A stretch of 64,000 nt of DNA, taken from contig JAFUAT010000003.1 of the NCBI GenBank assembly GCA_017460625.1, forward strand, positions 222-64,221, given 5' to 3'. Both the position numbers and the translations under genes were made by a program. This stretch comes from Candidatus Saccharimonadota bacterium (lineage in GTDB: Bacteria > Patescibacteriota > Saccharimonadia > Saccharimonadales > Saccharimonadaceae). Positions 1 through 64,000 of the stretch are shown here, piece by piece (within the stretch, counting starts at the first letter, position 1; every line of letters begins with the position of its first letter). Below the pieces are notes generated by a model, which made no database searches, was not told the DNA's origin, and saw nothing but the letters and a program-made list of their open reading frames with translations.

Positions 1-129
1 CATGTACTACTACTCCGGTAGCTTATATTCCGGCAGCTACGACTATCGGGGCCTCGGGTACTCGGTACGGTGTATCCGTACTAGCTAGTAGGCATTTCTT
101 GCTTGCTCTGAGAGCTCCGGCTCTCTCCG
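1..129 (+). repeat. DGR variable repeat (VR) plus IMH region
   Basis: Aligns without gaps to the reverse complement of 2346-2474 with 12 mismatches: 11 at TR adenines and one G(TR)/A(VR). Confidence 0.95.
2..88 (+). CDS. 3' end of DGR target protein (C-type lectin-like, FISUMP/major-paralogous-domain style C-terminus), partial
   Basis: Frame 2 reads MYYYSGSLYSGSYDYRGLGYSVRCIRTS* (TAG 86-88, second TAG 89-91). The GxSVRC ending is typical of DGR CLec targets. Confidence 0.88.
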   Translation: MYYYSGSLYSGSYDYRGLGYSVRCIRTS

Positions 130-149
130 TTCCTCCACCCGAGCAAAAA

Positions 150-171
150 GCCGCGGCTCGTAAGCCGCGGC
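150..171. promoter_or_regulatory. GC-rich hairpin downstream of VR (DGR cis-acting stem-loop; could also be a minus-strand terminator)
   Basis: gccgcggct-cgta-agccgcggc, a 9-bp perfect stem flanked by A-runs, absent from the TR copy. Confidence 0.7.
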
Positions 172-202
172 GAAAAACCATTTAAATTTTGAAGATATTA
201 CT

Positions 203-1159
203 ATGACAGATAATGATAAAAATATACCAAAAAATCTAAGTAAGAGTGCTGTACGAGACGCAGTTAATGAAAAACGTATTTCGCGGGGGCGTGGTCGGAC
301 AGATGCTGAAAAGAAAGCAAACTATAGTGCTTATGAAAAACGAAAGAAACTTGTCTTTGAGATAGAGAAGAAGAATAAGCAGTATTTAGTACTGTTTCTT
401 GCGTCGGATGGGAAACTTGATGAGAATGGCCGTGGTGGTATTTTTGACGACAAGAACTACTATATTATGGGCGGCAATTCGGCAGTGGTGTATGTTTCTG
501 AAATTGGACCACGGATTGGTAGAACACCAGTACTTAAACCTGATACGGATAATTCTCAAGTTAAATTTAGGACTGGTCTTGCGGGTATCAAGGGGCTAAA
601 TAAGTTTACGGCAGCGCTTAAGGGTATTAATATCGAGCGTGTAGAAACAAAAAGTGGAGATGAGATAGCGTATTTCAAACTACCACAAGAGTTTACTAAG
701 GACGAAATTGATACAATGATGAAGCAACAGAAAGTAACACGCGACGAAGCTAATGCGTTAGTTTATTCTAGGGTACTTCATCCGAGTTTACATAAACCGA
801 TAATCGAATTAAGAACATTGTTGATTCATAAAATTAAGAATACGGTTCCTGAATACCGTGTAGCACTGGGAAACGAAATTGTTGGGTTGGTGTTGGAGCT
901 AAAGGACGAATATATTATGATGGTACGTGAAGCTATGAATGAGCGTGAGTTGCTTCTCAAAATGCAGATTACGGTGGATAAAATTTGCGATAGAATTGGG
1001 ATGATGATGGATTTGCAACTTTGGGATGTATTGTTTTGTATCAGGGCGGGAAGTCAAGCGGCGAGAATACAACGAGAGATTAGTGCATTGATTAATAAAT
1101 ATGATGCGACATTAAAAAAGAAAGAGAAAGAAAAGAATGAAGCTAACTGCAAAAAATGA
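203..1159 (+). CDS. avd: DGR accessory protein: C-terminal Avd-like four-helix bundle with an N-terminal MutS-domain-I-like region
   Basis: Lies between VR and RT. aa ~194-300 follow the Avd pattern (PEYRVALGNEI...LLLKMQITVDKI...LQLWD...IQREISALI); aa ~58-150 resemble MutS domain I (YLVLF..YYIMGGNSA..LAGIKGLNKFTAAL). Confidence 0.72.
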   Translation: MTDNDKNIPKNLSKSAVRDAVNEKRISRGRGRTDAEKKANYSAYEKRKKLVFEIEKKNKQYLVLFLASDGKLDENGRGGIFDDKNYYIMGGNSAVVYVSEIGPRIGRTPVLKPDTDNSQVKFRTGLAGIKGLNKFTAALKGINIERVETKSGDEIAYFKLPQEFTKDEIDTMMKQQKVTRDEANALVYSRVLHPSLHKPIIELRTLLIHKIKNTVPEYRVALGNEIVGLVLELKDEYIMMVREAMNERELLLKMQITVDKICDRIGMMMDLQLWDVLFCIRAGSQAARIQREISALINKYDATLKKKEKEKNEANCKK

Positions 1160-2303
1160 AGATAGTGATGATAAAAAATGGTTGGAGAATTATTGGCACA
1201 GGTTGATGTATGAGTTATACATCTCATATCTTTATGCTAGACGTGGTGGAAAGAGGGGGACCTTTGATGAGCATAAATTTGAAGTTTTTGATTTTATTCA
1301 TCTATATAGTTTGATGGAAGCCATTAAAGATAAAAAATATTATCCGTCGAGGGGGACGGCACATATTATTTTTAACCCGGTAATCAGAGAGATTTTTGCG
1401 GCGGCTTTTAGGGATAGGGTGGTGCATCACTGGATATATATGTTGATATATGATTGGTGGGATAAACAATTTATCTTTGATTCTTATTCCTGTAGAGAGG
1501 GGAAAGGGACTTCTCTTGGGGTGTTAAGGTTGCAAGAGCAGATTGTGGAAGCTCAAAAGGAGTATAATGAACGGGTGTGGGTAATAAAACTAGATATTAG
1601 GGGGTATTTTATGAGTATTAATCGACAACTTTTGTACAAGCGGGCGGTTTGGGGATTAAACCAGCAGTTCAAGGGCTGCTATGGAATAACATATGAGTTA
1701 GCGAAGTTTTGTTTACATGAAATAATATTTGATGATCCGGTGAAAGGGGCGAAGAAGAAAGGATGGCCACAGGACTGGCGGGAACTACCAAGGACGAAAA
1801 GTCTGATTTTTCAGTTACCAGGTATAGGGATAGTGATTGGAAACTTGACCTCGCAACTTCTTTCCAATATTTATTTGGATCAACTTGATAAGTATGTAAC
1901 ACGGTCGTTGGGATGGAAATACTACGGAAGGTATGTGGATGATTTTTATTTTATTGTGCCGGAAAGTATGAAAAAGAAAGCGATTGATGATATTGCTGCT
2001 ATCGAGAGATTTTTGAAGCGGTTAGGATTGACGCTTCATCCAGATAAAAGAAGTGTTCAGCCAGCGGAAAGGGGGACGGCGTTTCTTGGGGCGGTGATAT
2101 ATCCTACGGTAATTCATCCAGGCAAAAGACTGAAGAAAAACGCGAGAAAGGCGTTTCGTGATTTTGCGAATGGGGAGGGTTCCATTGAGACGGTGGTGTC
2201 TTATATTGGGCACATGAAATACATGAAACATCATAAGTTTTTGTCATCTTTATGTGAAGAAGTGGGTTTACCGAAAAGTTTTTGGATGCAATATGAAAAA
2301 TGA
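1137..2303 (+). CDS. DGR reverse transcriptase
   Basis: FRDRVVHH, SYSCREGKG, KLDIRGYFMSI, IGNLTSQLLSNIYLDQLD (DGR-type GxxxSQ), RYVDD, LHPDK; no maturase or endonuclease domain. Confidence 0.96.
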   Translation: MKLTAKNEDSDDKKWLENYWHRLMYELYISYLYARRGGKRGTFDEHKFEVFDFIHLYSLMEAIKDKKYYPSRGTAHIIFNPVIREIFAAAFRDRVVHHWIYMLIYDWWDKQFIFDSYSCREGKGTSLGVLRLQEQIVEAQKEYNERVWVIKLDIRGYFMSINRQLLYKRAVWGLNQQFKGCYGITYELAKFCLHEIIFDDPVKGAKKKGWPQDWRELPRTKSLIFQLPGIGIVIGNLTSQLLSNIYLDQLDKYVTRSLGWKYYGRYVDDFYFIVPESMKKKAIDDIAAIERFLKRLGLTLHPDKRSVQPAERGTAFLGAVIYPTVIHPGKRLKKNARKAFRDFANGEGSIETVVSYIGHMKYMKHHKFLSSLCEEVGLPKSFWMQYEK

Positions 2304-2304
2304 T

Positions 2305-2333
2305 AAAGGGTAGGTTTTGCCTACCCTTTCTTT
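2305..2333. terminator. Probable bidirectional intrinsic terminator between the RT mRNA and the antisense TR RNA
   Basis: aaagggtagg-ttttg-cctacccttt, a 10-bp stem with T-rich tails in both directions. Confidence 0.7.
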
Positions 2334-2345
2334 AAAGGTGGAATG

Positions 2346-2580
2346 CGGAGAGAGCCGGAGCTCTCAGAGCAAGCAAGAAATGCCTACTAGCTAGCACGGA
2401 TACACCGTACCGAGTTCCCGTTGTTCCGATTGTTGTTGTTGCCGGAATATAAGCTACCGGAGTTGTAGTTCATGTTGTAACGATTCGTACTATTGTTTGC
2501 GGTAGAAGACCACCAGTTCCCGTTCGAGCCGACATTGTTCGGCGAGCCATTGTTGTAGTTCCCACTATAGACGGGGGAGA
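2346..2580 (-). repeat. DGR template repeat (TR), inverted relative to VR and RT; its upstream boundary cannot be fixed in this window
   Basis: Minus strand reads PVYSGNYNNGSPNNVGSNGNWWSSTANNSTNRYNMNYNSGSLYSGNNNNRNNGNSVRCIRAS* with 20 AAC/AAT codons; 2346-2474 matches the VR. Confidence 0.94.
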
Positions 2581-2889
2581 AAGCAGAAACAAGCTTATTT
2601 CTACTTTAACGTGCTGGGAGGAAGCACAACTACGAAATTATGAGGCTATGAAACTGTAATGATAGCAGAATATAACTTGGACTACATACAAAACAGCTAA
2701 CAATCTACAACAGGCAAGGAACAACTTGCAGAATATCTGTAATTGCCATTTGTGAAATGGGTGTTCCTGACCTCCACCTTTTTTGCAGTTTTTTGGCAAG
2801 ATTGGCTATGCCAGTGTCTTCCTTGAAACTGGGGCTTTGCCCTATGATGTATATTATAAATCGGATTACTGGTTAGTTGGAGTGCGGAT

Positions 2890-2969
2890 TGACTAATTTA
2901 AAGTCTGGGCCTGACTTTTTTAAAGCTGAGAGCTGACTTTTTTAAAGTCTTGGCTTGACTAATTTAAAG
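2890..2969 (+). repeat. Four iteron-like direct repeats TGACT(AAT/TTT)TTAAAG with an exact 22-bp period
   Basis: Copies start at 2890, 2912, 2934 and 2956; each is partly palindromic (GACT..AGTC). Confidence 0.9.
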
Positions 2970-2983
2970 TGCTAGAGTATAAT
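2955..2983 (+). promoter_or_regulatory. Sigma70-type promoter of the ATPase gene
   Basis: TTGACT (2955-2960), 17 bp, TATAAT (2978-2983); ATG 7 nt further on. Confidence 0.8.
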
Positions 2984-2990
2984 ATGGGAT

Positions 2991-4202
2991 ATGTACAAGA
3001 GAGAAATAGAACAGAGAATTAGGCAAATTTCAGATACCTTTAAGGTGCTAGTGGTTACTGGGCCACGGCAGGTTGGCAAGACTACGTTGCTTGAATCAAT
3101 GATGCCAAAAAATATGACAAAAATTTCTTTGGACGATGAGACGCTTCGCACTGAAGCTAAAGAAAATCCGCAGTTCTTTTTGAATACCTATAAGGCCCCG
3201 CTTTTTATAGACGAAGTGCAATATGCGCCGGAGCTTTTACCTTATATCAAAATGCGAGTGGACGCATCTAATGAAAAAAGTCAATATTGGCTTTCGGGCT
3301 CGCAAGCTTTTAATTTGATGGAAGGGGTTAGTGAATCGCTTGCTGGAAGAGCTGGCATTGTAGAGATGAATAGTTTTACATATCGGGAGCTGTCGCGACT
3401 CTTGGACAAAACTGCGGTTTTTGATCCATCACAAATAAAAGAATCATCGCCGATTCTTACTGATGAAGTTTTTGAACGTATTTTTGTCGGTGGAATGCCT
3501 GAATTATATAATACCCCGGAAATATCGCGGAATGATTTCTTTGACTCGTATATAAATACATATATTCAGCGGGATGTACGCCAGGTTAAAAATGTAGGGA
3601 GTCTGGAAGATTTTCGTCGATTTATGAAGGACATTGCTCTTCGTAATGGTAAGCCACTCAATTATTCTGATATAGCCGCGGAGATTGGCGTTTCTTCTGT
3701 GACGATTAAAACCTGGGTTTCTATACTGATTACTTCAGGTATTATCGTTTTGCTGGAGCCTTTTTATACGAAGAAATTAAAACGTTTGACGCATATGCCG
3801 GAAATTATCTTTATGGATTCCGGATTGGCTTGTTTTCTTGCTGGTTTTGAAACGGTGTTTGGGCTACAATCTAGTGAATATGCCGGGAGTTTTCTTGAAG
3901 CTTATGTAATATCGGAGCTAGTTAAGGGATACCGGAATAATGGGTTACAAACGAATTTTACTTATATTCGGAATAAAGAGACTGAAGAAATAGATTTACT
4001 CATTGAAAGAGACCTTGTTTTGTATCCTTTTGAGATTAAAAAGACATCCAACCCTAAGCCTGAGATGTTGAAGAATTTTCAGATGCTTGATAATGTTGAT
4101 TCAAAGGTTGGTGTTGGCGGGTTGATTTGTCTTTATGACAAAATGATGCCGCTTGGTGAAAAGAAATTTGTAATACCTATTTCTAGTGTTATTGCTGGGT
4201 GA
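2991..4202 (+). CDS. AAA+ ATPase with DUF4143-type C-terminus (COG1373-like; wHTH plus PD-(D/E)xK-like tail)
   Basis: GPRQVGKTT Walker A, FIDEVQ Walker B, LSGSQ, SLAGR, FMDSGLA, EIDLLIE..PFEIK. Confidence 0.88.
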   Translation: MYKREIEQRIRQISDTFKVLVVTGPRQVGKTTLLESMMPKNMTKISLDDETLRTEAKENPQFFLNTYKAPLFIDEVQYAPELLPYIKMRVDASNEKSQYWLSGSQAFNLMEGVSESLAGRAGIVEMNSFTYRELSRLLDKTAVFDPSQIKESSPILTDEVFERIFVGGMPELYNTPEISRNDFFDSYINTYIQRDVRQVKNVGSLEDFRRFMKDIALRNGKPLNYSDIAAEIGVSSVTIKTWVSILITSGIIVLLEPFYTKKLKRLTHMPEIIFMDSGLACFLAGFETVFGLQSSEYAGSFLEAYVISELVKGYRNNGLQTNFTYIRNKETEEIDLLIERDLVLYPFEIKKTSNPKPEMLKNFQMLDNVDSKVGVGGLICLYDKMMPLGEKKFVIPISSVIAG

Positions 4203-4626
4203 GCTTGTGGCCGCGGCGGGCGCGACTTGCCCAAGTGTCGGCAAGTTCGTTTCCTTTTGTGCCGACGTGGCCGCGGGTCCAGATGAGCTTGGTGTCACTT
4301 CTATAATATAAGTCGTAGAGTTTTTGGACGATGTCGAGATTTTTGATGGGGCCGGATTTTTTGGTCCAATTGTTTCTTTTCCAGGAAGGGGCCCACTTGG
4401 TGACAACATTAATCCAGAATTCGGAATCGGTATGGATTTCACATTCTTCATCGCTTGCGTATTCGATGGCGTTTATCAAAGCGATGCCTTCCATGCGGAT
4501 GTTGGTGGAATCCTTTTCGCTACCGATGCGGACGGGTCTAAGATCGTCACCAATTTGTTCGATAACTGCCCAGCCACCTGGGCCAGGGTTTGGGTCGGCG
4601 CTACCATCTGTCCATAAAATCTTCAT
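4189..4626 (-). CDS. rnhA: Ribonuclease HI
   Basis: WTDGSADPNPGPGGW, TNIRME, TDSEF, KNLD, WTRGHVG..GNELAD. Confidence 0.95.
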   Translation of the reverse strand: MKILWTDGSADPNPGPGGWAVIEQIGDDLRPVRIGSEKDSTNIRMEGIALINAIEYASDEECEIHTDSEFWINVVTKWAPSWKRNNWTKKSGPIKNLDIVQKLYDLYYRSDTKLIWTRGHVGTKGNELADTWASRARRGHKLTQQ

Positions 4627-4673
4627 AATCTTATTGTAACATAAACTATGCCTATCTGTGGTATAATGGGATT

Positions 4674-5951
4674 ATGAAATTATCCGAGGAATTAATTTAT
4701 CGAGGCTTTAAGGCAGAGACTACCATTAAGGAGCCGACAGATTTAGATACAAGAGAGTCTAAAAAGTTCTACTGGGGGGCGGACCCTTCGGCGGACTCTT
4801 TGACGATTGGAAATTTGGCGGCACTGATGATGTGTGCATGTTTTGTTCGTCATGGGTATGAACCGGTACTTCTGGTTGGCGGTGCGACAGGGCAGATTGG
4901 TGATCCGAAGGAAAATGGAGAACGAGATTTAAAACCACTTGAAGAAGTAGAGCACAACAAAGAGTGTATCCGAGAGCAAGTTGAGAGAGTGATTAAAAAT
5001 GCTGTTACTTCGGACGGTCTCGAAACGGCATCGTCTAGTCACTCTAAAATTACAATGGTAGACAATCTAGATTGGTTTTCTAAGATTGGGTTTTTGGAAT
5101 TTTTGAGAGAAATTGGTAAGAATTTTTCGATGACGCAGCTGCTTGATAGACAATTCGTACAGAATCGGATTGGCGATGGTGGATCTGGGATTTCTTATGC
5201 TGAATTTTCTTATACTTTGATTCAGGGATACGACTTTTTACATCTTTACCAGGAACACGGAGTGAGTTTGCAACTTTGTGGGGCGGATCAGTATGGTAAC
5301 TGCACATCGGGAATACACTTAATCAAGAGACTTGAAAACGCGGATGCGGATGTTTGGAGTACGCCGCTAATTATTGATCCGGTGACGGGAAGGAAATTTG
5401 GCAAGTCGGAAGGAAATGCGGTATGGTTAGCTAGCTCGGATAATGGTTCGGGAAACTACACTTCGATTTTTGACTTTTACCAGTTTTGGCTAAATCAGCC
5501 GGATGAAAGCGCCCAGCACCTTTTGAAGATTTACACTTTGCTTGCCCCAGAAGAAATTGAGAGTATTTTAGAAAAACATCGGGAACATCCAGAAGAGCGA
5601 ATAGCACAAAAAGCTTTGGCGCGTGGTGCGACTCAGGTGGTACACGGAGCGGGAAATGCGGAAGCAATAGAAAATTTGTGTGGGACTTTGTTTAATCGAG
5701 AAACGGATTTTAGTGAGTTTTCGGAAGATGAACTGACGGAATTTGCAGCGTATTTGCCAGTGGTGGCTAAGGGGACGGCGATGGTTGATATTTTGGTTAA
5801 TTCTGGACTGGCTGAGTCAAAGAAAAAAGCAAGGGAGTTTATTTCTCAAGGTGCTGTATCTGTAAATGGAACAAAAGTGACGGAAGAAATCGCGATTAAT
5901 CAGACGGCCATTATTAAAAAAGGTAAAAATAAATTTGTAATTGTGAAATAA
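4674..5951 (+). CDS. tyrS: Tyrosine-tRNA ligase
   Basis: YWGADPSADSLTIGN, YTLIQGYDF, GADQYGN, KFGKSEG, C-terminal S4 domain. Confidence 0.96.
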   Translation: MKLSEELIYRGFKAETTIKEPTDLDTRESKKFYWGADPSADSLTIGNLAALMMCACFVRHGYEPVLLVGGATGQIGDPKENGERDLKPLEEVEHNKECIREQVERVIKNAVTSDGLETASSSHSKITMVDNLDWFSKIGFLEFLREIGKNFSMTQLLDRQFVQNRIGDGGSGISYAEFSYTLIQGYDFLHLYQEHGVSLQLCGADQYGNCTSGIHLIKRLENADADVWSTPLIIDPVTGRKFGKSEGNAVWLASSDNGSGNYTSIFDFYQFWLNQPDESAQHLLKIYTLLAPEEIESILEKHREHPEERIAQKALARGATQVVHGAGNAEAIENLCGTLFNRETDFSEFSEDELTEFAAYLPVVAKGTAMVDILVNSGLAESKKKAREFISQGAVSVNGTKVTEEIAINQTAIIKKGKNKFVIVK

Positions 5952-5952
5952 G

Positions 5953-7044
5953 ATGTATCTAGCGGTACTTGGGCGACAAAGTGAAATATCAATAGCGGAA
6001 CTGGATGCGCTTTTTCGTGAAGTCAAAAAAGTGACTTCACAGATTGCGGTGTTTGATGCGGATGATTTGCCGGACATTAGACGGCTTGGTGGGTCTTTGA
6101 AATTGGCAGAGAAAATTAGCGAGCCGGTGCTGGATTTTTTGGCGGGGTTGGCGGATGGAAAAATCACTTTTGGGATAAGTGATTATACGCATGGTGCGAC
6201 TTTTAAAACCGTCAACCTTGAAGCAATGAAATTAAAGAAGATTCTAACTCGGCATGGAAGGTCGGTAAGGATTGTGACGGGAAAAGGAGCGACACTTTCT
6301 ACGGCGACATCGCTTCATAATGGGTTGAGTGGAAAAAACCCGAAAAAAGTCGAGCTGATTAAACTGGATAATGATTGGTACAGAGTGATTGGTGTGCAGG
6401 ATATAGATGCCTATAGCCGGAGAGACCAAGCAAGACCATCTAGAGATGCAAAAGTTGGAATGTTGCCACCGAAATTGGCGCAGATCTTGATAAACTTATG
6501 TGGACCCTTGAAAAAGGGAGCTGCAGTGCTGGACCCGTTTTGTGGAACAGGGGTGGTTCTACAGGAAGCGATGCTAATGGGGTACCGTGCTTACGGGACT
6601 GATGTTAGTGAAAGGATGATAGAGTATAGTAAAAAGAATTTGGAATGGCTGAGTGATTCTAAAAGTACTTTTTTGCTATCGCAGGGTGATGCTACTTCTT
6701 TTCAATGGCAGGAATCAATAGATGCGGTGGCATGCGAAGGATATCTTGGCGTGCCGATGTCTAATCCGCCGACGGAAATGAAATTAAAAGAACAGAAACA
6801 GATTTGTACAGAAATAATACTAGGATTTTTGAAAAATTTAGGGGCTCAAATAAAATCTGGTACGCCCGTAGTAATTGCCGCTCCGGCTTGGCTTCAGACT
6901 AATGGAAAATATTCTAGATTACTTATTATTGACGAAATCTCAAATATGGGGTATAATGTAGATAATAGATCGCGCGAGGGGCTTCTTTATCATAGAGAAG
7001 GTCAGGTTGTTGCGAGAGATATAATAATATTAAGGAAAAAATAA
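5953..7044 (+). CDS. SAM-dependent RNA methyltransferase (Trm11/UPF0020-like)
   Basis: GMLPPKLAQILINL, VLDPFCGTGVVLQEA, GTDVS, QGDAT. Confidence 0.75.
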   Translation: MYLAVLGRQSEISIAELDALFREVKKVTSQIAVFDADDLPDIRRLGGSLKLAEKISEPVLDFLAGLADGKITFGISDYTHGATFKTVNLEAMKLKKILTRHGRSVRIVTGKGATLSTATSLHNGLSGKNPKKVELIKLDNDWYRVIGVQDIDAYSRRDQARPSRDAKVGMLPPKLAQILINLCGPLKKGAAVLDPFCGTGVVLQEAMLMGYRAYGTDVSERMIEYSKKNLEWLSDSKSTFLLSQGDATSFQWQESIDAVACEGYLGVPMSNPPTEMKLKEQKQICTEIILGFLKNLGAQIKSGTPVVIAAPAWLQTNGKYSRLLIIDEISNMGYNVDNRSREGLLYHREGQVVARDIIILRKK

Positions 7045-7045
7045 G

Positions 7046-7318
7046 ATGTCACATGTGAAAGCTGGCGGAACCGCCAAAAATATACATAACAATCCTGGTC
7101 AGCGTCTTGGCGTGAAGCGCTTTGGTGGTCAGAAAGTTAAAAACGGCGAAGTGATTGTACGTCAAACTGGCTCCACGAAGATTGCTGGTCCTGGTACTTA
7201 TATGTCACGTAATTTTACTATTCATGCTGCAAAGGATGGAGTAGTTACATTTGTAAAAACTAAGAAAAGCCATTTTTCTGGTAAATCATTGCCAAGAGTA
7301 CGCGTGGAAGTTAGATAA
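7046..7318 (+). CDS. rpmA: 50S ribosomal protein L27
   Basis: MSHVKAGG..N..GQRLGVKRFGGQ.V..GEVIVRQ.G. Confidence 0.96.
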   Translation: MSHVKAGGTAKNIHNNPGQRLGVKRFGGQKVKNGEVIVRQTGSTKIAGPGTYMSRNFTIHAAKDGVVTFVKTKKSHFSGKSLPRVRVEVR

Positions 7319-7326
7319 GTAAAACG

Positions 7327-7352
7327 ATAGCCCCGAAACGGGGCTATTTTTT
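7327..7352 (+). terminator. Intrinsic terminator after rpmA
   Basis: atagccccg-aaa-cggggctat followed by a T-run. Confidence 0.85.
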
Positions 7353-7368
7353 GTGGTATAATTTTGTT

Positions 7369-8424
7369 ATGACTAAACGTAAAAAAGGCTTTAAATTCCC
7401 ATGGCGCGCTGTAATTTCAGTGCTTACTTTGGGTTTGGTTGGATATGTGATTTATCAAAACTGGGATGGATTTGTTGAAACCTTTGAAAATCTAAACCAT
7501 GCTAATATTTTTGTAATTTTGCTCCTAGTGCCAGAGCAACTGTTTATGTACTATTCTTGCGGACAGATTTTTTTCTCGTATCTTGAAAATAAATACAGGA
7601 TGATTTTTAGCAAAAAGGACAAGATGCTGATTTCTACTGAGCTTAATTTTGTAAATCGGGCGGTGCCAGCAGGGAGTTTGGGCGGACTAGCATATCTAAC
7701 TTATCGTTTGCGGCCGTTTGGAGTAAATGCTGGACAGGCAAGTTTCTTGTATATATTTAGATTTGCGGTGACGACGGTAGTAAATTACGTGCAGGCTCTC
7801 ATTGCGATTTTGATACTTCTGGCACTTGGTTCTATACCGGAAGAAGCAACTTGGATTATTTGGGTGTCGCTGCTCATGAATATGGGAGTGTTTATGATAC
7901 TTGGTTTAGTAATTTATGTGGCAAGTAGCAAAAAACGGATTGCTTGGTTTGCGACGATTGTGGGAAAATTTATTAGTTTTTTGACGAGAACGGTGACATT
8001 TGGACACAAGAGGAGCTTGTTTAGGAAAGAGAAAATTCAAGATTATTTTTCTAGTATTCATGATTGCGTGGTGATTGTTAAAAAAGATAAGAAATCGCTT
8101 TTTAAACCTACAATGTGGGGGTTTATTTATAGTTTATGCGAGATTGGAGTATATTGGATTGTAGCATCGGCGATGGGGCGGCCAGAGATTTTGCCAGTGA
8201 TTATGGTGGGAGAAGCGATTGGCTCGGTGTTTGATGGGATTGTGCCTTATGGGCCGTATGAGCTTGGTATGGCGGGCGTGATGGGGATACTGCTTGGTGG
8301 AACCGAAGAAGCGGTGGCAATTTCGCTAATTACAGTGGTAATGGCAAGGGCACTATCTCTAATATTTACAATTGCAACTGGATGGTGGCCATATCAACAG
8401 GCAATAAGGAAAAAGGATGAATAA
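7369..8424 (+). CDS. Multi-pass membrane protein, lysylphosphatidylglycerol-synthase-TM/UPF0104 flippase-like
   Basis: About 8 TM segments; NFVNRAVPAGSLGG and IVPYGPYELGM motifs; start moved to the ATG after TATAAT 7357-7362. Confidence 0.65.
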   Translation: MTKRKKGFKFPWRAVISVLTLGLVGYVIYQNWDGFVETFENLNHANIFVILLLVPEQLFMYYSCGQIFFSYLENKYRMIFSKKDKMLISTELNFVNRAVPAGSLGGLAYLTYRLRPFGVNAGQASFLYIFRFAVTTVVNYVQALIAILILLALGSIPEEATWIIWVSLLMNMGVFMILGLVIYVASSKKRIAWFATIVGKFISFLTRTVTFGHKRSLFRKEKIQDYFSSIHDCVVIVKKDKKSLFKPTMWGFIYSLCEIGVYWIVASAMGRPEILPVIMVGEAIGSVFDGIVPYGPYELGMAGVMGILLGGTEEAVAISLITVVMARALSLIFTIATGWWPYQQAIRKKDE

Positions 8425-9451
8425 TAATTTTAATGGAGATTATTTAACTCCGACGGATTTTTTGGCGTTTTTAAATCAGACCATTGAATACGCGTATTCT
8501 AGTGTGACGATTGTGGGGGAAGTGAGTGAGTTTAAAGTAAACCAGGGTAAATGGGTGTTTTTCAATATAAAGGATGATGAGACGAGCGTACCTTGTTTTA
8601 TGACGTTATGGTCACTAAAGACTCCACTTGAAGATGGGATGAAAGTTATAATAAGAGGCGTGCCAAAAGTCACTAAATGGGGTAAACTGTCGGTGACGGT
8701 ATCTAAATATTCGCCAGTAGGAGAAGGGTCTTTAAAAAAGGCTTTTGAGATACTAAAGAAAAAACTAGCGGACGAGGGGCTATTTGATCCAGCAAAGAAA
8801 CGTAGTATCCCGGAAGATTTAACAAAAATCGGGGTGATTTCTTCTACTCAAGCGGCGGGATATGCGGATTTTATTAAGATTATTAATGCTAGATGGGGTG
8901 GAATAAAGGTGTATGTGGCTCACACTCAGGTGCAGGGTTTGGACGCTCCAGAACAAATGGTTCGGGCTCTGAAATATTTTAATGAACGTGGCGATGTAGA
9001 AGTGATTGCGTTGATTCGTGGCGGTGGTAGTAAAGATGATCTAGCTTGTTTTAATGATGAGGAATTGGTACGAGCAATTGCAGCGTCGAGAATTCCGGTG
9101 ATTACGGGGATTGGGCATGAGATTGATGAGACGCTTTCCGACCTTGCTGCAGACAAACGGGGTTCGACACCATCAAATGTGGCGGAACTCTTGACGAAGG
9201 ATAGAAAAAGCGAAAAGATTTTGGAAAAAGTGGAGCGAATTCGTGACAAAATTAATGCGGAAATAAGGATGCTTAGTAGCGAGCTTGCACAGAAAAAACG
9301 AATGATTGAAACGCTTAATCCAGAAAATGTTTTAAAACAAGGATATGCAATTATTGGCGGAGAATTGAAAGAAGGTAGTGTTGTAAAAATTACAACATTT
9401 GATTGGGACGCGGAAGCGAAGATAAATAAGATTAATGAAAGGAAGAAATGA
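8417..9451 (+). CDS. xseA: Exodeoxyribonuclease VII large subunit
   Basis: N-terminal OB fold (GEVSEF..W.FF.IKD), EGLFDPAKKR, IRGGGSKDDL..FNDE, ITGIGHEID, TPS. Confidence 0.95.
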   Translation: MNNNFNGDYLTPTDFLAFLNQTIEYAYSSVTIVGEVSEFKVNQGKWVFFNIKDDETSVPCFMTLWSLKTPLEDGMKVIIRGVPKVTKWGKLSVTVSKYSPVGEGSLKKAFEILKKKLADEGLFDPAKKRSIPEDLTKIGVISSTQAAGYADFIKIINARWGGIKVYVAHTQVQGLDAPEQMVRALKYFNERGDVEVIALIRGGGSKDDLACFNDEELVRAIAASRIPVITGIGHEIDETLSDLAADKRGSTPSNVAELLTKDRKSEKILEKVERIRDKINAEIRMLSSELAQKKRMIETLNPENVLKQGYAIIGGELKEGSVVKITTFDWDAEAKINKINERKK

Positions 9452-9645
9452 CAGAAAAAAGTTTAAACGAAAAAATAAAAGAATTGGATGAAAAAGTGGA
9501 GTGGTTTTATTCTGATGGTTTTAAACTCGAAAATGCGGTAGACAATTATAAAGATGCTTTGAAATTGTCCGAGGAGATTGAAAAAGACTTGAAAAATCTC
9601 AAAAATGAGATAGAAATACTTGACAAAGATTTTACTAAATCGTAA
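9448..9645 (+). CDS. xseB: Exodeoxyribonuclease VII small subunit
   Basis: 65-aa helical protein overlapping the xseA stop; LENAVDNYKDALKL pattern. Confidence 0.85.
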   Translation: MTEKSLNEKIKELDEKVEWFYSDGFKLENAVDNYKDALKLSEEIEKDLKNLKNEIEILDKDFTKS

Positions 9646-9664
9646 TTTGTGATATAATGTGATT

Positions 9665-10555
9665 ATGGATAATAGACAACCAATTTCTTCTGGTCCTACG
9701 CCTTCGGCGCAGCCGAACGGTCAGCCAGGCCAGCCACTTACCGCTGCTTTTACGCAGCCAATTACTTCGCCACAAGGTGCTGATATGAGTCAGCCGATGC
9801 AACCAGTGCAACCAGCACAGCCTATGCCTGAAGTACAACAAAATCCAGTTACTGGTGTGCCGATGATTATGCAGGCGGCTGCAGCGATTCCAGAGCCAAA
9901 AAAGGATTATAAGCCTTTGATTAAGACGATTGCAATTATTGCATTGTCGCTTATTTCGGTGACATTTATCGGTTTGTTTATTTGGATGTTTGTGCAGTAT
10001 GATGATGCACGAACAAATGTTGATGGACAGATTGCAGCGGCGGTAACAGTGGCCGTTGATGAGAACACTAAGAAACTTGAGAATGATTTTGCTGTGCGTG
10101 AAAAATATCCGTATCAGACTTTTGCTGGTCCGGAAGATTATGGCGGACTTACCTTTGAATACCCGAAGACTTGGAGCGTCTATATAGCAGCTGATGCTTC
10201 AAAGGGCGGAGATTTTGAGGCGTATTTGAATCCTGTAGAAGTAAACGTAGTAAGTAACGAAACGCTTGATGCGCTTAGAGTTAAAATACTAAACACGGCG
10301 TTTGATGACGTGGCGGCAAGATACCAGGGAGAGCTAGAAGGTGATGAGCCGAAACTTCGACTGGAAGCGGTGACAATTGGGCAAAATGGAGATATAAATG
10401 CAAACCGTTATACCGGCATAATTCCTGGGACTGAATTTAATGGTTATATCGTGATATTTAAGATTCGCGATAAGACTGCGATTATTCAAACTGATTCGGT
10501 GCTATTTGAAGAAGATTATAATACTCTGCTTTCGACAATTAAGTTTAACGCTTAG
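9665..10555 (+). CDS. Hypothetical single-pass membrane protein with P/Q-rich N-terminus
   Basis: Long ORF, one TM segment (IAIIALSLISVTFIGLFIWMFV), TATAAT 9653-9658 upstream. Confidence 0.7.
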   Translation: MDNRQPISSGPTPSAQPNGQPGQPLTAAFTQPITSPQGADMSQPMQPVQPAQPMPEVQQNPVTGVPMIMQAAAAIPEPKKDYKPLIKTIAIIALSLISVTFIGLFIWMFVQYDDARTNVDGQIAAAVTVAVDENTKKLENDFAVREKYPYQTFAGPEDYGGLTFEYPKTWSVYIAADASKGGDFEAYLNPVEVNVVSNETLDALRVKILNTAFDDVAARYQGELEGDEPKLRLEAVTIGQNGDINANRYTGIIPGTEFNGYIVIFKIRDKTAIIQTDSVLFEEDYNTLLSTIKFNA

Positions 10556-10612
10556 TTTTGACTGCATTTAATCTGGTGTAATCTCTGTCTTTTGGTGTAT
10601 AATATATATTAT

Positions 10613-11299
10613 ATGATGGAGGTAGATGGAGCGAGTGTAGTTTCTCGTGAGCTGAAACGGCCGCTTTTAGAGCTAAGACAGTTGGCGCTTGGTTTTGATG
10701 GGAACGGCGATGATGATGAGAGAATTCGAGCTGAGATGGTAAATGTGGCTGAGCGGGCAATGCGACAAGTGGATGACCTTTCTAGGATTGGGCGTCTTAA
10801 TGAACGTGAGTATCGTTTGGAACCGGTGGCGGTGAGGGCGGTATGTGATGATTGTTTGATGGAGCTTTCACGAATGTTTGGAAATAAAACTTGCGAAATG
10901 ACAGTGAAATATTCTAACCGGCATCGGTTGGTGATTGCAAATAAAGAACTTTTAAAGAGTGTGATTTACAATTTTCTTTTGGACGCGACACATTATGCGA
11001 GTGTGGATACGAAGGCAGAATTAAAAGTGAAGGAATCGAATAGAAGTGTCGCGGTGGAAGTAAGAGACTTTGGGCCAGCTCTTCCTGTGGATGTTTGGAA
11101 GGAAATGAGGGAAAATCTGATTAGGGAACCGAGCGATATTGTGATGAGGCCTGGTTCTTCTGCGGTGGGACTTTATATTGCTTCGCGATTTTCTAGGTTT
11201 ATGAATGCGGAGATTAGAGCGGTGCGACATATTGATGGAACTAGTTTTGTGTTGAAATTACCAATTTCAAGACAAAAGTCCATTTGGGGGATTTTATGA
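10613..11299 (+). CDS. Sensor-less histidine-kinase-like protein (HisKA/HATPase_c) with degenerate catalytic motifs
   Basis: SRELKRPL in place of SHELRTPL; N-box YNFLLDA; G1 DFGPA; G2 SSAVGLYIA. Confidence 0.75.
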   Translation: MMEVDGASVVSRELKRPLLELRQLALGFDGNGDDDERIRAEMVNVAERAMRQVDDLSRIGRLNEREYRLEPVAVRAVCDDCLMELSRMFGNKTCEMTVKYSNRHRLVIANKELLKSVIYNFLLDATHYASVDTKAELKVKESNRSVAVEVRDFGPALPVDVWKEMRENLIREPSDIVMRPGSSAVGLYIASRFSRFMNAEIRAVRHIDGTSFVLKLPISRQKSIWGIL

Positions 11300-11655
11300 T
11301 TTTGGTCTTAGACGACGACGCGGTTATTGGCAAATGTTTGCTTAGAATTATAAAGAAGAAAAATAAAACCGGACAACTGTTTAACAACGCAATTGAAGCA
11401 GTAAAAGTATTAGAAACGGAAGTTCCTGAAATGGTTTTTATGGATGTTTTTTTGACCGGACCGGATGGGTTTACGTTTTTGAATGAGCTGGCTTCGTATC
11501 CGGATACGATGAATATACCAATTGTGATTGTGAGTGAGAAAGATTTTTCATCTTATGATCTTTCTGAATATAATGTGGTAGCGACGCTTAATAAAAATAT
11601 GATGAAACCTGAAGACGTAGCCGAAATAATTGATAGATGCACGGATAAAAAATGA
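11296..11655 (+). CDS. Single-domain response regulator (CheY-like receiver)
   Basis: ILVLDDD, MVFMDVFLTGPDG, IPIVIVS, conserved Lys. Confidence 0.88.
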   Translation: MILVLDDDAVIGKCLLRIIKKKNKTGQLFNNAIEAVKVLETEVPEMVFMDVFLTGPDGFTFLNELASYPDTMNIPIVIVSEKDFSSYDLSEYNVVATLNKNMMKPEDVAEIIDRCTDKK

Positions 11656-12335
11656 TAGAAAATGCACCGAAGGATTTAAAAACGCGGGCGCTAGTGCTCA
11701 GACGGACAAATTATGGTGAAACAGATAGAATTATTAATCTGATTACGCCAGTTGGAAAAGTTTCTGCTATCGCAAAAGGGGTTAGAAAGGAAAAATCAAA
11801 GTTGGCGGGCGGAATGGAAATGTTTTGCTTGGTGGAAGTAAATTTGCATTTTGGAAAGAGTGAGATGGCGACAATGACTGGTGCTAGGATGCTTAAATTT
11901 TACCAAGGAATTTTGAAAGATTTGGGACGACTTGAACTTGCGTCTGAGTTTCTTAAAAAAATAAATCGGGTGGCTGAGAATGTGGATACGGCAGCGCATT
12001 TTGAGATTTTAAACAGTTGTCTTGCTGGACTTGATGCTGGTCTAAATCCTGGACTTATAGAATCTTGGTTTTTAATAAATTTAGCAAAATCTATGGGTGA
12101 GCAAATAAATCTATATACTGATGGTGAAGGAGAGAAATTAGATGCTTCTTGTTTATATGTTTGGGATTCGTTTGAAAAGGTTTTGAAGGTGCATCCTGAT
12201 GGACCGATTGATGCGGACACTATAAAAATTCTAAGACTTCTTTGGTCAACGGAACTTGGTGTGGTGGTTCGGATAAAAAACGTGTCGGATTATGTACCGG
12301 AAATATTAAATATTGCAAGAACGTTTGTAATCTAA
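11652..12335 (+). CDS. recO: DNA repair protein RecO
   Basis: ALVLRRTNYGETDRII.LIT..GKV.AIAKGVRK.KSKL. Confidence 0.92.
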   Translation: MIENAPKDLKTRALVLRRTNYGETDRIINLITPVGKVSAIAKGVRKEKSKLAGGMEMFCLVEVNLHFGKSEMATMTGARMLKFYQGILKDLGRLELASEFLKKINRVAENVDTAAHFEILNSCLAGLDAGLNPGLIESWFLINLAKSMGEQINLYTDGEGEKLDASCLYVWDSFEKVLKVHPDGPIDADTIKILRLLWSTELGVVVRIKNVSDYVPEILNIARTFVI

Positions 12336-12401
12336 AAATAGGAGTCTTTTAGTGGTCTTAGGCTCGAAGTTTCTTTGGTAGGAATATGATATAATATATA
12401 T

Positions 12402-13745
12402 ATGAGTAAAATAGAAGATGTTGTGAGTTTATGTAAAAGACGTGGATTTGTATTTCCGGGGTCTGATGTATATGGTGGTTTTGCTGGAACATGGGATTAT
12501 GGTCCGCTAGGGGTGATTTTAAAGAAAAAAATTATGGATGAATGGTGGGAATTTTTCGTGGAATCTCGCGAAGATATGTATGGAGTAGATGCAGCGATTT
12601 TGATGAATCCAAAAACTTGGGTAGCATCTGGACATACTGCGACATTTGCGGATCCTTTGGTGGAATGCAAGGAATGTAAATCGCGGTTTCGAGCGGATAA
12701 AATTGCGGATGGAATTAATGAATCTGTTTCTACAGAAGAATTTTTGGATTTACATGTAAAATGTCCGGTTTGTGGAAAAGAAAATTGGGGGCCGATTCGT
12801 AAATTTAATATGATGTTTTCTACGCATGTCGGAGCGGTACTTCCAGATGACGCGGGCGATTTGGCGGAAAAATCTATTGCGTATCTACGGCCAGAAACTG
12901 CGCAAGGGATATTTACGAATTATAGAAATGTAGTGGATACATTTTACCCATCTTTGCCTTTTGGAATTGCGCAGCAAGGAAAAGCATTTAGAAATGAGAT
13001 TTCGCCACGTGATTTTATTTTGCGAGATAGGGAATGTTCGCAAATGGAAATCGAATATTTTGTAAAACCAGATACGTGGGAAGAAAATTTCGAAAAAATG
13101 CGTGGGATTTTTCATGAGTTTTTGAATGAAAAAATGGGGCTTGATGCATCTTTGATTCACGAACTTGAAGTCGCACCAGAAGATAGAGCACACTATTCTA
13201 AACGAACGATTGATTATATGTTTGATTATCCTAATGGAACTGAAGAATTGATGGGGCTAGCATATAGGACTGATTTTGATCTTAACAATATTGCAAGGGA
13301 ATCCGGAAAGAGTATGGATTATCGCGATAAAGTCACAGGTGAGACGTTTGTTCCACACGTGATTGAGCCATCGATAGGCGTGGAAAGGCTATTTCTAGCA
13401 GTACTTTCCAATGCGTATACAGAAGATATGGTGGGAGATGATAAGAGAATTGTTTTGAAAATGCCGGAAAACTTGGCGCCTTATAAGTTCTGTGTGTCGC
13501 CACTGTTAAAGAATAAGATTGAGCTGGTTGAAAAAGCGCGTGAAGTATACGTACTGCTTCGTGAAAAGTATAGTAATGTAACGTGGGATGATTCTGGGAA
13601 TATCGGAAAAAGATATCGAAAACAGGACGAAATTGGTACGCCAAAATGTGTCGTGATTGATTTTGATACTTTGGAGGATAATTCGGTGACGGTTCGCGAC
13701 AGAGACACAACCGAACAGATTAGAGTAAAAATAGAAGAACTCTAG
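12402..13745 (+). CDS. glyQS: Glycine-tRNA ligase (homodimeric type)
   Basis: CKRRGFVFPGSDVYGG, YLRPETAQG, GKAFRNEISP, EPSIGVER, YRKQDEIGTP. Confidence 0.96.
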   Translation: MSKIEDVVSLCKRRGFVFPGSDVYGGFAGTWDYGPLGVILKKKIMDEWWEFFVESREDMYGVDAAILMNPKTWVASGHTATFADPLVECKECKSRFRADKIADGINESVSTEEFLDLHVKCPVCGKENWGPIRKFNMMFSTHVGAVLPDDAGDLAEKSIAYLRPETAQGIFTNYRNVVDTFYPSLPFGIAQQGKAFRNEISPRDFILRDRECSQMEIEYFVKPDTWEENFEKMRGIFHEFLNEKMGLDASLIHELEVAPEDRAHYSKRTIDYMFDYPNGTEELMGLAYRTDFDLNNIARESGKSMDYRDKVTGETFVPHVIEPSIGVERLFLAVLSNAYTEDMVGDDKRIVLKMPENLAPYKFCVSPLLKNKIELVEKAREVYVLLREKYSNVTWDDSGNIGKRYRKQDEIGTPKCVVIDFDTLEDNSVTVRDRDTTEQIRVKIEEL

Positions 13746-13785
13746 TTTTAATTAGAGTTCTTCTTTTTTGAATTTTAAAATAGAT

Positions 13786-14388
13786 TTAGAGTTCTTCTAG
13801 TTTGCTTTTGATGTTGTCTGCGAAGTTTTTAGCTTCTTTTGCGAATTTTACTTCTGGATGAGCTTCTTCGTAGCGAGCAATAGCGTCTTTAATTACTTTT
13901 TTCGCGGAAGCGGCGTCTTCAAAGGCTTTTACTTTTGTTGTGCCTGGTTTCTTTAGATCTTTGTAATGATTAAAGTGGAACTCGATTTGCTCCAATGTCC
14001 GCTTTGGCAAATCTTCTAGTTTTTGATATTTGTCGCCATTGTTGCGATCGTCATCTGGAACACAGATAATTTTGTCGTCTACTTCACCATCGTCTACAAA
14101 TTTCATGACGCCTAGAATACGACCTTTCATCCAGATACCAGTGGTAAGAGGCTGATCGGTAATCATAAGCACATCGAGCTCGTCTCCATCTTCATCTAGG
14201 GTTTGTGGAATAAAACCATAGTTACATGGTTTTGCAAAAGCAATTGGCTCGACTCTGTCTAGCATGAAACAAGCGCGTTCTCTGTCCCATTCGATTTTAT
14301 GATTGGAACCGGTTGGAATTTCGATAACTACGTTTAGTTCGCCCTTTTCATAATCGCCAGGGTTTAAAACTTTATTAAAATCTGCCAT
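13786..14388 (-). CDS. ppa: Inorganic pyrophosphatase (family I)
   Basis: EIPTGSNHKIE, NYGFIPQTLDEDGDELDVL, DDGEVDDKI, HFNHYKDL. Confidence 0.95.
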   Translation of the reverse strand: MADFNKVLNPGDYEKGELNVVIEIPTGSNHKIEWDRERACFMLDRVEPIAFAKPCNYGFIPQTLDEDGDELDVLMITDQPLTTGIWMKGRILGVMKFVDDGEVDDKIICVPDDDRNNGDKYQKLEDLPKRTLEQIEFHFNHYKDLKKPGTTKVKAFEDAASAKKVIKDAIARYEEAHPEVKFAKEAKNFADNIKSKLEEL

Positions 14389-14468
14389 TTTAACTCCTTT
14401 TAGTTTTTATAAAAATAATTATATCATAAAATTATGATTGTTTTTCTAATATGTGCTATAATAAGCTT

Positions 14469-16313
14469 ATGCATATATTGGTAGTGGGCAACGTTCTAAA
14501 GGATGTTTATCTAAATCTTGATTCTAGAAAAGAAAAATTTGAACAGGATAAATCTGGCACGGAATGGATTGATTTTAGTTTCGATGCTTCGGAGCACCAT
14601 TATTTCAATCGGATGAGTAGCTTTGGTGGTGCGGCGATTACGCTTGAAGTTTTGCAAAAAATGGGGCTTTCGTGTGATATCTCGGATACGAATTTTCATT
14701 TTGATGAAAATGGGCCAGTGAATAGTGGACCAACTTCTATGTATCGTTATATTTTGACTTCGAATACTGGAGTTTCTTATATTGCTCCAAGTGAAGAACA
14801 AAAAACTGCCTTTACTACGCCGACTGAAAAAGTTGATTATTTATTTGTGGATAGATCAGCGTGTTTAACTCCGTCCGTAATTGATAAGATAATTGCGTAT
14901 CTTGATTATTCCAAGAGAACAAAGCTGGTGCTGTACTTAAAAGATTTGGCAGTGGAGAATTTGGCGGGGCTGATTAAGAAGGCTGATTTGGTATTTTTGG
15001 AAGAAGGTCGGGGGCATTTGGAAAATTATTCAGAAAATAAGATTGTGTATATTTCTGAAAAGAAATTGAGCTATATGGATTGTTCTGAAAATATTGCGGT
15101 TAGTCGGATTGATCGTTTGACGCATCTTTCGGCGTATTCGATTGTTGCCGCGACGATTCTTGGTGGGTTTATTCTTGGCAAAACGGTAGAATATTCATTA
15201 AAGATGGCGAGAATTAATGTTGAAAATGCAACGCTTGATTCAACACTTGGAATTGACGAACTTGAGAATATCGCAACTTCTACGTCCGAGAGTAATTTGG
15301 AACTAATTGCGGCAACTCTTATGATGCCGGGCAAAGGAATTTTGGCGGCGGATGAATCTGGTGGTTCGATTCGAAAGAAATTTGAGACATTAGGAATTGC
15401 TGATAATTTTGAAAATCGCCATGATTATCGAAATATTCTTTTGACTACACCGGAGATTGATAAGTTTTTAAATGGCGTGATTTTGTTTGATGAGACGGCA
15501 AGGGATATGATGGATGATGGACAAAGTGTGCCGGAATTTTTGATAAGTCGAGGGATTGTTCCGGGTATAAAAGTGGATGAAGGTTTGAAACAATTGACGG
15601 ATTTTCCGGATGCTTTGCCGGAAGAAACATATACGGATGGGCTTCGTGATTTACCGGCGAGACTTCGTGAGTATTATCAGATGGGGCTTAGATTTGCAAA
15701 ATGGCGGGCAGCATTTGAAATTAGGATTAATAATGAAGGAAGAGTGCTTACTCCTACTACGGCTGCAATCGATGAAAATTGTCGGATTTTGGCGGAGTAC
15801 GCAGCAGCTTGTCAGTCGGCTGGATTAGTGCCAATCGTGGAGCCAGAAGTAATGTATAATGGGAACCATTCTATCGAACAATGTGCAAGAACGACTGGAA
15901 GGGTGCTTGATAAATTGTTTAAGGAACTAAAGAGACACGGAGTAAATCTGAAGGCCTGTATTTTGAAAGTAAATATGATAATGGCAGGGAAAGATTATTC
16001 TGGGAATAGCGTAAAAAGTGGAACTACCCCTGAAGAAGTTGGACGAGCAACGGCTAGATTCTTAAATGAATATGTGCCGGTTGATTTAGCTGGGGTAGTG
16101 TTTTTGTCTGGTGGGCAGACACCGGAGCAGGCCACTGATAATTTAGCTGCGATTATTTCTCATGGACCATTTGCTTGGCCGGTATCATTTTCGTTTTCTA
16201 GAGCTCTGCAGAACCCGGTACTTGAGGCTTGGCATGGTGATAATGCAAATACCGAGTATGCGAAGGTGGCTTTGTCTGAAAGGCTGATGGAGAATTGTAA
16301 AGTGCTAAGGTAG
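14469..16313 (+). CDS. fba: Fusion: degenerate PfkB/ribokinase-like domain plus class I fructose-bisphosphate aldolase
   Basis: The C-terminal half has GKGILAADES, GIKVDEG, AKWR, IVEPEV, LKVNM, FLSGGQ, SFSFSRALQ. The N-terminal half has VVGNVLKDVY..GGAA but no GAGD. Confidence 0.85.
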   Translation: MHILVVGNVLKDVYLNLDSRKEKFEQDKSGTEWIDFSFDASEHHYFNRMSSFGGAAITLEVLQKMGLSCDISDTNFHFDENGPVNSGPTSMYRYILTSNTGVSYIAPSEEQKTAFTTPTEKVDYLFVDRSACLTPSVIDKIIAYLDYSKRTKLVLYLKDLAVENLAGLIKKADLVFLEEGRGHLENYSENKIVYISEKKLSYMDCSENIAVSRIDRLTHLSAYSIVAATILGGFILGKTVEYSLKMARINVENATLDSTLGIDELENIATSTSESNLELIAATLMMPGKGILAADESGGSIRKKFETLGIADNFENRHDYRNILLTTPEIDKFLNGVILFDETARDMMDDGQSVPEFLISRGIVPGIKVDEGLKQLTDFPDALPEETYTDGLRDLPARLREYYQMGLRFAKWRAAFEIRINNEGRVLTPTTAAIDENCRILAEYAAACQSAGLVPIVEPEVMYNGNHSIEQCARTTGRVLDKLFKELKRHGVNLKACILKVNMIMAGKDYSGNSVKSGTTPEEVGRATARFLNEYVPVDLAGVVFLSGGQTPEQATDNLAAIISHGPFAWPVSFSFSRALQNPVLEAWHGDNANTEYAKVALSERLMENCKVLR

Positions 16314-16450
16314 AACTAGCTAATTTGCTTGCTGAGGTGAAAATCTGAAAAAATAATTTGATGGAAGCCTTCCGGTATTTCAGTACCGGCTTTCCATCAC
16401 TATTTTTTCAGATTTTCAGCCTTTTTAGGCAAGTAAATTAGCTAGTTCTA
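16311..16450. repeat. 140-bp imperfect palindrome (MITE/REP-like) filling the convergent fba-HAD gap
   Basis: Paired arms 16311-16332/16429-16450 (21/22), 16338-16355/16401-16418 (18/18), 16359-16366/16392-16399 and 16372-16377/16384-16389. Confidence 0.85.
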
Positions 16451-17215
16451 CTTTATTACGTTTAGAATGCCTTTCAAGGCAAAGGCGGTGTCTTCGTGGC
16501 TTCTTACGGTGATGGTGTCAATTCCCATTTGAACTACTGGGTAATCGTTGCCACCAGGTTGAGTCATATCTCCGAAGTAAAGAATGTCTTTCTTTTCTAC
16601 TTTTAGTTCTTCTAGGAGATGGGTCATGCCAAATTCTTTATTCATACCTGGAGTAATGGCGTTAATTGATGTGGTGCCGCCAATTTCGTAGTCGAATTCG
16701 GGAGCGTATTCTTTGCATTTTGCGACGATTTTTTCACGTTTTTTGCAGTCTGGGTCCCATTTATATTTGTCTTCTGTGGATGCTTTTTGCCCTAGAGCAG
16801 AGAAAGTGACTTGGGATAGGCGATTTTCGATGATTTCGTCGCCTGGAGCTAATTTGTCTTCTTCCCAGAAACCTAGTTCTTTTGCGGATTTTTCAATGGT
16901 CTCGCTGATTTTGGTAACTTGCTCATCAGTTAATGGGAAGCTATAAACTAATTCCCAATCGTTTTTTTCGATATTAAAACGGTAGTATTGTGTGCCTTGG
17001 GCTACGAATAAATGTAAGTGACTTAGTTCTTCTGGTGTAGGGTTGTCTAATCTATTAACAATTTGAATGAGGAATTGATCGAACTTTTGGCCAGAAATCG
17101 GGCATATTTCGAAGTAGTGAAGCAGATTCTTTAATAAATCAGCGATTTCGTCTGGGATTGGGGTTTTTGCTACGTTTAATGTTTGATCTATGTCGAATGC
17201 AAGTACTTTTTTCAT
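16448..17215 (-). CDS. HAD-IIB hydrolase, eukaryotic-type phosphomannomutase-like
   Basis: LAFDIDQTL, ISGQ, ENRLSQVTFSALGQ, GGTTSI, FGD...GGNDYP. Confidence 0.8.
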   Translation of the reverse strand: MKKVLAFDIDQTLNVAKTPIPDEIADLLKNLLHYFEICPISGQKFDQFLIQIVNRLDNPTPEELSHLHLFVAQGTQYYRFNIEKNDWELVYSFPLTDEQVTKISETIEKSAKELGFWEEDKLAPGDEIIENRLSQVTFSALGQKASTEDKYKWDPDCKKREKIVAKCKEYAPEFDYEIGGTTSINAITPGMNKEFGMTHLLEELKVEKKDILYFGDMTQPGGNDYPVVQMGIDTITVRSHEDTAFALKGILNVIK

Positions 17216-17295
17216 AGTATAAGTATAGCATATATTTGCACTTTTTCGCTGTGAGACAACATATAAAAGATGCAAATATATGTTATACTGGTATT

Positions 17296-18066
17296 ATGAA
17301 AAGTTATATTGTGGGTAATTGGAAATTAAACTTTAATGTGGGGGAAGCGTCGATTTATTTGCATAAATTGCAGAAAAAAATCCCTAATTATAGAGATGTG
17401 GAAGTGGTAGTAGCTCCTACGGCTCTATGTCTTCAGCCTTTATCTTTACAACTTGATCGTACGAAGATAAAACTTGCAGCGCAGAATGCTTTTTATAATG
17501 ATTTTGGTGCTTATACTGGGGAAATATCTTTTGCAGAACTGAATGGGCTAGTGAATTATTGTATTATTGGTCATTCTGAAAGACGTTATATTTTTCATGA
17601 AGATGATAAGATGATTGCGAAGAAGGTAGCAGCTTGTATTAGGAATAAAATTACACCGATTTTATGTATTGGCGAAATTGAAAGTGAAAGAGCATTTGGG
17701 GAAACGAAGGATGTGATTCATGATCAATTGGTTGGCGGACTTTCTGAAGTGAGCGCTGAAGATATTGATAAAGTGATAGTTGCCTATGAGCCAGTTTGGG
17801 CAATTTCTTCGACAAAAGATGCTAAACCGGCAACACCTGATGAAATCGCTGAAGTAGTGGAAATGATACGTCAGAATTTGAAGGAGATATACGGGGCAAA
17901 AACGGCGGATGCGGTGCCAGTGCTATTTGGTGGAAGCGTAAAGCCGACTAATGCGGGCGCGTATTTGACCGTGCCTGGAATAAGTGGACTTTTAATTGGC
18001 GGTGCGAGCTTGATACTTGAACAATTTACTGATATAATTGAAACAGCAAAGAGAGTAAGCAAATAA
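17296..18066 (+). CDS. tpiA: Triosephosphate isomerase
   Basis: VGNWKLN, IGHSERR, AYEPVWAI, FGGSVKP, LIGGASL. Confidence 0.97.
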   Translation: MKSYIVGNWKLNFNVGEASIYLHKLQKKIPNYRDVEVVVAPTALCLQPLSLQLDRTKIKLAAQNAFYNDFGAYTGEISFAELNGLVNYCIIGHSERRYIFHEDDKMIAKKVAACIRNKITPILCIGEIESERAFGETKDVIHDQLVGGLSEVSAEDIDKVIVAYEPVWAISSTKDAKPATPDEIAEVVEMIRQNLKEIYGAKTADAVPVLFGGSVKPTNAGAYLTVPGISGLLIGGASLILEQFTDIIETAKRVSK

Positions 18067-18072
18067 GATTTT

Positions 18073-18597
18073 ATGAACAAACGCTACATTGATTTTGTGC
18101 CGGTAAGTGGAAAGGCTGATGGTTCGGTGAAGCCTAAGGTTGCCGTGCCAGTTAGGCCTAGGGCTGTTAAAAGTGCGCCTAAGGTTGCTACTTCTAAGGC
18201 CGCTACTTCTAAGGCCGCTACTTCTAAGGCCGCTACTTCTAAGGTTGCTACTTCTAAGGTTGCTGCGCCTAAGGTCACTGCGCCAGCAAAAAGGCCGGCT
18301 ATTAAACCGACTAGCACTAGGAGAGAACGGACATCAACTCCTAAATATGGTGTGATTGAAGATTATGAACCAAAAGCACGATTCATAAATACGGATAAAA
18401 TTGTTAAGCGACCACTTTCTAGAAGTGTGGCACCGAAGAAACCAGTAGTAGTACCAGAAAAAGAGATTTCTGATCCGGCAAGAATTATTGCAAAACCGGA
18501 AAAGGACTCAAAGGCAGGGCTAATTATTGCGGTGATTTTGACCATAATACTTGGTGCAGCGGCAGGTACGGTGGCGTTTTTGCTACTTCCGAAGTAG
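18073..18597 (+). CDS. Basic K/A/P-rich protein with C-terminal TM anchor
   Basis: (V/A)ATSK repeats; terminal hydrophobic helix. Confidence 0.7.
   Translation: MNKRYIDFVPVSGKADGSVKPKVAVPVRPRAVKSAPKVATSKAATSKAATSKAATSKVATSKVAAPKVTAPAKRPAIKPTSTRRERTSTPKYGVIEDYEPKARFINTDKIVKRPLSRSVAPKKPVVVPEKEISDPARIIAKPEKDSKAGLIIAVILTIILGAAAGTVAFLLLPK
18181..18285 (+). repeat. 15-bp in-frame tandem repeat (5 near-perfect and 2 degenerate units)
   Basis: aagg(tt/cc)gctacttct units start at 18181, 18196, 18211, 18226 and 18241. Confidence 0.92.
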
Positions 18598-18627
18598 TTT
18601 GATTTAACGATGAATCAAGGAGGTGAA

Positions 18628-18963
18628 ATGATTCAAAAAAATCCGTTTCTCAAATATATGATGAAAGACAAAAAAGAAGACGTTTTTCACTCTTCAGCTT
18701 ATGCGAAAGTGCAAAATGGTGCCGGAATTGGTGCAGCTTCAACCGAGAGTTATCGAGTGAGGGTAAATATTGATAGAAATCGTCAAGTTGTTAGGGGCTA
18801 TAAGGATTCAAAAATCATAAATGATAGTAAAAATCAAATTCAGAAGGCGAAAACTTATGATGCGGCGAGTGATTTGATGAATAAAGATTTGAGTGGTGGT
18901 ATAGATAAGAACGATAGTAGCTCGGTAGCAACTAAGCGAGCAATGATGGCGGCAAAAAAATAG
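18628..18963 (+). CDS. Hypothetical protein
   Basis: ORF with AGGAGGTG Shine-Dalgarno at 18618-18625. Confidence 0.6.
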   Translation: MIQKNPFLKYMMKDKKEDVFHSSAYAKVQNGAGIGAASTESYRVRVNIDRNRQVVRGYKDSKIINDSKNQIQKAKTYDAASDLMNKDLSGGIDKNDSSSVATKRAMMAAKK

Positions 18964-18964
18964 C

Positions 18965-18993
18965 AAAAAAATGGTGCGAGTGGAGGGAGTCGA
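18965..18993 (-). repeat. 29-bp duplicate of the tRNA-Gly 3' end (att-like)
   Basis: aaaaaaatggtgcgagtggagggagtcga is identical at 18965-18993 and 19032-19060. Confidence 0.9.
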
Positions 18994-19038
18994 TTGGTAC
19001 AAAGACTCCTGTTTTTTTTGATGCTTTTTGTAAAAAAA

Positions 19039-19113
19039 TGGTGCGAGTGGAGGGAGTCGAACCCTCATCCCAAGTTTGGAAAACTTGTATACTAACCGCT
19101 GTACTACACTCGC
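19039..19113 (-). tRNA. tRNA-Gly (TCC)
   Basis: GCGAGTG acceptor, CAAGT-TTTCCAA-ACTTG anticodon arm, GTTCGA T-loop, encoded CCA. Confidence 0.96.
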
Positions 19114-19115
19114 AC

Positions 19116-19193
19116 TGGGGTGGGATATCGGGATCGAACCGACGACCTTCTGGACCACAATCAGACGCTCTAACCATCTGAGCTAATCCCACC
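19116..19193 (-). tRNA. tRNA-His (GTG) with G-1
   Basis: GGTGGGATTAGCTCAG...TTGTGGT loop...GTTCGA...CCCACCCCA. Confidence 0.95.
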
Positions 19194-19212
19194 AAATTGT
19201 AAAGGTAATTTG

Positions 19213-19241
19213 ATTATACAACAGAAATTTAAAAATTTCAA
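19213..19241 (-). promoter_or_regulatory. Promoter of the tRNA-His/tRNA-Gly pair
   Basis: Minus strand TTGAAA, 17 bp, TATAAT. Confidence 0.75.
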
Positions 19242-19284
19242 TACAGGGAAAACTTGGTTTGATACTTAAATAATGGTGTAACCA

Positions 19285-19313
19285 TTGACATTTTGAGTAA
19301 AGTGTGATATAAT
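19285..19313 (+). promoter_or_regulatory. Consensus sigma70 promoter
   Basis: TTGACA, 17 bp, TATAAT with an extended TG. Confidence 0.85.
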
Positions 19314-19369
19314 GAAGATAGTAACTTAAAAACGGCCGTTTTTTCTACATACGAAAGGGGGAAAAGAAA

Positions 19370-19903
19370 ATGGCAAAGAAAAAAGCACGCGAGGAACTGT
19401 TAAAAAAGATCGCTGAATATCGTCGGGAAGCAAGAAGACAACTTTCTGACGAGGAAGAGTTTGAAAAAGAACTCGATGAGGCGGTTAACAATGCTGAAGA
19501 GGAGCCTGCAAAGGAAGCAGTAAAGCCTAAGAAGCAGGAGCCTGCAAAACAGGAACCCGCAAAAAAGGAGCCGAAGCCGAAACAGGAACCCGTAAAACAG
19601 GAACCGAAGAAACAGGAGCCTGCAAAGCCGGAACCGAAGAAGCCGGAACCGAAGCAGGAACCTGTACCCGCAGTTCAGCCTGTAGTTCAGCCCGTATCAG
19701 TGATGGATGCGTTTATGCATCCGGACGGACCTGGTAAGGCTTATTGCTATTACGATTTCGACGATTGTGGGTATCATTTGATATCCGATATATGGGCAGT
19801 ACAAATGCTTTCTTCCCGTTGGATGCCCGTTTGGGTATATTACAAAGACGGAAGGATTGATCACGTCCTTACAAAGGACGAAATCAAAAAGTACATTAAA
19901 TAA
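19370..19903 (+). CDS. Hypothetical protein with K/Q/E/P pentapeptide repeats
   Basis: KKQEP/AKQEP/PKQEP repeats; SD GAAAGGGGG; own promoter and terminator. Confidence 0.75.
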   Translation: MAKKKAREELLKKIAEYRREARRQLSDEEEFEKELDEAVNNAEEEPAKEAVKPKKQEPAKQEPAKKEPKPKQEPVKQEPKKQEPAKPEPKKPEPKQEPVPAVQPVVQPVSVMDAFMHPDGPGKAYCYYDFDDCGYHLISDIWAVQMLSSRWMPVWVYYKDGRIDHVLTKDEIKKYIK

Positions 19904-19913
19904 GTTACTCTAG

Positions 19914-19938
19914 CCCCGGCTACACAGCCGGGGTTTTT
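19914..19938 (+). terminator. Intrinsic terminator
   Basis: ccccggct-acac-agccgggg followed by TTTTT. Confidence 0.85.
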
Positions 19939-20189
19939 CCTGCTTTAAAATATTATTGCCATAAGCGGAAAAGTATTATATATATATTGACAAAATTGCT
20001 TATGTGTGCTATAATGAAAGTAGTCTGAGTTTTGGGTAAAGTTTATCAAAACGAGAAGGCCCTTAACAACCGAATCATCTCAGGTTTCAAATGAAACCTG
20101 TTGCCTATATATGATGTTCCAACGTCCCAATGTTACTTTTAAACACGGGGGCGTGAGCGCTCCCAGATTTTCACTACGGAGGTAGAAAA

Positions 20190-20729
20190 ATGAACGTATT
20201 GAATGTTGTTTTTTCAATCATTTATGGAGTAGTAATTGCTGCTCTATCTTTTTACATCTCTTCAAGATTTGAGGAGTCGAAGTTTCGGACTATTACTACG
20301 ATGATTGCTATTGGTGGTGCCGGGTTACTTGTTAACCTGTTTTCATCTATAGTGCCAATTGCGGTAGCAATGGTGCTGGCTGCAGTAGTACTTGCTTTTA
20401 TGGGATATTTGATATTTTGGTTTGCAAAAAACGGTTCTTCGGCAATCGAAGTGCTGGCATTTACCGTAATGTCATTTTTACTCAGTTTAGTTGGTAAAGC
20501 TGCAGCTGTAAGATGTATCGATACGCTATGGCCAAGGCCAATTGTAGGGCTAATTATTGCGGCTCTTCCGACGGCACTGTTTATAGTTTCCGTTGGAATC
20601 TATATTGCTTCTGCTCTATGGTTTAGAGCAGAAATGGAAGAGATAGAAGAATTTTGTGATGACGATGAAGATGAAGAGTATGACGACGAAGAAGGGGGTG
20701 AATTTAATGAAGCAACTTGCGAAGCATAA
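20190..20729 (+). CDS. Multi-pass membrane protein with acidic C-terminal tail
   Basis: About 5 TM helices; SD GGAGGT; promoter TTGACA(19987)-17-TATAAT(20010). Confidence 0.75.
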   Translation: MNVLNVVFSIIYGVVIAALSFYISSRFEESKFRTITTMIAIGGAGLLVNLFSSIVPIAVAMVLAAVVLAFMGYLIFWFAKNGSSAIEVLAFTVMSFLLSLVGKAAAVRCIDTLWPRPIVGLIIAALPTALFIVSVGIYIASALWFRAEMEEIEEFCDDDEDEEYDDEEGGEFNEATCEA

Positions 20730-22179
20730 GCTACATAAGATTTTGGGATGGATTGCTATAATTACGGCCTCCATTCTGGCGGTATTGACAATAATCGTAT
20801 CTATCGTCAATCCAATCGAAACTAATGCTGTTTTTGACTCAGAAAAGAGTGAGACAGCCGAGACGCAAGAAGAGCTAAACATGCAGATGGAGCAGATAAA
20901 GCAGGAATCTGCTAATGCTACAACTGAAGAAGTGACAGAAGAATCTGAAGAAGTAACAACAGAAGAAGTTGTTTCTGAAGCTAAAACTTCTGAAGAACAA
21001 ACTGTGGAGTACGAATGGCATTTCTATAATTCTGAACTCCAGAACGATGGAGACGCCAAAAACGACTATAACTTTGGGCCAAACCCGATTTATGAGAATC
21101 TTTCACTTGAAAAGGTGAAGGAAGCTATAAAAGGAAAAAGCCCAAATGCTTCTATCAAAGTTTCAGACATTATATCTGCAGCCGATGCAGAAGCAATCAA
21201 CGCCGACTTCAAAGCTAGGCGTCGGGAAGATCCGGCACTTGGCACTACAAGTATGGCATGGTTTGACTCCATCATGGGGACTCGGTATCTCGGAGTCTTT
21301 TACGATGAATGCGACCATGAATGGGATGCAACAATGAATATGGCAAAAGAGAAATTCATTGCTGATCAAGAGTATTACTATAATACACTTGATGCATTTG
21401 AAGCCATGCTGGATTCTGCAGAAATCGAAATACGATATGTGAAATCTGGCCTAACAGACCAGATGTATATGAACCCGTACACTGTGGATAATATCCCTGA
21501 CATAATCGTCATGGATACCACAAATCATGATGGATGGTTTATAGTTTATAAACCTACTATTAAGGAAACTACGACCAAGGAAATCATGTACAGAATCGAT
21601 TGTGGCTACCAGCCTACAAATGTGGCTAAGACTATGAATATAAGATCAAGGCCGAATCCAAATAATGGCGGCGGTAGCACTACAAAGAAGACGCAGGCGC
21701 AGCAGACGCAGACACAACAGACGCAGCAGCAAACTACAACTACCAATACGAATAACGGTGGTGGAAGTAGTACTACTGGTGGAAGTGATCCTGGTGATAA
21801 GAACAAACCTAAGCAAGATCCTTACAATAAGGATAAAACGCAAGGGTCGCAAGTACTTCCAAATGATGTCACTGGTCCTGGAGAGGACACGAATACCGGA
21901 AAAGGTAGTCAGTATTCCAGTAAGGATAAAATTGGCAATTCAAACGATTTAACATATCAGGAATATACTGATGTGATAAAGGATCTCGAAGATGCTAACA
22001 AATCAAGAGAAGCTGGTGATCCGAATACTCCTACATCGCAGGCACCTGCTGACACAACGGTACACTCAAATGCTGAAAATGGCACTGGTTATGGTGGTAT
22101 TGATGCACCAACAAACGTTAGTGACAGTTCTGTAAGCAATGATTCTCCGGGAGTTCATTGGGACGAACCCTCGGATTAA
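20707..22179 (+). CDS. Membrane-anchored extracellular protein with T/Q/N/G-rich C-terminal half
   Basis: N-terminal TM, acidic linker, globular core, low-complexity tail; SD GGGGGTG before ATG 20707. Confidence 0.75.
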   Translation: MKQLAKHKLHKILGWIAIITASILAVLTIIVSIVNPIETNAVFDSEKSETAETQEELNMQMEQIKQESANATTEEVTEESEEVTTEEVVSEAKTSEEQTVEYEWHFYNSELQNDGDAKNDYNFGPNPIYENLSLEKVKEAIKGKSPNASIKVSDIISAADAEAINADFKARRREDPALGTTSMAWFDSIMGTRYLGVFYDECDHEWDATMNMAKEKFIADQEYYYNTLDAFEAMLDSAEIEIRYVKSGLTDQMYMNPYTVDNIPDIIVMDTTNHDGWFIVYKPTIKETTTKEIMYRIDCGYQPTNVAKTMNIRSRPNPNNGGGSTTKKTQAQQTQTQQTQQQTTTTNTNNGGGSSTTGGSDPGDKNKPKQDPYNKDKTQGSQVLPNDVTGPGEDTNTGKGSQYSSKDKIGNSNDLTYQEYTDVIKDLEDANKSREAGDPNTPTSQAPADTTVHSNAENGTGYGGIDAPTNVSDSSVSNDSPGVHWDEPSD

Positions 22180-22414
22180 TCATATATAGGCAAAAAACGG
22201 TGGGGCTTCTTAGAAGCGATTTTAGACGATAGTCTAAGTACTTTATTTGCTCGGCAGCTTTTAGCTGCCGAGCCCTACCCAAGATTTGAAGTTTGAGATG
22301 ATTCGGTTGTGAAACTAGATGGATTTTAACAATTCGGCTAGCAAATTTAAGAGTTTTTCTGTTTTGATTCAAAGCTCTATTTAATATTAAATTTATTATT
22401 TCTGAAAGGACAAC

Positions 22415-23692
22415 ATGAATAAATTTACTAAATCTATACTTTCGGTATCCGCTGCGGCTATCGTGGCCGGTGTATCGATGTATCCAGCTGTAGTGAATGC
22501 GTGGGGCGATTCTAATAACGGTCGCAATGCTTACACTATTTCACAGATTAATGCTGGTAAAATGGGTAACAAAATTACCTTTAACTCCATTACTGATGGT
22601 AAAATCGGTGATGAACGTAACTTCGTTGGCGCTAAACTTACTAATGGTAACGCTAGTGTTTATAATGCAAACGAAATTAACGTAACTGACGGTCAAGTTT
22701 ACACTATCCGTCTTTATGTTCACAACAACAACCCACAGGGTACAAAAGCTGTGGCTAAGGATGTTTCTGTGAACTTTTCTTTGCCTACTGTAGTTGGTAA
22801 AGAACAAACTGTGATTGGTTATTTGAACTCTTCAAATGCTAATCCAACTCGTTATTGGGATGAAGTAACTCTCAAATCTAATGAGGATTTTTATATTGAA
22901 TATGTACCAGGCTCTGCAAAATATACTAACACTCAAGGTACTTTTGCTTTGGCTGACAATGTAATTAATGACAATGTAAAAATTGGTTTTAAGACTATGA
23001 ATGGTGAAATTCCTGGCTGTTATGAATATGATGGCGAGGCAACTATCCAGGTAAAGGTTCATAGTTCTGTAACTGCTAAGCTTGCTAAAACCGTTCGTGT
23101 GAAAGGTTCTGGCGCTGCATTTACTGAAAGTGTAAATGCTAAGGTTGGTGACGAAGTAGAATTTCAAATTGAATACGAAAACCTACTTGGTGATACTGTA
23201 AAAGACGTGATGATTCGCGATATTTTACCAAACAACCTTGAATATGTAGCAAACTCTACATATCTATACAACTCTAACTATCAAAATGGTAAACTTTTGC
23301 CAGAAAATACTGTTACAACTTCTGGTCTTAACATTGGTAGCTACAATTCTAAGGGCAACGCTTACGTTCGCTTTACTGCGAAGGTTGTAGATAAATCCCT
23401 TGCTTGTGGTAACAACCAACTTGTTAACTGGGCTTCTTCTACAGTTGCTTCTAAAGTAACTAAAGATGATGCGTCTGTAATGGTGACTAAAACTGGTGGT
23501 ACTTGTGAGAATAAGACTACTCCTACAACTCCTACCACTCCTACCACTCCTACAACTCCTACAACAGTTGTAACTGGTACTCCTTCTACAATTGTATCTA
23601 CTGGTCCTGAAGGCATTGTAATGGGTGCTCTTTCTGCCGGTGGTCTTACCACTTTGGTTGGTTATGCAGTTGCTAGCCGGAAGAAATTCTAA
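22415..23692 (+). CDS. Secreted surface protein with DUF11-like Ig repeat, PTT linker and C-terminal sorting signal
   Basis: Signal peptide; VGDEVEFQIEYEN..V.IRDILPNNLEYV; (PTT)n; VSTGPEG-TM-RKKF. Confidence 0.8.
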   Translation: MNKFTKSILSVSAAAIVAGVSMYPAVVNAWGDSNNGRNAYTISQINAGKMGNKITFNSITDGKIGDERNFVGAKLTNGNASVYNANEINVTDGQVYTIRLYVHNNNPQGTKAVAKDVSVNFSLPTVVGKEQTVIGYLNSSNANPTRYWDEVTLKSNEDFYIEYVPGSAKYTNTQGTFALADNVINDNVKIGFKTMNGEIPGCYEYDGEATIQVKVHSSVTAKLAKTVRVKGSGAAFTESVNAKVGDEVEFQIEYENLLGDTVKDVMIRDILPNNLEYVANSTYLYNSNYQNGKLLPENTVTTSGLNIGSYNSKGNAYVRFTAKVVDKSLACGNNQLVNWASSTVASKVTKDDASVMVTKTGGTCENKTTPTTPTTPTTPTTPTTVVTGTPSTIVSTGPEGIVMGALSAGGLTTLVGYAVASRKKF

Positions 23693-23729
23693 GTTTATTG
23701 GCCGCTTCTAGCACAAGGACTCAGATGAT

Positions 23730-23764
23730 AACGAACCCCGCTTCAAAACGGGGTTCGTTTTTTT
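23730..23764 (+). terminator. Intrinsic terminator
   Basis: aacgaaccccg-cttcaaaa-cggggttcgtt followed by a T-run. Confidence 0.9.
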
Positions 23765-23854
23765 GTGGTCTCTATGTGGGTGTTTGGTTATGTGGGTGTT
23801 TGGTGGGATTTTTGTTTTTTAAAAAAATGATTGTGCTTATGATATAATGGTTTT

Positions 23855-24784
23855 ATGGATCCGTTAGCTAATGGTGGAATTTATAGTGGCGGGAATGCGC
23901 CTACTGGTTCTGTTGGACCGATTGGTTCTGCTGGAACTGGATCGCGTCCGAACGCTCCGATAGTTACTCCGCCGGATATTCAGATTAATTCTGGTATGTC
24001 ACTTGATAAAAAGCCAAAAAAAGGTTTGATTATTGGTGGGATTTTGGCGGTAGTGCTTTTGATTGTGGCTGTGATTTTTGGTGTGATGTCTATGAATCGT
24101 AGTGGTGGAAATGGTGGTGGTAGTGCGGATTTTGGTTATAATCAATTTTTAATTTATGCGAACTATCTTTTAAATGGAAGTGAAAATACTGCAGCAATTG
24201 GAAATTATGATGAGGATGCGGATTATACAGTAGTGGATGCGTATTTTGATGAAGATAAAGAATATATGGAAACGTTAAAAGGATTGTGGGATAATTTTTA
24301 TAATAAATTTATGGCGAGTGAAAAGGCAGGGCAAAAGAGTCCGGTACTTTCTGCGGTGGAATATCAAAACGAATTAATGGATTTTATAAGCAAAAATTCG
24401 ACAATAATTGAATATGATGACGAAGAATTGATGAAATTATATGCTAGTGTTGGACTTGAAGAAGCCGGCAAGCAGGTAGAAAATAGATATAATACGATTC
24501 TTACTTCGATTTATCCTTCTGGGAGACAATATGCGATGTCTCTTATTAATAATGCTAAAGCAGGACTAAAATTATATTCGGATTATGATGGGCTAGGTTG
24601 TTTTGTGAACGGAGCTATTGATGATGTTTGTATCGAGAGAAATGCAGAAGCGGCTAACAGAGCGTATTCTGAATATGTCAATAATGAAGAAGCGGAAGTC
24701 CGTAGTGGATTAGTCGATGAAGCGGTTGATATGTTGATTGATAACTGTTTTTCTATAGATGATGAGCTTGGAGGTGGGCGATGA
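23855..24784 (+). CDS. Hypothetical single-pass membrane protein
   Basis: One TM segment after a G/P-rich N-terminus; overlaps the next start codon. Confidence 0.7.
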   Translation: MDPLANGGIYSGGNAPTGSVGPIGSAGTGSRPNAPIVTPPDIQINSGMSLDKKPKKGLIIGGILAVVLLIVAVIFGVMSMNRSGGNGGGSADFGYNQFLIYANYLLNGSENTAAIGNYDEDADYTVVDAYFDEDKEYMETLKGLWDNFYNKFMASEKAGQKSPVLSAVEYQNELMDFISKNSTIIEYDDEELMKLYASVGLEEAGKQVENRYNTILTSIYPSGRQYAMSLINNAKAGLKLYSDYDGLGCFVNGAIDDVCIERNAEAANRAYSEYVNNEEAEVRSGLVDEAVDMLIDNCFSIDDELGGGR

Positions 24785-27700
24785 AAAAGACGACTAGAAA
24801 TAGAATAATTTTTGGCTTGTTTGTTGCTGCTGTTGGGATTTTTATTGTTTCTGTTGCAGTGATTAAAGATGTGATGGCGGTATCGGATCTTGAAAATAAA
24901 GTTTTAGCTTCTGAATTGGTCGATTGTTATAATTCTAAAATGCTCAAGTCGCCAGTGACGACTTCAACATTTCAGAATTATTATGGTGGGGGGGCAGATT
25001 CTTTTGTAAAGGGGAACAGCTGTCAAGAAACCGTAAAAGACGCGGCGGATTCTAGAGACATTTCACTGCCAAATAGTAAATCTAGTGCTGCGGATATCGA
25101 TACTTTTCTTACGGAGATGGGATACACGGGTGAGGGTGGTGCTTCCGGTGAATGTATTTCGTTTACATATAGTGGTGGAAAGGGTTCTGCTACCGTAACT
25201 ACGCAGTCGCAGAAAATTTGCGTTGAGTTGGACGAGAATGGAAATATTACTTCGGATAAGGCAAAGATTGAGAAGGGTAATAAAACACAGCTTCAAATTA
25301 GTAGTGGCAAGGGCACAATAACGATAGACTGTGCGGTCGGAAAGGGCGGGTATGGTGGATGTGGCGATGACGGTAAAGGTAAGTTTAAATTTAATAAGGG
25401 TGATAGTTGGGATGATTTAAAAAAGAGGATACTGGATAGTGTAGTTAGTAATGCTGCACAAGTTAAGCGTAGTGGTGCCACATTTACTTTAAATGGCTAT
25501 GGCACAGAGGCTGGTGCACAATTAAATGTGGATGATTATGGTATTATTTCTAAAAAATATACTTTAAAGTATGACGAAGACGCAATTAGAAAAGGGACGC
25601 TACTTCTGACTGGTACCGAGTACGGCACAAAACCAATCTTTACAAAAGAAGAGCAATTTGCGATTTCACAGGGATATTTGTTGAACTTCTATAATGCAGA
25701 TATTCAGTGTAATTGGACTAGTGATGAGATTTCGTATAATACGACTAAGAACGGATATAAACAAATTAGGTACTATGATGGGACTGAATTTAAAACTTGT
25801 TATGCGAAAGCACAAAAGAATGTAAGTGGTCTGGTGGATTGTTTCAATGATGATGGTACGATGGGCAAAAAATGTTCGTTTGATGCATTGACTGGAAACA
25901 TGAAAGATCCTAGTGTTACCACTTTTCCAACCTCGGCTACTTCTAATACTAATGGCTCTAATAGTGGCGGTGGAGCTGGTGGAACTGGTGGGATTTCTAC
26001 GAATCCGTTTCTTCCAAATACTCCCGCAAATCAAGCTATACTCTCGACAGAAGATATGGTAGATTGTAATGATTTGCAAGCAATAGGCTCAATGCAATGG
26101 GTGCTTTGTCCGACGATGAATAATATGGAATACACTGCATCGTGGATTGACAATAAGACACAAAATTGGTTGTCGGTCGATACGGAATTATACAGCGGTA
26201 GTGATATATATAATGTTTGGCAAAATATACGAAACGTAGCAAATGTTTTGATGATTTTGTTCTTAATTGTGGTTGTGATTTCGCAACTGACTGGATATGG
26301 GATTGATAATTATGGTATTAAGAAGATGCTACCTAGACTAATTGTGATGGCAGTAGTTATTAATTTGAGTTATTATATCTGTCAGCTTGCTATAGATGCG
26401 TCAAATATAGTTGGAGCTGGTCTTAGGGATATGTTTGGTGCGTTTGGTAATGCTTTGGGTAAGAATAGTGTTGGGGATGCGTCATTTATTGGTGGTGCAG
26501 TGACTGGGCTTTTTGCGGCAGCTGGAGGGGGTGGCAGCGCTGCAATTGGTGCTGGGATTACGGCTGCAACATTGGGGGCTGAGGCGGCTGTCGCTGTTGT
26601 AATAGCCGTGATTGTGCTTTCGGTAATTATACTAATTGCCGTGATGGTACTTTTCTTGATGCTTGGTGCAAGAGAGATAATCGTTGTGATGTGTGTAGTC
26701 TTGTCACCGCTTGCGTTTGCTGCTTTTATCTTACCTAATACCCAGAATTTGTTTAAGAAGTGGTGGGATTTATTTAAAGCAGCTATTATCATATTTCCAA
26801 TTTGTGGGGCGATGAGTGGAATTAGCTATATGCTTAGAGTAATGGCTCAAGGTTCGGAAATGGAATGGTATGCAATTGCGGTCGTGATGGTTTTGCCGTA
26901 TCTTGGATTTTTCTTAATACCAATACTGCTTAAGAATGCGCTTTCTGCGCTTGGAAAGATAGGTGGTGCGCTTACAGCGATGGGTGGTACCATCAAGAAT
27001 GGTGGGCGAGCGATGGTACAAGGTGGTATGAAGATAGCGCAAAATACGGAGGGATTCAAGAATGCGCAGGCTGAGACTTTGAGGAGGAGACAATCTGAAC
27101 TCTCAGATAAAACCATTAAGAAGCTAACCGCCCTAAAAGATCAACGTGAATTAACTAAGGACGAGACAAGGAAACTAGCACGTGCACATGAGACTAAGAA
27201 GAGACTAAACAGAGAGGATTTGGCATCTTCAGAGATATTATTAAATAAGGAGTATGGAGATAAATCACTTAGCCAGTTGATTGGATTAGCTGAAGAAGCT
27301 GGCAATGAGAAGGATTATGACAGGATGAACGCTCTCCATAATGTGATTTATAGTAGGTATGGTTCTGGCGGGGCTAAAGAAATTGCCGATTCTATTGCGA
27401 AAAATAAATTCTTTAAAGACGATGGGTCGGGTTTTGTTGACGACGGTAGTAAAGAAGATATGTTTAACGCTATACGTTCCAATTTTATGGACAATACTTC
27501 ATTGGCTGGCTCGGTAGCCAGTAAGGCTTCTGATGTATACCAAATGATGATGAATGGTGGTTATTATAATGATGGTTCTGGGGAGGCAAAGCGTGGCAAT
27601 ATAGATATGCATTCTAAATATAATGATATGATGACTCAGGATAAGGATAGGGCAACACAGGGTGGTTCGACTTTGAAGCGTGCATTCAAAAATGGGGCTA

Positions 27701-28194
27701 TGGATGCCGAAATCGCTGATAATATGCTCAATAGTAATGATCCAACGATACGCTCTGGTATTCTTTCTGATACTGGCAAAGCCAACATATTGATGGCGGC
27801 TAGTCAAGCAAAAACAGAGGGGAAGACTATTGATTGGAGCACAGTGGATAACGATACTTTGGCAAAGTATGCTGAAAGGTATAAAGCTTCGCACCCGTCA
27901 TTTGGGACGCAACAGCAACAGGCGAATGATGCGCTCATACGTGCTGCTGACACTCTAGAGAGAGCTGCTGGAAGTTTGGCCACTACCCAAGCTGTGGGCG
28001 GTGCTGGGCGAGAACCTGCTCCTCAGCCAAGCGGCCCTACGTCGCAACAACCTATTAACCCTAATCCGTTGCCTACCCAACAGCCCCAAGGAAATAGATA
28101 TGGAGCAGAAAATATACAGCAGCCAATAAGAAAAGTGAATAACTCTGGCGATAATAATAGTGGACGTGGGTTTAATAACGGAGCTGGAATCTAG
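24781..28194 (+). CDS. Large membrane protein with a VirB6/TrbL-like polytopic core and Cys-rich extracellular N-terminus
   Basis: WQNIRNVANVLMILF..ISQLTG.GIDNYGIKKMLPRLIV.AV.IN.SY, R.IIV...VVLSPLAF...LP.TQ.LFKKWW; Gly-rich region after the TM core. Confidence 0.62.
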   Translation: MKKTTRNRIIFGLFVAAVGIFIVSVAVIKDVMAVSDLENKVLASELVDCYNSKMLKSPVTTSTFQNYYGGGADSFVKGNSCQETVKDAADSRDISLPNSKSSAADIDTFLTEMGYTGEGGASGECISFTYSGGKGSATVTTQSQKICVELDENGNITSDKAKIEKGNKTQLQISSGKGTITIDCAVGKGGYGGCGDDGKGKFKFNKGDSWDDLKKRILDSVVSNAAQVKRSGATFTLNGYGTEAGAQLNVDDYGIISKKYTLKYDEDAIRKGTLLLTGTEYGTKPIFTKEEQFAISQGYLLNFYNADIQCNWTSDEISYNTTKNGYKQIRYYDGTEFKTCYAKAQKNVSGLVDCFNDDGTMGKKCSFDALTGNMKDPSVTTFPTSATSNTNGSNSGGGAGGTGGISTNPFLPNTPANQAILSTEDMVDCNDLQAIGSMQWVLCPTMNNMEYTASWIDNKTQNWLSVDTELYSGSDIYNVWQNIRNVANVLMILFLIVVVISQLTGYGIDNYGIKKMLPRLIVMAVVINLSYYICQLAIDASNIVGAGLRDMFGAFGNALGKNSVGDASFIGGAVTGLFAAAGGGGSAAIGAGITAATLGAEAAVAVVIAVIVLSVIILIAVMVLFLMLGAREIIVVMCVVLSPLAFAAFILPNTQNLFKKWWDLFKAAIIIFPICGAMSGISYMLRVMAQGSEMEWYAIAVVMVLPYLGFFLIPILLKNALSALGKIGGALTAMGGTIKNGGRAMVQGGMKIAQNTEGFKNAQAETLRRRQSELSDKTIKKLTALKDQRELTKDETRKLARAHETKKRLNREDLASSEILLNKEYGDKSLSQLIGLAEEAGNEKDYDRMNALHNVIYSRYGSGGAKEIADSIAKNKFFKDDGSGFVDDGSKEDMFNAIRSNFMDNTSLAGSVASKASDVYQMMMNGGYYNDGSGEAKRGNIDMHSKYNDMMTQDKDRATQGGSTLKRAFKNGAMDAEIADNMLNSNDPTIRSGILSDTGKANILMAASQAKTEGKTIDWSTVDNDTLAKYAERYKASHPSFGTQQQQANDALIRAADTLERAAGSLATTQAVGGAGREPAPQPSGPTSQQPINPNPLPTQQPQGNRYGAENIQQPIRKVNNSGDNNSGRGFNNGAGI

Positions 28195-28333
28195 AGTAGT
28201 ATAGGCCGATTTCGACAGGGGTGGCTATTGACTTTTTGGCATAAGTGTGATATAATAGTGGTATAGAGTGTTTTTGACAACACTGGTAGTTTTATAAGCT
28301 AAAGGAACTAATCTATTTCAGGAGGTGGGAAAA

Positions 28334-29341
28334 ATGAAGAAAGATCATGTAATTATCATCTTGATAAGTCTTGTGGTTGCCCTGATGGCGACGACTGTTG
28401 TACTGGTTATGAGAGATAGGAATAAGAAAGAAATTGAGGATACCCAAGCAACCAAGTCCATAGTTGAGCCTATACCGGAATCGAAAGAGGAGACGAAGGC
28501 TCCTGCTATCGCAACAAGAAAGGAAGAACCTGTTCAGGAGCCTAAGGAAGAAGAGCTTAAGGAGGAACCATCTAGAGAGACCATCCAAGAAGAACCGGTG
28601 GAAGACTACGACGAATATGAAGTGTATAAGGTTGACGAGGATTGGATACAATATTATTCAGGCATCAACAAATGCTTTGTAGTAGAGAGGGATGGTAATT
28701 TTTATGAACTTGGATGGGAATTGCCGGGAGATGTTGTGATAAAATACAATGTTGGCTGGCAGTATGATGTACCTTCGCCGGAAGGCATGACTTATCTCTG
28801 GTTAAATGATTATGCTGGAGAACTTGACATGCTTACAGGCGCTGCTGATGCAATGAGTACAGCGGGAGATTTCCCGGTATTCCAAATCAAGAAAGGCGAA
28901 AAAATACGGATATACTGTTCTTCTTTTATCGACACAATTGAAATGTCGAATGCCTTTTTCTATGGCTATACCGTAATGGCGGAAAAAATAAATTTCTTTT
29001 CACCTATGGATGATCATAGTCGGATTACTTTTGGTAGGAAGAATGGGGTGAGCGGTATGGAACTACTCAATATGGATGGTACGGCGGTCGAAGATGTACG
29101 TAATCTCAAGTATGGCGAAGAATACTTATATGTTTGGTATGAAGGTACGCAATATAACGAGATAAGGATGATAGCGAATAGTAAGACTTTTTCGATCGAT
29201 AAATCATCTTCTATGGCGCTGCCAGTTGAGCCTACTAAGGATGGTTACTTCTATGTTGATACCTCAGGGTTAACTTCTGGATTCTATATGTTAGGGGAAA
29301 GAGATGGTTTAGTAGAAATAGTAGATGAGTTTCACGATTAA
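28334..29341 (+). CDS. Hypothetical membrane-anchored protein with E/P/K-rich linker
   Basis: SD GGAGGT 28321-28326; promoter TTGACT(28228)-17-TATAAT(28251). Confidence 0.72.
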   Translation: MKKDHVIIILISLVVALMATTVVLVMRDRNKKEIEDTQATKSIVEPIPESKEETKAPAIATRKEEPVQEPKEEELKEEPSRETIQEEPVEDYDEYEVYKVDEDWIQYYSGINKCFVVERDGNFYELGWELPGDVVIKYNVGWQYDVPSPEGMTYLWLNDYAGELDMLTGAADAMSTAGDFPVFQIKKGEKIRIYCSSFIDTIEMSNAFFYGYTVMAEKINFFSPMDDHSRITFGRKNGVSGMELLNMDGTAVEDVRNLKYGEEYLYVWYEGTQYNEIRMIANSKTFSIDKSSSMALPVEPTKDGYFYVDTSGLTSGFYMLGERDGLVEIVDEFHD

Positions 29342-29354
29342 TGTTCCTTTAGCT

Positions 29355-29389
29355 AAACGCGCCCGAGCTAGCATTGCGGGCGCGTTTTT
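29355..29389 (+). terminator. Intrinsic terminator
   Basis: aaacgcgcccg...cgggcgcgttt followed by a T-run. Confidence 0.8.
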
Positions 29390-29416
29390 CATGCTTTTTG
29401 TGTTATAATATAAGAT

Positions 29417-30442
29417 ATGAAATCGTATGAAAATGTTTTTATTTCTAGTCTTACTACCATGCGAATTGGTGGGACAGCTAGACATGTTCTTGAAATTGAA
29501 TCGGAAAACGATATTCCGGAGGCTTATAATTTTGCGAGTGCTTATTGGTATCCTACATATATAATCGGTGGTGGTGCGAACACGATTGGACGGGACGAGG
29601 GACTTGATGGAGTGATTTTGTTAAACCGGTTGAGAGGGTTTAACGATAATAACGGCACTTTCACAATTATGGCTGGAGAAAATTGGGATACTATTGTAGA
29701 ATACGCGTGTGAAAAAGGTTACACTGGGATTGAAGCACTTTCACGAATTCCGGGTTTAGTTGGTGCGGCGCCGGTGCAAAACATTGGAGCTTATGGTCAG
29801 GATATTTCGGGAGTATTTAAATCGGCAAGAGCCTACGATACGGCAACGCATTCTTTTATTACGCTTGAAAAAAAAGATATGCAATTCGCTTATCGTAAAA
29901 GTATTATGAATACAATGATGAAAGGACGTTTTTTTATCATTTCGGTGACTTTGGAGTTGAAAAAAGGTCAAATGACGCGACCGTTTTATAATTCGGTGGA
30001 GAAATACATTGAAGATTACGGGGCAACGGATTTTTCACCAAAAGGGATGCGGGGAATTGTTTCGGCGCTTAGGGCGGATAAATTACCAGATCCGAGAGAA
30101 AAAGCTTCGAGCGGTTCGTTTTTTAAAAATGTTTATCTTGATCCAATTGAGTCGGAGAAAGCTGAAGAAAAAGGATATCCGGTACATAGAGGGCGTGATG
30201 GAAATAAAATTAATTCGGCATGGTTTATTGAGCAGTGTGGTTTTAAGGGGCAATTATTGTATGGTATGCGGGTGAATCCGAAAGCACCGCTTGTCCTTAT
30301 TAATGAATCGGCAGGAACTTATGCGAACTTGGCGCGGGCAAGAGCGATGATTACTAGCACAATTTATGATAAATTTGGTTATTGGCTTGAGCAGGAGCCA
30401 GTGGAGATTATTAATACAAAAAATCGTGGAGCGCAGAGATAA
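29417..30442 (+). CDS. murB: UDP-N-acetylenolpyruvoylglucosamine reductase
   Basis: TTMRIGG.A, IGGGAN, IPGLVGAAPVQNIGAYG, FAYRKS, SSGSFFKN, LEQEP. Confidence 0.93.
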   Translation: MKSYENVFISSLTTMRIGGTARHVLEIESENDIPEAYNFASAYWYPTYIIGGGANTIGRDEGLDGVILLNRLRGFNDNNGTFTIMAGENWDTIVEYACEKGYTGIEALSRIPGLVGAAPVQNIGAYGQDISGVFKSARAYDTATHSFITLEKKDMQFAYRKSIMNTMMKGRFFIISVTLELKKGQMTRPFYNSVEKYIEDYGATDFSPKGMRGIVSALRADKLPDPREKASSGSFFKNVYLDPIESEKAEEKGYPVHRGRDGNKINSAWFIEQCGFKGQLLYGMRVNPKAPLVLINESAGTYANLARARAMITSTIYDKFGYWLEQEPVEIINTKNRGAQR

Positions 30443-30463
30443 AACTAGATTTCTGGAGATTAT

Positions 30464-31264
30464 ATGAAGATTCTGAATGGAAAAGAGCTGGCTGGTTTTA
30501 TTAAAGAGCGGCAAGCCACTTTAATACAACAAATTGGGACTGGCGCTCGACGTCCAAAATTACTGATTATTCGAGATTCGGATAATCCGGTGATTGTGAA
30601 ATATGTGAAATTAAAGATGGCTTATGGTGAAGATATCGGAGTATTAGTGGAAGATTTTAAGGCAAAGTCTTCTGAAGATATCAGAGAGAAGATTTTGCTA
30701 GCGAATACTGATGATACAGTTGATGGGATAATTTTGCAACTTCCAATAATTGAAAAAGAGAAGACGGATGAGCTGACCGATCTGATTGCGCCGGAGAAGG
30801 ACGTGGATGGGTTATCTTCTGATGGGGTATTTGACTCAGCAACAGCAACAGCGATTTGGTGGCTGCTTACTGGTTATGGGATAGAGCTTGCTGGGAAAAA
30901 GACTGCGATTGTAGGGAGAGGAAAATTAGTGGGTGCGCCACTATTTAAAATGTTTTTCGACTCTAAAATGCCAGTAGAAATGTTTCATAGAGGCTCGGAC
31001 TTGACAAAACTTAAGGATTTTGATATAATCATAAGCGCAACTGGTTCTGCCGGTTTGATTCTTGATGAATACGTAAAAAGTGGTGCTGTAGTAGTGGATG
31101 CTGGTACGGCGAGTGAAAACGGTGTTCTCGTGGGGGATGTTTCTAAAAAAGTACGAGACCGTACAGATTTAGTAGCGATTACGCCGATAGTTGGTGGGGT
31201 GGGACCACTTACGATTACTTGTTTGTTTGAACATTTGCTCGATGCTTTCTTTAAGAAAGCATAA
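30464..31264 (+). CDS. folD: Methylenetetrahydrofolate dehydrogenase/cyclohydrolase
   Basis: ILNGKELA, YVKLK, GIILQLP, PEKDVDG, IVGRGKLVGAP, GGVGPLT. Confidence 0.9.
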   Translation: MKILNGKELAGFIKERQATLIQQIGTGARRPKLLIIRDSDNPVIVKYVKLKMAYGEDIGVLVEDFKAKSSEDIREKILLANTDDTVDGIILQLPIIEKEKTDELTDLIAPEKDVDGLSSDGVFDSATATAIWWLLTGYGIELAGKKTAIVGRGKLVGAPLFKMFFDSKMPVEMFHRGSDLTKLKDFDIIISATGSAGLILDEYVKSGAVVVDAGTASENGVLVGDVSKKVRDRTDLVAITPIVGGVGPLTITCLFEHLLDAFFKKA

Positions 31265-31370
31265 GCGTGGGGTGGGGGGTTGATTTTTAATTTTTGCTAT
31301 GCTATAAGGGGTGGCAGGAAATAGGTGCGGGCGTAGTTTAAAATAAACGTGGGAGGAGAAAGGAGGTTGT

Positions 31371-31442
31371 ATGCAAATAGAACTGGAAGAAATGAAGGTA
31401 ACTATTAAGCTAAAAATTACTTCTGCTAAAAAGCAGAAGTAA
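31371..31442 (+). CDS. 23-aa small ORF (MQIELEEMKVTIKLKITSAKKQK) in a type-I-TA-like locus
   Basis: AAGGAGGT SD; sense promoter TTGATT(31280)-17-TATAAG(31303); antisense promoter just downstream. Confidence 0.55.
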   Translation: MQIELEEMKVTIKLKITSAKKQK

Positions 31443-31457
31443 AACAACCATAGTTTT

Positions 31458-31486
31458 ATCCTACCATACACAGCTGTAAAAGTCAA
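31458..31486 (-). promoter_or_regulatory. Antisense promoter firing across the small ORF
   Basis: Minus strand TTGACT (31481-31486), 17 bp, TG-extended TAGGAT (31458-31463). Confidence 0.55.
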
Positions 31487-31548
31487 CGCCTATTTCCTGT
31501 TGAGTAGTTTTATGCTACAATAATATTAACTATAAAACGAGGTAAAAT

Positions 31549-32580
31549 ATGGCAAAAAAAGATGCGGATAAGGGTGCGGACAAAAATACTACTAAGTCTG
31601 ATGATGGCAAAAGTGAGGCTTTAAAGCTGGCGATTGCGCAGATTACGAAGCAGTTTGGTGATGGTTCTATTATGAAACTTGGTGAGACACCAAAAATGGA
31701 TGTGCAGTTGCTGCCTTCTGGATCGTTAGCTCTAGATTTGGCGCTTGGTGGTGGTTGGCCAAAGGGAAGAATTATTGAAATATATGGGCCCGAATCTTCT
31801 GGTAAGACGACTTTGGCGCTTCATGCAATTGCGGAGATTCAGAAGCAAGGTGGGCAAGCGGCGTTTATCGATGCAGAGCATGCTCTAGATCCTGCTTATG
31901 CTAAGAAAATCGGTGTTGATACGGGTAATTTGCTGATTTCTCAGCCGGATAATGGCGAGCAGGCTTTGGAGATTTGTGAAACTTTGGTGCGCTCAAATGC
32001 AGTTGACCTTATTGTGGTGGATTCTGTAGCTGCTCTTGTGCCACAGGCAGAAATTGATGGCGATATGGGTGATGCACAGATGGGGCTTCAGGCTAGGCTT
32101 ATGAGTCAGGCAATGCGTAAGCTTACAGGGATTATTTCTAAATCTCGGGCGACGGTGATATTTATTAACCAGATCCGGATGAAGATTGGCGTGATGTTTG
32201 GTAATCCAGAGACTACGACTGGCGGCAATGCGCTGAAATTTTATGCTTCCGTAAGGGTGGATATTCGCAGAATTGGACAAATTAAAGACGGTGATAATGT
32301 TGCTGGTAACCGTACCAAGATTAAGGTTGTTAAAAATAAGATTGCAGCGCCATTTAGAACGGCTGAATTTGATATTATGTACAATGAAGGGATTTCTAAA
32401 ACTGGTGATGTGTTAGATCTTGGCGTGGAATATGGAGTACTAGAAAAGGCTGGCGCATTCTTTAAATATAATGGTGAAACGATTGGGCAAGGACGCGAAG
32501 CCGTGAAAAGATTGTTTGCGGAAAAACCGGAGCTAATGAAAGAAATCGAAGCTCAGGTGCGGGAAAAAGCTGGAGCCTAG
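31549..32580 (+). CDS. recA: Recombinase RecA
   Basis: [48 protein letters not shown]. Confidence 0.99.
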
Positions 32581-32616
32581 ACGTTTTTAGGATTAGATTT
32601 ATTAGGAGGAGATTTT

Positions 32617-33171
32617 ATGCACAAAAATGAAAAATGGCAATTATTTTACAATAACGGCGAACCGATTCCCGGTAAATGGCGCTCGGCAGAATTGGATAAT
32701 CCTGAAGCTGGCGAAGATGAAATTGTAGGTGGTGCGGTGATTTATCTTTATCGCAAAAATCAAGCAGGCGAAATAGAACTTTTGTGGCAGCAGAGAGCAA
32801 TGGGAATTAGAAATTTTCCGGGTAAATGGGATGTGTCAGCAGGCGGACATGTAAATTTTGGTGAATCTTTTGGTGAAGCGGCAGTACGTGAGGCTATGGA
32901 GGAGATTGGGGTGGAAATATCCGTGGATAAGCTCGAGGTGGTAGCCCTAAGGAGAAACCGAAAGAATATGGTAAATTTGATTTATCTGGTAGATTGGACT
33001 GGACGAGAAGAAAACTTTAAGTTTGACGATGGGGAGGTATCGCAAGTAAGATGGGTCCCTCTAGCCGAGACGGACAGTTTCCGAAAAGAGTTTGGTAAGC
33101 CGCCGGTGGCAGAAGATGATGCGACTTATATCTCAATCCAGAAATGGTTTAAAGATAATGGAAATTTATAA
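32617..33171 (+). CDS. NUDIX hydrolase
   Basis: Nudix box GGHVNFGESFGEAAVREAMEEIG. Confidence 0.9.
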   Translation: MHKNEKWQLFYNNGEPIPGKWRSAELDNPEAGEDEIVGGAVIYLYRKNQAGEIELLWQQRAMGIRNFPGKWDVSAGGHVNFGESFGEAAVREAMEEIGVEISVDKLEVVALRRNRKNMVNLIYLVDWTGREENFKFDDGEVSQVRWVPLAETDSFRKEFGKPPVAEDDATYISIQKWFKDNGNL

Positions 33172-33844
33172 ATTATCCGATAAAATTGATGAGAAATCAT
33201 CTAAGAGCAGTGATGATTCGGAAATTTTGAAAATTACAGATTTGAAACAGGGGGTAAAAAATCCAGATAGGGTGAATGTTTTTGTGAATGATGATTTTGC
33301 GTTTTCTCTGGACGTGGCGCAAGTGGTGGATTTGAAAATCAAAAAAGGCCGTATAATTACAGAAGAAGAACTGGTGGAACTAACGAAAGCTTCGGAGTTT
33401 GGAAAACTGTATCAAAGGACCTTGGAATGGGTACTCATGAGGCCACGAAGCGTAAGGGAAACATCAGATTACCTAAGTAAGAAAATTTTTGAAAAAAAGT
33501 TAGACAATAGTTTTTTAAAAATAATCATTGAAAAACTCGAAAAAAAGAACTATCTAGATGATTATCGGTTTGCCAAGTGGTACATAGGGAACCGGTTTTT
33601 TAAAAAAGGAGTTTCTTCTAAAAGGCTAAAAATGGAGCTTTTTAAAAAAGGTATTTCGAAAGAAATAATTGAACAAGTTTTGGTGGACTCTGATAGGGAT
33701 GATGTAAGTGAAATTAAAAAAGTTATTTTAAAGAAGCGTTCGAAATACCCAGACGATGAGAAGCTTATTTCGTATCTATGTCGGCAGGGTTTTCCGTTTG
33801 AGCTTTCGCGGGAGATGGTTCTTGAGTCTTCCGAAATGGATTAA
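33158..33844 (+). CDS. recX: Regulatory protein RecX
   Basis: LMRPRSVRE, YLDDYRFA, KRLKMELFKKGI, KLISYL.RQGF; downstream of recA. Confidence 0.88.
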   Translation: MEIYKLSDKIDEKSSKSSDDSEILKITDLKQGVKNPDRVNVFVNDDFAFSLDVAQVVDLKIKKGRIITEEELVELTKASEFGKLYQRTLEWVLMRPRSVRETSDYLSKKIFEKKLDNSFLKIIIEKLEKKNYLDDYRFAKWYIGNRFFKKGVSSKRLKMELFKKGISKEIIEQVLVDSDRDDVSEIKKVILKKRSKYPDDEKLISYLCRQGFPFELSREMVLESSEMD

Positions 33845-34376
33845 CAAAATTTGGGATAAAATCTTCTTTAAGTGCGCGTTCTTTGATAACTTTTTCTTCA
33901 TCGCGAACGATGATTTTATAATCTGTAACTTCGACAATTTCAGAGCGCGGTATAGTAAGCTCTGGATCCAAAAAGCTTTTGACAACGGGGCGTTTGACGA
34001 TGATTTGTTGTAAAGACAAATTGTCGTCTGTAACGGTATAATCTATAACGCGACCGAGTTTGGACCCCTTTTTGGTTTCTACCTTTAAGCCATTAATCTC
34101 GAAATTTAGATCAATTACTTTTTCTATTTTGACGACGTCGGATTTGCTGATTAGCTCGTCGCGGGAATCGATGACAACGCCATAATTAGAATATTCGCGA
34201 ATGGAACGGGCATCTAAGATATTGCCGCCATCTGGACCGACTGCACCGTAAGTCATAAAGGCAATGATTTTGAGCGAATCTGGGTCGATGATAGATTTAG
34301 ATAAGGTACCGATTCTACCAGAATCTTGCATACTTAAAATAGGCAGATTCATTAAATTAGAATTTTTGATTAACAT
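33765..34376 (-). CDS. Tandem PRC-barrel domain protein
   Basis: Two LP(I/V)...G..IG.V.D.IID repeats. Confidence 0.7.
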   Translation of the reverse strand: MLIKNSNLMNLPILSMQDSGRIGTLSKSIIDPDSLKIIAFMTYGAVGPDGGNILDARSIREYSNYGVVIDSRDELISKSDVVKIEKVIDLNFEINGLKVETKKGSKLGRVIDYTVTDDNLSLQQIIVKRPVVKSFLDPELTIPRSEIVEVTDYKIIVRDEEKVIKERALKEDFIPNFVNPFRKTQEPSPAKAQTENPADIDTK

Positions 34377-34462
34377 ACCTTAATTATAGCATAAAAATAT
34401 TTTTCTTCGCGGTTGACTTCGCTTTTAGGCTTATCAAAATGCTCAGAAAAATATTTTTTATA

Positions 34463-34729
34463 CTATTTTCGAAGGCCAAGCTTGGCAACAGTTTTCTTGT
34501 ATAGCTCGAAGTTGGTCTCTTCTAGGTACTTTAGTAATTTTTTGCGTTTACCTACCATTTGGATGAGACCGCGTTTAGCCATAAAGTCATGTTTATTATT
34601 CTTAACATGCTCAGTAACTTCTTTGATACGAGCGGTAAGAATAGCCACTTGAACTTCAGGAGAACCAACGTCTGCCTTGTTACGAGCAACGCTGGCAATA
34701 GCTTTGTTCTTATTCTCTTTTGTTATCAT
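34463..34729 (-). CDS. rpsO: 30S ribosomal protein S15
   Basis: DVGSPEVQVAILT.RI..VTEH...KHDF...RGL..MVGKRKKLLKYL. Confidence 0.97.
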   Translation of the reverse strand: MITKENKNKAIASVARNKADVGSPEVQVAILTARIKEVTEHVKNNKHDFMAKRGLIQMVGKRKKLLKYLEETNFELYKKTVAKLGLRK

Positions 34730-34770
34730 AGTATGTCTATTATATCACAGATTTATGATATAATCAAGGG

Positions 34771-35451
34771 GTGAATGATTCTGAAGACAGGATAATTTTA
34801 GTAGATAAGCCAGCGGGGATTTCTTCTTTTGGGGTGGTGGCAAAAATAAGATGGCTTTTAAAACAGAAGTTCGGGCATAAGGTAAAAGTTGGACATGCTG
34901 GGACTTTGGATCCGTTTGCGACGGGGCTTTTGATTTTGCTGACAGGGAAAATGACAAAAAAATCTGGGGAATTTTTGAAACTCGATAAAGTTTATGAAGC
35001 AACTATTAAACTTGGGTATGTGTCATCTACAGGGGATCCGGAGGGAGAGATTCGATCTTATTCTCCGAATCACCCTAGGTTGGATTTTATTGAATCTGTT
35101 CTTCGTGATTTTGTAGGGGAGATAGAACAGACACCACCGAGATTTTCGGCGATCAAGATTAATGGGGAAAGAGCGTATAAATTAGCAAGAAAAGGGAAAG
35201 AATTTGAAATGCCGGCTAGGAGGGTGAAAATTTACGATATCTCGGTGTTAGACTATAATTATCCGGAGCTAAAGATTTTGTGTCATGTGTCGTCGGGAAC
35301 GTATATTCGAAGTCTGGCGGAAGATATTGGAACAAAACTGGGAACTGGGGCATACTGCTTAGAACTTCGACGACTGAAAATTGGAGATTTAGACGTTAAA
35401 GATGCTGAGAAAATAGTATTTAAAAAGAGTCTGAAACAAGAAAAAAATTAA
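34771..35451 (+). CDS. truB: tRNA pseudouridine(55) synthase
   Basis: DKPAGISS, KVGHAGTLDPFATG, PPRFSAIKING, VSSGTYIRSLA. Confidence 0.96.
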   Translation: MNDSEDRIILVDKPAGISSFGVVAKIRWLLKQKFGHKVKVGHAGTLDPFATGLLILLTGKMTKKSGEFLKLDKVYEATIKLGYVSSTGDPEGEIRSYSPNHPRLDFIESVLRDFVGEIEQTPPRFSAIKINGERAYKLARKGKEFEMPARRVKIYDISVLDYNYPELKILCHVSSGTYIRSLAEDIGTKLGTGAYCLELRRLKIGDLDVKDAEKIVFKKSLKQEKN

Positions 35452-35459
35452 GATGGAAA

Positions 35460-35481
35460 AACCCCAGCGGATGCTGGGGTT
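35460..35481. terminator. Hairpin between the convergent truB and alarmone synthetase genes
   Basis: aaccccagc-ggat-gctggggtt. Confidence 0.75.
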
Positions 35482-35485
35482 CTAA

Positions 35486-36229
35486 TTATGAAATTGTCTG
35501 TGCCACAATAGTGGCGATTGAATCTATGTTTGTCGATTCGTTGTTTTCTACGACGACTTCGTTGTAGTCACGCAAGGCGATCGCCTCCTCGTCGAAGGCC
35601 CGTAATATTTTGCCGATATTGCGGAATTTCTCCTCGACTTCTGGAGACGGGTTTGGGTTTTTGTATTTCAGATCATGTTCTAGCGTCGCCCACAAATTCA
35701 TGGACTTGCTTCTGACTTGTATTTCTACAGGAATCAGTTTTGAACCTGTGAACGGGTCATGGATCTCGACTTGACAATCCAAGTGAAGACTTTGATACCC
35801 GTTTGTTTTTGGGTTTTTGACATAGTCTTTTTCTTTGACTATATTAATACCCGGTGTTTTGCTGATTAGCTCCTTCACCATATCGATTTCATCGATATAT
35901 TTAGTGATGATTCGGATGCCAGCAATATCACCGATGCGGTGAAGGCCTTCCGTATCAAACGAATAGCCTTTTTTGAAGCATTTTCCTTTGACGCTTTTGA
36001 AGGTCTTTATGCGGCTTTCAATTCGGTCGAAAGGGTTTCTTATCCCTTGGCGTTCGATTGATTCACATAAATTCTCAATACGTGCCAGAGTAAGACGCAA
36101 AGCTGCGCTACACTCGGCGACGTATGAATCATATGCGGCACCAAATGTCTCAAAATCTATATCGTTGTCGGTATTTTCTAAATCTACCTCTACGATACTG
36201 CTAAATGTTTCTGTTGACAATTTCGTCAC
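35486..36229 (-). CDS. Small alarmone synthetase (RelA/SpoT synthetase-only, RelP/RelQ-like); start may be the TTG at 36220
   Basis: SRIKTFKSV.GK, DIAGIRII, KDYVKNPKTNGYQSLH, VEIQVRS..MNLWATLEHDLKYK. Confidence 0.92.
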   Translation of the reverse strand: MTKLSTETFSSIVEVDLENTDNDIDFETFGAAYDSYVAECSAALRLTLARIENLCESIERQGIRNPFDRIESRIKTFKSVKGKCFKKGYSFDTEGLHRIGDIAGIRIITKYIDEIDMVKELISKTPGINIVKEKDYVKNPKTNGYQSLHLDCQVEIHDPFTGSKLIPVEIQVRSKSMNLWATLEHDLKYKNPNPSPEVEEKFRNIGKILRAFDEEAIALRDYNEVVVENNESTNIDSIATIVAQTIS

Positions 36230-36379
36230 CCCCTGATATTAATTTGCTAGGTTTATAACCAACATCTCTAATTATATCACACTTAAGTTAATCTGTCAAT
36301 ATTTTCCTTTAACAATAGCCCTTAAAGTGTTGTTCGGTCATTGGAAAATGTGGTATAATGGAGATATAACACTTAACAG

Positions 36380-36448
36380 GGGAAGACGGCAGAGATGAGC
36401 TGTCTAGGCTTTGAGATGATTTAGACTGCTGATCTCTGAGGTTTTCCC
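36380..36448 (+). promoter_or_regulatory. Long stem-loop in the pnp 5' leader
   Basis: Paired segments 36380-87/36441-48, 36390-96/36432-38, 36398-400/36428-30 and 36402-07/36421-26, after TATAAT 36354-36359. Confidence 0.65.
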
Positions 36449-36466
36449 TAATAGGAAAGGATTTTT

Positions 36467-38638
36467 ATGGAAATAATAAACCCAAACGGTAAGAAAACGG
36501 TACAGGTTTCCTGTGACTGGCTTGGGCGTAAATTAACTCTAGAAGTTAACAGAGTTGGTTTTAGGACAACATCTTCGGTCTTGGTGACTTATGGTGACAC
36601 AGTGGTGCTTGGTTCGGTGGTGGTTGGTACAAAACCAGTGGTGCAGGACTTTTTCCCACTTTCGATTGACTACGAAGAAAAGTTTTATGCTGCGGGTAAG
36701 ATTTCGGCTTCTAGGTTTATCAAGAGAGAAGGCAAGCCTGCAGATGAAGCAGTGTTAGTAGGGCGTTTGATTGATCGCCCGATTCGTCCGCTTTTTCCAA
36801 AAGGATATCGTCAGGAGATTCAAGTGGTTTGTACGGTGCTTTCGATGGACCCGAATTTTCGACCAGATTGCGTAGCGATGATTGCGGCATCAAGTGCTCT
36901 TATGAATGCTGGTGTACCGTTTGATGGTCCAGTAGCTGGAATTAGAATCGGTCGAATCGGGGGAGAGTTTAAAGGTTTTCTTAGTCCATCCGAGAGAGAA
37001 CAATCTCCACTTGACTTGGTAGTGGCTTGTAAAGATGGCAAAGTAGTGATGGTAGAGGCCGGTGCAAAGGAAGTGCCAGAAGATACCATTATCGAAGCGA
37101 TGCATTGGGCAGTGGAAAATGTTCAACCGGTGCTAGATTTACAAAGACAGCTGGCCAAACAAGTAAATGCGCCTGAGCAAGAATATGAACTAGTGCTTCC
37201 TTCTGAAGAAGTAATCAAAGAAGTAGAAAAATGGACTGATGGTAAATTTGGCTCAAAGATTCGTGGAAATGTGATGGAGCGAGCGCATCTTTTGGATGAT
37301 ATGAAATACGCTATGCATGATGAATTTGCTCTTTCAAAAGGTCAGGGTGAAACTGACAATGAAAAAGTAAAATGGTATGATGAAAATTTGCGCGATGTTT
37401 ACGATCAGGCATTTGAATTAGCGGTGCACAAAGAAGTACGTCGGGGAATTTTGGAAGAAGGCGTGCGTCCGGATGGGCGAAAGTTGACAGAAGTGAGACC
37501 TTTGTCTTCGCAGGTGGGGATTTTGCCAAGAGTGCACGGTTCTTCGCTGTTTACTCGTGGCGTAACTCAAGCAATGAACATTGTGACGCTCGCCCCGCTT
37601 TCTTATTCACAAGATGTGGATACGATGGAAGTAACTGATGGCAAGAGACGCTACATGCATCATTATAATGCGCCATCTTATACTGTAGGCGAGCCTGGTA
37701 GGCTTGGTTCTCCTGGACGTCGTGAGATTGGTCATGGATATCTGGCCGAAAGAGCGCTTTTGCCGGTATTGCCGTCAGAAGAAGATTTCCCTTATGCAAT
37801 TAGAAGCGTGACCGAGATTATGTCTCAAAACGGTTCAACTTCCATGGCGGCAACTTGTTCGTCTTGTATGGCTCTCATGGATGCTGGTGTGCCTTTGAAG
37901 CGCCCAGTTTCTGGTGTTGCGATGGGGCTTATGGTGGATGTACCAAAAGGACAACCGATTGAAGCATCGGATATTGACAAAGCTTACGTTTTAACTGATT
38001 TAATGGATGCGGAAGATTTTGCTGGCGATATGGACTTTAAGGTAACGGGTACGACGGAAGGTATTACAGCTCTTCAAATGGATATGAAGGTGCATGGTCT
38101 TCCAGTAGAAATTTTGGAAAAGGCAATTAAGCAAAGTCATGAAGGTCGAATGTTTATTTTGAAACATTTGCTTGAAGTAATTCCGGAACCTAGAAAGAAT
38201 ATTTCTGAATATGCACCAAGAATTGAGAAAATTAAAATCTCTAAGGATAAAATTGGCGCCGTAATTGGCAAGGGTGGTGAAATGATTAATAAAATCACAT
38301 CCGAAACTGGTGCTGGAGTAGATATTGCCGAAGATGGACTTGTAACAATTTCTGGAAACGATGCTGAGTCGATTAAAAAGGCTCTTTCGTGGGTGAAAAG
38401 TTTAACTGAAGAGCCAGAAGTAGGAAAAGTTTACAATGGTACAGTAGTTTCTATTAAAGATTTCGGTGCTTTTGTGAATATTCTTCCAGGAATAGATGGA
38501 ATGTTACATATTTCGCAAATCGTGGAAGGTAAGAGGCTAAAATCTGTAACTGAAATATTACATGAAGGCGACAAAGTAAAAGTTCGTTTGGTCGCAATTG
38601 ATCATGGAAAACTCAGCCTTTCTATGATTGGACTCTAA
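36467..38638 (+). CDS. pnp: Polyribonucleotide nucleotidyltransferase
   Basis: RLIDRPIRPLFP, RVHGSSLFTRG, RREIGHG, DFAGDMDFKV.GT, KH and S1 domains. Confidence 0.98.
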   Translation: MEIINPNGKKTVQVSCDWLGRKLTLEVNRVGFRTTSSVLVTYGDTVVLGSVVVGTKPVVQDFFPLSIDYEEKFYAAGKISASRFIKREGKPADEAVLVGRLIDRPIRPLFPKGYRQEIQVVCTVLSMDPNFRPDCVAMIAASSALMNAGVPFDGPVAGIRIGRIGGEFKGFLSPSEREQSPLDLVVACKDGKVVMVEAGAKEVPEDTIIEAMHWAVENVQPVLDLQRQLAKQVNAPEQEYELVLPSEEVIKEVEKWTDGKFGSKIRGNVMERAHLLDDMKYAMHDEFALSKGQGETDNEKVKWYDENLRDVYDQAFELAVHKEVRRGILEEGVRPDGRKLTEVRPLSSQVGILPRVHGSSLFTRGVTQAMNIVTLAPLSYSQDVDTMEVTDGKRRYMHHYNAPSYTVGEPGRLGSPGRREIGHGYLAERALLPVLPSEEDFPYAIRSVTEIMSQNGSTSMAATCSSCMALMDAGVPLKRPVSGVAMGLMVDVPKGQPIEASDIDKAYVLTDLMDAEDFAGDMDFKVTGTTEGITALQMDMKVHGLPVEILEKAIKQSHEGRMFILKHLLEVIPEPRKNISEYAPRIEKIKISKDKIGAVIGKGGEMINKITSETGAGVDIAEDGLVTISGNDAESIKKALSWVKSLTEEPEVGKVYNGTVVSIKDFGAFVNILPGIDGMLHISQIVEGKRLKSVTEILHEGDKVKVRLVAIDHGKLSLSMIGL

Positions 38639-38641
38639 TAA

Positions 38642-40489
38642 ATGAATAAAATACGAAATTTTTGCATTATTGCGCATATTGATCATGGTAAATCAACCAT
38701 CGCGGATCGGATGATGGAAATCACCGGAACGGTTTCTAAGCGTGAGATGAAAACTCAGCTGCTTGATTCAATGGAACTGGAACGTGAAAAGGGGATTACG
38801 ATTAAACTTGCTCCGGTAACCATGAATTGGAAAGGATATACTTTAAATTTGATTGATACGCCAGGTCATGTTGACTTTTCGTATGAAGTATCGAGAAGTT
38901 TGCAAGCGGTCGAAATGGCGGTTTTAGTAGTAGATGCAACGCAGGGGATTCAGGCGCAGACGCTTGCAAATGTTTATTTGGCTTTGGAACAGGATTTGAA
39001 TATAATTCCAGTAATAAATAAAATTGATTTACCGGCGGCGGACGTTCCTGGAGTTTCAGCACAGATCGTGAATCTTCTGGGTTGCTCTGAAGATGATATC
39101 ATCAAAGTTTCGGGGAAAACTGGAGAAAATGTTGATAAAATACTGGATGCGGTGATAGAAACAGAACCGGTGTCTTTCTCATCGGGACTTGAATTTTTAA
39201 GCACGTCATACGCCGGTTTTGTTTCTACTAGGGCCTTAATATTTGATTCGTATTTTGATGACTATCGTGGGGTGGTATTATATATACGTGTATTTGAAGG
39301 GGAGATTTTGAAGAATTCGGAGATTTTGATGATGGCGACAGAGACAAAAGGGTTGGCGCTTGAAGTAGGGGTATTAACTCCAAAGATGACCCCGAGAGAA
39401 TCTTTAAAGTCTGGTGAAATTGGCTATATTGTGACGAATCTAAAAACTACAAGAGAAGCAAAAGTCGGTGATACGGTGACGCTTGCGAAGGGTCTAACAA
39501 TAGATAAAGAAAAACATAAAATATTTGATGCTCATGGCAAAGTATTTGAACCTTTGCCAGGATATAAAAACGTTTTACCGTTTGTATATGCTGGATTTTT
39601 TCCAGTTTCTAATGATCAATATAAGGAATTAAAAGAAGCCATAGAAAAATTAAGTTTGTCGGACTCGGCACTTCAATATGCGCCAGAAAATTCACCAGTT
39701 CTTGGGTTTGGCCTTAGAATTGGTTTTTTGGGACTTCTTCATATGGATATTATAAAAGAGCGGTTGGAACGCGAGTTTGGACTTGATCTTATTATTACTA
39801 ATCCATCTACAAACTATGAAGTACTTTTAAATAATGGTGAAGAAATCGAAATTAAATCAGCGTCGGAACTTCCAGACATGACAGGAGTTGCGGAGATTCG
39901 AGAGCCTTGGGTAAAAGGTGAAATAATCGTACCGCGAGAGATGATTGGGAATGTATTAAATCTGATTAATGAAAAACGTGGTTTACAAACAAATTTAAGT
40001 TATATTGAAGAAAGAGCGGTGATAGATTTTGAGGCACCAATGGCGAACTTATTAACGGATTTTTATGATCAATTAAAATCGGTTACTAGTGGATATGCTT
40101 CATTTAATTATGAATTGAATGGTTATAAACCAGAGGATTTGGTAAGAATTGACTTTTTAGTAGCGGGGCAAAAAATGGATGCTTTGTCGGTAATGGCGCA
40201 TAAATCTGAAGCTGATGCGATTGGGCGTGAGGTAACAAAGAAATTAAAAGAAGTGATTCCGAGACAGAATTTTGAAGTAGCGCTTCAAGCGGCAGTAGGC
40301 GCTAGGATTATTGCGCGGGAGACGATTGGCGCTTATAGAAAAGATGTGCTAGTTAAAATACATACTGGTGACAGAGATCGAAAAGCTAAACTTCTTGAAA
40401 AACAAAAACGTGGTAAAGCTAGGATGAAGAGATTTGGAAAAATCGATATTCCGCCAGAGGCTTTTACTGTTATGTTAAAGAAGAATTAA
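38642..40489 (+). CDS. lepA: Elongation factor 4 (LepA)
   Basis: IRNFCIIAHIDHGKST, EREKGITIK, DTPGHVDF, GFLGLLHM, KLLEKQK.GK.RMK. Confidence 0.98.
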   Translation: MNKIRNFCIIAHIDHGKSTIADRMMEITGTVSKREMKTQLLDSMELEREKGITIKLAPVTMNWKGYTLNLIDTPGHVDFSYEVSRSLQAVEMAVLVVDATQGIQAQTLANVYLALEQDLNIIPVINKIDLPAADVPGVSAQIVNLLGCSEDDIIKVSGKTGENVDKILDAVIETEPVSFSSGLEFLSTSYAGFVSTRALIFDSYFDDYRGVVLYIRVFEGEILKNSEILMMATETKGLALEVGVLTPKMTPRESLKSGEIGYIVTNLKTTREAKVGDTVTLAKGLTIDKEKHKIFDAHGKVFEPLPGYKNVLPFVYAGFFPVSNDQYKELKEAIEKLSLSDSALQYAPENSPVLGFGLRIGFLGLLHMDIIKERLEREFGLDLIITNPSTNYEVLLNNGEEIEIKSASELPDMTGVAEIREPWVKGEIIVPREMIGNVLNLINEKRGLQTNLSYIEERAVIDFEAPMANLLTDFYDQLKSVTSGYASFNYELNGYKPEDLVRIDFLVAGQKMDALSVMAHKSEADAIGREVTKKLKEVIPRQNFEVALQAAVGARIIARETIGAYRKDVLVKIHTGDRDRKAKLLEKQKRGKARMKRFGKIDIPPEAFTVMLKKN

Positions 40490-40558
40490 CAAAAACATTT
40501 TTATTTTTTAGAAAATGTCTTTTTTTGTGCTATAATGGTCTAAACATAAGCGGAGCAG

Positions 40559-41632
40559 TTGATGCGTAGAAATAAGTATGCTAGGCCGATGCCTACCGAA
40601 GAGGATAAAGAAAAAGCCAAGCTGAAAGCAGCTGGGGCTGATCCTTTGGTTTGGGCAATGAAAAGCGTAGATGAGGAGTTTCCGGATGACAGAGAAAAAG
40701 ATGCAGAGACTATCCAGGCAGAGACAGAAGTAGTAGAACCAGAGGATGACACTGAAGAAATGCTCGATGATGAAGGAGATGTAGAAACGCCTGTAAATGA
40801 AAAAGCTACTGAAATACGCGCAGAAGACAAGACTGCAATGCCGATGGATGATGGTGTAATGACAGTGGAAGTTACACCGATGCGTCAAGATGTGAGTAAA
40901 GTTTCTCCGGATGAAGCAAAACAACCAATAAAAGCTGAAGCGAATGATACTTTGACTACAGATAAAGACGGTGAAATGCAGAAAAAAGTAATTTTTAGCA
41001 AAAAGAATTCGTCGAAGGCAGAAAAGACTGATGATCCGAAAGTTCAAGTAAAACTTACGAGCTTGGAATCCAAGCAAAAGAAAATGATGTTTGCTTTTGC
41101 AGCATTGATTCTTCTTGCGATTGGCGGAGTGGCTTTTGGTGTGGTGGCGATGGTCCAACAAAATAAGACTGTAGAAAATCTTGAAAATCAAATTGCGAGT
41201 GTAACCACTACGACTGACGAAGTTGATGATGAGTACATTACATTGAAAGATTGGGGTTTGAAAATTAAAATTATTTCTGGTCTTTCTAACGTAAATTATA
41301 ATTATGTAGATGATGACTCGGCAGAAGTTTTGATTTGGGGTTCTACAAAGAGCACGGAGAATCGTTATGTGCCAGATTTTGCAAAGCAAAATAAAAATAG
41401 CAATCCACTTGGTACGGTAGTGAGAGTACCGCGATACGAGCGAGCGGCGGCTGGACGTTTGATTTGGTATGACGATTATTATAACTACTATTATCAAGGT
41501 CCAACAGGCGTGCCGGAAGTTTCAGAAGACGAAATGAGCTGGTGGGTTGAGAGTTATTTGCTCATCAAAGATATGCTAACGAACGCCGATAACTATTCGT
41601 CAATTAGTGAAGCGACGGTTGGTCAACAATAA
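40559..41632 (+). CDS. Hypothetical membrane protein with acidic disordered N-terminus
   Basis: D/E-rich region, one TM segment, globular C-terminus. Confidence 0.7.
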   Translation: MMRRNKYARPMPTEEDKEKAKLKAAGADPLVWAMKSVDEEFPDDREKDAETIQAETEVVEPEDDTEEMLDDEGDVETPVNEKATEIRAEDKTAMPMDDGVMTVEVTPMRQDVSKVSPDEAKQPIKAEANDTLTTDKDGEMQKKVIFSKKNSSKAEKTDDPKVQVKLTSLESKQKKMMFAFAALILLAIGGVAFGVVAMVQQNKTVENLENQIASVTTTTDEVDDEYITLKDWGLKIKIISGLSNVNYNYVDDDSAEVLIWGSTKSTENRYVPDFAKQNKNSNPLGTVVRVPRYERAAAGRLIWYDDYYNYYYQGPTGVPEVSEDEMSWWVESYLLIKDMLTNADNYSSISEATVGQQ

Positions 41633-41665
41633 TTTCGCTGTAATAATCTGTGATATAATGGTGGT

Positions 41666-42205
41666 ATGAAATGCAAAAAAATATTAGGCTATCTGGTGTT
41701 TGCTTGTATTTTTGGGGGTTTCTTGATTGTGAATGTTTCGTATGTTTATGCAGATGAAGAAGAAAAACCTTTAATAACGACGGAACAAAGAAGTACGATT
41801 GTGGATCATTGCGACGCAATGAAGGATAGCGTAAAATCTCTGCAGCGGACTGATTCGCGGGCCAGAGTATATCTTGGTCGGTATTATGAAACGATTCTGA
41901 CGAGCTTTATGACACCGCTGAATGTGCGGTTAGTAGAAAATAACATTTCAAATACTAAGCTTCTTGACAACCAGACAAATTTTGCGGCTAGAAGGACGCG
42001 GTTTGTGAATAATTATATTACCTATCAACAAGCGTTAGAAGATCTAGTTAATACGAATTGTAAAACTGAGCCAGAAAAGTTTTATGAAAAATTAGTTGTA
42101 GCAAGAGAAAAACGGGAAATCGTTAATCATGATGCGCAGCGGCTTAAAGAGATGGCGGAGACGCAAGTAAAATTGGTAGAGGAACTAAAAAATGGAGTCA
42201 AGTAA
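41666..42205 (+). CDS. Secreted helical hypothetical protein
   Basis: Signal peptide ending VYA; two Cys; coiled-coil character. Confidence 0.7.
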   Translation: MKCKKILGYLVFACIFGGFLIVNVSYVYADEEEKPLITTEQRSTIVDHCDAMKDSVKSLQRTDSRARVYLGRYYETILTSFMTPLNVRLVENNISNTKLLDNQTNFAARRTRFVNNYITYQQALEDLVNTNCKTEPEKFYEKLVVAREKREIVNHDAQRLKEMAETQVKLVEELKNGVK

Positions 42206-42569
42206 GAACGAGCCGAGTAAAATTGAACGAGTTCATTCTACTAATAATGGTGGCAAGAAGCTGATTGTTATGGCGTCAATTTCGGTTATAATTTCACTAG
42301 CACTTACGAGTGTTTCGCTTGCAGTATATCATTATTCTGGTGATATATATCTAGACCGATCACGACCAGGATATTTGCCGGATGCAGACGAAGTAGAAAC
42401 GGAAGAAGAAAATGAGGAAGGTGAATACGCATTTGATAAATCAGGAGCTTTGACACAGGAAGTTTTGGATGAATATATTAAGAATTTGCAGGTAGAACTT
42501 AAGGCTTTAAACGATTATCAAAATCCTTTTGGTGCTGATGCTTTGTCGGACGAACATTTTGGTTTATAA
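42192..42569 (+). CDS. Small membrane-anchored hypothetical protein
   Basis: One TM segment; DIYLDRSRPGY motif. Confidence 0.65.
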   Translation: MESSKNEPSKIERVHSTNNGGKKLIVMASISVIISLALTSVSLAVYHYSGDIYLDRSRPGYLPDADEVETEEENEEGEYAFDKSGALTQEVLDEYIKNLQVELKALNDYQNPFGADALSDEHFGL

Positions 42570-42647
42570 ATAATTGATTTTTGTTTAATTTAATATTGAC
42601 TTACAAAAGAATAACCATTATAATGGTTGGTAAGAAAGGTTATACTA

Positions 42648-44432
42648 ATGAAAAATAACAAGGGGATATTTGGGAAATTATTATCTATTGCTGGAGCGGT
42701 GCTAATTGTAGTAGGCGTTTTTGTTTTTCAAGGTTTGTCAAATGCAGAGACGGATGTTACATCACCTAGTGGTGGCGACGTGGGAATGGTAGTTCCTGGT
42801 GCGGAACCTGATGCTACAGAACCAGATGCAGACGTGGATGATGAATCCGATGACGTTGATATAGATAATACGATTGATGCCAGTGATGAAACTACAGATA
42901 CAATAGACACGACAGAACTTCCAACTGAGTATACATACACTGTGAAATATTATTTAAGTGATGAATCTGACGCAGAGCCGGTCGAGATGCAGACTTATAC
43001 CGGTGAAGAAGTGGAATATTCTTTTAAAGTGATTGAGTATGAACTTGATGAAAATACAAGTAAAAAAGGTGATTTTCTTGGTTGGTATGAATTTGAGAAT
43101 GAAAAATTAGGTGAATATCTGAAAGCTGAAGATGAAATCAAACTGGATGTAGAGAAAAATGAAATTAAATTAATCGCGAAAATTGCTAAGTTAGAAAATT
43201 ATGCGCTCCGTTATAACGTAAATGGTGGTGCTGGTGCGCCAGCTACACAACTTTGCCAGTCGTACTTTGGAACTTGTGATTTTGTAATCGCAGCAAATAT
43301 TCCTACAAAGGAAGGTTATGAATTTAAAGGTTGGACGATAAATGGTGATGAGTCTAAAATTTATGCTCCAGGGTCTAGCGTAAAAAGTACTTCGACTGAC
43401 GAGACATTGACATTATTCGCTGCTTGGGCGGAAATAAAGACTTATACACTCATGTATGATATCAATGGTGGTTCTGGTGCGCCAGAGATTCAAGCTTGTA
43501 AGAGTGCAAGTGGTGCTTGTAAATTTATCATTACTGGGGTTACTCCTAGTAAGAAGAGCGCAGTATTTGATGGCTGGATGAGAGGTGAGGAATCTTATAT
43601 GGCTGGAAATGAGATTGTGGTAACAGAAACAAACACAATTTTACTTGCTAAATGGAATCCGATTTACAACTTTACACTTACTTATACTGCGGAAGAAGGA
43701 ACAGAAAACTTACCGGATGCTCAAAAGTGTGAAACTACCATGGGCAGTTGTACGTTTATCGTTTCAACTAAAGAACCAACAAGAGAAGGCTATATATTCC
43801 TTGGTTGGAGATGGGCAGATAAGGAAGATATGAGAGCTAAAGGTGGCGACGAACTAGTTGTTGCGATTGATGGCGAGCTTGATCTTAAAATCATGGCGGT
43901 TTGGTCCAGAATTTATCCAGTTCTAAATTCTGGTGAAGTATTTGGGGTTGGTGAAAGAGTGGTAGTTAGAAGTTCTGCGAACTTCCAGAATTTCCAGAAG
44001 CTCACAATTGACTCCGAAGAGGTACCATCCGAATATTATACCGTAAGCGAAGGTGAAACTACTTCGATTGTGCTTAGTAATGCATTTTCGCAATCGCTTG
44101 GTAGTGGTGAACATGGTTTTACTGTAACATGGGCAGATGGTGAAGCGAATGGGATTATTTCGGTGAATCAAAATGAAGATGGCACAAAGAGATTCGTGGT
44201 AGTAGATGCAATGGGCAATACCACTGCAAACGGATTAATGTATCGTCCAAAAGCTGGTGCTGTTTCGAAGGAATCTAGCGGGGTTGTGGCGGATGCCGCT
44301 TCGAATAACGAGGAATCGAACTTTGATGCGGTTAGAACTCTTGTAATTGTAGCTGTAGCAACGTTCATAGTAGTCTACATTGTAAATAGATTCTATGTTA
44401 GAAGAAAAATGGAATTTATTGAAGAGTTTTAA
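42648..44432 (+). CDS. Surface protein with Listeria-Bacteroides (InlB B-like/Flg_new) repeats and C-terminal TM
   Basis: Repeats of Y.L.Y..NGG.GAP..Q.C....C.F.I....P.K.GY.F.GW; start after SD AGAAAGG. Confidence 0.82.
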   Translation: MKNNKGIFGKLLSIAGAVLIVVGVFVFQGLSNAETDVTSPSGGDVGMVVPGAEPDATEPDADVDDESDDVDIDNTIDASDETTDTIDTTELPTEYTYTVKYYLSDESDAEPVEMQTYTGEEVEYSFKVIEYELDENTSKKGDFLGWYEFENEKLGEYLKAEDEIKLDVEKNEIKLIAKIAKLENYALRYNVNGGAGAPATQLCQSYFGTCDFVIAANIPTKEGYEFKGWTINGDESKIYAPGSSVKSTSTDETLTLFAAWAEIKTYTLMYDINGGSGAPEIQACKSASGACKFIITGVTPSKKSAVFDGWMRGEESYMAGNEIVVTETNTILLAKWNPIYNFTLTYTAEEGTENLPDAQKCETTMGSCTFIVSTKEPTREGYIFLGWRWADKEDMRAKGGDELVVAIDGELDLKIMAVWSRIYPVLNSGEVFGVGERVVVRSSANFQNFQKLTIDSEEVPSEYYTVSEGETTSIVLSNAFSQSLGSGEHGFTVTWADGEANGIISVNQNEDGTKRFVVVDAMGNTTANGLMYRPKAGAVSKESSGVVADAASNNEESNFDAVRTLVIVAVATFIVVYIVNRFYVRRKMEFIEEF

Positions 44433-44453
44433 ATTCCGTGATATAATACCGAT

Positions 44454-45284
44454 ATGAAAATTTCGAAAGCTATTATCCCAGTTGCTGGATGGGGGACTCG
44501 GCGGCTGCCTATTACTAAGATTATTGAAAAATCTATGCTTCCTGTTGGGAATCGCCCTCTGGTGGATTATTCCGTGCAGGAATTGATTGCTGCTGGTGTA
44601 AAAGATATATATATGATTGTTTCGAATGTAGAGCCGTGTCAAGTAAGAGCGTTTTATCGAGACAATCTGGCACTAAACCTGTATTTACATGAGCGCGGTA
44701 AGGAAGATAAGCTAGAAAAAGCAAAAACATTGCCAGATGATGTAAGAATCCATTATATTGCGCAAGATCCTTCGGCAAAATATGGTACGGCTGTGCCGGT
44801 TGCAATGGCAGTAGAAGAATATGATATAAACGAACCTGTTTTGGTGTTTATGGGTGATGATTTTGTATGGAATCCTGGTGGGAAAACTTCTACCGAAGCG
44901 TTACTCGAAGCAGTGAAAGATCCTTCAGAATCGGCTCTCTTTGCGATTGACCATCCATATGAAGCGCTACTTAACGGTGGAGCTTTAACTATTAAAGATG
45001 AAAAAGTAGTAAAAATTACTGAAAAACCGACTCCAGAGCAAGTGACTGGACTTACTAGTATTAGCAAATATATTTTATCACCAGATTTGTTGCAGGAAAT
45101 CGTAAAATACGTAAAAAACAATGATTTTGGTCCGACTGACCAAGAATATATGATTACTGATCCTTTTGCTACCTACATTGAAAAGGGTGGAGTAATGAGA
45201 GTAGCTAGAACAGATGGCGAATATCTGGATGGCGGTACGGTAGAAGGCTGGGTTCACGCAAATAACGTCGTGTGCGGTTTTTAG
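44454..45284 (+). CDS. Sugar-phosphate nucleotidyltransferase (GalU-like)
   Basis: KAIIPVAGWGTRRLPITK...K.MLPV, GTA, MGDD, EKP, YLDGG. Confidence 0.85.
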   Translation: MKISKAIIPVAGWGTRRLPITKIIEKSMLPVGNRPLVDYSVQELIAAGVKDIYMIVSNVEPCQVRAFYRDNLALNLYLHERGKEDKLEKAKTLPDDVRIHYIAQDPSAKYGTAVPVAMAVEEYDINEPVLVFMGDDFVWNPGGKTSTEALLEAVKDPSESALFAIDHPYEALLNGGALTIKDEKVVKITEKPTPEQVTGLTSISKYILSPDLLQEIVKYVKNNDFGPTDQEYMITDPFATYIEKGGVMRVARTDGEYLDGGTVEGWVHANNVVCGF

Positions 45285-45307
45285 CACTCTATGGTTGCAA
45301 GTGCTAA
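45281..45307 (+). promoter_or_regulatory. CIRCE element (HrcA operator) upstream of clpC-clpP
   Basis: TTAGCACTC-N9-AAGTGCTAA, one mismatch from TTAGCACTC-N9-GAGTGCTAA, 11 nt before TATAAT 45318-45323. Confidence 0.85.
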
Positions 45308-45330
45308 TTATATGTGCTATAATTGGGGGT

Positions 45331-47799
45331 ATGAATGGTGAATTTTCGGAAATAATGAATCATCTGTCTGAAAACGCAAGATTTGCGCTTCAAAAGGCGG
45401 ATTTTTATAGTAAAAGATATAATAACGGTTATATGGGAACCGAGCATCTTTTGATGGGAATAATGGCGATTGACACTTCTACAGGAGCAGAGATGTTAAG
45501 ACGGGAAGGAGTGACACTTGATGAGCTCGAAAAGTCTATGAATAAAACCGCGGTAGAAGTACCTGGCTCTGATATGGCAATGATGTCGTTATCGGAAGCT
45601 GTAGTTTTGACACTTCGGATGGCGCAAGGGTTTGTAAATGATGAAGGTTTGTCGGTAATTGGTACAGAACATCTTTTGTATGCATTGATTTCTCAGCCAA
45701 ATTCTAGGGCGGCACTTACGTTAACTGGCCAAAAAGTAGATATAGATGAGTTGATGGATGAGATAGAAGATCTAGTTGCTAAGCAAACAGAAAACGAAAA
45801 AATTAAAGCAGAAAAAGCTAAATATGTAAAAGATTTGAATCTAAAATTTTTGAAAAAATACGGAAAGAACTTGACGGAAGAAGCACAGGCGGGAAAACTC
45901 GACACAGTTATTGGACGAGAAAACGAGATTGAAAGAATCGTAACAGTACTTAGTCGTAGGACTAAGTCTAATCCGGTTTTGATTGGTGAAGCTGGGGTTG
46001 GTAAGACTGCAATCGTAGAAGGACTTGCCACGAGAATTGCTGAAAAAAATGTGCCAGGCAATTTGGTTGGAAAACAGATTTATCAGGTTGATTTGTCTTC
46101 TGTAGTAGCAGGGACGAAATTTCGTGGAGAATTCGAAGAAAGAATTAAAGGAATTATTGACGAAGCGGTCGGGAATGAATCGATTTTATTGTTTATTGAT
46201 GAAATACATTTGCTTTGTGGGGCGGGAAATTCAGAAGGCTCAATGGACGCAGCAAACATCTTAAAACCGATGCTAGCTAGAAATTCCTTGCATCTTATTG
46301 GCGCGACAACACTTGATGAATATCGAAAATCAATTGAAAAGGATAAGGCGCTTTCTCGACGTTTCCAGACTGTAATGGTGGAAGAACCAAGTAAGGCTGT
46401 GACGTTTAGAATTGTGAAAGGAATCAAAAAACATTATGAGAATCATCATTCGGTGGTGATTCCTGATGAGATGATCGAAACAGCAATTACTATGTCGGAG
46501 AGATATATAAATGATAGATTCATGCCGGACAAGGTAATTGATGTAATTGATGAAGCATCGGCGATTGCGAAAGTTGCAGCCGATAAAAAAGGTGGTGGAA
46601 AATATAAGAAATTGAAAATTGAAAAAACTACTCTTGAAGAAAAAGTTACTGAAGCAGCTGAAGCAGAAAATTATGAAAAAGCGGCAATTCTAAAAACGCA
46701 GCTGTCCAGGATTGAAGATGAAATAAAAAAGATGGAAAAAGGCAAGAAAAATCTGGACAAGGCGCCAGTTCTTACGGAAGAGAATTTGGCAACAGCTGTG
46801 TCCTTAAAGACTGGAATCCCAGTATCAAAAGTACATGGTTCGGAAATGAAGATGCTACTTGACCTTGAAACACATATCAAGGAATCTATCGTAGGACAAG
46901 ATGAAGCAGTAGAGGCAGTAGCAAAAGCGATTCGACGTGGAAGAAGCGGAATTGCAGATTCAAGACGCCCAATTGGCTCGTTTATATTTATGGGCCCAAC
47001 CGGTGTAGGTAAAACCGAACTCGCAAGAGTGATAGCAAGAGAAGTTTTTGGCGGAGAGAATGCATTAATCAAGATTGATATGAGCGAATTTGGCGAAAAA
47101 CACAATGTATCAAGATTAGTTGGTGCGCCGGCTGGCTATATTGGCTATGATGATGGTGGCAAGCTTACCGAGGCGGTAAGGCGAAAACCATATTCTGTGG
47201 TGTTGTTTGATGAAATTGAAAAAGCTCATCCAGATGTATTTAATATGTTGCTACAAATTTTGGAAGATGGAGTTTTGACGGATGGGCAAGGAAATAAGAT
47301 TAAATTTAATAATACAATAGTGATTTTGACTTCTAATCTTGGTTCTAATGAAATGTACCGAGAAAGTGAGCTTGGCTTTACGGCAAAAACGCCAAAAGAT
47401 AAAAAGGCTTTAGCGGAAGAATATGAAGAGAATAAATCTTACGCTATGAAGGCGCTTAAGAAAGCGATGCGACCAGAACTAATTAACCGGTTGGATTCTG
47501 TACTTGTATTTCATGCTTTGACTCGTAAAAATATTGAAAAGATTTTTGACAATTTGATCGATGATTTAAGAAAACGACTTGCGACAAAAGGTATCGGTAT
47601 TAAAATTGAACCGGCGGCAAAGAATTATCTGATTGAAAAAGGTTATGATGCGAAGAATGGCGCAAGACCGCTTAGACGTAAAATCGAGGACGAAGTAGAA
47701 TCGCTACTTTCTGAAGATATTATTGCGGGGAAATTGGCTAAAGGTGACATTCCTACTTTGAAATTGGTTAGAAATAAAATTAAATTGGTAAAGGAGTAA
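45331..47799 (+). CDS. clpC: ATP-dependent Clp protease ATP-binding subunit
   Basis: Clp N repeats, [11 protein letters not shown]-like [29 protein letters not shown]. Confidence 0.95.
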
Positions 47800-47801
47800 T
47801 T

Positions 47802-48383
47802 ATGAAGGATTATTTAGTACCTACTGTTGTAGAAGAAACTAATAAAGGTGAAAGAGCCTACGACATTTATTCACGACTTTTAAATGATAGGATTGTATTT
47901 CTTGGTGAAGATGTAAATTCGCATACGGCAAATTTGGTGGTGGCACAACTTTTGTATCTTGCGCACGAAGACCCAAAGAAGCCGATCAAACTATATATTA
48001 ATTCTCCTGGCGGCAGCGTGTATGACGGTCTGGCGATTATTGATACAATGAACTATATTGAACCAGATGTAGAAACGATTGGAATTGGGCTTCAAGCTTC
48101 GATGGGAGCAATGCTGCTCTCTTCTGGTGCAAAAGGGAAAAGATACGCTCTCCCTAATGCAAGAATTATGATTCATCAACCATCTTCTGGAACCGAAGGT
48201 AAAATTACCGATCAGGAAATAATGTTAAAAGAAGGTATATTTTTGAAGAAACGGCTTGCAGAAATTTTTGCAAAGAATACTGGAAAGAGTTTGGCGCAGG
48301 TTGAGAAAGATATGGATAGAGATAATTGGATGAGTGCGGAAGAAGCTAAAGAATATGGAATCATTGACTCCATTATTAAATAA
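47802..48383 (+). CDS. clpP: Clp protease proteolytic subunit
   Basis: [22 protein letters not shown] (Ser), MIHQP (His), DRDNW. Confidence 0.97.
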
Positions 48384-48406
48384 TATTTTTATGCTATAAT
48401 GGGGGT

Positions 48407-49543
48407 ATGAAAAAAAATATAGTAATTATTACTAGTGTAGCAGTCCTTGCGCTCGTGGCGGTGATTGGTACAATGGTTGGACTTTCCAACACAGTGGGGG
48501 AATTATCAGTGGAAATGAATCGTAATCAAGTGGATGCGATTCTGGCAAATGCGGATGTGACTGATGAATCTTCGGTAACAATTCCGATTTTGTATTATGA
48601 TCAGGTGATGGATGAGTGTGTAGACTTGTACAATCCAGCGCTCAATTCATTAGTTGAAGCTAGACAATTTGAGTGGAGTGAGTGTGGTTATTACAATAAA
48701 GCACTCGAAACTGGTTTGACAGAAGCAGAACTGAATGCTGATTATTTGCCGATTGCGAAAGGTGGAAGTCTGATATCTGACCGCGGGATGGCGGGCGATG
48801 GATTCGCTAGGTGGTTTAGCGCGGTTGATGGAAAAAGTAAGAGTTATGCTTCTACGATAGACCTTCGGTACGATGGAGCGACTGCGAGTTTTTCATATGA
48901 GAATGACAATTTCTATCCTTTAAATTCAATTGAGATACCGGGAGAAAGCGTGAATGGTGATGGCAATAATCATTTGTTTACGTTTAATTTAGGTGTACCT
49001 TTTGAAGTAATGGGCGAAGGAAAAGAAACCTTTACGATTTCGGCAGACGATGATACTTGGGTATACGTAAACGACAAAATCGTACTTGATATGGGTGGCG
49101 TTCACGGTGTAACTACGGGTCGATTTAAGATTCAGGAAAACGGTGAAATTTACACTGCGGTTGGCGATGAAAATTTAGCATATTCTGGCGTAAAACTGGA
49201 TAAAGGAGCAGGTTCGATTATTCGAATTTTCCATGCAGATAGAGATAGTGCAGAATCGGCAATTAGAATGGCATTTTCTAATATGCTTCTAAATGTGACA
49301 AATACAATTTTGGCAGAAAACGAAAGTGATAATGATCTTGGCACTACGGTTGCTTATAATCCGGAAAATCCATCCTATGTGGCGCCACTTGGGGAAAGTT
49401 TAACTTATACGCCAGATAGAAGCAAAATGATTTTGGCGTCGGTAGTTACGCAAGCCTCGGTGATGGGTGCTTTAATTGTTGTAGTGATGGTAATTGTGTC
49501 CGTGATTTTGAGACAAGTACGACGCAGCAACAATCAAGAATAA
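48407..49543 (+). CDS. Fibro-slime/PA14-like domain surface protein with N- and C-terminal hydrophobic segments
   Basis: NHLFTF...F...G.E.FT.SADDDTWVYVNDKIVLDMGGVH. Confidence 0.78.
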   Translation: MKKNIVIITSVAVLALVAVIGTMVGLSNTVGELSVEMNRNQVDAILANADVTDESSVTIPILYYDQVMDECVDLYNPALNSLVEARQFEWSECGYYNKALETGLTEAELNADYLPIAKGGSLISDRGMAGDGFARWFSAVDGKSKSYASTIDLRYDGATASFSYENDNFYPLNSIEIPGESVNGDGNNHLFTFNLGVPFEVMGEGKETFTISADDDTWVYVNDKIVLDMGGVHGVTTGRFKIQENGEIYTAVGDENLAYSGVKLDKGAGSIIRIFHADRDSAESAIRMAFSNMLLNVTNTILAENESDNDLGTTVAYNPENPSYVAPLGESLTYTPDRSKMILASVVTQASVMGALIVVVMVIVSVILRQVRRSNNQE

Positions 49544-49576
49544 TATTGTTCTTAGAGCTTAACTAATATTTTCGAA

Positions 49577-49909
49577 TTATTTTCTGGGGCTAGAGATATT
49601 GGCGCCTTTGCCATAATTTGGAATGATTTGTTTGTGTTGTTTTCCTTGGTGGTCAAAAAGTGGAACATTTAAATCGCGTGCTAGAGTGTTTACAATGGCG
49701 GCGCCGATTCGAAGGCCAGTGAATGAACCAGGTCCAGACATAAATTCAATTTCAGAAATATCATGCCAATCTTGGTCGTTTTCTTGCAGTTTATTATGAA
49801 TAAATTCTAATATTTTTTCTGCTGTGTCATAGCCGAAATCTTGTTCGTATTTTTTGTTATCTAATTTCAGAATCGTAACAGTGTTTGACGTATCTAGATA
49901 TAATTTCAT
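49577..49909 (-). CDS. tsaB: Short TsaB-like (t6A biosynthesis) protein, 110 aa
   Basis: LYLDTS, I..I....GPGSFTGLRIG....NTLA..LNVPL. Confidence 0.85.
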   Translation of the reverse strand: MKLYLDTSNTVTILKLDNKKYEQDFGYDTAEKILEFIHNKLQENDQDWHDISEIEFMSGPGSFTGLRIGAAIVNTLARDLNVPLFDHQGKQHKQIIPNYGKGANISSPRK

Positions 49910-49927
49910 GATATAATATATTATATA

Positions 49928-50326
49928 ATGAAAATTAATTCTGAACAAGAGATGATTAAGATTGGAGCATCGTTTTTTGATGCAAGGATTATAGAGTTGA
50001 TTGGTGACGTAGGCGTAGGAAAAACTACTTTTGTAAGGGGCCTTGGTACTAAGCTTGGTGTTAAGGAGCCAATCACCAGTCCAAGCTATACCATTTCAAA
50101 ATCTTATGCATGTGATAACGGAAAAACGTTAGTGCATTATGATTTTTATCGTCTTAAAGATCCTGGTTTAATGATGGAAGATTTGAGAGAAAATTTAGAA
50201 AATCCAGATAATGTTGTTGTGGTAGAATGGTCAGATAGTGTAAAAAATATTTTACCAGAAGAAAGGACAATTATTAATATAAAATATAATGACGACGGAA
50301 GTCGGGAGTTGGAGAGAATACAATGA
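49928..50326 (+). CDS. tsaE: t6A biosynthesis ATPase TsaE
   Basis: LIGDVGVGKTTF, ITSPSYT, HYDFYRL, VVEWS. Confidence 0.93.
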   Translation: MKINSEQEMIKIGASFFDARIIELIGDVGVGKTTFVRGLGTKLGVKEPITSPSYTISKSYACDNGKTLVHYDFYRLKDPGLMMEDLRENLENPDNVVVVEWSDSVKNILPEERTIINIKYNDDGSRELERIQ

Positions 50327-51555
50327 AAATTTATATTTCTGGAATCTCGGGAACGGGAATGGGACCACTTGCTTTGATGGCAGTAAAAGCGGGAATTCAA
50401 GTTTGTGGTTCGGATTTAAATAAGGGTGCGATTTATGATGAGCTTGTAGGCGCAGGGATTGATATTTCTGTTGGTGAACAAGATGGAAAATTTTTAGAAT
50501 CGAAAATTAGTGAAGGCGTGGAATGGTTTGTCCATACTTCGGCGCTTCCTGAAACAGCTCCGGAAATTTTGGTTGCAAAAAAAGCGGGGATTAGAATTTC
50601 GAAGCGAGATAATTTGACGGAATTTTTGGTGCAGAAATTAGGGCTAAAGATGGTGGCTGTAGCAGGAACACACGGCAAAACCACTACCACTTCTATGATT
50701 ATTTGGGCATGCAAAAAACTTGGTCTTCCAGCGGCTTACGTGGTTGGAACGACTCTTGGATTTGCGCCGTCGGGTTCGTTTGATAAAGCGGACAAATATT
50801 TCATTTATGAAGCGGATGAATACGATCGGAATTTTTTGAAATTCCATCCATGGCTTGCGGTAATTACTTCGGTTAGCTATGATCATCCAGATATTTATAA
50901 AACTCCGGAAGAATACAAGCAGGCGTTTTTGCAATTTGAAGAACAAAGTGAAAATGTAATATTTGATAACGATGATATGACTGAGAAGTTTAAATTGGCT
51001 GGCGAAGTAAGACGAAAAGATGCTGGAATGGCGTTTGCTGCTGTAAAAAGAATTATAGAGAATGAAAAAATAGAGATTTCTGACAATGAAATTATAAAAG
51101 CCTTAAATGAATTTCCGGGTGTAGGACGAAGATTTGAAAAGCTGGCGGACGGAATGTATAGTGATTATGCTCATCATCCAGAAGAAATTAAAGCAACAAT
51201 GGATGTGGCGCTTGATCAAATGGATATTGATGGAAAAAAAGGTGTAGTGGTAGTATATCAGCCGCATCAAAATACTCGTCAACACGAAGTGCAAGATTTG
51301 TATTACGACACATTTATAGGTGCAGAAAAAGTTTTTTGGTTACCAACATATCTTACGCGAGAAAATCCAGATTTGCCAATTCTAAAACCCCTTGATTTTA
51401 TTAACGGGCTTAATAATGCTGAGATAGCCGAGGAAGCGGAACTTAATGACAAGTTGTTTGATAGAATTTGTAAATATCGGGATGATGGGTATTTGGTGAT
51501 TTTGATGACGGCTGGACCAGCGGACGAGTGGCTGAGAAAAAAGCTCGGATGTTGA
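50323..51555 (+). CDS. murC: UDP-N-acetylmuramate-L-alanine ligase
   Basis: GISGTGMGPLA, AGTHGKTTTT, EADEYDR.FL, DYAHHPEEI, YQPH. Confidence 0.88.
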   Translation: MKIYISGISGTGMGPLALMAVKAGIQVCGSDLNKGAIYDELVGAGIDISVGEQDGKFLESKISEGVEWFVHTSALPETAPEILVAKKAGIRISKRDNLTEFLVQKLGLKMVAVAGTHGKTTTTSMIIWACKKLGLPAAYVVGTTLGFAPSGSFDKADKYFIYEADEYDRNFLKFHPWLAVITSVSYDHPDIYKTPEEYKQAFLQFEEQSENVIFDNDDMTEKFKLAGEVRRKDAGMAFAAVKRIIENEKIEISDNEIIKALNEFPGVGRRFEKLADGMYSDYAHHPEEIKATMDVALDQMDIDGKKGVVVVYQPHQNTRQHEVQDLYYDTFIGAEKVFWLPTYLTRENPDLPILKPLDFINGLNNAEIAEEAELNDKLFDRICKYRDDGYLVILMTAGPADEWLRKKLGC

Positions 51556-51633
51556 GTGAAGTTTGTGTCTAGTTGTTCGATTTTTGTGGGTGCTTATTTT
51601 GACTTTTGATTTTGGTTATGCTAGAATTTAAAC

Positions 51634-52230
51634 ATGAGCAAGGATAGCAAGGTTAGCTTTAAAGTATGGTTGCTATTTGGTATTGCTGTTGCAGTAATTG
51701 TGGCGGTGATTGTGGTTTTGACTACGGTCGCGATTTTGAATCGAAATAAGAATGAAATGGGAGAGACAACAGAGATAACAGAGCCGGTGATAATGGAGTA
51801 TACTGATGTAGAATTAGACGAAGATGTGAATGAAACGTTGACGGAAACGTTTAAAATGACCCCAGATGAAGCTTACGCGTATGTTGATAAACAGATTCAG
51901 AGATATACTGGTACTAATTTATGGGCTAGATTGGTAATGCTTAAAGCGCAACTTTATGTAGAAAATGAACAATATGATTTGGCGCTTGAAACTGCTCTTA
52001 AAGTTAACGAAGATGATGTGGAAGATGATTTTAAATTTAGTTATTATAATATGATGCATAAAATTTATTATTTGAAAAAAGATGATGCTAAAGTACAAGA
52101 GTATGACGATAAATATTGGGCATTTTATAATCAGCAGTTTGGAACTGATGGTATAACTGATGAAGACGAGATTGACGAATCATTTATAACTGAGCCAATG
52201 GGGCTAGGAGGAGAAAATGGCGATGAATAA
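51634..52230 (+). CDS. Membrane-anchored acidic helical (TPR-like) hypothetical protein
   Basis: N-terminal TM segment, helical-repeat pattern. Confidence 0.65.
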   Translation: MSKDSKVSFKVWLLFGIAVAVIVAVIVVLTTVAILNRNKNEMGETTEITEPVIMEYTDVELDEDVNETLTETFKMTPDEAYAYVDKQIQRYTGTNLWARLVMLKAQLYVENEQYDLALETALKVNEDDVEDDFKFSYYNMMHKIYYLKKDDAKVQEYDDKYWAFYNQQFGTDGITDEDEIDESFITEPMGLGGENGDE

Positions 52231-55200
52231 AAATAGGAGTCTTATAACCAAGATATCTAAAACAGCACTCTTTACAATGGCGCTAGTGTCTTCGCTGACT
52301 TTCTTTGTTCCTTCGCCTGAAGCTTTTGCTGGTGCAAACGAAGGTAGTGGTGGAAATATGGGGGGCGTGCCCTGTGTCAAACCGGACGGGAGTCTGAAAG
52401 GCACGATCTGTACTCGGTACGGAGCAGAATGGCGCTACTATAAGGCAGATAGTGATAACATTGCAATTACGGGTGTTCCTGGGACGATGGCGGCGTCTGG
52501 ACATATTGTAAGCTGCAAAACTAATGGTGGTGGATATTATAGGTATGGAATGGTAGCTTACGCTGATAGTCCAAGTAGAGGCTATGTAGCTGGTGACCAA
52601 GTGGGGCTAACTGCAATTGGCGGTGGCGTATTTCGTTCTGTCAATTTTGGCGGTAGAATGATGTATGCAAATGTGGGGGGCGGGTCTAATAATACCGGTA
52701 GTGGACCAGGTACATTAGTGAGTTGGGAAGAAGCGCATGCAAAATATTTAGATTACCAGGCGAAGTTTCCTGTAGAACTCAAGATGGGTTGGAATGCACA
52801 GAGCAATCTATCGTGGTTTTGTGCGGAGCCGCCTAAGGCTATTGCGGTCCAGGGGGATAATTGTGAAGCTTGGGATCCGAATATGCGTGGTTATGCTTAT
52901 GTACTCGCGGTGGTAAAAAATGAACGTCTTGAAGGTGGATATTCTGGATGGAGACAGGCGCCAAGGCCAGGATACAATAATGGAACTGCGAATATAGAAC
53001 TTAATACTACTTATGCAATGCCTGGTGATGAGATTAAGTGGGTGATGTGCTATTGGCCGGGGCAAGAAAGAGCCAAACATGATGAAGCTTATAAAATTAA
53101 TGGCGTCGTGCTTGGTGAACACATAAATCATGGCAAGTCGACTTGTTACGCAGACAAGAATAAACTTGTGGAATTAATGTATTCTACTAATCCGACGTGG
53201 CCTACTTCATTTGAGTATCATGCCTCTACGAATGCCGGGAGCTTTCTAGATGGGATTGGTGAATCCTCTATCTATTCAAGAGAGGGTGTAGATATGATTG
53301 ATGATGTAGAAATAACAGATAAATACGATGTAGGTGGTGGAGATGTAGGCAAGGAGTATCATGATCAAATTTGGACAGACGGAGATGCATCTAAGGTGGC
53401 CGTGACTGATGGCTACTCCTGCGAGAGGTGGACTTGTACTGGTACAAGGAATAAAAAAGATGAAAATGGAAATAATGTAGTAGATGATGATGGTAATGTT
53501 GTAACTGAAACATACTCGGATACGACTACGCACCTATTGCCTAATGGTACTTTTCAAAAAGGTTCAGTGGCATCTAGCGCGTATGTGAAGGTACCGTATA
53601 ATTTCTTTACTGAAATTACCGCCGAGATGCAAGATACTGATGTTCCACTATTCTCTGGGACTAACTACGTAGTTTCAAATGTAACAATTAACATTTTATC
53701 AAAAGACAATGCTATAACTGAGGCTACATATTCCACGGTGGCTCCTGGTGTTAAAGCAAAACTATTTGCCTATGTATCTGATGGGAGAGGCAGCGTTGAA
53801 GATAAGGTGTTTGATGATTCTGGTGAAATGTATGATGCCAATGGTAATGTAATGGAAGATGTGTTCGATTTAGGCTGTGCCGAAGGTGGGGCCAAGCAAT
53901 GTATTGAGTTAGGTAGATGGGGGTATGATAAGGAAGAATCTGTAAGTGGTTCCAAGGAGATTTCTAAGGAACTTAAGGACAGCGAGGGTAATGTTCGCGA
54001 TACAAGAGACTATAATGCATTTGATGCGCAAGCTGGGCATTATATGTGTATTGTAGCTGCAATGACGCCGTTTTCGAGTGGCGACGATACAAATATTTAT
54101 AAGAAGGATTTTAACTGGAGCTGGATATTTTCTGAACCGAGCTGTAGGGTAATCGCGAAGAAACCGTTTATGCAGGTTTGGGGTGGAGATATGTATTCAG
54201 GCGGAAACGTAGATTTATTCGTGGCAAATAAAAGAAATGTTTTACATAAATATATCGATGACATTCCAGGTAAATTTGATCTGTTTGGAGCTAATAATAA
54301 TAGTTTCGCATCGTGGGTCGAAGAAGGTTTGATTATTAAAAGTGGAACTACGGGCTCAATGGCTTCTGGGGCGGCAATGAGTTTCAAAGATGGAAAAAGA
54401 GAAGCAGGCAGAAATGGCTTTAATATGTCTAGTGTTTCTCCGTTGACGTTTGCTAATAATGGAACTTATGGTAATTCCGGGATAGAAAATGGGTTATTAA
54501 ATAGATATAGTAATCGGGATGAGTTGATTAATTATTGGCTTGGTAGTGGTACTACTAGAGTCGCATGCGGTGGTGGTATTGGCGGACTGAACTATCCTAA
54601 TTCGGTTGGCAGTAGTATAAAGAGCGCCTCTGGAAGAACGATTAGGTGCGTTGATACTGGCGGTGTACAGATAGGCGATATTAAAAGAGATTCGCAGAGC
54701 GATAATATTCCACCTAGTACCACGTATCTCATTAAGGCTGATACGGTTACGATTGAAGAAGATATAAAGTATCATGATAGTGGATATAGTATGCCTGGTG
54801 ATGTACCAAAGTTGATAATCTATGCTAGAACCGTAAAGATCAATTGCAAAGTAAAGGAAGTGGATGCGATTATTATTACTCACGACAATGGTTTTGTTGA
54901 CACTTGTGCCACTGAAGACTCTGATAGGGATCCAAAATTGATTGACGATGAAGATGAAGGATTAGAAAAAAATCAATGCTTTGGGATGTATTCTTTGACA
55001 CGGGAATTGACTGATGAACAAAAAGGTAGAGTTGATTTTAATCCAGATACTCTTAGATGTGATTCTAGAAGGGAAAATCCGCTAAAGATATTTGGTCTGG
55101 TAGTGACTGATAGAATTCGACTTGGAAGAACGACTGGTGGGTCGGCGTCTCTAGATGTTCCAACTCCAGATGGTATTGCTGCAGAAGTATTTGATTATGA

Positions 55201-55297
55201 TGCGTCGATTCCGATTTGGTCTGAATATATGGCGGGGGCGGCAGAAACTGATACCATACAGACTGTGTATCAACATGAGCTTGCACCAAGGTATTAG
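52217..55297 (+). CDS. Large secreted Gly/Cys-rich protein (1026 aa), probable adhesin
   Basis: Signal peptide ending AFA; many Cys pairs; DxNG/DDDG loops; beta-rich C-terminus. Confidence 0.7.
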   Translation: MAMNKNRSLITKISKTALFTMALVSSLTFFVPSPEAFAGANEGSGGNMGGVPCVKPDGSLKGTICTRYGAEWRYYKADSDNIAITGVPGTMAASGHIVSCKTNGGGYYRYGMVAYADSPSRGYVAGDQVGLTAIGGGVFRSVNFGGRMMYANVGGGSNNTGSGPGTLVSWEEAHAKYLDYQAKFPVELKMGWNAQSNLSWFCAEPPKAIAVQGDNCEAWDPNMRGYAYVLAVVKNERLEGGYSGWRQAPRPGYNNGTANIELNTTYAMPGDEIKWVMCYWPGQERAKHDEAYKINGVVLGEHINHGKSTCYADKNKLVELMYSTNPTWPTSFEYHASTNAGSFLDGIGESSIYSREGVDMIDDVEITDKYDVGGGDVGKEYHDQIWTDGDASKVAVTDGYSCERWTCTGTRNKKDENGNNVVDDDGNVVTETYSDTTTHLLPNGTFQKGSVASSAYVKVPYNFFTEITAEMQDTDVPLFSGTNYVVSNVTINILSKDNAITEATYSTVAPGVKAKLFAYVSDGRGSVEDKVFDDSGEMYDANGNVMEDVFDLGCAEGGAKQCIELGRWGYDKEESVSGSKEISKELKDSEGNVRDTRDYNAFDAQAGHYMCIVAAMTPFSSGDDTNIYKKDFNWSWIFSEPSCRVIAKKPFMQVWGGDMYSGGNVDLFVANKRNVLHKYIDDIPGKFDLFGANNNSFASWVEEGLIIKSGTTGSMASGAAMSFKDGKREAGRNGFNMSSVSPLTFANNGTYGNSGIENGLLNRYSNRDELINYWLGSGTTRVACGGGIGGLNYPNSVGSSIKSASGRTIRCVDTGGVQIGDIKRDSQSDNIPPSTTYLIKADTVTIEEDIKYHDSGYSMPGDVPKLIIYARTVKINCKVKEVDAIIITHDNGFVDTCATEDSDRDPKLIDDEDEGLEKNQCFGMYSLTRELTDEQKGRVDFNPDTLRCDSRRENPLKIFGLVVTDRIRLGRTTGGSASLDVPTPDGIAAEVFDYDASIPIWSEYMAGAAETDTIQTVYQHELAPRY

Positions 55298-55372
55298 TGG
55301 ACGGAATAAAAGGGATTGCGCCCTGGAGTGCTAACTTTAAAACACCTTTAATTCCATGATATAATAGTAATA

Positions 55373-56722
55373 ATGAAAAATAAAACGTGTTTTGTTTGCC
55401 AACAGTGTGGGGCAAGTTATAATAAGTGGGTGGGGCAGTGCTCAAATTGTGGGAATTGGAATTCTTTGATGGAGCAGGCAATTCAAGATGGAGACAATAG
55501 AAAATCCGCAATTTCGAAGGCGGAAGTTAGTGGAAAAAAACTTGATTTTGTAAAATTAAAAACTGTTGTGCCGTCTGATACAAAGGCGAGACTTTTAACT
55601 GGCTTCTCTGAGCTAGACATAGTACTTGGTGGGGGAATACTGATGGGGAGTGTTTCGCTTTTAGCGGGACAACCCGGTATTGGTAAATCCACGCTTTTAA
55701 TGCAGATTTGCGCTAAAATTGCGGAAGGACATGATGTATTATATATATCTGGTGAGGAGAGCGCTGGGCAGGTGAAACTTCGTGCGGAGCGGCTTGGTGC
55801 GAATTCGGATAGACTTAATTTTGCGGCTTCTACTTCTGGAAACGATATTGCTAAGACAATTGAAACTGGAGAATTTGATCTTGTGATTGTGGATTCGATT
55901 CAGACTTTGGCGCTAGCTGAAATTTCTAGTGCACCTGGTACAGTTTCGCAAGTAACAAATTGTGGTAATTTAATAATTCGAGCGGCAAAGGCTACGGATA
56001 CTGCGGTGGTAATAGTGGGGCATGTAACTAAGGAAGGGACTCTTGCTGGGCCTAAAGTTTTGGAACACTTGGTGGATGTGGTTTTGAATTTTGAAGGTGA
56101 CAGATATGGCGGATTTAAAACAGTGAGAGCGGTAAAAAATAGGTTTGGCTCGACGAACGAAGTAGCGATTTTTGAGATGATAGATTCTGGACTAATTGAA
56201 GTTGAAAATCCTTCGGCGGCTTTACTTGCTGAAAGGACAAATACCGATGGTTCGGTGATACTTGCGACTTTAAATGGAAATCGGCCGATTTTAGTAGAAA
56301 TTCAAGCGCTTGCAACGAAGACCAACTATGGTTATCCTAAGCGGACCGTTAGTGGTTTTGATTTAAATCGTTTGAATTTATTAATCGCCGTGCTCGAGAG
56401 AAGGACAAAATTGAAATTGTCAGATAAAGATATTTTTGTAAATGTGGTAGGGGGGATGAAACTTACTGATGCGGCGGCGGATTTGGCGGTGGTGATTGCG
56501 ATTGCTTCGGCAGTGGCTGGTAGAAAACTAGGTGAAGAGTATGTGGTATTTGGTGAAGTGGGGCTAGGCGGTGAGATTCGCTCAGCTTTTCGGGCAGACC
56601 AAAGGATTGCGGAAGCGAAGAAATTGGGATTTTCTCATGCAATTGGACCGGCTACTGTAAAAGATAAGTTTGTGATACCGATGAAAGATTTAAGGGAAAC
56701 TTTGATTAGGTTTGTAAAATGA
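55373..56722 (+). CDS. radA: DNA repair protein RadA/Sms
   Basis: CQQCG...W.GQC..C zinc finger, GQPGIGKST, KNRFG, GEVGLGGEIR. Confidence 0.97.
   Translation: MKNKTCFVCQQCGASYNKWVGQCSNCGNWNSLMEQAIQDGDNRKSAISKAEVSGKKLDFVKLKTVVPSDTKARLLTGFSELDIVLGGGILMGSVSLLAGQPGIGKSTLLMQICAKIAEGHDVLYISGEESAGQVKLRAERLGANSDRLNFAASTSGNDIAKTIETGEFDLVIVDSIQTLALAEISSAPGTVSQVTNCGNLIIRAAKATDTAVVIVGHVTKEGTLAGPKVLEHLVDVVLNFEGDRYGGFKTVRAVKNRFGSTNEVAIFEMIDSGLIEVENPSAALLAERTNTDGSVILATLNGNRPILVEIQALATKTNYGYPKRTVSGFDLNRLNLLIAVLERRTKLKLSDKDIFVNVVGGMKLTDAAADLAVVIAIASAVAGRKLGEEYVVFGEVGLGGEIRSAFRADQRIAEAKKLGFSHAIGPATVKDKFVIPMKDLRETLIRFVK

Positions 56723-64000: not shown

Follow-up and report, generated by a model that had tools for sequence, protein, structure and literature searches.

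The 64,000-nt stretch of DNA analysed here (the window) very probably carries a chromosomal, recently active DGR of a lineage typical for animal-associated Saccharibacteria, and this reading is meant as a whole, including the mechanism proposed below. The element is an ordinary member of the well-known DGR system and has the arrangement that its lineage normally shows: VR, accessory gene and RT gene follow each other on the plus strand, and beyond the RT gene comes the TR, on the minus strand. To our knowledge, no natural system other than DGRs carries out targeted hypermutation of proteins in prokaryotes. Since their wide occurrence among CPR bacteria is established, no new principle emerges from the present case. 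What it offers is a clean and compact natural example in which alleles differ between otherwise identical strains, and one that is useful for learning how surface adhesins are varied by an epibiotic Saccharibacterium.

To begin with the repeat pair, alignment of window positions 1–129 (plus strand) with the reverse complement of positions 2346–2474 is ungapped and reveals 12 mismatches, as an earlier note made from the letters of the sequence had described. Eleven of these 12 mismatches are located at TR adenines and together cover all nine AAY codons, whose VR versions encode Y,Y,S,Y,D,Y,G,L,Y, the same codons and residues as reported before. The sole non-A mismatch, a TR-G to VR-A change at window position 80, is likewise the single exception noted previously. 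With 31 A residues among the 129 TR bases, the hypergeometric probability of this bias is 3e-7. The edge of the window runs through the repeat: the first base of the window corresponds to base 222 of contig C14, and the VR portion at 1–129 (+) is the 3' part of a VR beginning 116 nt further left. The complete pair comprises 245 nt (VR at C14:106–350; TR at window 2346–2590, minus strand, i.e. opposite to the RT gene and to the adjacent VR) and contains 20 mismatches, 19 of which are at TR adenines (P=5e-12). Thus, extending the contig to the left, as the earlier note had suggested, recovered the remainder of the VR, but the contig starts inside the target gene. Its description as an intact DGR accordingly applies to the RT, the accessory gene and the TR, which are open; of the adjacent target gene, only the part on this side of the contig end can be judged.

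The end of this target gene (…GYSVRCIRTS; 2–88, +) is retained in the window, and the VR frame is open up to a TAG TAG double stop at 86–91 (first TAG at 86–88, second at 89–91). Identity between TR and VR extends 41 nt beyond the stop (89–129, +), after which both sequences diverge. This segment includes the hairpin GAGAGC-UCCG-GCUCUC (110–125, +), which is present in VR and TR (TR copy at 2350–2365, minus strand) and is paired in the predicted RNA fold. A GC-rich inverted repeat with a 9-bp stem (8 GC) and a 4-nt loop (150–171) starts 21 nt past the end of the identity. It occurs at this VR only, being missing from the TR flank and from the VRs on contigs C9 and C5, and its location corresponds to that of the BPP-1 cruciform, which follows the IMH. 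The TR itself contains 20 AAY among 67 codons and resides in no long ORF, its frame being shut by upstream stop codons.

The RT gene (1137–2303, +) is intact and encodes a protein of 388 aa with the Pfam domain RVT_1. Its best match in the PDB is the BPP-1 bRT (8ub7_A, E=7e-25), the next RT type following at 5e-6. The motifs FRDR (aa 91–94), IGNLTSQ (aa 234–240) and YVDD (aa 266–269) are all present, as stated earlier, and are invariant across 10 aligned relatives; the protein thus shows the hallmarks of the DGR clade of RTs, namely IGxxxSQ in motif 4 and YxDD. A DGR-type RT, an adenine-specific repeat pair involving a gene's 3' end, a non-coding AAY-rich TR and an accessory protein of predicted Avd fold together bear out the BPP-1-type signature that had been proposed for this locus.

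The RT also matches the phage RT family PHROG 1423 (E=8e-67), and many DGRs are carried by phages, as would be expected if the element belonged to a prophage or another mobile element and diversified a phage receptor-binding protein. We regard this origin as extremely improbable, since the DGR is flanked in the window by housekeeping genes such as tyrS (TyrRS) and the gene for RNase H, paralogous targets are sited between uvrD and a sigma-70 gene, no phage structural gene was found, and the targets are membrane-anchored cellular FISUMP proteins. The housekeeping flanks, together with relatives that carry the names Ca. Saccharibacteria and Ca. Nanosyncoccus, agree with the earlier assignment to a chromosome-like Saccharibacterium locus.

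The chromosomal DGR serves more than the gene at its side. Within this genome of 0.71 Mb, which contains a second DGR on another contig and thereby two DGRs, with six VR copies between them, the present TR serves at least three further VRs on contigs C9, C5 and C7, giving four VR copies for this TR in total. All 20 mismatches between the C9 VR and the TR are at TR adenines, as are 23 of 25 for the C5 VR, and for the VRs on C14, C9 and C5 the adenine bias reaches P values from 5e-12 to 6e-14. Over the 368 nt common to C14 and C9 there are 17 differences, 16 of them at TR adenines; the 123 nt that lie outside the repeat are identical. The paralogous targets contain a FISUMP/Fib_succ_major domain (Pfam/NCBIfam) behind a membrane anchor, in line with the surface-protein target predicted earlier; a full-length paralogue has 666 aa with the anchor at its N-terminus. 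As all targets are membrane-anchored FISUMP proteins, it is the ligand-binding tips of a small surface-protein family that would be varied.

The earlier note had named a lack of adenine-specific VR variation as the outcome that would speak against activity. As a substitute for the reads it had in mind, we compared other public assemblies with identical RT, TR and flanks, which were found by exact-protein look-ups; the VR variation is thus seen between assemblies, not within one population. At the DGR-adjacent locus, assembly L112 exhibits 17 differences in 3300 nt, all of them in the VR and 16 at TR adenines. At the paralogous locus, L117 exhibits 26 differences in 2900 nt, again all in the VR, with 24 at TR adenines (P=1e-14). 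Pooling both loci, 40 of 43 VR differences are at TR adenines, an outcome that favours activity. The flanks differ by 0–1 substitutions over about 2650–3050 nt per locus, three other assemblies have the very same TR but different VRs, and RT and accessory genes are identical and open in all assemblies compared. Differences that are confined to the VR and to TR adenines, in the presence of identical RT, TR and flanks, point to recent activity.

It might be argued that the DGR is a fossil, whose parts look intact although the element no longer works and whose VR/TR differences are old. Indeed, the VR copy on C7 is an orphan, an internally deleted and dead fragment with at least five non-A changes, and the L117 allele contains a stop codon in the VR, which arose from a non-A change. 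Old differences would imply that the flanks diverged as well, whereas 0–1 flank substitutions are set against 17–26 in the VR, nearly all at TR adenines; as RT, accessory gene and TR are also identical and open in every assembly, we consider a fossil very unlikely. A second concern is raised by the C9-type VR allele, which occurs at the DGR-adjacent locus in L112 and suggests a contribution either from gene conversion among the paralogous genes or from assembler phasing. With four VR copies for this TR in the genome, recombination or gene conversion among paralogous cassettes, once made by a DGR, could now be the main source of the differences. We give this scenario as little credence as a fossil: the L117 and C14 alleles match no other copy in the genome, and in all alleles the departures from an unchanging TR are nearly restricted to A, a pattern that shuffling by itself does not produce. 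Moreover, in k-141 assemblies the distance from the contig break to the first variable site downstream is exactly 141 nt, making phasing errors a simpler source of the shared allele. Recent activity of the DGR thus remains the preferred explanation.

The accessory gene (203–1159, +) is located between VR and RT, overlaps the RT start by 23 nt and encodes a protein of 318 aa. It is kept upstream of the RT in 29 loci, and its family, which has no Pfam model, comprises 516 protein clusters among public sequences; searches of Pfam and NCBIfam returned no match for it. An AF2 model (pLDDT 89.5) predicts an N-terminal alpha/beta domain (aa ~34–192) and a C-terminal four-helix bundle (aa ~194–317). 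In Foldseek comparisons, the modelled bundle superimposes on Avd structures 4dwl and 8ub7 with TMt values of 0.82–0.87, an rmsd of 1.8–2.0 A and a probability of 1.00; the C-terminal half of the predicted structure is therefore an Avd by fold only. For the N-terminal domain, Foldseek found no match in PDB or BFVD. A MutS-like nature of this domain was considered but found no support: no match to Pfam MutS_I was obtained in 29 members at E<=1, no MutS was among the top 50 Foldseek PDB matches (all with a probability <0.25), BFVD was likewise unsupportive, a profile search against PDB sequences lent no support, and hhalign with the N-terminus of E. coli MutS, for which an approximate query sequence was used, yielded a probability of 2%. 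The N-terminal domain is conserved among relatives.

Since the TR is located on the strand opposite to VR, accessory gene and RT gene, we infer that it forms a separate transcription unit, whose transcript, ends and internal helix are predicted. A TATAAT at 2853–2858 (minus strand), 268 nt upstream of the TR, is the putative -10 box of its promoter, and 23 of 28 loci of the same layout have an exact TATAAT 180–400 nt upstream of the TR. Between the -10 box and the TR lies a putative leader of ~255 nt (2591–2846, minus strand) that is free of ORFs. A 10-bp hairpin at 2305–2329, between the convergent RT gene and TR unit, is followed by a T-run on the minus strand and is therefore the likely terminator of the TR RNA. 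Within the predicted transcript, AAAGGUGGAG inside the leader (2781–2772, minus strand) may pair with UUCCACCUUU (2334–2343, minus strand), which starts 2 nt past the end of the TR/VR identity. This long-range helix is part of the MFE as well as of the centroid fold (z=-6.2); helix searches on single loci were by themselves not significant relative to shuffles.

As the leaders of the 28 loci are too divergent for a usable MAFFT alignment and covariation counts, an alignment-free test comparing matched with mismatched duplexes was used instead. Leaders pair more strongly with their own tails (-19.3 kcal/mol) than with the tails of other loci (-15.4 kcal/mol; P=4e-7), and for 14 tails the own leader ranks among the top 3 of 28. 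Rfam searches of window positions 1–3100 returned just two sub-threshold chance matches. Inspection by eye of the region 3' of the TR across loci revealed no conserved structure besides a CCACC-like motif, and a hairpin in some loci. Here, only ~17 nt separate the TR from the hairpin, leaving the long priming Sp segment of BPP-1 without an obvious counterpart.

The following mechanism is proposed. The TR would be transcribed alone from the minus strand, under a promoter with its -10 box at 2858–2853, to give an RNA of ~540 nt composed of the ~255-nt leader, the 245-nt TR and the terminator hairpin (2329–2305). Pairing of the leader with the 10 nt just past the TR would close the template into a loop. 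RT and accessory protein would then copy the TR to cDNA, inserting random bases opposite A, and this cDNA would replace the VR, with the shared 3' segment, identical to 41 nt past the stop, guiding homing. In this manner, one TR may serve at least two near-identical paralogous targets (C14 and C9) plus a third on C5. We further speculate, as an idea that is rather unlikely to hold, that the Sp elements of BPP-1 (primer strand, stop duplex and protein-binding stem-loops) have moved to the ~255-nt upstream leader and that the lineage-specific N-terminal domain fused to Avd is the protein partner of this rearranged RNA. If true, this would make the element a circularly permuted DGR ribonucleoprotein with a free-standing template-RNA gene and dispersed targets.

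The closest solved RT is that of the BPP-1 DGR (mtd-avd-TR-brt), and both systems have in common an Avd-type bundle, here predicted, AAY codons altered by A-to-N changes, a VR placed where the target gene ends, TR/VR identity beyond the variable part and, for the VR in this window, a GC hairpin following it. The helix predicted between the two sides of the TR also resembles the 'cPRT Stop' duplex formed by upstream and downstream regions in the Bordetella phage DGR RNA (bioRxiv 10.1101/2023.10.23.563531). In contrast to the BPP-1 order target-avd-TR-RT on a single strand, the TR is found here downstream of the RT gene (stop at 2303) on the opposite strand; instead of the 140-nt Sp, there are ~17 nt to the terminator hairpin plus the ~255-nt leader; the accessory protein has an extra N-terminal domain of ~160 aa; and the element is cellular and has several targets with a FISUMP domain rather than Mtd. 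MutS-like (MSL) accessory genes, whose products of 112–283 aa characterize architecture D, e.g. in the Legionella DGR (PMC5758913), similarly provide an extra module of comparable size alongside Avd, but the module described here is fused to Avd and has no similarity to MutS in Pfam, Foldseek and hhalign comparisons.

RT and TR on opposite strands, implying separate transcription as in the present case, have already been reported with examples ('inverted DGRs', PMC3521204; PMC5758913). In the inverted DGRs of 2012, TR, VR and target share one strand and the RT occupies the other (PMC3521204), whereas here the TR alone is inverted, so that TR and adjacent VR are also opposite to each other. DGRs of CPR/Patescibacteria have been assigned to architecture B3, TR-(avd)-RT (PMC5758913), and to clade 2 (bioRxiv 10.1101/2020.04.01.020958). 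The present DGR shares with architecture B3 the host group, a chromosomal location in a very small genome and the diversification of surface proteins, but differs in order and orientation and by encoding an accessory protein of ~300 aa on the RT strand rather than an inverted avd of ~120 aa.

Finally, a profile search of genome contigs with the RT alignment yielded 80 related loci, whereas a single-RT query yielded none. The inverted-TR layout occurs in 27 of these 80 loci and in 9 loci from a separate genome search, and in the RT tree all of them fall into one supported Saccharibacteria clade. Unlike in the reported inverted DGRs, this layout is thus the rule for a whole RT clade and not a rarity. 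The nearest RTs outside Saccharibacteria form a mostly Bacteroidota clade (also including Ignavibacteriota, Fibrobacter and others) with canonical order. A stand-alone antisense template-RNA gene and a two-domain Avd fusion, both as predicted here, would therefore be the norm in one large Saccharibacteria clade, giving DGR biochemists a variant from nature on which the real requirement for individual RNA and protein elements can be tested. An AAA_14/DUF4143 ATPase gene is found 3' of both DGRs in this genome, yet near only 6 of ~100 related loci, and is therefore not a conserved part of the system. Genomes of the same family also harbour canonical avd-TR-RT cassettes with an Avd of 120 aa (L026–L028).

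Comparison of window positions 1–129 (plus strand) with the reverse complement of 2346–2474 yielded a gapless alignment with 12 mismatches, 11 of which lie at adenines of the 2346–2474 copy (31 A among 129 template bases; P=3e-7), the remaining one being a G>A change at position 80. The copy at window 1 reads in frame through …GYSVRCIRTS into TAG TAG (86–91), and the 2346–2474 copy has stops immediately upstream and is part of no long ORF; therefore, the former represents a variable repeat (VR) and the latter part of the template repeat (TR) of a diversity-generating retroelement (DGR). In the VR, each of the nine template AAY codons is altered, the encoded residues being Y,Y,S,Y,D,Y,G,L,Y. 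The substitutions and this codon outcome agree exactly with the earlier note, whose pairing of VR 1–129 with TR 2474–2346 was also exact but whose extents were partial: the repeat really comprises 245 nt, and the VR starts left of the window. Base 222 of contig C14, one of the 14 contigs of the 0.71-Mb genome, is the first base of the window, and leftward extension along this contig, as proposed in that note, recovered the whole VR (C14:106–350; TR at window 2346–2590), the adjacent target gene still being cut. Over the full 245-nt pair, 19 of 20 mismatches are at A (P=5e-12). The TR contains 15 AAC and 5 AAT among its 67 codons.

The reverse transcriptase (RT) gene (1137–2303) encodes an intact protein of 388 aa matching Pfam RVT_1 and PHROG 1423 (E=8e-67). 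Of all solved structures, the Bordetella phage DGR RT matches it best (8ub7_A, E=7e-25), and the next matches, to retron and group II RTs, have E-values of 5e-6 or worse. The motifs FRDR, IGNLTSQ and YVDD are indeed intact, as had been claimed, and invariant in an alignment with nine relatives. The 318-aa accessory ORF between VR and RT (203–1159) combines an N-terminal alpha/beta domain with a C-terminal bundle of the type seen in Avd, the accessory protein of the Bordetella phage BPP-1 DGR. Pfam and NCBIfam gave no match for this ORF, and PHROGs yielded just marginal hits at chance level (E 0.008 and 0.075). An AlphaFold model from 29 homologues is confident (pLDDT 89.5), and the modelled C-terminal four-helix bundle superposes on BPP-1 Avd (4dwl, 8ub7) with TMt of 0.82–0.87 and an rmsd of 1.8–2.0 Å. 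The N-terminal domain, modelled separately (pLDDT 91), had no match in PDB or BFVD, and its proposed identity as MutS domain I found no support. In public data, its family comprises 516 clusters at 50% identity with members nearly all 245–430 aa long, and thus the domain normally occurs fused to the Avd bundle. This domain fused to Avd, representing an unclassified, large family without a family model, merits specialist attention.

Besides the copy on C14, the TR matches three further VR copies in the same genome, located on contigs C9 (106–350; 20 of 20 mismatches at A), C5 (24140–24342, at the end of a FISUMP gene; 23 of 25) and C7 (83114–83296; 26 of 37). C14 and C9 share 368 nt that are identical save for 17 positions, 16 of them TR adenines, beyond which C14 enters the accessory and RT genes and C9 a sigma-70 gene. 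In both contigs, the first variable site is preceded by exactly 141 nt of sequence, as is characteristic of branching in an assembly graph with k=141, and this explains the truncation of the adjacent target gene. The paralogue is present in full in another assembly: it encodes 666 aa, lies between uvrD and the sigma-70 gene, and consists of a hydrophobic N-terminal anchor, S/T-rich repeats (Flg_new_2) and a C-terminal Fib_succ_major/FISUMP domain ending in the VR. Pfam and NCBIfam domain calls for the target were run on the C5 paralogue. The C7 copy is probably a dead, internally deleted target, since it has no start codon, 63 nt of the target N-terminal region are fused straight to the VR, and the 3' identity, that is the 3' homing region, is missing. 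This orphan copy (C7:83114–83381; minus strand of locus L007, 4097–4385) resides between a ComEC-like gene and dnaK.

To compare assemblies, we used public contigs encoding exactly the same RT or exactly the same sigma-70 protein. At the DGR-adjacent locus, assembly ERZ28019087 (L112) differs at 17 of 3300 positions, all within the VR and 16 at TR adenines, and ERZ27256836 (L114) differs at window position 80 only, where it carries the template's G. At the paralogous sigma-70 locus, ERZ28019087 (L117) differs at 26 of 2900 positions, all within the VR and 24 at TR adenines (P=1e-14), and in two further assemblies (L116, L118) the VR is that of this genome. All compared assemblies have an identical TR, and the flanks show 0–1 substitutions. 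This change, confined to the VR and to adenines as compared to near-constant flanks, is the pattern expected from a working DGR. The L112 allele equals that of C9, possibly as a result of gene conversion or assembler phasing. Two non-adenine changes lie inside the freshly rewritten VR of L117 (ERZ28019087:k141_557073), namely TAT>TAG at a template T near the VR 5' end, creating a premature stop, and C>A.

Taken together, the A-biased TR/VR pair, the intact DGR-type RT and the VR change between assemblies support the DGR interpretation of the earlier note: the element is a real DGR with recent activity. CPR bacteria are well known to carry DGRs, and cases in which RT and TR occupy different strands have been described before, as 'inverted DGRs' in Schillinger et al. 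2012 (PMC3521204) and also in Wu et al. (PMC5758913); thus, the layout found here is a known variation that is typical of the lineage. The TR is located past the RT stop codon and on the other strand; it converges with the RT and has the reverse orientation of the adjacent VR. Relatives with this layout occur among whole genomes from the same family as well as among GTDB species genomes. Among 80 related loci from the latter, 52 had a TR/VR pair within the fetched stretch; 27 of these have their TR 3' of the RT on the opposite strand, usually combined with a VR 5' of the RT on the RT strand. All 27 fall inside a single supported RT clade (99/97; 55 rows), nearly all members of which are named Candidatus Saccharibacteria or Ca. 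Nanosyncoccus, many being MAGs from goat, sheep or deer gut. An accessory ORF of ~250–380 aa immediately 5' of the RT is present in nearly all examined loci of this clade. The next clade out is mostly Bacteroidota, plus Ignavibacteriota, Fibrobacter and single MAGs labelled Moraniibacteriota and Pseudomonadales, and most of it has the canonical VR-TR-RT order. Five contigs labelled Clostridiales, Deltaproteobacteria or just 'bacterium' (L085, L074, L041, L059, L077) sit in or beside the Saccharibacteria clade; L074, where no TR/VR pair was found, is unresolved at its base, and L041 and L085 share the convergent-TR layout. Given their RT-tree position and the layout of L041 and L085, the five are probably mis-binned or unlabelled Saccharibacteria contigs. 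Genomes of the same family also harbour more distant DGR RTs (L026, L027, L028, L030, L024) whose Avd is of the ordinary kind (~120 aa, MARYEHL… type), the TR being upstream of the RT in L026–L028; thus, two DGR lineages coexist in Saccharibacteria.

We infer that the TR forms its own gene, i.e. a separate transcription unit. An exact TATAAT is found on the TR strand at 2858–2853, 268 nt 5' of the TR, and likewise 180–400 nt upstream of the TR in 23 of the 28 loci sharing the layout. The 255 nt from TATAAT to TR contain no ORF of at least 60 aa on the TR strand, the only overlapping ones having 53 aa (2638–2799) and 40 aa (2470–2592). On the minus strand, a 10-bp hairpin followed by a T-run (2329–2305) starts seventeen nt past the end of TR/VR identity. 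The predicted fold of 2846–2296 (minus strand, 551 nt) has −174.7 kcal/mol (z=−6.2 relative to shuffles), and in both MFE and centroid folds AAAGGUGGAG in the leader (2781–2772) pairs with UUCCACCUUU just past the TR (2343–2334), a predicted helix that encloses the entire template. The 28 leaders could not be aligned, and the pairing sequences differ from locus to locus. Pairing of leader and post-TR tail is stronger within a locus than with other loci (mean −19.3 vs −15.4 kcal/mol; Mann-Whitney P=4e-7; 28 loci), the own leader being among the three best of 28 for 14 tails. By analogy, the predicted helix resembles the avd:Sp 'cPRT Stop' duplex of BPP-1 RNA, a type predicted in 207 DGRs by its authors (bioRxiv 10.1101/2023.10.23.563531). 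However, unlike in BPP-1 RNA, the TR is followed almost directly by the putative terminator hairpin, and a long leader precedes it instead. This putative stand-alone template-RNA unit, whose long leader would clamp the template, merits specialist attention. The closest relatives share a CCACC-containing motif (CUCCACCU, UUCCACCU) a few nt past the TR end (window 2334–2343; L013, L033, L034, L016, L043, L044), which corresponds to the 3' strand of the predicted long-range helix; here, it also occurs in the VR flank (ttcctccaccc, 130–140). Short direct repeats (…tgactaatttaaagt… / …tgacttttttaaag…) with about 22-nt spacing occupy 2885–2975, between the putative TR-RNA promoter and a promoter-like site (TTGACT-17-TATAAT, 2955–2983) of an ATPase gene.

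A second complete DGR of the same layout is present in this genome at C3:1–2730 (L010). Its RT (C3:1209–2459) is 45% identical to the first, its accessory protein has 304 aa, and its TR (C3:2477–2714, opposite strand) corresponds to VRs at C3:116–353 (19 of 21 mismatches at A) and C2:15278–15515 (14 of 16). The two TRs are 64% identical, and neither matches the VRs of the other DGR. This density, two DGRs and six VR copies in 0.71 Mb, merits specialist attention. At both DGRs, the TR unit is followed by a gene for an AAA_14 + DUF4143 ATPase (window 2991–4202; L010 3839–5128). As such a gene is near just 6 of ~100 related loci, the ATPase is probably not a DGR component, and it may be a recurrent neighbour.

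Follow-up and report, generated by a model that had tools for sequence, protein, structure and literature searches.

To our knowledge, the mechanism of diversity-generating retroelements (DGRs) has been worked out almost wholly on a single phage element, whose template and helper RNA lie in the operon of the reverse transcriptase (RT). DGR RTs misincorporate at adenines of the template (PMC6182149, PMC7826257). Cryo-EM of BPP-1 showed that Sp, downstream of the template repeat (TR), pairs with the TR in a template:primer duplex and also with a segment upstream of the TR, in the avd:Sp ‘cPRT stop’ duplex, which is followed by a UNCG stem-loop; distal duplexes of upstream with downstream segments were predicted in 207 of 278 DGRs (bioRxiv 10.1101/2023.10.23.563531). 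TR and RT on opposite strands have been published as rare (PMC3521204, PMC5758913, PMC6602519), and MyDGR also calls it rare for the TR and its variable repeat (VR) to lie on opposite strands (PMC6602519). Three ‘inverted’ DGRs have been described, from which it was concluded that the mRNA of the RT and the template RNA do not have to be parts of a single unit (Schillinger et al., 2012; PMC3521204); in Group 4 of that work, the opposite strands show RT and TR to be separate transcription units.

Here, we analyzed a window of 64,000 nucleotides (contig C14, positions 222-64221; all coordinates without a contig name refer to the window) from a genome of 0.71 Mb in 14 contigs and 40% GC, close homologues of whose RT are publicly named Candidatus Saccharibacteria. 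The window holds an intact DGR, with a TR/VR pair, an RT and an Avd-like accessory protein. On the plus strand, the 3′ end of the target gene with its VR is followed by a GC hairpin, the accessory ORF and the RT gene, and the TR module lies inverted after the RT:

1-129, plus strand: 3′ part of the VR with IMH-like identity; the target stop codon TAG is at 86-88, and the VR starts upstream of the window, at C14:106
150-171, no strand assigned: GC-rich hairpin of 9 bp, 21 nt past the end of TR/VR identity and found at the VR only
203-1159, plus strand: accessory protein of 318 aa, with a predicted N-terminal alpha/beta domain and a predicted C-terminal Avd-like four-helix bundle
1137-2303, plus strand: DGR reverse transcriptase of 388 aa (PF00078), with IGNLTSQ and YVDD
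2295-2329, minus strand: terminator-like hairpin (2305-2329) and U-tract, overlapping the last RT codons
2334-2343, minus strand: 3′ strand of helix P1, UUCCACCUUU (the ‘CCACC box’), which pairs with leader positions 2772-2781
2346-2590, minus strand: TR of 245 nt, including a non-mutagenised 3′ part
2350-2365, minus strand: GAGAGC-UCCG-GCUCUC hairpin within the TR
2591-2846, minus strand: structured leader of 256 nt, containing P0, Pa, the 5′ strand of P1, and P2
2832-2842 (P0), 2786-2831 (Pa), 2772-2781 (P1, 5′ strand) and 2717-2768 (P2), minus strand: leader helices
2853-2858, minus strand: -10 hexamer TATAAT of the predicted TR RNA gene, without a -35 box

The arms of an inverted repeat, 1-129 and 2346-2474, are 91% complementary, and on the whole contig the match extends to 245 nt at 91.8% identity (C14:106-350 with C14:2567-2811; E = 2e-98). 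Nineteen of the 20 differences fall on an A of the minus-strand copy. This adenine bias identifies 2346-2590 on the minus strand as the TR, and the pair is thus of the DGR kind, with its differences at TR adenines. The VR ends 3-4 codons ahead of the target TAG, in a target gene that is cut by the contig end. Three more VR-like matches to this TR were found in the genome, at C9:106-350, C5:24140-24342 and C7:83114-83296. The VRs of C9 and C14 differ almost exclusively at TR adenine sites. The C5 copy sits inside a Fib_succ_major gene (PF09603, 6.6e-12, with a weak Lcl_C match), and through this paralogue the VR can be placed at the 3′ end of a ligand-binding target of the CLec type. The C7 copy, in a 68-codon ORF, may be a relic.

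In the published DGR literature, a motif 4 of the form [LIV]GxxxSQ together with YxDD is the signature of DGR-type RTs. Both are present in the RT of the window (IGNLTSQ at residues 234-240, YVDD at 266-269), which matches PF00078 at 1.7e-12; the nearest NCBIfam model is that of group II intron RTs, and the match is below its cut-off. For the accessory protein, we found no Pfam or PDB sequence match. However, in a Foldseek comparison of its AF2 model (pLDDT 89.8), the C-terminal bundle aligned with Avd chains of 4DWL and 8UB7 at a target TM of 0.73-0.86 and a probability of 0.99-1.0, with weak E-values of 0.04-0.5. The model thus points to an Avd fold at the C-terminus, as in the Avd-type accessory proteins of DGRs. 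The extra N-terminal alpha/beta domain, of ~130 residues (window 203-780, residues 1-190), is conserved across the genus and gave no fold match in the whole-model search; some homologues carry an N-terminal HTH domain instead.

As the initial annotation had stated, the TR (2346-2590, minus strand) lies 3′ of the RT stop (2303) on the opposite strand. TR homology ends at 2346, 42 nt past that stop, and the repeat points the opposite way to the RT and to the VR next to it. In its order of target, accessory gene, RT and TR, the locus resembles architecture B2, avd-RT-TR (Wu et al., 2018; PMC5758913), but B2 is drawn with the TR on the RT strand, and here it is on the opposite one. With the ‘inverted’ Group 4 (Schillinger et al., 2012; PMC3521204), the locus shares an RT and a TR on opposite strands; there, however, TR, VR and target all lie opposite the RT, whereas the window has its adjacent VR and target on the same strand as the RT, and we found the Group 4 arrangement only in eight related cassettes. 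The CPR architecture B3, TR-(avd)-RT (PMC5758913), is also from Patescibacteria, and there too no single operon unites the TR with both protein genes. Its avd gene is the inverted element, and its TR sits upstream, on the strand of the RT; in the window, the accessory gene and the RT point the same way, and it is the TR module, downstream, that is inverted.

The inversion could in principle be an assembly artefact caused by the TR/VR repeat, since only ~105 nt of C14 precede the VR, and the first 141 nt of this contig are also those of C9. This overlap reflects a branch of the assembly graph, with an assembler k of 141, at a second VR copy. The longest exact identity between TR and VR is ~50 nt, well below k; an exact copy of the TR, in the same place and orientation, is present in three other assemblies that derive from different samples; and the inverted layout recurs in 40 related cassettes, many of them in the middle of contigs of 100-550 kb. 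On these grounds mis-assembly of the inversion is excluded, its chance being negligible, and the inverted TR is real.

We then compared the locus with its relatives. Homologous RTs occur in 55 of 101 genomes of the same genus. Among 46 in-genus cassettes that we fetched, 38 had a detectable adenine-biased TR/VR pair, and in 36 of these 38 (a count that includes a second DGR of the source genome) the TR lies opposite the RT strand, its start falling within -64 to +180 nt of the RT stop. The VR lies upstream on the RT strand, as in the window, in 28 of the 36; in the other eight, the TR strand carries target and VR as well, upstream of the TR module. The two exceptions are L060 (G430:C9), in which the inverted TR module is between the target and the accessory gene, and L077 (G453:C9), whose TR follows the RT on the same strand, at a distance of 363 nt. 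All four closer metagenome relatives (RT 63-67% identical) share the layout of the window. The survey of Saccharibacteria DGRs that the initial annotation had proposed thus bears out the orientation, and the comparison gives, as the conserved core, an operon of accessory gene and RT that converges on a TR module.

Elsewhere in the order, in families other than this one, the TR either follows the RT on the RT strand or precedes it on the opposite strand. A TACAAT box lies 231-253 nt upstream of the TR, on the TR strand, in 10 of 12 cassettes from these families. It seems to be general in the order that the TR has a promoter of its own and a leader of ~240 nt, and the convergent orientation of the TR module relative to the RT appears to be the trait specific to the genus. 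The opposite-strand DGRs of Wu et al. (2018; PMC5758913) are scattered rarities, whereas here the arrangement is a genus-wide rule with a conserved leader; in the literature searched, we found no description for Saccharibacteria of such a lineage-wide rule with a leader-first template RNA. The architecture by itself, which the initial annotation had called unusual, is thus not new: TR and RT on opposite strands are a published rarity, which in this genus is the norm. It is the fixation across a lineage, together with the leader-first RNA, that is worth following up.

The minus-strand TATAAT that had been noted at 2853-2858 is indeed present, and a promoter scan found no matching -35 box for it. 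We counted the hexamers TATAAT, TAAAAT and TACAAT from -335 to -155 of the TR in the related cassettes. On the TR strand, 29 of 35 cassettes have such a -10 hexamer 155-335 nt upstream of the TR, compared to an expectation of 26% (binomial P = 5e-12); the same search of the other strand gave 13 of 35. The extended form TGnTAnAAT occurs in many cassettes, and across seven close-clade units (the window and six relatives) the -10 box aligns in a single column.

Upstream of this promoter, four copies of TGACTWWTTTAAAG, spaced exactly 22 nt apart, occupy 2890-2969. They sit between the TR promoter and the TTGACT-17-TATAAT promoter of an AAA_14/DUF4143 ATPase gene (2991-4202), and the motif is absent from the rest of the genome.

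These findings bear on whether the TR is transcribed separately at all. The template could instead be the 3′ UTR of the accessory-RT mRNA, that is, a plus-strand antisense TR, given that the TR directly follows the RT stop and that most cassettes are without a terminator between RT and TR. A plus-strand RNA, however, carries U at the variable sites, and DGR RTs err at template adenines (PMC6182149, PMC7826257); moreover, both the -10 enrichment and the helices with G-U pairs described below are specific to the minus strand. We consider a 3′ UTR template extremely improbable. Since the adenine bias is found on the minus strand only, the TR must be read from that strand, and comparison among the relatives supports the interpretation of 2295-2858 (minus) as a stand-alone, convergent template-RNA gene, with predicted transcription and RNA ends. 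Of the separate ~540-nt template RNA claimed earlier, the adenine bias, the conserved -10 box and the pairing of the leader, all comparative, speak in favor, and the missing -35 box speaks against. The further proposal that mutagenesis could be switched on and off independently of the RT is plausible, but is speculation only.

The initial annotation had described an ORF-free, hairpin-rich leader of ~260 nt. The leader (2591-2846) is 256 nt long and has conserved helices; it is not strictly ORF-free, as it contains one 53-codon ORF starting with TTG, which is unconserved and has no Pfam match. Over 35 related leaders, the longest ORF has a median of 31 codons. A search of positions 1-3100 against Rfam returned chance-level matches only. 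In single-sequence folds, each leader of the close clade displays the same series of elements. P0, a 5′ hairpin of the form GGGG...CCCC, starts ~5 nt after the predicted start of the RNA. It is abutted by the Pa hairpin, whose closing helix varies among CAGUUU/AAACUG, CGACUUU/AAAGUCG, CGGCUU/AAGCCG and AGCCUA/UAGGCU. An A-rich linker and the block GGUGGAGGUC follow, and then P2, in which AGGAAUA pairs with UAUUCCU around two small hairpins. P0 and Pa are read from the single-sequence folds and stand outside the formal count, as MAFFT misaligned both. In P2, six of seven pairs show a compensatory change by RNAalifold, or four of seven on the full-length alignment.

The fourth helix, P1, joins the leader to the far side of the TR. 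The GGUGGAG of the leader is complementary to a CUCCACC located 2-3 nt past the end of TR/VR homology, giving a helix of 8-10 bp between 2772-2781 and 2334-2343. Compensatory changes preserve it: GGUGGGG pairs with CCCCACC in L089 and L090, GGAUGGGG with CCCCAUUU in L088, and at the helix end an A-U pair is swapped to U-A. Over P1 and P2 in the close clade, 90.2% of cells are paired, compared to 81.1% when shuffled (0 of 500 shuffles as high); seven pairs are changed on both sides, compared to 3.4 (1 of 500 as high); and the covariation score is 0.272, compared to 0.130 (0 of 500 as high). This set comprises seven related sequences, and L089 and L090 share their changes, so the independent events are fewer than the changed cells. 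When the 3′ partners were slid by 1-3 columns, only 44-51% of cells paired.

Sequence conservation of the leader is confined to the clade whose RTs are at least ~60% identical: an nhmmer profile of the conserved leader block matched the close clade only, and blastn of the leaders gave few pairs. For the more distant cassettes, we therefore assessed structure by permutation rather than by alignment, using the score of ungapped helices between leader and 3′ flank, as RNAduplex on long segments gave uninterpretable structures with large loops. Across 35 cassettes, the native complementarity is 20.9, compared to 17.9 +/- 0.47 for permuted pairs (0 of 20000 as high; z = 6.4), and many cassettes have leader/flank helices of 9-13 bp that are unrelated in sequence. 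The MFE fold of the 551-nt RNA is also stable (z = -6.2) and contains both P1 and the terminator; the leader alone, at z = -0.9, is no stabler than shuffled sequence. G-U pairs within the helices are valid on the minus strand only. Counts of G-U versus A-C beside the helices were uninformative, both being at or below the prediction from base composition. Because the P1 helix joins them, leader and TR 3′ flank would lie on one RNA, and these data support a leader that is a conserved, structured RNA pairing with the TR 3′ flank.

Two further ideas about the leader were rejected. Its derivation from the TR, as an inverted copy since decayed, was dropped as a general explanation, because local alignment against shuffles gave z = 0.6 here and a mean of 0.8 across cassettes. 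A candidate pairing of leader CCCGUU with TR AACGGG was discarded as a primer duplex, as the VRs show mutagenesis of adenines that lie 3′ of it.

Inverted repeats of 8-13 bp that flank the TR in many cassettes could also act as DNA, with the P1 arms serving as sites at which an invertase flips the TR, a form of DGR phase variation; L077, with its TR on the RT strand at +363, would fit this. Yet 40 of 42 cassettes and every independent assembly of this locus agree in orientation, none of the conserved neighbors is a recombinase gene, and the covariation of P0, Pa and P2 along with the G-U pairs points to selection at the level of RNA. An invertase is thus very unlikely, and we prefer the reading of P1 as an RNA helix.

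On the 3′ side of the TR, the order of elements is the P1 3′ strand (2334-2343), an A-rich stretch, the hairpin at 2305-2329 and a U-tract. The hairpin has a 10-bp stem and a 5-nt loop, is followed on the minus strand by AUCAUUUUUC, and could plausibly terminate transcription in both directions. The U-tract, at 2295-2303, corresponds to the conserved last codons of the RT (…FEK*, GAAAAATGA) and is in the same place in L043-L090, so that the C-terminus of the RT would constrain the end of the TR RNA, and vice versa. We find a recognisable terminator in 8 of 35 cassettes, and in 4-5 of 7 close relatives; in several cassettes TR homology overlaps the RT stop. The bidirectional hairpin of the initial annotation, placed ~17 nt from the end of the TR/VR match, is therefore present, at 16 nt, but is not conserved: the terminator hairpin is real here and does not define the lineage. 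The short 3′ spacer proposed with it holds up, as ~50 nt separate the TR end from the terminator U-tract at the RT stop.

The flank of the VR mirrors that of the TR, with a CCUCCACCC box at 133-141, an A-run and then the 9-bp GC hairpin at 150-171. As a terminator, this hairpin would face the minus strand, and it is more likely to be the cruciform of a DGR target.

With the RNA elements in hand, the locus can be set against the BPP-1 DGR (mtd-avd-TR-brt; PMC6182149). The two share adenine-specific transfer from TR to VR, an RT with a partner of the Avd fold (predicted here), IMH-like identity that extends beyond the stop codon, and a GC hairpin behind the VR. With the avd-TR-Sp RNA of BPP-1, the predicted RNA also shares a UNCG-type hairpin near an upstream-downstream duplex, and P1, with its compensatory changes and the signal over 35 cassettes, is the evident counterpart of that duplex. 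The differences are considerable. In contrast to BPP-1, RT and adjacent VR share one strand and the TR lies on the other, with its own predicted promoter; the non-coding scaffold would be the ~256-nt leader 5′ of the TR; the upstream strand of the duplex lies ~180 nt before the TR, rather than within 20 nt; and the accessory protein has the extra N-terminal domain. A long downstream spacer like that of BPP-1, with its priming adenosine and protein-binding elements, was not found: ~50 nt follow the TR, compared to ~140 nt of Sp. The P1 helix suggests that the 5′ leader, rather than priming from a short 3′ spacer, may supply much of the role that the downstream spacer has in BPP-1.

The layout observed, the extent to which it is conserved, the adenine bias, the enrichment of the promoter motif and the covariation of the RNA lead us to think that 2295-2858 on the minus strand is quite probably a self-contained, non-coding template-RNA module of an intact Saccharibacteria DGR. 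In the model that we propose, the -10 box (2853-2858), of the sigma-70 type, would start an RNA of ~550 nt made up of a 256-nt folded leader (P0, Pa, P2), the 245-nt TR and a 3′ tail of ~50 nt. P1 (2772-2781 with 2334-2343) would enclose the P2 domain, the remaining leader and the TR, and in the cassette of the window the hairpin and U-tract abutting the RT stop would end the RNA. The module would converge on an operon formed by the Avd-like accessory gene and the RT gene, whose products, as a complex, would bind the RNA and copy the TR into adenine-mutagenised cDNA. The VR next to it, which is on the opposite strand, would then be replaced by this cDNA, as would at least two or three further VRs in other parts of the genome.

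How much of this work the leader does is a separate matter. We tentatively entertain a leader-first RNA, in which the elements for RT/Avd binding, priming and stopping would be carried by a leader of ~200-300 nt that P1 clamps to the CCACC box; such a module would be autonomous and could sit in either orientation relative to the RT, and would have become fixed as convergent in the genus. Alternatively, the leader may be no scaffold and may act as a regulatory element, such as an attenuator sensing a ligand or protein, or an RNA-stability element, that sets the amount of TR RNA. The leader is structured and conserved, as a regulator would be, and the four phased 22-nt repeats just upstream of the promoter are unique; those repeats, however, occur in the cassette of the window only, no Rfam family matched, and P1 ties the leader to the 3′ boundary of the TR, which in BPP-1 is the priming/stop site (bioRxiv 10.1101/2023.10.23.563531). 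We regard a purely regulatory leader as unlikely. Just 5′ of the P1 3′ strand, a conserved CCNGCA linker contains an adenosine, and a UNCG-type hairpin precedes the linker; by analogy alone, the two are candidate elements.

If the proposed model of a template-RNA module is right, then the lineage would be a natural counter-example to the phage element: a separate, convergent template RNA gene with most of its conserved structure upstream of the template. It could make testable how universal certain features of DGR RNAs are, namely the upstream-downstream duplex, the UNCG hairpin and priming in cis. Helices P0, Pa, P1 and P2 and the CCACC box are concrete targets for mutation, and the predicted ~550-nt RNA and compact two-protein system could be used for reconstitution. 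Tools for annotation will mis-call such cassettes, which are common in the genus, if they expect the TR within the operon or on the strand of the RT, and assemblies of these genomes break at VRs.

Finally, the VRs of the relatives and of the source genome itself yielded further observations. Beside the accessory-RT operon, the VR of L083, from another sample, differs at adenine sites from those of L085 and C14, and the TR is identical, a pattern that ongoing mutagenic retrohoming could leave. The L083 variant is, however, the C9 copy: L083:112-356 is letter-for-letter identical to C9:106-350, whose downstream flank differs. Recombination between paralogous targets, or a chimeric contig, is a possible reason for this identity. 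The source genome also contains a second DGR with the same layout, on contig C3 (116-2714), with a plus-strand VR at 116-353, a plus-strand RT at 1323-2441 and a minus-strand TR at 2477-2714. Its RT is 43% identical to that of the window, and contig C3 starts ~115 nt before its own VR.

Follow-up and report, generated by a model that had tools for sequence, protein, structure and literature searches.

What binds the four short repeats that lie between a DGR and an ATPase-nuclease gene, and which of the two neighbours do they serve? The window, meaning the whole 64,000-nucleotide stretch of DNA that was analysed, opens inside the DGR, a retroelement that generates mutations. Its VR (1-129) and 2346-2474 are 91% complementary, so the TR is on the minus strand. 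The DGR includes an Avd-like gene (203-1159) and an RT gene (1137-2303), and a hairpin terminator is at 2305-2329. Downstream of the repeats are the gene for a 403-aa ATPase, then rnhA, tyrS and housekeeping genes.

The repeats are four exact copies of TGACT(AAT/TTT)TTAAAG, all on the + strand: box 1 at 2890-2903 (TGACTAATTTAAAG), box 2 at 2912-2925 (TGACTTTTTTAAAG), box 3 at 2934-2947 (TGACTTTTTTAAAG) and box 4 at 2956-2969 (TGACTAATTTAAAG), each starting 22 bp past the one before it. The box is bipartite, with an invariant TGACT, three A/T bases and TTAAAG. The stretch 2880-2990 reads gat-TGACTAATTTAAAG-tctgggcc-TGACTTTTTTAAAG-ctgagagc-TGACTTTTTTAAAG-tcttggct-TGACTAATTTAAAG-tgctagag-TATAAT-atgggat-ATG. 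Four 22-bp-phased repeats had been reported in a preliminary description of this DNA, and they were confirmed by reading the sequence, by Tandem Repeats Finder (TRF; 2890-2970, period 22, 3.7 copies) and by a pattern search with TGACTWWTTTAAAG, which returned 4 exact matches in the 64-kb window, every one in the array. Shuffled sequences gave a mean of 0.01 matches, and 0/100 shuffles reached 4. Across the 712-kb assembly the only exact copies of the box are the array's four. An Rfam search of 1-5000 gave no match over 2853-2990, the sole sub-threshold match lying elsewhere. The same description placed the repeats at exactly two helical turns and on one face of the DNA. Both statements had to be revised. 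Because 22 bp is about 2.1 turns and relatives use 22 or 23 bp, the sites spiral slowly around the helix.

A consensus scan found TTGACT (2955-2960), 17 nt and TATAAT (2978-2983, + strand), with 11/12 consensus matches. Box 4 and the T preceding it form the -35 hexamer, so box 4 contains the -35 as previously proposed. A tandem-promoter reading of the array was rejected because a -10 follows only the last box. The ATPase ATG is at 2991, and homologues are all conserved from their first residues (MY[KDN]RE...). Since the -10 ends 7 nt before this conserved start, the ATPase mRNA is probably leaderless or near-leaderless. The -10-to-ATG gap is 9 nt in L080 and 6-7 nt in most Saccharibacteria-type homologues (L015, L068, L069, L072, L076, L078, L119). 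In the latter, as in the window (2978-2993), no Shine-Dalgarno sequence is present, which implies that these genes are probably also expressed from leaderless mRNAs; L127 has the same arrangement. Firmicutes homologues, unlike the Saccharibacteria-type loci, have a Shine-Dalgarno leader.

The gene (2991-4202, + strand) encodes an AAA_14/DUF4143 (COG1373) ATPase-nuclease, the proposed binder of the boxes. The protein matches AAA_14 (2.3e-28) and DUF4143 (1.2e-34) in Pfam and, over its full length (residues 1-401), the PADLOC candidate PDC-S01 (PDLC04790, 1.3e-99). GPRQVGKT (Walker A), IDEVQ (Walker B) and the nuclease residues E303, D335, E348 and K350 are invariant in 15 sequences. An AlphaFold2 (AF2) model (pLDDT 90.7, pTM 0.91) arranges the protein as an AAA+ core, a winged helix and a nuclease domain containing these four residues. 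The predicted winged helix-turn-helix (wHTH), assigned from AF2 secondary structure to residues 205-274 (nt 3603-3812, + strand), consists of helices 205-217, 225-232 and 236-248 and wing strands 252-255 and 271-274. Helix 236-248 (nt 3696-3734, + strand) is the predicted recognition helix. The wHTH-like region mentioned in the preliminary description is thus modelled with confidence as a wHTH that separates the AAA+ domain from the nuclease domain. Foldseek neighbours of the model were generic only, namely PAB2304, RuvB, Orc1/Cdc6 and MuB, which are AAA+ proteins with winged helices, and the Can2 nuclease. A sequence search of solved structures found no homologue of the ATPase, and an NCBIfam search found no family for it. 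Its ORF and the convergent rnhA ORF share 14 nt at their 3' ends (4189-4202), so the inserted cassette is tightly packed.

COG1373 is listed as a PD-(D/E)XK nuclease family of unknown function (PMC3424549), and the AAA+ plus PD-(D/E)XK architecture has been described for the PDC-S01 candidate (PMC12988326; PMC3424549). PDC-S01 is reported to rank fourth in frequency among defence candidates in prokaryotes (PMC12988326) and to be the single locus found most often in rumen genomes (PMC13356809). In the literature its role in phage defence has candidate status only (PMC12988326; bioRxiv 10.1101/2024.01.29.577857). None of the papers covered by a literature search dealt with operators, regulation or DNA sequence specificity in the COG1373/PDC-S01 family, and a search with the box sequence returned only an unrelated C. 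elegans paper.

Public collections were searched for two boxes 7-10 nt apart, a query with 24 specified bases and a negligible chance expectation. Paired boxes were present in 53 other contigs (7 genome, 43 metagenome and 3 viral) whose hosts, from at least three phyla, include Saccharibacteria, human-gut Firmicutes and high-GC Opitutia. These arrays contain 2-12 boxes at a phase of 22 or 23 bp, and in 20/53 loci the array adjoins the start of a homologous ATPase gene, which is intact or degraded. For a test from the protein side, 12 homologues (59-84% identity) were chosen by protein identity and their upstream DNA was then read. All 12 have 2-5 phased boxes, the last of which is the -35, then 17 nt and a TATAAT-type -10; the last box is the -35 in every forward array of the homologues. 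With boxes detected by pattern, the information content was 1.0-2 bits at box positions and 0.1-0.8 bit in the spacers. Selection acts on the boxes so detected, not on the spacers. No gene other than the ATPase was found to be consistently linked to the boxes. As far as sequence comparison can tell, the array and promoter are a conserved module that travels across bacterial phyla with the ATPase-nuclease gene, and the distribution shows that all three pass from one genome to another as a single cassette. A search of viral contigs with the ATPase profile found one distant locus (L071), which is without boxes.

In other COG1373 subfamilies the same promoter position is occupied by different repeats (L010, L011, L013, L068 gene 2, L078 gene 2, L111, L126, L127, L128). 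Among these distant subfamilies are GAACAATTT palindromes (L068 gene 2, L069 gene 2), 33-bp direct repeats (L078 gene 2, L126), 24-39-bp direct repeats (L011, L013, L111, L128) and a palindrome (L127). Since the repeats differ and the position is the same, promoter-embedded, subfamily-specific repeats look like a trait of the whole COG1373 family. Two or three COG1373 genes stand side by side in L068 and L078. The closest ATPase homologues (82% and 77%, at L068:2-10628 and L069:7460-10645) are interleaved with large Fib_succ_major-domain proteins, the C-termini of which resemble DGR-target lectin ends (...FSVRC...).

The 3' half of the box was compared with residues 235-242 of the cognate ATPase. 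Where the half-site is TTT(A/G)AAG, as in this window, other Saccharibacteria, a Firmicutes clade and Opitutia, these residues are S-S/V-[V/A/P]-T-x-x-[T/S/A/N/K/R]-W. They are S-S-[N/K]-T-I-K-E-W with TTTGAAG (L072, L080), [S/A]-V-N-T-I-[K/R]-[D/E]-W with TTT(G/T)CA(G/A), which comprises GCAG, GCAA and TCAA (L073, L082, L114), and [S/T]-D-K-T-I-x-[A/T]-W with TTTCGGAA (CGGAA; L116, L117). Residues 236, 237 and 241 of the recognition helix change clade by clade with the box 3' half. Within one helix class the first 3' position can be A or G (L069, L119). In a maximum-likelihood tree of the ATPase each of the four box/helix classes is one clade, and only about 3 independent changes are involved. 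With so few evolutionary events the co-variation of box and recognition helix is statistically not strong; it is suggestive and no proof.

These results suggest that the array is an autoregulatory operator of the ATPase gene's own promoter and that the ATPase binds it, a reading we consider likely. The winged helix of the ATPase is the candidate reader because no other gene is consistently linked to the boxes and the box is unique in the genome. Absence of the box elsewhere in the 712-kb genome also makes a dedicated unlinked host regulator unlikely. The preliminary description had named the adjacent ATPase as candidate binder and possible autoregulator. The first proposal gains from the wHTH model, the array upstream of every homologue examined and the suggestive box/helix co-variation, the second from the position of box 4 as the -35, which recurs in the homologues' forward arrays. 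Comparatively, the ATPase is therefore a well supported candidate for both roles. A promoter with 11/12 consensus matches fits repression better than activation.

If the ATPase is the binder, one protomer would occupy each box through its winged helix. On direct repeats at 22-23 bp the protomers would line up head to tail, as AAA+ domains do when they oligomerise, and a spacing of 2.1-2.2 turns would wind them in a slow spiral. Occupancy of box 4 would cover the -35 of the near-consensus promoter and repress the gene, and nucleotide state may tune the cooperativity of binding. Such autorepression would let a nuclease that may be toxic limit its own level and keep it low. The cassette of this genome landed in a variable slot between the DGR and rnhA. 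For the PDC-S01 family the array supplies a conserved candidate DNA target, TGACT-N3-TTAAAG at 22-23 bp phase. The predicted reading head is winged-helix residues 236-241, and AAAG, GAAG, GCAG and CGGAA are natural specificity variants. Tests of binding, autoregulation and specificity swaps can now be designed directly for an abundant defence candidate.

Several features go beyond simple autoregulation. Opitutia ATPases are only 29% identical, yet their AT-rich box is identical, inverted, and ends 3-4 nt before the ATG (L017:2588-2652, L019, L023, L052, L062). For an operator, this degree of conservation is out of the ordinary. Cassettes are often orphaned or truncated, as in L016, L018, L020/L050 and numerous Firmicutes loci linked to tatD. 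The Opitutia locus L020/L050 has the array plus just the first ~25 codons of the ATPase gene. Downstream of tatD there are arrays of 2-12 boxes with no ATPase gene (L021:2253-2518, L025, L031, L035, L036, L039, L045, L054, L057-L060, L063), and the cognate ATPase was found nowhere in the genome that carries the 12-copy orphan array. At tatD-linked Firmicutes loci such as L031, ORF-free DNA of ~700 bp replaces the ATPase directly after the last box. Simple insertion or deletion of the ATPase at the tatD locus was rejected, since this DNA in the ATPase-free allele is unrelated. In phage-type tRNA clusters of freshwater viral and metagenome contigs, two-box arrays (TGACTAATTTAAAG-N8-TGACTAATTTAAAG) exactly fill a tRNA-gene gap on the strand opposite to the tRNAs (L044:828-863, L066:2687-2722, L067:549-584, L033:10865-10900, L048:12723-12758). 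Decoy, scar and promoter are candidate meanings of these arrays. The Opitutia conservation, the orphan arrays and the tRNA-cluster arrays together suggest that the box may have a life beyond autoregulation.

On the DGR side of the array, a putative TR-RNA -10 (TATAAT, 2853-2858, - strand) lies outside the module, 31 nt from box 1. The divergent TR promoter, whose upstream region box 1 had been said to abut, is plausible because the -10 and ATAC are conserved in the closest DGR relative, G021 (TAAAAT-ATAC versus TATAAT-ATAC here), which has no boxes. The RT and Avd of G021 are 71% and 55% identical to those of this DGR, and its TR, leader blocks and TR -10 are kept. Between TR and rnhA it carries a PemK/MazF-type toxin gene (L085:3300-3698), and the slot after the DGR of G022 holds a Zeta-toxin gene (L104:3393-4040). 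The DGR flank therefore seems to be a hot spot for accessory genes of the toxin/defence kind. Since related DGRs have toxin genes in the slot and no array, the cassette is a lineage-specific insertion in a variable slot. A DGR RT of this type occurs in 55/121 related genomes, and a close homologue of this ATPase was found in none of the same-genus genomes.

The coordinates of all DUF4143 matches (61 in 37 genomes) were then set against those of all RT matches. Seven ATPase genes lie <3 kb from an RT (G000 C14 and C3, G092:C2, G013:C63, G077:C9 (L111), G088:C6 and G076:C16), against ~0.9 expected under random placement by our own arithmetic; three of the seven were checked directly, plus L111. 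The RT-adjacent ATPases stand in either orientation and come from no fewer than four subfamilies, each having promoter repeats of its own. They include those at both DGRs of this genome, the second of which is on contig C3 of G000 (L126:428-5125). We wondered whether COG1373/PDC-S01 ATPase-nucleases might be sequence-specific DNA-docking machines that assemble head to tail on phased arrays and, in Saccharibacteria, are more than chance neighbours of DGRs. They might work with them, perhaps through control of TR transcription or as the source of a nuclease or ATPase step in cDNA integration. We regard this as unlikely. Toxin genes of TA type occupy the same slot, so an accessory-island effect is the simplest reading of the adjacency and is probably the correct one. 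The recurrent, undocumented DGR/COG1373 neighbourhood in Saccharibacteria is nevertheless flagged here.

One alternative to an autoregulatory operator is that the array-bound ATPase also controls the divergent TR-RNA promoter, coupling the state of the ATPase to DGR mutagenesis. Box 1 is about 44-57 nt upstream of the inferred TR start, beside its weak -35, and the excess of COG1373 ATPases of several subfamilies near DGR RTs in the genus (7/61) points the same way. In addition, a 73%-identical ATPase with a 3-box array directly follows the inverted TR of a different DGR (L076/L077; RT 49% and Avd 25% identical to the one here). However, an RT or Avd homologue is present in 0/53 array loci and in only 1/12 of the protein-first loci, and the array is present in 0/29 sampled same-genus DGR RT loci. 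The closest DGR keeps the TR -10, and the slot is filled by the PemK toxin gene there and by the Zeta toxin in another relative. Furthermore, box and TR promoter are separated by 31 nt here and by about 113 nt in L076, and the orientation of the ATPase relative to the DGR varies. Control of both promoters is therefore unlikely. The preliminary description had proposed that the array gates DGR template transcription, adding that the same array and ATPase unlinked to any DGR would speak for autoregulation only. Both occur widely without a DGR, the outcome that the description had named as a refutation, and with the 0/53 and 0/29 counts gating is not supported. The array is not a DGR component, and for the DGR field the result is mostly negative.

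Alternatively, the boxes could be bound by a host regulator other than the ATPase, such as a response regulator of OmpR/PhoB or LytTR type. Sites of these families are direct repeats at 21-22 bp, about two turns, upstream of or overlapping the -35, and the array has this typical form. Arrays that survive as orphans without the ATPase would also be explained. In contrast, the box is kept with the ATPase gene in Saccharibacteria, Firmicutes and Opitutia and with no other consistent gene, its sequence tracks the ATPase clades, and the array occurs once only in this reduced genome. We consider a host regulator quite unlikely as the binder.

Tandem repeats of 22-23 bp beside a gene for a wHTH protein also resemble plasmid iterons, which raises the possibility of a replication element, or else of a mobile-cassette end or attachment site on which the nuclease domain acts. 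The cassette is clearly horizontally mobile, and the ATPase is truncated or replaced exactly at the array border in L016, L018, L020/L050 and in L029 versus L031. The setting, however, is chromosomal, between the DGR and rnhA-tyrS, and no Rep, integrase or transposase gene adjoins the array. The array fails as a replication origin, and iteron identity was rejected, because a Rep gene, a DnaA box within 2300-6900 and a turn in the cumulative GC skew, which is monotonic, are all absent. No second array or inverted end was found flanking the ATPase gene, and the last box is always placed as the -35. Either form of this explanation is very unlikely. A protein-independent element, either phased A/T-tract curved DNA boosting the promoter or a neutral minisatellite, would account for the A/T run repeated in phase in each box and for copy numbers from 2 to 12, but it is highly improbable, as the G/C-containing TGACT and the terminal G are conserved equally with the A/T run, the spacers are free to drift, and whole clades have switched the 3' half to GCAG or CGGAA with phasing retained.

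An autoregulatory operator bound by the ATPase can be compared with several known systems. Described DGR accessory classes are Avd, HRDC, MSL and CH1 (PMC5758913). Like these, the ATPase gene lies beside the TR/RT core, and does so recurrently in the genus; unlike them, it is not conserved among related DGRs, is mostly DGR-free and falls outside the described classes (PMC5758913). The array-adjacent gene matches PDC-S01 (COG1373, AAA_14 + DUF4143) over its full length and with the same AAA+/PD-(D/E)XK architecture.

With OmpR/PhoB and LytTR sites the array shares direct repeats at about two turns that overlap the -35 or lie directly against it. Response-regulator sites are members of host regulons and as a rule activate weak promoters, whereas here the promoter is near-consensus and the site is genome-unique and inherited with the adjacent gene. 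DnaA binds the DnaA boxes of oriC and of the dnaA promoter, and ORB elements are bound by Orc1/Cdc6. Both proteins (2qby and 1l8q in Foldseek) are, like the ATPase, AAA+ ATPases with a helix-turn-helix or winged-helix domain, and head-to-tail oligomers on same-orientation sites and repression of the own gene would be expected by analogy. They differ in that the ATPase has an internal wHTH with a PD-(D/E)XK nuclease after it, the sequence of the box is unrelated, the spacing of sites here is a regular 22-23 bp, and the folds are modestly similar (TM 0.2-0.4). Iterons whose initiator genes are autoregulated, such as the 22-bp iterons of R6K and lactococcal theta plasmids, are likewise tandem direct repeats of about 22 bp upstream of a gene for a winged-helix protein, with one site overlapping the promoter. 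Unlike iterons, the array has no replicon context, Rep-family protein, DnaA boxes or AT-rich unwinding region, and its candidate binder is an AAA+/nuclease fusion. By analogy, then, the module would work like an autoregulatory array of the iteron or DnaA-box type, in which a winged-helix protein acts on tandem same-orientation sites at its own promoter.
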